In this document: piece by piece, positions 1 to 24,000 of the stretch
How the letters are laid out: each line of letters opens with the position of its first letter
Numbering within the stretch: the stretch's first letter is position 1
NCBI RefSeq assembly: GCF_024220175.1
Contig: NZ_CP098502.1
Coordinates: forward strand, 3,142,514-3,166,513
Reading direction: 5' to 3'
Source: Paraconexibacter antarcticus
GTDB lineage: Bacteria > Actinomycetota > Thermoleophilia > Solirubrobacterales > Solirubrobacteraceae
Length of the DNA stretch: 24,000 nt
Position numbers and translations under genes: made by a program
Notes under the pieces: generated by a model
Databases searched by the model: none
Told to the model about the DNA's origin: nothing
Seen by the model: only the letters and a program-made list of their open reading frames with translations

Positions 1-357
1 TTCCGCGACGCGGCCCACGCCGCGGTCGCCGCGTCCTTCGACACCGTGCAGATCGCGACCGACGACGGCTCGGTCGGCCACCACGGCCTCGTCACCGAGC
101 TGCTCGCCGCCGAGCTCCACCGCGACCCGCACGCGACGGTCTACTCGTGCGGGCCGCCCGGCATGCTCGAGGCGATCCGCCGGATGTGCCTGGAGCGGGA
201 GGTCCCCGCCCAGCTCGCCCTCGAGTCCGGCATGGCCTGCGGCTTCGGCGCCTGCTTCGGCTGCGTCGTGCCGCTCAGCGGCGGGGGGTACGCCCGCGTC
301 TGCGTCGACGGCCCCGTCCTCGACGCCACCGCCATCGACCACGTCCCGGCGCACTGA
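1..357 (+). CDS. pyrK: Dihydroorotate dehydrogenase (class 1B) electron-transfer subunit, C-terminal part (5' end lies outside the window)
   Basis: Frame 1 is open from base 1 to TGA 355-357. The C-terminal MACGFGACFGC...VC cysteine cluster is typical of the PyrK 2Fe-2S site. The gene sits directly upstream of pyrD. Confidence 0.85.
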   Translation, partial: FRDAAHAAVAASFDTVQIATDDGSVGHHGLVTELLAAELHRDPHATVYSCGPPGMLEAIRRMCLEREVPAQLALESGMACGFGACFGCVVPLSGGGYARVCVDGPVLDATAIDHVPAH

Positions 358-429
358 CATGGGCGCGAAGCGCTTCGCCCAGGGGGCTCGCATTCCGGTG
401 ACGCAGGCAGCGATCCGGGAGGTCGTGCT

Positions 430-1302
430 GTGAGCGCCGTCGACTTCTGCGGCATCGAGCTCGCCCACCCGATCGTCAACGGGTCCGGCACGTTCGACGC
501 GATCGCCGCCCACGCCGTCTTCGGGGACGCGCTCCTGGAGGACTTCCCGTTCTCCGCGTTCGTCTCCAAGACGATCACGCTCGCCGTCCGCGACGGGAAC
601 CCGCCACCGCGGCTGTGGGAGACGCCGAGCGGCATGATCAACTCGATCGGCCTGCCGAACAAGGGCCTCGCCGGCTACCTCGAGCACGACCTCCCGAAGC
701 TCGCCGCGCTTCCCGTCCCCCTCATCACGAACGTCATGGGCTCGACCGCCGGGGAGCTCTGCGAGCTCGTCGCCGCGTGCGACGGCCAGGAGGCCATCCG
801 CGCGATCGAGCTCAACGTCTCGTGCCCGAACGTGAAGACCGGCCTCGACATCGGCGCCGACCCCGCGTCGCTCGCCGAGGTCATGCGCGCTGTGCGTCCG
901 CAGACCGCGAAGCCGCTCATCGTGAAGCTCACCCCGAACACCGCCGACGTGGCCCTCGTCGCGGCGGCCGCGGAGGCCGAGGGGGCGGACGCCGTCTCGC
1001 TCATCAACACCCTGCGGGCCACCGCCCAGCACCCCGACGGCAGCGGGCGCCCGTGGCTCGGCGGGGTGACTGGCGGTATGTCCGGCCCGGCCATCCGCGC
1101 GGTCGCCCTCGCCCAGGTCACCGCTGTCGCCGCCAGGGTCTCGATCCCCGTCGTCGGCATGGGCGGGGTCCAGCGGGGCGAGCACGCGGCGCAGCTGCTG
1201 CGCGCGGGAGCGACGCTCGTCGCCGTCGGGACGGAATCCTTCCGCGACTCCGCCGCCGGGAGCCGGATCGCCCGTGAGCTCGACCGCCTGGAGGCTCGCT
1301 GA
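430..1302 (+). CDS. pyrD: Dihydroorotate dehydrogenase, class 1B catalytic subunit
   Basis: GTG 430 is preceded by GGGAGG (417-422). Motifs NGSGTF, NSIGLPN and ELNVSCPN (class-1 catalytic Cys) are present. Third codon positions are GC-rich. Confidence 0.9.
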   Translation: MSAVDFCGIELAHPIVNGSGTFDAIAAHAVFGDALLEDFPFSAFVSKTITLAVRDGNPPPRLWETPSGMINSIGLPNKGLAGYLEHDLPKLAALPVPLITNVMGSTAGELCELVAACDGQEAIRAIELNVSCPNVKTGLDIGADPASLAEVMRAVRPQTAKPLIVKLTPNTADVALVAAAAEAEGADAVSLINTLRATAQHPDGSGRPWLGGVTGGMSGPAIRAVALAQVTAVAARVSIPVVGMGGVQRGEHAAQLLRAGATLVAVGTESFRDSAAGSRIARELDRLEAR

Positions 1303-1471
1303 GCGGCCCTTTTCGCTCTACGCCGTGGTTTCGGTGGCTCCGGAGATCGGCAGAACGCCGAAACTGCTGCAAATCGGCGAAAAACCGTCAAGTACGGTCG
1401 AGAAGGGTGAACCTCGAGTCGAGGTCGAGGTGAATTCGCCCATCCACGCCTCATGGCGGCCGCGCACGCTG

Positions 1472-1477
1472 TATCTT
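1472..1477 (+). promoter_or_regulatory. Candidate -10 hexamer TATCTT (TANNNT) 9 nt upstream of the mihF ATG, with no SD in between
   Basis: Read directly: gctgTATCTTccaccgccgATG. The purine-poor spacer suggests a leaderless or very short-leader mRNA. Confidence 0.3.
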
Positions 1478-1486
1478 CCACCGCCG

Positions 1487-1828
1487 ATGACGCTGGCCGC
1501 CGACACCCCCTCGAAGCAGACCGCGACGCCCGAGCGTTCGCTCAACCAGCGGATGGATGCCCTGGCCCGTGCGAACGCCATCCGCACCCAGCGGGCGCAG
1601 CTGAAGCGCGATCTCAAGGCCGGCCGCGTCTCCATCCACCAGCTGCTCGTGGATCCGCCGGACTTCCTCGAAACCGCGAAGGTCTTCGAGATGCTCCTCG
1701 CGGTGCCGAAGTATGGCCGCGTGAAGGCGAACAAGGTCCTCGTCGCCTGCCGCATCTCGCCGTCGAAGACCATCGGTGGCCTCTCCGAGCGCCAGCGCGC
1801 GGAGCTCGTCACCCTCCTCAAGCGCTAG
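1487..1828 (+). CDS. mihF: Actinobacterial integration host factor (mIHF/sIHF family)
   Basis: 113 aa starting at the internal ATG 1487 of ORF 1274..1828. The sequence LNQRMDALARANAIRTQRAQLKRDLK...GRVKANKVL...GGLSERQRAELV matches the mIHF pattern. Its position between pyr genes and gmk is the conserved actinobacterial synteny. Confidence 0.8.
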   Translation: MTLAADTPSKQTATPERSLNQRMDALARANAIRTQRAQLKRDLKAGRVSIHQLLVDPPDFLETAKVFEMLLAVPKYGRVKANKVLVACRISPSKTIGGLSERQRAELVTLLKR

Positions 1829-1908
1829 CGGGCCGCCCGGCCCCCGGGACGTCGCCGGAGGAGGCGACCGCGTCGGCCCTCCGGCCGCCCTCGGTCGTCG
1901 GCGCGGCG

Positions 1909-1914
1909 TAGGGT
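1909..1914 (+). promoter_or_regulatory. Candidate -10 hexamer TAGGGT 6 nt upstream of the monooxygenase ATG (leaderless geometry)
   Basis: ggcgTAGGGTcaccccATG. There is no SD, and the spacing fits a transcription start at or next to the start codon. Confidence 0.4.
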
Positions 1915-1920
1915 CACCCC

Positions 1921-3375
1921 ATGACGACGACGCAGTCCGGCGCGACACCGCGGGTGGCCATCATCGGAGCAGGGGTCTCCGGCCTCTGCATGGCGATCCG
2001 CCTGCGCGAGGCCGGCATCGAGACGTTCACGGTCTTCGAGAAGTCGTCGACCGTCGGCGGCACGTGGCGGGACAACACGTATCCCGGCCTCTTCTGCGAC
2101 GTCCCCTCCCGGTACTTCCAGTACTCGTTCGCGCCGAACCCGGACTGGACGCGCCTCTTCAGTCCCGGCCCGGAGATCGGCGCCTACCTCGAGCGGGTCG
2201 CCGACGAGTACCGGCTCCGCGAGCGCATCCGCTTCGGGGTCGAGCTCCGCGAGGCGCACTGGGAGGACGGGCGCTGGATCCTCACCGGGGACGGCGTGCG
2301 CGAGGAGGCCGACTTCGTCGTCACCGGCTGCGGCTTCCTGCACCGCCCGTCGGTCCCGGACATCCCCGGGCTCGACACGTTCGCCGGGGCGTCCTTCCAC
2401 TCCTCGCGCTGGGACCACCACGTCCCGCTCACCGGCCGCGTCGGCATCGTCGGCACCGGGTCCACCGGCGTGCAGATCGTCGCCGAGCTCGCCGGGACGC
2501 CGGCGCGGCTCGTGCAGTTCACCCGCACGCCGCAGTGGGTCTTCCCGACCGTCAACCCGCGCTACACCCGGCTCAGCGCCGCCGTCTACCGCCGGTTCCC
2601 GAAGCTCATGGACGTCGCCTACCGCGGGCACCAGTGGTGGTTCGAGGCGCTCCTCATGAACGCGCTCCTGCGCGACGGCATCCCGCGGCGCCTCGTCGGC
2701 GCCGGCTGCCGGCTCGCGCTGCGCAGCGTCCGCGACCCCGGCCTGCGCGCCCGCCTCACGCCGCGCGACGAGCCCGGGTGCAAGCGGCTCGTCGCGAGCG
2801 CCGGCTACTACCGCGCCGTCCAGCGCCCGGACGTCGACGTCGTGACGACCGCGATCGACCACGTCGAGCCGCGCGGCGTCGTGACGATCGACGGCGTCCT
2901 GCACGAGCTCGACGTCCTCGTCCTCGCGACCGGGTTCGACACCCACGCGCTCGTGCGGCCCATGGAGTTCACCGGGCCGGCCGGAGCCACGCTCTCGGAC
3001 GCGTGGGCCCACGGCCCGCGCGGGTACGACACGGTCGCGGTCCCGGGCCTGCCGAACCTCTTCATGCTCATGGGCCCGAGCAGCCCCGTGAACATCTCCT
3101 CGATGTTCAACGTCGCCGAGGCGCAGGCCGGCTACGCGCTGGCGATGATCACCCGCTGGGCCGCCGCGGGACGCACGGCCCTCGCGCCCCGGGCGGACGC
3201 CGCCGAGCGCTTCACCGCCGGGCTCCAGGATGCGCTGCAGGGATCGATCTGGCTCAGCGGGTGCCAGAGCTGGTACCTCACCGACGACGGCACCCCGGTC
3301 ATCTGGCCCGCCTCGCCGGCCGCGCACCGCGAGCTGCTCGACGAGCCGCGCCTCGCCGACTACGAGCGCGTCTGA
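1921..3375 (+). CDS. Class B flavin-dependent monooxygenase (Baeyer-Villiger / FMO-like), FAD and NADPH binding
   Basis: N-terminal GAGVSG Rossmann motif and a second dinucleotide motif, GTGSTG. FAGASFHSSRWD (2380-2415) matches the BVMO fingerprint FxGxxxHxxxW[P/D]. Confidence 0.85.
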   Translation: MTTTQSGATPRVAIIGAGVSGLCMAIRLREAGIETFTVFEKSSTVGGTWRDNTYPGLFCDVPSRYFQYSFAPNPDWTRLFSPGPEIGAYLERVADEYRLRERIRFGVELREAHWEDGRWILTGDGVREEADFVVTGCGFLHRPSVPDIPGLDTFAGASFHSSRWDHHVPLTGRVGIVGTGSTGVQIVAELAGTPARLVQFTRTPQWVFPTVNPRYTRLSAAVYRRFPKLMDVAYRGHQWWFEALLMNALLRDGIPRRLVGAGCRLALRSVRDPGLRARLTPRDEPGCKRLVASAGYYRAVQRPDVDVVTTAIDHVEPRGVVTIDGVLHELDVLVLATGFDTHALVRPMEFTGPAGATLSDAWAHGPRGYDTVAVPGLPNLFMLMGPSSPVNISSMFNVAEAQAGYALAMITRWAAAGRTALAPRADAAERFTAGLQDALQGSIWLSGCQSWYLTDDGTPVIWPASPAAHRELLDEPRLADYERV

Positions 3376-3414
3376 CCGGCCGGGGCCGCCGGGCCATCCG
3401 TCGGCCCCCGTCAC

Positions 3415-3420
3415 TAGCCT
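3415..3420 (+). promoter_or_regulatory. Candidate -10 hexamer TAGCCT within the 9-mer CACTAGCCT, 10 nt upstream of the gmk GTG
   Basis: gtCACTAGCCTccccgaccccGTG, with no SD. The identical 9-mer recurs upstream of the peroxiredoxin gene (19582-19590). Confidence 0.35.
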
Positions 3421-3430
3421 CCCCGACCCC

Positions 3431-4000
3431 GTGGCAAAGGTCTTCGTCATCACCGGTCCCAGCGGCGTCGGCAAGGGGACGCTCATCCGCGAGCTCCGGG
3501 ACCGCGTCCCCGAGCTCGAGCTCAGCGTCTCGGCGACGACGCGCGCACCGCGGCCGGGGGAGGCCGACGGCGTCGACTACCACTTCCTCACGCCCGAGCT
3601 CTTCGCCGCGCGCGTCGGCGAGGGCGCCTTCGTCGAGCACGCCGAGTACTCCGGCCGCCGCTACGGCACGCTCCGCGCCGAGCTCGACCGGCGGACCTCC
3701 GGCGGCCACCCGGTCGTCCTCGAGATCGAGGTCCAGGGGGCCCGCCAGGTGCGCAGCGCGATGCCCGAGGCGGTGCAGATCTTCATCGTGCCGCCGTCGA
3801 CCGACACGCTCCGGCAGCGGCTCGTCGGCCGCGGCACCGACGACGACGAGCAGGTCGCCGCGCGCCTCGAGGTCGCGGTGAGCGAGCTCGCCGCCCAGGA
3901 CGAGTTCGACTACAAGGTCACGAACGCCGACCTCGAGACCGCGGTGGCGGAGCTCGTCGGCATCGTGCGGCGCGAGAGCGCGGCGTCCGCTCCCCGTTAG
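3431..4000 (+). CDS. gmk: Guanylate kinase
   Basis: GTG 3431 is in frame within ORF 3230..4000. P-loop GPSGVGKGT, then SATTRAPRPGE..G.DYHF. Conserved position before rpoZ. Confidence 0.9.
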   Translation: MAKVFVITGPSGVGKGTLIRELRDRVPELELSVSATTRAPRPGEADGVDYHFLTPELFAARVGEGAFVEHAEYSGRRYGTLRAELDRRTSGGHPVVLEIEVQGARQVRSAMPEAVQIFIVPPSTDTLRQRLVGRGTDDDEQVAARLEVAVSELAAQDEFDYKVTNADLETAVAELVGIVRRESAASAPR

Positions 4001-4017
4001 CCGGGGCGTCCACCAGC

Positions 4018-4023
4018 TACACT
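4018..4023 (+). promoter_or_regulatory. Candidate -10 hexamer TACACT 6 nt upstream of the rpoZ GTG (leaderless geometry)
   Basis: agCTACACTgggtggGTG. The same CTACACTnGGTG string occurs upstream of the TPR gene (10003-10014). Confidence 0.4.
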
Positions 4024-4029
4024 GGGTGG

Positions 4030-4257
4030 GTGATCCAGCCCCGCATCGACCATCTTCTCGAGCACGTCGACTCGAACTACGCCTCCGTGCTCGTGGCCGC
4101 CAAGCGCGCCCGGCAGATCAACTCGTACTACCACAACCTCGGGGAGGGGACGTTCGACGAGTTCCCGCCGCCGATGGTCGAGAGCGCCTCCAAGAACTAC
4201 CTCACGATCGCCCTGGAGGAAGTGGCCCAGGGCAAGATCAGGTACCAGTACCGCTAG
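4030..4257 (+). CDS. rpoZ: DNA-directed RNA polymerase subunit omega
   Basis: 75 aa. The N-terminal IDHLLEHVDSNYASVLVAAKRARQI is typical of omega. The gmk-rpoZ-coaBC order is conserved. Confidence 0.9.
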   Translation: MIQPRIDHLLEHVDSNYASVLVAAKRARQINSYYHNLGEGTFDEFPPPMVESASKNYLTIALEEVAQGKIRYQYR

Positions 4258-4293
4258 GAGCACCGGCCAGGCTCGTTCGCACGGAGCGCGGAC

Positions 4294-5577
4294 GTGGACG
4301 TGGACGCCACGGGGATGCGCCTCCTCCTCGGCGTGACGGGCGGCATCGCCGCCTACAAGGGCCTCGAGACCGCGCGCCTGGCCGTGAAGGCCGGGCACGC
4401 CGTGCGCGTCGTGCAGACGCCCGAGGCCCAGCGCTTCGTCGGCGCCGCGTCGTTCGCCGCCATCACCGGCGCCCCGGTCCTGACGAGCGAGTTCGAGCGG
4501 GACCCCGCCCGCGGCGTCTTCCCCGGGCAGGCGACCCCCGCGCACGACCCGGCGAGCCACCTCGCCCTCGTCGAGAACGCCGACGTCTTCCTCGTCGCCC
4601 CGGCGACGGCGAACACGATCGCGAAGCTCGCCCACGGGCTCGCGGACAACCTCCTCACCTCCGCCGCGCTCGCCGCGCGCTGCCCGCTCGTCGTCGCCCC
4701 GGCGATGAACGACGCCATGTGGGAGCACCCGGCGACGCAGGCGAACCTCGCCACCCTCCGCGCCCGCGGCGTGACGATCGTCGACCCCGGGGTCGGCGCG
4801 CTCGGCACGCTCGGCGAGTGGGGCGCCGGCCGCCTCGCCGAGCCGCCCGCGCTGCTCGCGGCCGCCGAGCGCGCCGCCACCGCCCGGGCGACCGCGACCG
4901 GCCCGTGGGACGGGCTGCGCGTCCTCGTCACCGCCGGCGGCACCCGCGAGCCGATCGACGCCGTCCGCTTCGTCGGCAACCGCTCGAGCGGCCGGATGGG
5001 CTTCGCCGTCGCGTCCGCCGCCGCGGCGCTGGGCGCCGACGTCACCGTCCTCGCCGCGAACGTGGCGCTCGGCCGCGACCCGCGCGTCACCTACGTCGAC
5101 GTCTCCAGCGCCGCCGACCTCGAGGCCGCGTGCGCCGAGCACTTCCCCGGCTGCCACGTCCTCGTCATGTCCGCCGCCGTCGCCGACTTCCGCCCGGTCG
5201 ACCCGGCCGAAGTGAAGCTCAAGAAGACCGGCCGCGACGAGCTGACGATCACGATGGAGCCGACCCCGGACATCCTCACCGGGCTCGCCGCCGGCCGCCG
5301 CCCGGGCCAGACGCTCGTCGGCTTCGCCGCCGAGACGGGGGAGGGGGCCGTCGCCTACGGGCGCGACAAGCTCGTCCGCAAGAGGCTCGACGCCGTCGTC
5401 GTCAACGACGTCGCGCAGGCCGGAATCGGGTTCGACACCCCCGACAACGAGGTGACGATCGTCACGGCCGCCGGCGAGGAGCACGTCGCCCGCCGCGGCA
5501 AGGACGAGGTCGCCGCCGCCATCCTGCGCACGGTCGACGCGCTGCGCAGCGCCTCCGCCACCCCGCTCGGGCGATGA
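4294..5577 (+). CDS. coaBC: Bifunctional phosphopantothenoylcysteine decarboxylase / phosphopantothenate-cysteine ligase
   Basis: GTG 4294 has GGAG (4283-4286) 7 nt upstream; ATG 4315 is an alternative start. Contains the GVTGGIAAYK flavoprotein motif and the CoaB motif FVGNRSSGRMG. Confidence 0.9.
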   Translation: MDVDATGMRLLLGVTGGIAAYKGLETARLAVKAGHAVRVVQTPEAQRFVGAASFAAITGAPVLTSEFERDPARGVFPGQATPAHDPASHLALVENADVFLVAPATANTIAKLAHGLADNLLTSAALAARCPLVVAPAMNDAMWEHPATQANLATLRARGVTIVDPGVGALGTLGEWGAGRLAEPPALLAAAERAATARATATGPWDGLRVLVTAGGTREPIDAVRFVGNRSSGRMGFAVASAAAALGADVTVLAANVALGRDPRVTYVDVSSAADLEAACAEHFPGCHVLVMSAAVADFRPVDPAEVKLKKTGRDELTITMEPTPDILTGLAAGRRPGQTLVGFAAETGEGAVAYGRDKLVRKRLDAVVVNDVAQAGIGFDTPDNEVTIVTAAGEEHVARRGKDEVAAAILRTVDALRSASATPLGR

Positions 5578-6548
5578 CCGACGCGGCGCGCTCGGACGCC
5601 CGCCCGCTCGACCAGGAGGACATCAACGCCGCCCGCGACCTCGCGGCCCGGCTGACGCAGACCGTCCGCGCGGCCGTCGAGCTGCGCGACGGGCTCCTCG
5701 AGCAGATCCTCGTCTGCATCGTCGCCGAGGGGCACGTCCTCATCGAGGACCTCCCCGGCGTCGGCAAGACGACGCTCGCGCGGTCGCTCGCGCAGGCGCT
5801 CGGCCTGCAGTTCGCCCGCGTGCAGTGCACCGCCGACCTGCTGCCCGCGGACGTCGTCGGCACGAACGTCTACAACCGCCGCGAGGAGCGGTTCGAGTTC
5901 CGCCCCGGCCCGATCTTCGCGAACGTCGTCCTCGTCGACGAGATCAACCGCGCCTCCCCGAAGACGCAGTCGGGGCTGCTGGAGTGCATGCAGGAGAACC
6001 GCGTCACCGTCGACGTCCACACGCACGAGCTCGCGCGCCCGTTCCTCGTCCTCGCGACGCAGAACCCCATCGAGCTCGAAGGGACCTACCCGCTGCCCGA
6101 GGCCCAGGTCGACCGCTTCATGGCCCGCATCTCGCTCGGCTACCCGTCGGCGGCCGCCGAGGCGGACATGCTCCGGGTCCACGAGGCGTCCGACGGCACC
6201 GGTGGGGTCGCCGCCGCGGGCGACGCCGGTGAGCTGCTCGCCGCGCAGGACGCCGCGCGTCGCGTCCTCACGAGCGACGCCCTGCGCGCCTACGTCGTCG
6301 CGCTCCTCGGCGCCACCCGCGAGGACCCGAGGGTGCAGCTCGGCGCGAGCCCGCGCGCCGGCCTCATGCTCCTGCGCGCGGCGAAGGCCCGCGCCCTCCT
6401 CGCCGGCCGCGGTCACGCGCTGCCCGACGACGTGCAGGCGCTCGCGGAGATCGTGCTCGCCCACCGCCTCGTCCTCGCGCCGGACGCCTTCGACGCGACC
6501 GCCGAGGCCGTCGTCGCCGACGCCGTGCGGGCGGTCCCGGCGCTGTGA
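5574..6548 (+). CDS. MoxR-family AAA+ ATPase
   Basis: ATG 5574 overlaps the coaBC stop (ATGA, 5574-5577). Walker A is GVGKTT and Walker B is VLVDEINR, followed by ATQNP and a MoxR-like C-terminal lid. Confidence 0.9.
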   Translation: MTDAARSDARPLDQEDINAARDLAARLTQTVRAAVELRDGLLEQILVCIVAEGHVLIEDLPGVGKTTLARSLAQALGLQFARVQCTADLLPADVVGTNVYNRREERFEFRPGPIFANVVLVDEINRASPKTQSGLLECMQENRVTVDVHTHELARPFLVLATQNPIELEGTYPLPEAQVDRFMARISLGYPSAAAEADMLRVHEASDGTGGVAAAGDAGELLAAQDAARRVLTSDALRAYVVALLGATREDPRVQLGASPRAGLMLLRAAKARALLAGRGHALPDDVQALAEIVLAHRLVLAPDAFDATAEAVVADAVRAVPAL

Positions 6549-6583
6549 GCCCGCGACGGCCCGGAGCCCGGGGAGGCTGAGCG

Positions 6584-7675
6584 ATGGGCGGCTCGCGGCG
6601 GCTGGCGGGCCTGGGCGGTGCCCTCCTGCTCGCCGCGGCCGCGCTCGACGCCGAGCCGCTGTACGTCCCCGCGGTCGCGCTCCTCGTGCTCGCCGCGGGC
6701 GCCGCCGCCTGGGTCGCGCTCGCCGTCCGCCGCATCACCATCACCCGGACGCTCCGGCGGACGACCGCGCTCGAGCAGCAGCCGGTGCAGATCCGCGTCA
6801 CCGCGACCTCCTCGCGCCTGCTGCTCCCGCACGGCACGCTCGAGGACCCGCTCCTCGATGCGCCGGTGGCGCTCGCCGCCGGGCGCTGGGAGCACACCCT
6901 CGCGCTCGAGGTCCGCTTCTCGCGCCGCGGCCGCCACGTCCTCGCGCCGCCCGTGGTCACGGTCCGCGACCCCTTCGGCCTCGCCCGCGCGACGATCACG
7001 GCCCCGCCCGTCGAGGTCCTCGTGCTGCCCGCCGTCCTGCCCGTCCGCCGCCCCGGGAGCGACCGCCCGGGGGACGCCGTCGGCCGCCGCGTCGCCCGCG
7101 ACGGCCTCGCGCCCGAGGTCGAGCTCGACGGCCTGCGCCCGCTCCGGCCGGGCACGCCGGCGGCGCGGATCTCGTGGGCCGCGTACGCGCGCTCGGGCGA
7201 GCTGCTCGAGCGGCACCTGCGGCCCGACGGCGACGCACGGCCCGTCGTCGTCCTCGACACCCGCACGGCGTCGGGCGGGGACGAGGACGTCCTCGACGCC
7301 GCCGTCCGGGCCGCCGCCTCGCTCTGCGTCCATCTCGCCCGGAAGCAGGGCTGCGCGCTCCTGCTCCCGGGGGACCGGCGCCCGCATGCGATCGGCCCGG
7401 GCCTCGCCGCGTGGCCCGCGCTGCACACGCGGCTCGCGCTCGTCGGGGCCGGAGGTGCACCCAGCCCAGGCGCGCTGACCGGGCGCACAGGCGTCGTCTT
7501 CCACGTGAGCGCGCGTCCGCTCGTGCGGCCCCCCGCGGGCCTCGCGCGCGCAGGCGGCCAGGTCCTCGTCGTGCCGGCGGCGCTGCCCGGTCGCCCGGCG
7601 TCGTTCACCGTCGCCGGCTGCCTCGGCTACGACCTCGCAGCGGGGCGCGTGCGCCGCCCGGCGGTGGCGTCGTGA
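6584..7675 (+). CDS. DUF58-domain protein (MoxR-associated, degenerate VWA-like), with N-terminal hydrophobic segments
   Basis: ATG 6584 is preceded by GGGGAGG. Two N-terminal hydrophobic stretches. LRPLRPGTPAARISWAAYARSGELL resembles the DUF58 R.Y..GD...I.W...AR signature. It is the partner gene of moxR. Confidence 0.8.
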   Translation: MGGSRRLAGLGGALLLAAAALDAEPLYVPAVALLVLAAGAAAWVALAVRRITITRTLRRTTALEQQPVQIRVTATSSRLLLPHGTLEDPLLDAPVALAAGRWEHTLALEVRFSRRGRHVLAPPVVTVRDPFGLARATITAPPVEVLVLPAVLPVRRPGSDRPGDAVGRRVARDGLAPEVELDGLRPLRPGTPAARISWAAYARSGELLERHLRPDGDARPVVVLDTRTASGGDEDVLDAAVRAAASLCVHLARKQGCALLLPGDRRPHAIGPGLAAWPALHTRLALVGAGGAPSPGALTGRTGVVFHVSARPLVRPPAGLARAGGQVLVVPAALPGRPASFTVAGCLGYDLAAGRVRRPAVAS

Positions 7676-9966
7676 GCCCGGCGACCGCCGCGCCCGCGCC
7701 GCCGCCGTCCCGCCCGGCGGCGCCCGCCGCGGTCGTCCCGCCCGACGAGGCGCCCGTGCGGAGCGGCCCGCTCTTCCTCGCGCGGCCGGTCCGGCTCGTC
7801 GCCTTCGCGCTGCTCGCGCTGCTCGTCGCGCGGCGGTGGGAGCGCCTCGCCGACCCGATCCTCGGCGACGCCGCCGCCCGGTCGGTCCTCCTCGCCGTCA
7901 CGGCCGGAGCGCTCCTGCACCTCCGCCCGCTCCTGCCACGTACCGCCCGCCCGCCGGCCGCGGCCGCCCTGGCGGTCGCCGCACTCGTCGCAGCGCTCCT
8001 CGTCGCCGGGGTCCCGCTCCACGACCTCAGGCCACACCGCTGGGACGACCTCGCGCGCGGCATCGGCGACGGTCTCGCCGCGCTCCCGGACCTCCGCGTC
8101 CCCTACCGGGGTGAGCAGGAGTGGATCCGCCGGACGCTCGCGCTCGGCGGGGCCCTGCTGCTCCTGCTCGCGGCCGTGTGCTGCTGCGCCGGGCGTGGGC
8201 GTCCCGGGCTCGCCGCCGGCGTCCTGCTGACGGCCTACGTGATCGCGGTCACCCAGGTCGAGCAGCGGCACGCGATCGGCGACGGCGTCCTCCTCACCGT
8301 CCTGCTCGCCCTCCTCCTGCTCGGCGAGCGCGTCCGGATGGACCAGGCCACGGCCGCCGGCCTCTGCCTCGCCGCCGCGGTCGGGCTCGGGACGGTCGCG
8401 GTGCACCGGCTCGACGGCGCCCGCCCGTGGATCGACTACCGCGGCCTCGGCAGCCGGCTCGGCTCCGGACCGCTCGAGCGCTTCTCGTGGACCCACACCT
8501 ACGGCGCCCTGCCGTGGACGCGGGACGCGCGGCCGGTCCTCCGCGTCAAGGCCGTCGTCCCCGGCTACTGGAAGGCCGTCTCGCTCGACCGCTTCGACGG
8601 CCGGCGCTGGCGCCGCGCCGCCCGCCCGCTGCCCGGCACCCCGCCGCGGGACCGGGCCCGCGCACCCCGCGCCTGGACGCAGGAGGTGTCGGTCGACGTC
8701 GCCGACCTGCGCTCCCCGCAGCTCTACGCGCCCGGGGAGATCCTCGCGATCACCCGGTCGAGCGTCGCCGCGCGCCCGGACACGCCGGGGACGGAGGTGA
8801 CGGCGGGCCGCGACATGGTCCGCGGCGACACGTACGTCGCCCGGGTCTACAGTCCGAGCCCCTCGGTGGCGCAGCTCGCGCGGGCCGGCGTCGACTACCC
8901 CGCCGAGGTCCTCGGCGCGCTCCGGCTCGACGACCCCGGCGTCGCCGGCAGCGCCCGTGTGGTGCCGGTCGCGGACGGGCTGAGCTTCGCCTTCGCGCCG
9001 TACGGTGCCGCCGGGTCTCCGGCCCCGCGCCTGCAGCTCGCCGACACACGCGACGTCGGCGACGGGACCGCCGAGCTCGTGCACTCCCCGTACGCGCGGA
9101 TGTGGGCGCTCGCCCAGCGGCTGAAGGCCGCGTCGACGTCGCCGCTGGACTACGTGCGGCGGGTGCAGGCGCGGGTGCGGTCCGGCGCCACCTACGACGA
9201 GCACCCGCCCCGCGCGTCGGCCGCCGACCCGCTCGCCGACTTCCTCTTCGGCACGCGGCGCGGGTACTGCCAGCAGTTCTCCGGGGCGATGGCGCTGCTG
9301 CTGCGGATGGGCGGGGTGCCCGCTCGCGTCGCCGAGGGGTTCGCGCCCGGGACGTTCGACGTGGGGCAGGGGCGCTACGTCGTCCACGACAGCGACGCCC
9401 ACTCGTGGGTCGAGGTCTACTACCCGCACATCGGCTGGACCGTCGTCGACCCGACGCCGGCGCTCGCGCCCGCCGCCTCGCAGTTCGACCTCGCCTCGGC
9501 GACCGCCACCGCCGCCCCGAAGGCCGGCGCGACCGGGGCCACCGCGGCCGGTGACCGCGCCGGCGGCGCGGCGCCCGGCGCGAGCGCGGTCGCGGGCGGC
9601 GGCGGCGGGGGAGGGCCCGGGGCCCTGCTGCTCGCCGGCGCGGGCGCCGCGCTCATGCTCCTCGCCGGCGGCGGGATCGCCGTGCGGCACCGGCGCGCCC
9701 GGCGCCACGCCGCCGTGCCGCCGGAGCTCCGCGACCTCGCGCACGCGCTGCACCGCGCGGGCGTCGTCCTGCCGCCCGCCACGACCCTCGCGGGGCTCGC
9801 CGCCGCGCACACGCGCACCCCCGAGGCCCGGGCGCGGGTCGAGGCGCTCGCCCGCGCCCGCTACGCCGTGACCGGGGCGGCGGCGCCGGTCCGCCTCACC
9901 CGCGCCGAGCGGCGCGTGCTGCGTCGCGGGCTGCGGCCCGCGCCCGGCCCGCCGCCGTCCCGCTGA
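7672..9966 (+). CDS. Polytopic membrane transglutaminase-domain protein (TgpA-like: N-terminal multi-TM region, transglutaminase core, C-terminal TM plus DUF4129-like tail)
   Basis: GTG 7672 overlaps the DUF58 stop (GTGA). About seven hydrophobic helices at the N-terminus. Cys-His-Asp triad context: RGYCQQFS (Cys codon 9268-9270), DAHSWVEVY (His 9400-9402), VVDPTP (Asp 9448-9450). Later comes a Gly/Ala-rich linker and a TM helix. Confidence 0.8.
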   Translation: MSPATAAPAPPPSRPAAPAAVVPPDEAPVRSGPLFLARPVRLVAFALLALLVARRWERLADPILGDAAARSVLLAVTAGALLHLRPLLPRTARPPAAAALAVAALVAALLVAGVPLHDLRPHRWDDLARGIGDGLAALPDLRVPYRGEQEWIRRTLALGGALLLLLAAVCCCAGRGRPGLAAGVLLTAYVIAVTQVEQRHAIGDGVLLTVLLALLLLGERVRMDQATAAGLCLAAAVGLGTVAVHRLDGARPWIDYRGLGSRLGSGPLERFSWTHTYGALPWTRDARPVLRVKAVVPGYWKAVSLDRFDGRRWRRAARPLPGTPPRDRARAPRAWTQEVSVDVADLRSPQLYAPGEILAITRSSVAARPDTPGTEVTAGRDMVRGDTYVARVYSPSPSVAQLARAGVDYPAEVLGALRLDDPGVAGSARVVPVADGLSFAFAPYGAAGSPAPRLQLADTRDVGDGTAELVHSPYARMWALAQRLKAASTSPLDYVRRVQARVRSGATYDEHPPRASAADPLADFLFGTRRGYCQQFSGAMALLLRMGGVPARVAEGFAPGTFDVGQGRYVVHDSDAHSWVEVYYPHIGWTVVDPTPALAPAASQFDLASATATAAPKAGATGATAAGDRAGGAAPGASAVAGGGGGGGPGALLLAGAGAALMLLAGGGIAVRHRRARRHAAVPPELRDLAHALHRAGVVLPPATTLAGLAAAHTRTPEARARVEALARARYAVTGAAAPVRLTRAERRVLRRGLRPAPGPPPSR

Positions 9967-10003
9967 GCCGGCCCGACCGGCCGGACGCGACGGGACCGCG
10001 TCC

Positions 10004-10009
10004 TACACT
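10004..10009 (+). promoter_or_regulatory. Candidate -10 hexamer TACACT 10 nt upstream of the TPR gene ATG
   Basis: gtcCTACACTcggtgcaggcATG. It directly follows a 7-bp hairpin (GGACGCG 9983-9989 / CGCGTCC 9997-10003). Confidence 0.3.
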
Positions 10010-10019
10010 CGGTGCAGGC

Positions 10020-10388
10020 ATGGAATCCGCCTACGACCTCTACCGCAACGGCACCGAACTCCTCGACGGCCGCGACTTCCACGCGGCGGCCGTCCCGCTC
10101 CGCCGCGCCGCCGAGCTCGAGCCCGACAAGATGAGCGTCCGTGAGGCCCTCGGGCGCGCGTATTTCGGGTCGCAGCGCTATCGCGAGGGCGCCGCCGAGT
10201 TCGGCGCCGTCGTCGCCCGCGAGCCGACGAACGACTACGCCCACTTCTGCCTGGGTCGCTGCCTGCAGTCGCTCGGGGATCACGCGCGGGCCCGCGCGCC
10301 GCTGACGATGGCCGCCCGCCTGCGCCCGGACCGGAGCGACTACCGCGTCTACCTCGAGCGCTCCGTCCGCGCCGCCGAGGCGGACTGA
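10020..10388 (+). CDS. Small tetratricopeptide-repeat (TPR) protein
   Basis: 122 aa with about three TPR-like units (A..LGRAYF....Y.EGAAEF..VV...P.N..AHFCLGRCL..LGD...A). GC3-rich codons. Confidence 0.65.
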   Translation: MESAYDLYRNGTELLDGRDFHAAAVPLRRAAELEPDKMSVREALGRAYFGSQRYREGAAEFGAVVAREPTNDYAHFCLGRCLQSLGDHARARAPLTMAARLRPDRSDYRVYLERSVRAAEAD

Positions 10389-10735
10389 CGCGCGGCCTCG
10401 GCCGCGTCGAGCAGCAGGGCGAGCGCCACGTCGAGCAGCCGCTCGTCCGCGAGCGGCCACGGCAGCTCGCCCTGCAGCCACACCTCGCCGGCCCGCGTCG
10501 AGGTGAAGCGGACGAGTCTGAGGCGGCGGTTGCGGTGCAGCAGGTCGGCCGGGTCCAGGCGCCCGGGCTCGCACACCGGCGCCTGCAACCGCAGCAGCGC
10601 CGGCTCCGGTCCGCAGACCGCGAGACCGACGTCGAGCGGCCACCCGCCGACGTCGGGGAAGGTCACGCCCCAGGCCGCCTCGCCGGCCCGGCGCCAGGGC
10701 TGCCCGAGCCCGTGCAGGAACGCCTCGATGCGCAT
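10349..10735 (-). CDS. YbjN-like (putative sensory-transduction regulator / T3SS-chaperone-like fold) protein
   Basis: 128 aa with GC3-rich codons on the minus strand. The pattern W.V.F......L.V.L......LL.L.AP......D...LLR.N..L.L.RF......G.VWL..ELP is typical of the YbjN family as I recall it. Divergent from rimP. Confidence 0.6.
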   Translation of the reverse strand: MRIEAFLHGLGQPWRRAGEAAWGVTFPDVGGWPLDVGLAVCGPEPALLRLQAPVCEPGRLDPADLLHRNRRLRLVRFTSTRAGEVWLQGELPWPLADERLLDVALALLLDAAEAARQSASAARTERSR

Positions 10736-10767
10736 CGGCTTGCTATGTTTGCCACACAGCTTTCGTA

Positions 10768-10787
10768 GCCGGCATGTATTTGCCGGT
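10768..10787 (+). promoter_or_regulatory. Leader hairpin 1 upstream of rimP (CCGGCA / 6-nt loop / TGCCGG)
   Basis: Read directly: CCGGCA 10769-10774 pairs with TGCCGG 10781-10786, and the loop is TGTATT. It lies in the AT-rich divergent intergenic region. Confidence 0.35.
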
Positions 10788-10796
10788 GTCGTTGAA

Positions 10797-10821
10797 AGCG
10801 GGCGCCCGCCCGCTTTTTTTT
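10797..10821 (+). terminator. Canonical intrinsic terminator / attenuator in the rimP-nusA leader
   Basis: Stem AGCGGGC 10797-10803 pairs with GCCCGCT 10808-10814, with a GCCC tetraloop and a run of eight T (10814-10821). It ends 7 nt before the rimP SD GAGGAGAG (10829-10836). This is the only hairpin-plus-long-T-tract I found in the window. Confidence 0.6.
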
Positions 10822-10839
10822 ATGTCCCGAGGAGAGTCC

Positions 10840-11259
10840 ATGTCCAGCAGCATCCAAGATCAGGTGGAGGCCGCGCTCGCCGCGGCCGAACCCGACGTCG
10901 AGGTGCTGCTGGCCGAGGTCCACGGCGGGCAGACCGTCCGCCTCTTCGTCGACCATCCGGACGGCGTGACGCTCGAGGTCTGCGAGCGCGTCACGCACGC
11001 GCTCGCCGAGCTCCGCGAGCGCTACGCCCTGGAGGTCTCCTCGCCGGGCCGCGACCGCCCGCTGACCAAGCCGCAGCACTTCCGCCGGTTCCTCGGGCGC
11101 CGGGCGAAGGTCCGCACCCGCGGGGACCACGACGGTCGCAGGTCCTTCACCGGCGAGCTCGTCGGCGCCACCGACGACGCCGTCACGATCGCCGCCGACA
11201 CCGGGGTCATCGCGATCCCGTACGTCGACATCCACCGTTCCAACCTCGTCGAGGAGTAA
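10840..11259 (+). CDS. rimP: Ribosome maturation factor RimP
   Basis: ATG 10840 is preceded by GAGGAGAG. The sequence LEVSSPGRDRPL is the RimP signature. Directly upstream of nusA. Confidence 0.85.
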   Translation: MSSSIQDQVEAALAAAEPDVEVLLAEVHGGQTVRLFVDHPDGVTLEVCERVTHALAELRERYALEVSSPGRDRPLTKPQHFRRFLGRRAKVRTRGDHDGRRSFTGELVGATDDAVTIAADTGVIAIPYVDIHRSNLVEE

Positions 11260-11264
11260 TTCGC

Positions 11265-12860
11265 ATGTCACGCGAGATCCTGGAAGCGATGGGCGCCCTC
11301 GCCCGCGAGAAGGGCATTGCCCCCGACAAGCTGCAGCACGCGCTCGAGGACGCGCTCCTGTCGGCCTACAAGAAGCAGCCCGGCGCGGCGAAGTACGCGA
11401 AGGTCATCCTCGACAGCGAGACCGGTGACTACCGCGTCATCGAGCTCATCATCCCGGACCGCCTCGAGGCGCACATGATCGTCGAGACGATCGACGAGAA
11501 CACGTACCTCGACGAGGAGACCGGCGAGTTCGTCGAGCCCGAGGAGGTCGAGATCGGCCCCGACAAGTTCGAGGAGTACGCCGACCAGATCGAGGAGCAG
11601 GACGTCACGCCGGACGACTTCGGCCGCATCGCCGCGCAGACCGCGAAGCAGGTCATCCTGCAGCGCGTCCGCGAGGCCGAGCGCGACATGATGTTCGAGG
11701 AGTACCGCGACCGCGTGGGCGAGCTCGTCACGGGCATCGTCCAGCAGAAGGACGCGCGCTACACGCTCATCCAGCTGCGCGAGCGCGTCGAGGCGCTGCT
11801 CCCGAAGAGCGAGCAGGTCGACGGCGAGCGCTACGAGCACAACCAGCGCGTCAAGGCCGTCATCAAGGAGGTCTCGGCCTCCACGAAGGGCCCGTCGATC
11901 ATCGTCAGCCGGCGCGACGGGGAGCTCATCAAGAAGCTCTTCGAGCTCGAGGTCCCGGAGATCGCCGACGGCCTCGTCGAGGTCGCGAACGTCGCCCGTG
12001 AGCCGGGCTACCGCTCGAAGATCGCGGTCATCTCGCACGCCGACGGCGTGGACCCGGTCGGCGCCTGCGTCGGCCCCCGCGGCTCCCGGGTGCGCATGGT
12101 CGTGTCCGAGCTGCGCGGCGAGAAGATCGACATCATCCCCTACAACGACGAGCCCGCCCGCTTCGTCGCCAAGGCGCTGTCGCCCGCCCGCGTGCGTGAG
12201 GTGCTCGTCGACGACGAGGCCCGCCAGGCGACCGTCATCGTCCCGGACGACCAGCTGTCGCTGGCGATCGGCCGCGAGGGGCAGAACGCCCGGCTCGCCG
12301 CCCGCCTGACCGGCTGGCGGATCGACATCAAGTCCGAGACCGACTTCGCCCAGAGCTCCGGCGAGGAGACCTTCGAGCAGGAGCAGGAGTCCGGCCGCTG
12401 CGCCGCGGTCCTCTCCAACGGCCGCCGCTGCCCGAACGCGACGATCCCCGGATCGCGCTTCTGCGGCCTCGGCCCGCACCAGGCGCTCGCGAAGTTCAAC
12501 ACGAACTCCGTCGTCGTCCTCACGAAGCTCACCGAGGAGGAGATCGACTTCCTCAACAACCCGGCGGCCCTCCCCGAGGACGTCGAGGAGATCGTGACCC
12601 GCGTCGAGGCCGAGGTGGCCGCCGACGAGGCGGCCGGCGCCGAGGCCGAGGCCGAGGTGGCCGACGCCGAGGCCGAGGCCGACGTGGCCGACGCCGAGGT
12701 GGCCGACGCCGACGAGGCGGAGGCCGCGGACGCGGAGGCCGACGAGGCGGTCGCCGACGAGGCCGGGGCGGAGCCCGCCTCCGAGGGCGCTACCGTCGAG
12801 GAGGTCGCGTCCGAGGCCGCGGCCGACGCGCCGGACCCCGAGCAGGAGCCGGCGTCGTAG
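11265..12860 (+). CDS. nusA: Transcription termination/antitermination factor NusA with an atypical C-terminal extension
   Basis: ATG 11265 is preceded by GAGGAG (11251-11256). The N-terminal domain, S1 and two KH domains ([34 protein letters not shown]) are present. After about 12336 comes a roughly 175-aa extension with Cys/His and acidic repeats. Confidence 0.92.
12604..12772 (+). repeat. In-frame degenerate short tandem repeats (GAG/GAC/GCC/GTG codons) encoding the acidic A/E/D/V tail of NusA
   Basis: GTGGCCGACGCCGA occurs at 12657, 12684 and 12699. The encoded peptide is [45 protein letters not shown]. Confidence 0.8.
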
Positions 12861-12868
12861 GTCAGGCC

Positions 12869-13108
12869 GTGGTCCACCCGACCCGCCGCTGCATCGGCTG
12901 CGGAGCGCTGCGCCCCAAGGCGGAGCTGCTCCGCCTGGCCGTGGCGGGCGACGAGGTGGTGCAGGACCCCCGGGCGATCATGCCCGGGCGTGGTGCCTAC
13001 GTGTGTGATCGCGCCTGCTGGGAGCAGGCGCTCCGGCGCCGCGCGGTGCCCCGCGCGTTCAGGCGCAACGTGTCGATCGACCCATCCCTTCTAGACTTAA
13101 CGAGTTAG
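12869..13108 (+). CDS. ylxR: YlxR/RnpM-family (DUF448) RNA-binding protein
   Basis: GTG 12869. The sequence [19 protein letters not shown]...GRGAYVC is the DUF448 pattern. Canonical position between nusA and infB. Confidence 0.8.
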
Positions 13109-16017
13109 TGGCAACCAAGCGCGTACACAAGATCGCCAAAGAGCAGGGACTCACCGCCCTGGAGCTGCTCATGCAGCTCCGGGATGCAGGGTTCGCTGTG
13201 ACTGCGGCGGCACAGGAAGTCGACGAGGACGAGGTTCTCGCCAAGCTCGGGCTGGGCGGTGCACCCAAGGTGGAGCAGCCGTTCTCCCCGACCCCGAAGG
13301 GGGAGGCCGACGCCGTGGCAGAGACGCCTGCGCCCGCCGTCGAGGAGGCTCCCGTCGCTCCGTCGGTGGAGCCCCAGATCCCGATCCCGGTGCCCGTCGC
13401 CGAGGAGGCCCCCAAGGGCCCGAAGATCCTGCCGGATCCCGTCGCCGAGGCCGCTGCCGCAGCGCCGCCCGCGCCGCCGGCCCGCCCCGCGCCGACCCTT
13501 CAGCCGGCTCCGGACCCGCGCCTCGCCTCGGCGTCCGCCGCCGCCGAGCCCGCCACGCCGCCGCCGGCCAAGCCGCCCGTGAAGCCCGCCGCGAAGTCGT
13601 CGAGCGCGCCCGCCGGCCCGAAGATCATCGCGCAGCCCGAGGCCGCCCCGGCGAAGCCGAAGCCCCGGCGCCAGGAGGCCGCGCCCGCACCGCCGGTGAA
13701 GCCGGCCCCGCGCCCGTCGAGCCAGCCCCCGGCCCGGCCGCCCGTGCCGTCGACGCCGGTCCCGACGCTCCAGCCGCCGCCGGACCCGCGGGAGATCGCC
13801 GCCCGCGCGCTCGCCGCCGAGAAGGCCGCCGCCGAGGCCGCCGCGGCCGCGGCTGCCGCCGCCGGCGAGGCCGCCGAGGCCCCCGCCGCCCCCGAGGCGA
13901 AGGACGCCAAGGGCAAGGAGGAGGAGGCGAAGCCGACCATCACGATCGGTGACAAGCCCGACGCGGGCCGCGGCCCGAAGATCCTCGCGGTGCCCGAGCC
14001 GCCCAAGCGCCCCAAGCGCGACGAGTCCCAGAACCTGCCGGGCGGCCGCAAGGGCGCCCCGACGACCGGTGCCGCCGGCCGTCGCCGCGTCGTCATCGAC
14101 TCCCAGGCCGCCCGTCGCGGCCCGGGCGGTCCCGGTGGCCCCGGCGGCCCCGGTGGCGGCCCGAACCAGCCGCCGCGCCGTCAGCGCCGCGGCCGGCGCC
14201 GTCGCGGTACGTACAACGACTCGGTCGCCGAACTGGACGTCTCCGCGCAGACGTCGATCGACCTCATCAAGATCAACTCGGGCTCGACCGTCAAGGACGT
14301 CGCCGAGTACCTCGGCGTGCCCGTGCCCGACGTCATCAAGAAGCTCATGATGCTCGGCGAGATGGCGACGCTCACGCAGACGCTGGCCGACGACGCGATC
14401 CAGGTCATCGCCGACGAGTTCGACCGGACGATCGAGATCGTCCACGCGAGCGACGACGAGGAGGTCCTGGAGTACGAGGACGACGACGCGGACCTCGTCA
14501 CCCGCCCGCCGGTCGTGACGATCATGGGCCACGTCGACCACGGCAAGACGTCGCTGCTGGACGCGATCCGCCAGGCGGACGTCGTCGGAGGCGAGTCCGG
14601 TGGCATCACGCAGCACATCGGCGCCTACCAGGTCCACCACAACGACAAGATCCTCACCTTCCTCGACACGCCGGGCCACGAGGCGTTCACCGCCATGCGT
14701 GCCCGCGGCGCCCGGGTCACCGACATCGCGGTCATCGTGGTGGCGGCGGACGACGGCGTCATGCCGCAGACCGAGGAGGCGATCGACCACGCACACGCGG
14801 CCGACGTCCCGATCGTCGTCGCGGTGAACAAGATCGACAAGGAGGGCGCGGACCCCACCCGGGTGCGCACCGAGATGACCACCCGCAACCTGCAGCCCTC
14901 CGAGTGGGGCGGGGACACGGAGTACGTCGACGTCTCCGCGAAGGCGCGCACGAACCTCGAGGACCTCCTCGACACGCTGCTCGTCGTCGCCGAGCTCGAG
15001 GACCTCAAGGCCAACCCGGCCGCCGAGGCCTCCGGCGTCGTCATCGAGTCCAAGCTCGACCCGGGCCGCGGCCCGGTCGTGACCGTCCTCATCCAGCGCG
15101 GCACGCTGAGGGTCGGCGACGCGCTGCTGGCCGGCCCGCAGTGGGGCAAGGTCCGCGCGATGCACGACTACACCGGCGCCCGCGTGAAGCAGGCCGTCCC
15201 CGGTGACCCGGTCGAGATCCTCGGCTTCGACGGCGTCCCCGCCGCGGGCGAGACCGTCCGCGTCGTGGAGACCGACAAGCAGGCCCGTTCGCTCGCCGGC
15301 GAGCGCGAGCACCGCCTCAAGACCGAGGCCCTCGCCCGCCGCTCGGGCCGCAAGGTGTCGCTCGACGATGTCTTCAAGCGCGCCCTCGGCAGCGAGTACA
15401 AGGAGCTCAACCTCATCGTCAAGGTCGACGTGGCGGGCTCCCTGGAGGCGATCGAGGACGAGATCGCCAAGCTGCCCCAGCAGGAGGTCCAGGTCAACAT
15501 CATCCATTCGGGCGTCGGTGGCATCACCGAGTCCGACGTCATGCTGGCGACCGCCTCCGAGGCCGCGATCATGGGCTTCAACGTGCGGCCCGTGGGCGAC
15601 GCCCGCGCCGCCGCCGACCGCGAGGGTGTCGAGATCCTCAACTACTCGGTCATCTACAAGGCGATGGACGACCTCCGCGACGCGATGGAGGGCATGCTCG
15701 ATCCGGAAGAGGTCGAGGACGCCGTCGGCGAGGTGGAGGTCCGTCAGATCTTCCGCGCCTCGAAGATCGGCATCATCGCCGGCTGCATGGTCACCTCCGG
15801 CAAGGTCACGCGCGGCGCGAAGCTCCGGCTCGTCCGCGACGGCCGCGTCGTCACTGAGACGCGCATCGACACGCTGCGGCGCTTCAACGACGACGTGCGC
15901 GAGGTCGCCAGCGGCTTCGAGTGCGGCATCACGCTCGTGGGCACGCAGGACATCCAGGAGGGTGACGTCTTCGAGGTGTTCGCCACGCGCAAGGTCGACC
16001 GGGTCCTCGCGAAGTAG
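13108..16017 (+). CDS. infB: Translation initiation factor IF-2
   Basis: GTG 13108 overlaps the ylxR stop (TAGTG). IF2-N motif ([11 protein letters not shown]), a long Pro/Ala-rich linker, a G domain ([21 protein letters not shown]), and a conserved C-terminus. Confidence 0.95.
13417..13986 (+). repeat. Internal repeats in the IF-2 linker-coding region
   Basis: The exact 12-mer GGCCCGAAGATC (GPKI) occurs at 13417, 13615 and 13972. The (P)TLQP(A/P)PDPR modules are encoded near 13495 and 13757. Confidence 0.7.
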
Positions 16018-16033
16018 CGCGGACCGACCAGCC

Positions 16034-16375
16034 GTGCCCAGCGAACGGATGCGACGGGTGGACGAGGCGGTGAGGGAGGTCCTCAGCGCCGCGGTCACGA
16101 CCGACCTCAAGGACCCCAGGATCGGGTTCGTCACCGTCACCGACGTGAAGACGAGCCCGGACCTGCGCCACGCCCGCGTCTACGTGAGCGTGCTCGGGTC
16201 CGCGGACGAGCAGCAGGCCTCGCTGGCGGGCCTGCAGTCCGCGCACGGCTTCCTCCAGGCCGGGCTCGCGAAGAGCCTGCGGATGAAGCACACGCCCGCC
16301 CTGACGTTCATCCTCGACGACACCGCCGAGCGGGCGGCCCGCGTCGAGCGCCTCACCAGCGGGGGCGAGGCATGA
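16034..16375 (+). CDS. rbfA: Ribosome-binding factor A
   Basis: GTG 16034 (alternative ATG 16049) lies within ORF 15203..16375. The sequence RVDEAVREVLSAAV..DLKDPRIGFVTVTDV..SPDLRHARVYVSV is the RbfA pattern. Confidence 0.85.
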   Translation: MPSERMRRVDEAVREVLSAAVTTDLKDPRIGFVTVTDVKTSPDLRHARVYVSVLGSADEQQASLAGLQSAHGFLQAGLAKSLRMKHTPALTFILDDTAERAARVERLTSGGEA

Positions 16376-17385
16376 GCGACTCCCGCGAGGCCGTCCTCGC
16401 GGAGATCCGGAGGCAGGACCGCTTCATCCTCGTCACCCACGAGCACCCCGACGGCGACGCCCTCGGCTCGCTCGTCGCGATGCACGAGATCCTCCTCGCG
16501 CTCGGGAAGGACTCGGTGATGTTCGTGGCCGCCGACGAGTTCCCCCTGCCCTACGAGTACCGCTTCTTCGTCTTCGACGGGCTCGTCTCGCAGGCGCCGC
16601 CGGACCTCGCCGAGCGCACGGTCATCTTCCTCGACTGCGGCAACATCGACCGCAACCCGCTCGACGAGGTCAAGGGCGAGGACGCGCGGATCGTCAACAT
16701 CGACCATCACCACGACAACACGCGCTTCGGGACGATCGACCACGTCGTCGTCGACGCCTCGTGCACCGCGGAGATCGTCTGGGACCTCATGCGCGAGCTC
16801 GGCGTCAGCCCGACGCCGACGATCGCGGACGCCCTGTACGTCGGGCTCGTCACCGACACCGGCAAGTTCATGTACGAGAACACCGGCGAGCGCGCGCACG
16901 CGATGGCGGGCGAGCTCATCGCCGCCGGGGTGGACGTCAACGCGGTCTACCGGCGTCTGTACGAGGAGATGCCGTACTCGAAGCTCGAGCTCCTCGCGCT
17001 CGGCCTCGCGAACCTCTCGCGGCACGACGACGGGCGCCTGACGTTCACGATCCTCCACCGCGAGGACTTCCTCGCCGCCGAGGCGGAGGAGAGCTACGCC
17101 GAGGGCCTCATCGACCATCTGCGCTCCGTGCGCGGGACGAAGGTCGCGGCGGTCGCGCGCGAGCTCCTCGCCGGCGCGGACGACCCGTCCGGGGCGACCC
17201 GTCGCAAGAAGGTCTCGCTGCGGGCCACCGACGGCGAGGTCGACGTCTCCGTCATCGCCCGTGCGGGCGGCGGCGGTGGCCACCGGCAGGCGGCGGGCTT
17301 CACGACCGAGCTGGGCGACGACGAGCTCATCGCCTTCCTGCGGGAGCAGGTGGCCCTGCAGCTCGGGCCGCTCGCCCCGGTCTGA
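16372..17385 (+). CDS. nrnA: DHH/DHHA1 phosphoesterase (NrnA-type oligoribonuclease / pAp phosphatase)
   Basis: ATG 16372 overlaps the rbfA stop (ATGA). Motifs HPDGDALGS, NIDHHHDN, TDTGKF and GGGGHRQAAGF are present. Confidence 0.85.
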   Translation: MSDSREAVLAEIRRQDRFILVTHEHPDGDALGSLVAMHEILLALGKDSVMFVAADEFPLPYEYRFFVFDGLVSQAPPDLAERTVIFLDCGNIDRNPLDEVKGEDARIVNIDHHHDNTRFGTIDHVVVDASCTAEIVWDLMRELGVSPTPTIADALYVGLVTDTGKFMYENTGERAHAMAGELIAAGVDVNAVYRRLYEEMPYSKLELLALGLANLSRHDDGRLTFTILHREDFLAAEAEESYAEGLIDHLRSVRGTKVAAVARELLAGADDPSGATRRKKVSLRATDGEVDVSVIARAGGGGGHRQAAGFTTELGDDELIAFLREQVALQLGPLAPV

Positions 17386-17403
17386 GCCGTCCCGGAGCGC
17401 GCC

Positions 17404-18270
17404 GTGGACCGGGTGCTGCTGATCGACAAGCCCGCCGGGCGGACCTCGCACGACCTCGTCGCCGAGGTGCGGCGCGGCGTCGGCGGACCGCGGAAGGGCC
17501 CCGGGGTCGTCCGGGTCGGCCACGCCGGCACGCTCGACCCCTTCGCAACCGGCCTGCTCCTCGTCCTCATCGGGCGGGCGACGAAGGCGCAGTCGCTCTT
17601 CATGGGGCTGCGCAAGACGTACGAGGTCACCGCACGGTTCGGGGCGGTGTCGTCGACCGGCGACACGGAGGGCGAGATCACCGAGACGGGTGTCCTCCCG
17701 TCCCGTCCGCTCGTCCTGCCGACCGGCCTCGTGCGCCAGCGCCCACCGGCCTACAGCGCGATCAAGATCGACGGCGAGCGCGCCTACGCCCGCGCCCGGC
17801 GCGGGGAGGAGGTCGAGATGCCCGAGCGCGAGGTGACCGTGTACCGCTTCGAGCCGCTCCCGCCGGCGGGCGGTAGCGGTCGGCCGGACGACGAGCCGGG
17901 GGCCGACGAGCGCTTCCTCATCGAGTGCTCCTCGGGGACGTACGTGCGGTCGCTCGTCGCCGACCTCGGCGACGCGTACTGCACGTCGCTGCGGCGGACG
18001 GCCATCGGGCCGTTCGACGTGACCGGGAGCGCCGATCACGGGACGGTGGAGACCGGCATCCCGCTGGGCGAGGCCCTCGGGCGGGTCCTGCCCGTCGTGC
18101 CGCTCGAGGGCGCCGAGGCGGGCCGTGCGGCCCACGGCGTCGCCGTCGCGGACCCGCGTCCGGACCCCGCCGGCGCCCGCGTCCTCATCGTCGACGCGGA
18201 CGGACCCGTCGCGGTCGCCGAGCCCCGGCCGGGCGGCCTCCTCAAGCCCGTCGTCGGCTTCCGGAGCTGA
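17404..18270 (+). CDS. truB: tRNA pseudouridine(55) synthase
   Basis: GTG 17404. The sequence KPAGRTSHD...GHAGTLDPFATGLL carries the catalytic Asp motif. PPAYSAIK is also present. Confidence 0.9.
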   Translation: MDRVLLIDKPAGRTSHDLVAEVRRGVGGPRKGPGVVRVGHAGTLDPFATGLLLVLIGRATKAQSLFMGLRKTYEVTARFGAVSSTGDTEGEITETGVLPSRPLVLPTGLVRQRPPAYSAIKIDGERAYARARRGEEVEMPEREVTVYRFEPLPPAGGSGRPDDEPGADERFLIECSSGTYVRSLVADLGDAYCTSLRRTAIGPFDVTGSADHGTVETGIPLGEALGRVLPVVPLEGAEAGRAAHGVAVADPRPDPAGARVLIVDADGPVAVAEPRPGGLLKPVVGFRS

Positions 18271-18338
18271 CGCTCGTCCGCCGGGCGGGCGGCGGGGCAC
18301 GATCGAAGCCTCGTACCATCAGGACCCACCACCCCTCT

Positions 18339-19241
18339 ATGACCGCCACGATCGTCCCGCTCCCGCAGATCAGCCCCCGGCCGCGCCGCGTCGCCGTCGG
18401 CTCCTTCGACGGCGTCCACCTCGGTCACCGCGCGGTGATCGAGGGCGCCGATGCCGTCCTGACCTTCGACCCGCACCCGATGAGCGTCATCTCGCCGTCG
18501 GCCGCGCCACGCCTGCTCACCACCCTCGCCCGCAAGGCGGAGCTCGTGGGGAATCTCGGGGTCGAGGAGCTCGTCGTCATCCCGTTCGACGACGCGTTCG
18601 CCCACGAGGGCGCACAGCAGTTCATCGACGAGGTGCTCGTCGGCGCGCTCGGCGCGACCCACGTCAGCGTCGGGGAGAACTTCCGCTTCGGTCACAAGGC
18701 GGTGGGGGACACCGACCTGCTGCACGCCGACAGCCGCTTCGAGACCCGTGTCGTGCCGCTGCTCGAGCTCGACGGGGAGATCATCAGCTCGAGCCACATC
18801 CGCGGCCTCATCGCCGGCGGGGCCATCGAGTACGCGGGCCAGCTGCTCGGCAACCCGTTCGTCGTCGACGGCATCGTGAGCCACGGCGAGAAGCGGGGCC
18901 GGACGCTCGGGTTCCCGACCGCGAACCTCGTCCCGGAGGACTCCTACGCGGTCCCCGCGCACGGCGTCTACGCCTGCCGCGCCCGCACCGCCGACGGCGT
19001 CTGGCACCCCGCCGCGACGTCGATCGGGGTCCGCCCGCAGTTCGTCACCGGGCTCGGGGAGCTCATCGAGGCGTTCCTCATCGACTTCACCGGGGACCTC
19101 TACGACGAGCCCCTCCGGATCGAGTTCCTCAAGCGCCTGCGGGGCGAGAAGCGTTTCGAGAGCGTCGACGCGCTGCTCGAGCAGATGGCACGAGACGTCG
19201 ATGAGGCACGTGCCTTTGCTAGCCTTCCACGTCGCCCATGA
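18339..19241 (+). CDS. ribF: Bifunctional riboflavin kinase / FMN adenylyltransferase
   Basis: ATG 18339 lies within ORF 17925..19241. Motifs [11 protein letters not shown] (adenylyltransferase) and [15 protein letters not shown] (kinase). Confidence 0.9.
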
Positions 19242-19510
19242 GCACCCTTTCCGCAGAGCGCAAGCAAGAAATCGTCACGAAGTTCGGGGAGACCCCGCAG
19301 GACACCGGGAACACCCGCGTCCAGGTCGCGCTGCTCACCGCGCGCATCAACGACCTCACCGAGCACCTGCGCTCCAACAAGAAGGACCACCACTCGCGTC
19401 GTGGCCTCCTGATGCTCGTCGGCCAGCGCCGTCGCCTGCTGCGCTACTACGAGAAGTCGAACCTCGAGGGCTACCGCGCCCTCATCAAGGAGCTCGGCCT
19501 CCGCCGCTAG
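19238..19510 (+). CDS. rpsO: 30S ribosomal protein S15
   Basis: 90 aa. The sequence [36 protein letters not shown] is unmistakably S15. The ATG overlaps the ribF stop (ATGA 19238-19241). Confidence 0.95.
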
Positions 19511-19584
19511 CCGTCGGCGCGCGGCGCCCGGCCCCGGACCCCAGGTCCGAGCGAGCCCGGCGCCCCGCCACCCGCTGCGGGCAC

Positions 19585-19590
19585 TAGCCT
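19585..19590 (+). promoter_or_regulatory. Candidate -10 hexamer TAGCCT within CACTAGCCT, 7 nt upstream of the peroxiredoxin ATG (leaderless geometry)
   Basis: gggCACTAGCCTgccgcgcATG, with no SD. The 9-mer is identical to the one upstream of gmk. Confidence 0.4.
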
Positions 19591-19597
19591 GCCGCGC

Positions 19598-20050
19598 ATG
19601 TCAATCATCGCCGCGGGGGAGACCGTCCCCGACTTCGTCCTGAAGACCGCCGACGGGGAGGACTTCACCCCCGCCGACCTCGAGGGGCAGACGACCGTCC
19701 TCGTCTTCTACCCCTTCGCGTTCAGCCCGGTCTGCACCGACCAGCTGCAGATCTACGACGAGGTGATCGACGAGTTCACCGCGAAGGGCGCCAAGGTCTA
19801 CGGCGTCAGCACCGACGCGACCTGGTCGCAGGGCGCGTTCAAGGACAAGCTCGGCGTCTCGATCGAGCAGCTCTCCGACTTCGAGCCCAAGGGCGCGGCC
19901 TCGAAGGCGCTCGGCGCGTACTTCGAGCCGGCCGGCATGACGAACCGGGCGCTGCTCATCATCGGGCCGGACAAGGTCGTCAAGTGGTCCTACGTCGCCG
20001 ACTCCCCGGGTGACCTTCCGGGCGTGGGCCTGCTGTTCGACAACCTCTGA
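19598..20050 (+). CDS. AhpE-like peroxiredoxin (AhpC/TSA family; likely 1-Cys)
   Basis: 150 aa. The peroxidatic site is VFYPFAFSPVCT. LSDFEPKGAASKALGAYFEPAGMTNRALLIIGPD closely parallels mycobacterial AhpE as I recall it. Confidence 0.85.
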   Translation: MSIIAAGETVPDFVLKTADGEDFTPADLEGQTTVLVFYPFAFSPVCTDQLQIYDEVIDEFTAKGAKVYGVSTDATWSQGAFKDKLGVSIEQLSDFEPKGAASKALGAYFEPAGMTNRALLIIGPDKVVKWSYVADSPGDLPGVGLLFDNL

Positions 20051-20056
20051 ATGTCG

Positions 20057-20066
20057 TGAAGGAGGG
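20057..20066. repeat. Left inverted repeat of the IS (TGAAGGAGGG)
   Basis: Exact reverse complement of 21313-21322. It starts 6 nt after the peroxiredoxin stop codon. Confidence 0.55.
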
Positions 20067-20071
20067 CCTCC

Positions 20072-20097
20072 CGGTGGCACGCTCCAGCGTGTCACCG
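20072..20097 (+). promoter_or_regulatory. 11-bp hairpin in the IS 5' end, upstream of the recombinase RBS
   Basis: CGGTGGCACGC (20072-20082) pairs with GCGTGTCACCG (20087-20097) with one G-U pair. The loop is TCCA. The RBS GAGGAGG lies at 20111-20117. Confidence 0.4.
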
Positions 20098-20126
20098 AAA
20101 GAGCAACCACGAGGAGGCCCGCTCAC

Positions 20127-21173
20127 ATGTTGCATGCTGGATTGGATCTCAGCCGCAAGCGGCTGGACTATTGCCTGCTCGCCCCGGATGGCGAGCAGAT
20201 CGAGGCCGGCGCGACGCCGCCGGACGCTGACGGGCTGCGCGGGTTCGCGCGCGGCGTAGAGACCCGGCATGGGCCGGTCCTAGTGCGGGCGGCGATCGAG
20301 TCGATGAACGGCGCCCGGTTTGTCCATGACGAGCTTGAGCGGCTCGGATGGGAGGTCGAGGTCGCCGACGCGCAGAAAGTCAAAGGCCTCGGCCCGTTGG
20401 CGTGCAAGACCGACCGGATCGACGCGTGGGTGCTCGCCGAGCTCTCACGGCGTGACCTGGTCCCCGCGGTGTGGCTTCCGGGCTTCGAGCAGCGCCAGGA
20501 ACGCGAACGCGCGCGCTGGCGCCTGTTCTTGGTGCGCAAACGCAGCTCGCTGAAGCACCGCATCCACGCGCAGCTGCTCGCGTTCGGCCATACCTGCCCG
20601 GTGTCGGACCTGTTCGGCGCCCGCGGCCGCAAGCTCCTTGCGCGGCTCGAGTTCCCCGAGCCGTGGCACTCAGGGGTCCTCGCCGCGGTGCAGATGATCG
20701 ACGAGCTCGACGCCGAGATCGCCGCGATCGACAAAGAGCTCAAAGCGCTCGGGGCCGATCACCGGTACATCCCGCTGCTGATGAGCGCCCCGGGGATCGC
20801 GTGGATCCTCGGGTACACGATCGCCGCGGAGATCGGCGACATCACCCGCTTCTCGAGCCCGAAGAAGCTCGTCGGCTACACCGGCCTGTGCCCACGCGTC
20901 TACCAGTCCGGCAACACCGACCGCCGCGGCCCCTTGACCCACGCCGGCCCGAAGTACCTGCGCTGGGCCTTGATGGAAGCCGCCGTTCACGCCTGCCGCC
21001 ATCAGGTCTACGCCGCCCGCTACCAGGCCAACAAGAAGCGCCTGGGCAAACAGCGCGGCGCCAAGGTCGCCCAGGTCGACATCGCCCGCCGGCTCGCCGA
21101 GGCGATCTGGCACATGCTCACCCGCAACACCACCTTCGCTCCGGCAGGCGCCACGCGCGCTCTGGCCGCATAG
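20127..21173 (+). CDS. IS110-family transposase / recombinase (DEDD RuvC-like N-domain plus Tnp C-domain with catalytic Ser)
   Basis: ATG 20127 lies within ORF 20010..21173, with GAGGAGG 9 nt upstream. Motifs GLDLS, ESMNG, KTDRIDAWVLA, then APGIAWILGYTIAAEIGDITRFSSPKKLVGYTGLCPRVYQSG...GPKYLRWAL. Confidence 0.9.
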   Translation: MLHAGLDLSRKRLDYCLLAPDGEQIEAGATPPDADGLRGFARGVETRHGPVLVRAAIESMNGARFVHDELERLGWEVEVADAQKVKGLGPLACKTDRIDAWVLAELSRRDLVPAVWLPGFEQRQERERARWRLFLVRKRSSLKHRIHAQLLAFGHTCPVSDLFGARGRKLLARLEFPEPWHSGVLAAVQMIDELDAEIAAIDKELKALGADHRYIPLLMSAPGIAWILGYTIAAEIGDITRFSSPKKLVGYTGLCPRVYQSGNTDRRGPLTHAGPKYLRWALMEAAVHACRHQVYAARYQANKKRLGKQRGAKVAQVDIARRLAEAIWHMLTRNTTFAPAGATRALAA

Positions 21174-21312
21174 ACGGCCCTCTCTGAGATGCGCCACCGG
21201 AGCGATGCCCCTACAGCACCTGGTCCTCACACGATGAGGCGATAGAGAGTTGAGCCCCTGCTCCACGACCGACCCAGAGGACAACGACCCAGAACCCACA
21301 CTTGACACCTCA
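21174..21312 (+). ncRNA. Candidate bridge RNA / seekRNA-coding 3' non-coding region of the IS (hypothesis)
   Basis: About 140 nt lie between the recombinase stop and the right repeat with no credible ORF. CTCTCT (21180-21185) is complementary to AGAGAG (21244-21249). There is a local hairpin CCTCA/TGAGG (21225-21239). ATAGAGAG (21242-21249) is identical to the 8 nt at the right IS junction (21322-21329). Strand and extent are unverified. Confidence 0.3.
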
Positions 21313-21322
21313 CCCTCCTTCA
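21313..21322. repeat. Right inverted repeat of the IS (CCCTCCTTCA)
   Basis: Exact reverse complement of 20057-20066. It is preceded by a consensus TTGACA at 21302-21307. Confidence 0.55.
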
Positions 21323-21338
21323 TAGAGAGCGGCCGCGC

Positions 21339-21371
21339 GGCGGCCGGCGGCTCAGACCGCCGCCGGCCGCC
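21339..21371. terminator. 12-bp perfect GC hairpin between the IS and the SRPBCC gene (possible bidirectional terminator without a U-tract)
   Basis: GGCGGCCGGCGG 21339-21350 pairs with CCGCCGGCCGCC 21360-21371 across a 9-nt loop. Four further base pairs follow one mismatch. Confidence 0.35.
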
Positions 21372-21456
21372 CCGCGCGGAACTCGGCTCGGAGTCCGCGC
21401 GCAGCGCCCCTCAGACCGCCGCAGCCTCGCGTGCGCGGAACTCCGCGAGCAGCCGC
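21351..21456. repeat. Degenerate tandem duplication (59-bp offset) of the 3' end of the SRPBCC gene
   Basis: The unit at 21351 and the unit at 21410 share exact CTCAGACCGCCGC (13 nt) and GCGCGGAACTC (11 nt) at the same spacing. 27 of the first 34 nt are identical. An 11-nt indel follows, then 10 of 13 nt match. Confidence 0.6.
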
Positions 21457-21911
21457 GGGATCTCCGCCGCGCGGTAGTCGAAGATCGCCTCGACGTCGCG
21501 GCGGACCATGAGCCGGTTCGCGAGCTCGCCGAGCGGCCCGAAGGCGATGCCGTAGCGGACCGTGTCGGTCATGATCGTGCCGGGTCGGGTGGGGTCCGAG
21601 TCATCCGGCTCGAAGGTGTGGGTGTGGTGCCAGAGGGCGTACGGGCCCTTGATCTGCGTGTCGACGAAGGCGTGCGGCGGATCCCAGCGCTGGATGCTCG
21701 TGAGCCACGAGATGGGGACGCCGCGGAGCTTCAGCGCGTACTGGATGAGTGCGCCCGCGTAGAGGTCGATCGGGCGCGGCGTCACCACCCGGAAGCGCAG
21801 CAGCGGAGGGGTCAGCGCCTCGAGGTTGAAGGCGTCGGCGAAGAACGGGAAGACCTCGTCGGGGGTCCCGTCCAGGCGCTGCTCGCGGTGCAGGGTGTGG
21901 ATGCGCATCAC
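21411..21911 (-). CDS. SRPBCC-superfamily (START/Bet v1-like, cyclase/dehydrase-type) ligand-binding protein
   Basis: 166 aa. The sequence FFADAFNLEALTPP.L.F.V........GA.I.Y.L...G.P..W...I..WDPP..F.D.Q..GPY..W.H.H.F is the pattern of the conserved SRPBCC/COG4276-type family as I recall it. Start is GTG 21911 or ATG 21908. Confidence 0.75.
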   Translation of the reverse strand: MMRIHTLHREQRLDGTPDEVFPFFADAFNLEALTPPLLRFRVVTPRPIDLYAGALIQYALKLRGVPISWLTSIQRWDPPHAFVDTQIKGPYALWHHTHTFEPDDSDPTRPGTIMTDTVRYGIAFGPLGELANRLMVRRDVEAIFDYRAAEIPRLLAEFRAREAAAV

Positions 21912-21927
21912 CGGTGGTACGGGCGTC

Positions 21928-21933
21928 TAGGCT
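21928..21933 (+). promoter_or_regulatory. Candidate -10 hexamer TAGGCT 7 nt upstream of the DsbA-like gene ATG (leaderless geometry)
   Basis: gtcTAGGCTgccttagATG, with no SD. It lies in the 29-bp gap between two divergent start codons. Confidence 0.4.
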
Positions 21934-21940
21934 GCCTTAG

Positions 21941-22489
21941 ATGACCGACCTGCGCAGCGCCCCGGTCCCCCCGGTCGGTCCCGGCGACCACGTCCGGGGC
22001 CCAGACGGCGCGCCCGCGGTCGTCATGTACGCCGATTTCACCTGCCCCCGCTGCGCCCTCGCCTGGGAGCGGCTCGACGGCGCGGCGGTCCGGCTCGTCT
22101 TCCGCCACCTCGCGCTGAAGGCGAAGCACCCGCGCGCCGTCGCGCTCGCCTGCGCCGCGGAGGCCGCCGCGGCCCAGGGCGCCTTCTGGGCGTTCGCCGC
22201 CTCCGTCTACGCCGACCCCGGCCGCGTCGACGACCCGCACCTCTGGGCCCGCTGCGAGACGCTCGGCCTCGACGTCGAGCGCTTCCAGGCCGACCGGCGC
22301 GCGCCGGCCGCGACCTCCCGGGTGGCCGCCGACGTGCGGGCCGCTCTGCGTGCGGGCGCGACCGTCACGCCCACCTTCTTCGCCGCGACCGGCCCGCCGG
22401 GCGCCGCCGCGGAGGCCCATCCCGGGCCGCCCGACGCGCAGACCGTCGCCCGCTGGGCCGCCGGGCCGGGAATACCCGCAAACGGTTAG
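21941..22489 (+). CDS. DsbA-like thioredoxin-fold protein with a CPRC active site and no obvious signal peptide or TM
   Basis: The sequence VVMYADFTCPRCA carries a CxxC motif in the DsbA/Thioredoxin_4 context. A cis-Pro-type VTPTFF motif lies near the C-terminus. The N-terminus is polar. Confidence 0.7.
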   Translation: MTDLRSAPVPPVGPGDHVRGPDGAPAVVMYADFTCPRCALAWERLDGAAVRLVFRHLALKAKHPRAVALACAAEAAAAQGAFWAFAASVYADPGRVDDPHLWARCETLGLDVERFQADRRAPAATSRVAADVRAALRAGATVTPTFFAATGPPGAAAEAHPGPPDAQTVARWAAGPGIPANG

Positions 22490-22525
22490 ACTCGAGGGCA
22501 CTTCCGATACGAGAAGCATCACCAC

Positions 22526-22544
22526 GCTCACCAATCGGGTGAGC
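22526..22544 (+). promoter_or_regulatory. Hairpin in the pnp leader, immediately 5' of the SD
   Basis: GCTCACC 22526-22532 pairs with GGTGAGC 22538-22544, with loop AATCG. The SD-like GAAGGGA lies at 22546-22552 and the ATG at 22561. Confidence 0.3.
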
Positions 22545-22560
22545 ATGAAGGGAAAAACAT

Positions 22561-24000
22561 ATGAGTAATGACGCCGTGACCACGGTCACCGTCGAGATCG
22601 CCGGCTCGGAGATCACCTTCGAGACGGGGCGCATGGCCCGTCAGGCCTCCGGCGCCGTCGTCGTCACCCAGGGTGAGACGATGATCCTGTCGACCGCGAC
22701 GGTCGGCCGCCTCAAGGACGCGGACTTCCTCCCGCTCACCGTCGACGTCGAGGAGCGGATGTACGCCGCGGGCAAGATCCCCGGCTCGTTCTTCAAGCGC
22801 GAGGGTCGCTCCGGCGAGAAGGGCACCCTCACCGCCCGCATGATCGACCGCCCGCTCCGTCCGCTCTTCCCGAAGACGTGGCGCTACGACACGCACCTCG
22901 TCACCGTGACGATGAGCGTCGACCACGAGCACCCCTACGACATCCTCGCGATGAACGGCGCCTCCGCGGCGCTCATGATCTCGCCGGTGCCGCTGCCGAA
23001 CCCCGTCGGCGCGGTCCGCATCGGCAAGGTCGACGGCAACTTCGTCGTCAACCCGAACGAGCAGGACCTCCTCGACAACTGCGACATGGACCTCATCGTC
23101 GCGGGCACCGAGGAGGCCATCCTCATGGTCGAGTGCGGGGCGAACATCGTCTCCGAGGCCGAGATCCTCGACGCGCTCGACATCGCGCACGACGCGATCA
23201 AGAAGCTGTGCGCCGCGCAGCACGAGCTCGCCGCGAAGTGCGGCAAGCCGAAGATGGAGGTCTCGACGGCCGGCTCGGTCGACCAGGACCTCGTCGCGCA
23301 GATCCAGGCGTCCCACGGCGCCGCGCTCGAGGAGGCGACGTCGAACACCGACAAGCTCGAGCTCTACGCCGCGATCGACGCGGTCAAGGACGCGGTCGTC
23401 GCCCAGTACGCCGGCGATCCCGAGTCCGAGACCTACGGCGAGGCGGCCACCGCGGCCGGCAAGGCGTTCGACGCGGTCGAGAAGTCGACCATCCGTCAGC
23501 GGATCGCCGTCAAGAAGCAGCGTCCCGACGGCCGTGCGGAGACGCAGATCCGGCCGATCAGCATCGAGGTCGGCGTCGCCCCGCGCACGCACGGCTCCGC
23601 GCTCTTCACCCGTGGTGAGACCCAGGCCTTCTCCGTCGCCGCCCTCGGCACGCTGAAGGAGGAGATGCGTCTGGACACCCTCGGGCTCGAGACGAAGAAG
23701 TACTACTGGCACCACTACAACTTCCCGCCCTTCTCGGTGGGCGAGGCCGGCTTCATGCGCGGCCCGAAGCGGCGCGACATCGGTCACGGTGCGCTCGCCG
23801 AGCGGGCCCTCGTCCCGGTCATCCCGTCGATCGAGGACTTCCCGTACACGGTGCGCGTCGTCTCCGACATCTTCGAGTCCAACGGCTCGTCGTCGATGGC
23901 GTCGGTCTGCGGCTCCTCGCTGTCCCTGATGCAGGCGGGCGTCCCGATCGCCGCGCCGGTCGCGGGCATCGCGATGGGCCTCATCAAGGAGGGCGACGAC
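22561..24000 (+). CDS. pnp: Polyribonucleotide nucleotidyltransferase (PNPase), N-terminal 480 codons (3' end lies outside the window)
   Basis: My own translation from ATG 22561 is [48 protein letters not shown]...[28 protein letters not shown]. The frame stays open to base 24000, ending ...[12 protein letters not shown]. The gene is not in the supplied ORF track because there is no in-window stop. Confidence 0.93.

Follow-up and report, generated by a model that had tools for sequence, protein, structure and literature searches.

The region 3' of the recombinase gene in an insertion sequence (IS) of Paraconexibacter antarcticus very probably encodes a structured guide RNA, of the type called seekRNA or bridge RNA, which would name the DNA on both sides of the insertion. 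The IS lies in the 24,000-nucleotide stretch of contig NZ_CP098502.1 that was analyzed here (the window). Comparison with relatives gives us high confidence that a sense-strand RNA, covering at least positions ~21136–21264, acts as the guide of an intact and recently active IS1111-type element. The putative RNA takes in the final ~12 recombinase codons and continues for ~90 nt beyond the stop codon. A first-pass annotation had placed a candidate bridge RNA with a flank-matching guide at 21174–21329. Guides were indeed found in a conserved, covarying scaffold 3' of the IS1111-type recombinase; the interval contains the left-target guide (LTG) and the left-donor guide (LDG), while the right-target guide (RTG) and the 5' strand of helix P0 lie upstream of it, in the ORF (21139–21163). 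The features are as follows.

20045–20050, + strand: left target and GA core, CTCTGA; abuts the IS and includes the TGA that ends an AhpC/TSA-family gene
20051–20066, + strand: left IS end, with the extension ATGTCG followed by the inverted repeat TGAAGGAGGG (20057–20066); based on repeat covariation
20127–21173, + strand: IS110-family DEDD recombinase, 348 aa; its last ~12 codons would double as RNA scaffold and right-target guide
21139–21151, + strand: P0 5' strand, outer CUCCGG (21139–21144) and inner GGCGC (21147–21151); based on pairing and covariation
21152–21163, + strand: right-target guide CACGCGCGCUCU; pairs with the right flank and is encoded within the recombinase ORF, near its 3' end
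21164–21179, + strand: hairpin P1, GGCCG / CGGCC; the loop CAUAGA contains the recombinase stop codon
21182–21187, + strand: left-target guide CUCUGA; same sense as the left flank and core
21191–21202, + strand: P0 3' strand, inner GCGCC (21191–21195) and outer CCGGAG (21197–21202); based on pairing and covariation
21225–21239, + strand: hairpin P4, CCUCA CACGA UGAGG; 95–96% paired
21242–21249, + strand: left-donor guide AUAGAGA(G); repeats the right IS end and GA core in the same sense
21252–21263, + strand: hairpin P5, GAGC CCCU GCUC; 93% paired in the model-based alignment
21302–21307, + strand: TTGACA, likely -35 box; at a fixed distance from the right end across loci
21313–21328, + strand: right inverted repeat CCCTCCTTCA (21313–21322) and right end CATAGAGA (left donor and GA core); based on the tRNA-Thr empty-site comparison
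21329–21331, + strand: start of the right target; forms, with 21326–21328, the AGAGCG paired by the right-target guide

The insertion sequence and its ends

By sequence, the element at window positions ~20051–21328 belongs to the IS1111 type within the IS110 family; it is intact and recently active. The recombinase gene (ATG at 20127, stop codon at 21171–21173, + strand) encodes the DEDD (RuvC-like) N-terminal domain and the C-terminal transposase domain characteristic of the IS1111 group (Pfam DEDD_Tnp_IS110, PF01548, E=9.5e-13; Transposase_20, PF02371, E=1.1e-23). Its translation contains GLCPRVYQSG, an instance of the IS1111-type motif GLxPxxxxSG; PMC11187229 gives this motif of the C-terminal domain as GL-P----S(T)G. 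The protein is 100% identical to a P. antarcticus IS110-family transposase. Hundreds of relatives at 80–86% identity were found in soil metagenomes, plasmid-borne relatives reach at most ~35% identity, and the PDB relatives are the IS621 and ISCro4 transposases only (E~1e-12).

The 10-bp subterminal inverted repeats covary across the relatives, and their length falls in the 7–17 bp range that, together with short terminal extensions, characterizes IS1111 elements. With the GA core counted once, the extensions are 6 nt on the left and 6 nt on the right, or 8 and 4, as compared to the 7 and 3 described for ISEc11. The non-coding ends measure ~155 nt 3' of the recombinase gene versus 76 nt 5' of it, which is an IS1111-like placement. 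The 3' end has no credible ORF, in agreement with the first-pass annotation; the sole ORF, of 75 aa, starts with TTG and exits the element.

To the left, the element abuts the TGA stop codon of the AhpC/TSA-family gene (19598–20050), and to the right a GC-rich hairpin at 21334–21376 is followed by a convergent gene. Since the insertion lies exactly after this TGA and before the intergenic terminator hairpin, no gene was broken. The hairpin, an inverted repeat with 18-nt arms of 94% complementarity directly 3' of the IS and between convergent genes, is probably a native intergenic terminator now parted from the AhpC-like gene by the IS. Many insertions in the same clade lie exactly 3' of a TGA that ends a long open frame. 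Family-wide, a preference for real stop codons was not significant, with long upstream open frames at 14 of 40 TGA sites versus 25% in control frames. Another hairpin, with the 10-bp arms GGTGGCACGC and GCGTGTCACC around TCCA, is located in the 5' untranslated left end (20073–20096). Its position is kept in relatives while the arms differ (e.g. GGTGACA…TGTCACC and GATGAGAAC…GTTCTCGTC), and it may serve in translational control or be a further RNA or DNA element to which the recombinase binds.

The identical element was found in two further contexts, both on metagenome contigs. These three copies are identical between CCTCTGAATGTCG... and ...CATAGAGAGCG, and beyond these points their flanks diverge, except that CCTCTGA on the left side and AGAGCG on the right side are common to all three sites. 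The presence of identical copies in different contexts indicates that the element has been recently active and is site-specific.

The register of the insertion was obtained from a subgroup of ~70% identity that sits beside the 3' part of tRNA-Thr(GGT). One of its loci, L043, contains an intact tRNA-Thr(GGT) (1194–1268) that reads ...ATGGTAAGGAGGGGGTCGACGG..., that is, GGTAAGGA followed by GGGGGTCG. This is exactly the left flank of the subgroup (…GGTAAGGA) joined to its right flank (GGGGGTCG…), which indicates that the inserted DNA is ATG…CATAGAGA, that GA is common to target and donor, and that nothing is duplicated. The absence of a target duplication is thus a result for the tRNA subgroup, rather than for the window copy. 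Applied to the window, the same register would yield an element at 20051–21328 and a target CCTCT-GA-GCG…, give or take one GA/AG unit, so that the element may instead end 2 nt earlier, at 21326. The uncertainty at the right boundary arises because the empty site of the window copy was not found: exact look-ups of both flanking proteins gave no match, and a gapped flank pattern gave 0 matches in metagenome contigs.

Copies of one IS do not all have equally many AG units at the right junction, CATAGAG(AG)n: L030 and L033, and likewise L110 and L115, are one AG unit apart although their guides, and even the flank, can be the same. L030 also has an extra GA at the left junction. This suggests either that the crossover register slipped on the GAGA repeat or that a microsatellite-like change followed the insertion.

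The tRNA subgroup comprises L021, L023, L025, L027, L029, L034, L038–L040, L043 and many of L120–L163. Its guides are UAAGGA and CGACCCCCU, and its insertion point is in the anticodon-stem/variable-loop region of a tRNA-Thr(GGT)-like sequence. Most of the occupied sites are partial 3' tRNA copies preceded by unrelated DNA; in L043, ~150 nt separate the intact tRNA-Thr from the occupied partial copy downstream of it, as if the IS targets the leftover repeat of an integrated element. A search of the rejoined flanks of the subgroup with ARAGORN identified no tRNA, which is explained by most left flanks being only partial tRNA copies.

The right end also contains a candidate promoter element. In most of the ~125 loci for which a right end was available, exactly 13 nt separate the sequence TTGAC(A/C/G) from the CAT of that end, and TTGACA at 21302–21307 is likely to be the -35 box of a promoter that is completed only in the circle. 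At the joined ends, a composite -10 box would read GAGA/AT (the slash marking the joint) with a spacer of 17 nt.

Conserved fold of the 3' end

We compared the element with ~160 loci, 80 from genomes and 80 from metagenomes, with protein identities of 59–86%. The alignments displayed strong conservation around and 3' of the stop codon, interrupted by short hypervariable patches. Conserved structure with covariation among homologous copies, which had been put forward as a check on the bridge RNA proposal, was found for P0, P1 and P4. P1 (21164–21168 / 21175–21179) was 100% paired, with compensatory changes at 5/5 pairs. P4 (21225–21229 / 21235–21239), which corresponds to the CCTCA/TGAGG hairpin of the first-pass annotation, showed compensatory changes at 4/5 pairs. 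The inner part of P0 (21147–21151 / 21191–21195) was 98.9% paired in 36 diverse relatives and occurs in three versions (GGCGC/GCGCC, GGUCC/GGACC and GGCCC/GGGCC), with two pairs showing compensatory changes (CG to UA, 6; GC to CG, 9). The outer part (21139–21144 / 21197–21202) was 86% paired with little covariation, and a GGAG/CUCC hairpin competes with it. As a control, sliding the partners by 1–3 columns reduced pairing to 37–55%. For P5, relatives with the alternative arms GCG/CGC and GAGA/UCUC were observed, and in one subfamily the 5' arm can pair upstream instead, as read by eye from the alignment.

The pairing of P0 creates an internal loop with the RTG on its 5' side, P1 as the distal stem and the LTG on its 3' side. 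Hence, the 3' end contains a conserved structure that presents guides in loops, as expected for a seekRNA, and the arrangement is that of the target-binding loop in bridge RNAs.

Minimum free energy (MFE) and centroid folds of the single sequence recovered P0, P1 and P5. The single-sequence folding energy was no better than that of shuffled sequences (z = -0.71), a measure made uninformative by the GC-rich background. RNAalifold gave no usable consensus on raw MAFFT alignments, and the helices were therefore defined by hand and tested by pair counts. A covariance model built from these helices identified one site in the window (21150–21272, 109 bits) and no second copy; its matches in each of 100 relatives are expected by construction. 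A scan of 19900–21500 against Rfam 15 at E<=10 returned noise only, and Rfam may hold no bridge-RNA family.

No helix was assigned in 21203–21224, between P0 and P4. Two further structures were considered. A long-range helix AUGCGCC/GGCGAU was rejected, being without covariation. The stem that had been proposed between CTCTCT (21180–21185) and AGAGAG (21244–21249) is indeed complementary and pairs in the MFE fold of a short fragment, but conservation is lacking, the variable guide being its 5' arm. The stem vanishes from the fold when upstream sequence is added, and it was rejected as a conserved structure since the alignment and the folds indicate that it is lineage-specific. The direct repeat GACCCAGA at 21271–21278 and 21286–21293, also noted in the first pass, is present and likewise specific to the lineage of the window. 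It belongs to a small duplication at 21265–21293 (ACGACC…CCCAGA twice), at the place of which relatives have a single conserved CC(A/C)TGA motif.

The non-Watson-Crick cells of inner P0 and P1 consist of 35 G-U and 2 other combinations, an excess that points to the sense strand; over all helices the asymmetry is weak (53 G-U vs 44 A-C), and it is clear only in these two. Covariation and guide-flank matching identify a strand without distinguishing RNA from DNA, and both would also be expected if the guide-bearing strand acted as folded single-stranded DNA that pairs with the target, as in IS200/IS605 transposition. We consider this very improbable, given that G-U pairs are frequent in P0 and P1 and that the guide is located ~60–190 nt inside the element rather than at its tip. 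Moreover, experiments on the DEDD IS110/IS1111 family, as reported in PMC11187229 and PMC11208160, describe RNA that co-purifies and is needed in trans.

Predicted target and donor guides

Among the relatives, the hypervariable LTG patch repeats the bases that abut the left end of the same element. Examples of such guide and flank sequences are GACTGA, TTCTGA, GTCTGA, AACTGA, CCTTGA, TAAGGA, CATTGA, TCAATGA, ACAAGGA and GGAGAGA, and CTCTGA flanks likewise accompany the guide CUCUGA in other relatives. The mean match of the LTG to its own left flank was 5.5 nt, as compared to 2.6 nt in mismatched pairs, and matches of at least 6 nt were observed at 73/106 unique sites (69%) versus 1.7% of mismatched pairs, with 35 distinct guide 6-mers. 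The window sequence CTCTGA at 21182–21187 is, as the first-pass annotation stated, identical to the left flank at 20045–20050. That annotation dismissed the 6-mer as a possible chance match, a judgment reversed by the relatives, according to which it is the true programmable left-target guide and better supported than the 8-mer described below.

The RTG is located immediately 5' of the stop-codon hairpin P1 and hence within the ORF. Its mean complementarity to its own right flank was 5.8 nt versus 3.1 nt in mismatched pairs, and at least 7 nt were complementary at 41/84 unique sites (49%) versus 1.4% of mismatched pairs, with 54 distinct guides and matches in relatives of up to 9–12 nt. At the site in the window, the RTG pairs with 6 nt, AGAGCG (21326–21331), so that the guides match just 6 + 6 nt there. 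At another site of the identical IS, L002, which reads CCTCTGA-GCGCGCGTGG, the RTG pairs with 13 nt (AGAGCGCGCGTGG), including C21151, the last base of the P0 5' strand.

Both target guides thus track their own flanks among the relatives, which answers the check on guide-flank co-variation proposed at the outset, and the matching of guides to flanks known from seekRNAs was found for the target guides of the window and of its relatives. When all columns of the alignment were scanned blindly against all positions in the flanks, the same LTG and RTG columns emerged, with the same strand sense.

The RTG is translated as recombinase residues ~342–345 (…A-TRA-LAA, followed by the stop codon). Other guides in relatives encode other tail residues, and protein alignments often end at residue 337–341. 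Because the tail residues differ with the guide and the alignments stop early, the recombinase tail seems free to vary with the guide.

The short matches at the window site (6 nt), the unremarkable folding energy, and a -35 box and inverted repeat that are surely cis-acting would also fit a 3' end composed of cis-acting DNA (recombinase sites and the junction promoter) and a structured 3' UTR or terminator, the flank matches being due to chance or remnants of earlier insertions. This explanation is, in our judgment, slightly less probable still than single-stranded DNA, and the guide-flank statistics and the column scan contradict it. In dozens of distinct guides, the match to the copy's own flank falls at fixed places in the scaffold, with one strand read on the left and the other on the right, whereas mismatched pairings fail, and two copies in the same genome that differ in guide differ correspondingly in flank (L044 vs L045). 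Least probable of all is that 21152–21163 acts through the protein, the variable recombinase tail (…ATRALAA) reading the right flank: the RTG does lie in the ORF, and the C-terminal residues vary, with tblastn alignments ending at residue ~337–341 of 348, but direct Watson-Crick complementarity of up to 12–13 nt is unlike amino-acid recognition, and the left guide behaves in the same way outside the ORF.

Besides the target guides, base 21170, at the third position of the last Ala codon and within the loop of P1, tends to complement the target base just 5' of the GA core, which is 20048 in the left flank and corresponds to 21185 in the LTG. Complementarity was 67% versus 36% expected over all loci, and 44% versus 31% over 54 distinct guide/loop combinations (p~0.015), a weak signal that may reflect a handshake-like contact.

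The 8-mer ATAGAGAG was correctly reported at 21242–21249 and 21322–21329, and the view that it is unlikely to recur by chance is well founded: these are its sole two occurrences on both strands of the 24 kb, versus 0.09 expected, and 0/100 shuffles gave two. It had been interpreted as a flank-matching guide. The match is functional, but its role is that of a donor guide, covering the right IS end and the GA core, and it is nearly invariant across the family. Its variants (ATAAAGA at four loci, ATGGAGA at one and ATAGAAA at one) are matched by variants of the right end; positions 1–7 track the right end, while position 8 does not always follow.

A search for a right-donor guide identified no segment complementary to the left IS end across the family; the column scan gave a weak one-column signal. 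The sequence CACGAC (21264–21269) is complementary to the left end GTCGTG, yet was rejected as a right-donor guide because the homologous CC(A/C)TGA is conserved whatever the left end and because the tRNA-targeting clade has no such complementarity. In the GGACC subfamily (L030, L053, L060 and L065), the bases 3' of the donor guide (GAGAGC, GAGAAC and GAGCACC) complement GCUCUC, GUUCUC and GGUGUUC just 3' of P0, and this pairing would enclose the donor guide in an internal loop resembling the target loop. The lineage of the window has the local hairpin P5 where that subfamily could pair upstream.

By analogy with the mechanism published for the family, the recombinase would bind the putative guide RNA, the LTG would pair with the bottom strand and the RTG with the opposite strand of the target CCTCT-GA-GCG..., and the donor guide would pair with the IS ends once these are joined in a circular intermediate. 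The RNA would then bridge the target and the joined ends, as in the relatives that have been studied, with strand exchange at the GA core. The circle junction would complete the promoter TTGACA-N17-GAGA/AT and drive a recombinase-plus-guide transcript, from which the guide would be processed.

It is conceivable, although we are inclined to doubt it, that the clade uses a variant of this system, in which a target guide and the closing helix are located in the ORF, a lone LDG, with no right-donor guide, is combined with subterminal repeats read by the protein, and the crossover slips by one GA unit. With a guide in the ORF, every retargeting would also rewrite the C-terminal tail of the recombinase. 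GAGA is present in the donor guide and follows most target guides, and a register slip on it would account for the differing numbers of AG at the right junctions.

Known guide RNAs and significance

A comparison with published systems supports well the conclusion that the predicted guide belongs to the IS1111-group seekRNAs or bridge RNAs, a class described in 2024, and comes from a distant high-GC clade, in which the natural diversity of guides is unusually clear. For 93% of IS1111 elements, a bridge RNA has been predicted in the right end (PMC11208160). In the published IS1111 seekRNAs, the segment matching the top strand lies 5' of the one matching the bottom strand, and the two overlap in the target (PMC11187229); the guide order found here agrees with this.

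As described by Siddiquee et al. 2024 (PMC11187229), the elements encoding the seekRNAs of ISEc11, ISPa11, ISKpn4 and ISPst6 share with the window element a DEDD recombinase, the GL-P----S/TG motif, subterminal inverted repeats, and a long non-coding region 3' of the recombinase gene. Also common are two short target segments on opposite strands that overlap at the insertion point, the absence of a target duplication, and a junction promoter split between the ends, a putative one in the window element. In contrast to these, the present element has a host in the Thermoleophilia (Actinomycetota), a recombinase at most ~35% identical to any plasmid-borne relative, and an evident donor-end guide, AUAGAGA; the location of the top-strand guide and closing helix within the recombinase ORF may be a further difference. 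The guide RNA of the present element is a computational prediction.

The IS621 bridge RNA, as presented by Durrant et al. 2024 (PMC11208160) and Hiraizumi et al. 2024 (PMC11208158), has a similar helix-closed internal loop with a distal hairpin, containing an LTG that pairs with the bottom strand and an RTG that pairs with the top strand. In both systems, the guides flank a 2-nt core (GA here vs CT in IS621), and a left-donor guide covers the IS end and the core. However, the RNA is located 3' of the gene here and 5' in IS621, the order of the target guides in the loop is reversed, and the subterminal repeats are long as compared to 2–3 bp in IS621. Furthermore, a right-donor guide or a clearly closed donor loop was not found in the lineage of the window, and the IS621 protein is related to the recombinase only at E~1e-12. 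The IS1111 bridge RNAs predicted for ISCARN28, ISAzs32 and ISPa11 (Durrant et al. 2024, Fig. 6 and Extended Data Fig. 10) resemble the present one, by description, in their location in the right end, and a multi-loop, instead of a simple internal loop, contains their donor-binding nucleotides.

As regards the biology of the genome itself, this is an ordinary finding, a single mobile element between a stop codon and a terminator. For the family, it assigns a guide code, consisting of left-target, right-target and left-donor guides and a GA core, to a large IS1111-type clade without prior characterization that is common in soil Thermoleophilia and other Actinomycetota. With at least 35 left and at least 54 right guide variants among ~160 loci, natural reprogramming has provided a mutational scan of the programmable positions. 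The compact pair of recombinase and guide (348 aa and ~130 nt), from a high-GC host, is a candidate programmable recombinase. In genome annotation, such guides are worth seeking partly within the recombinase ORF.
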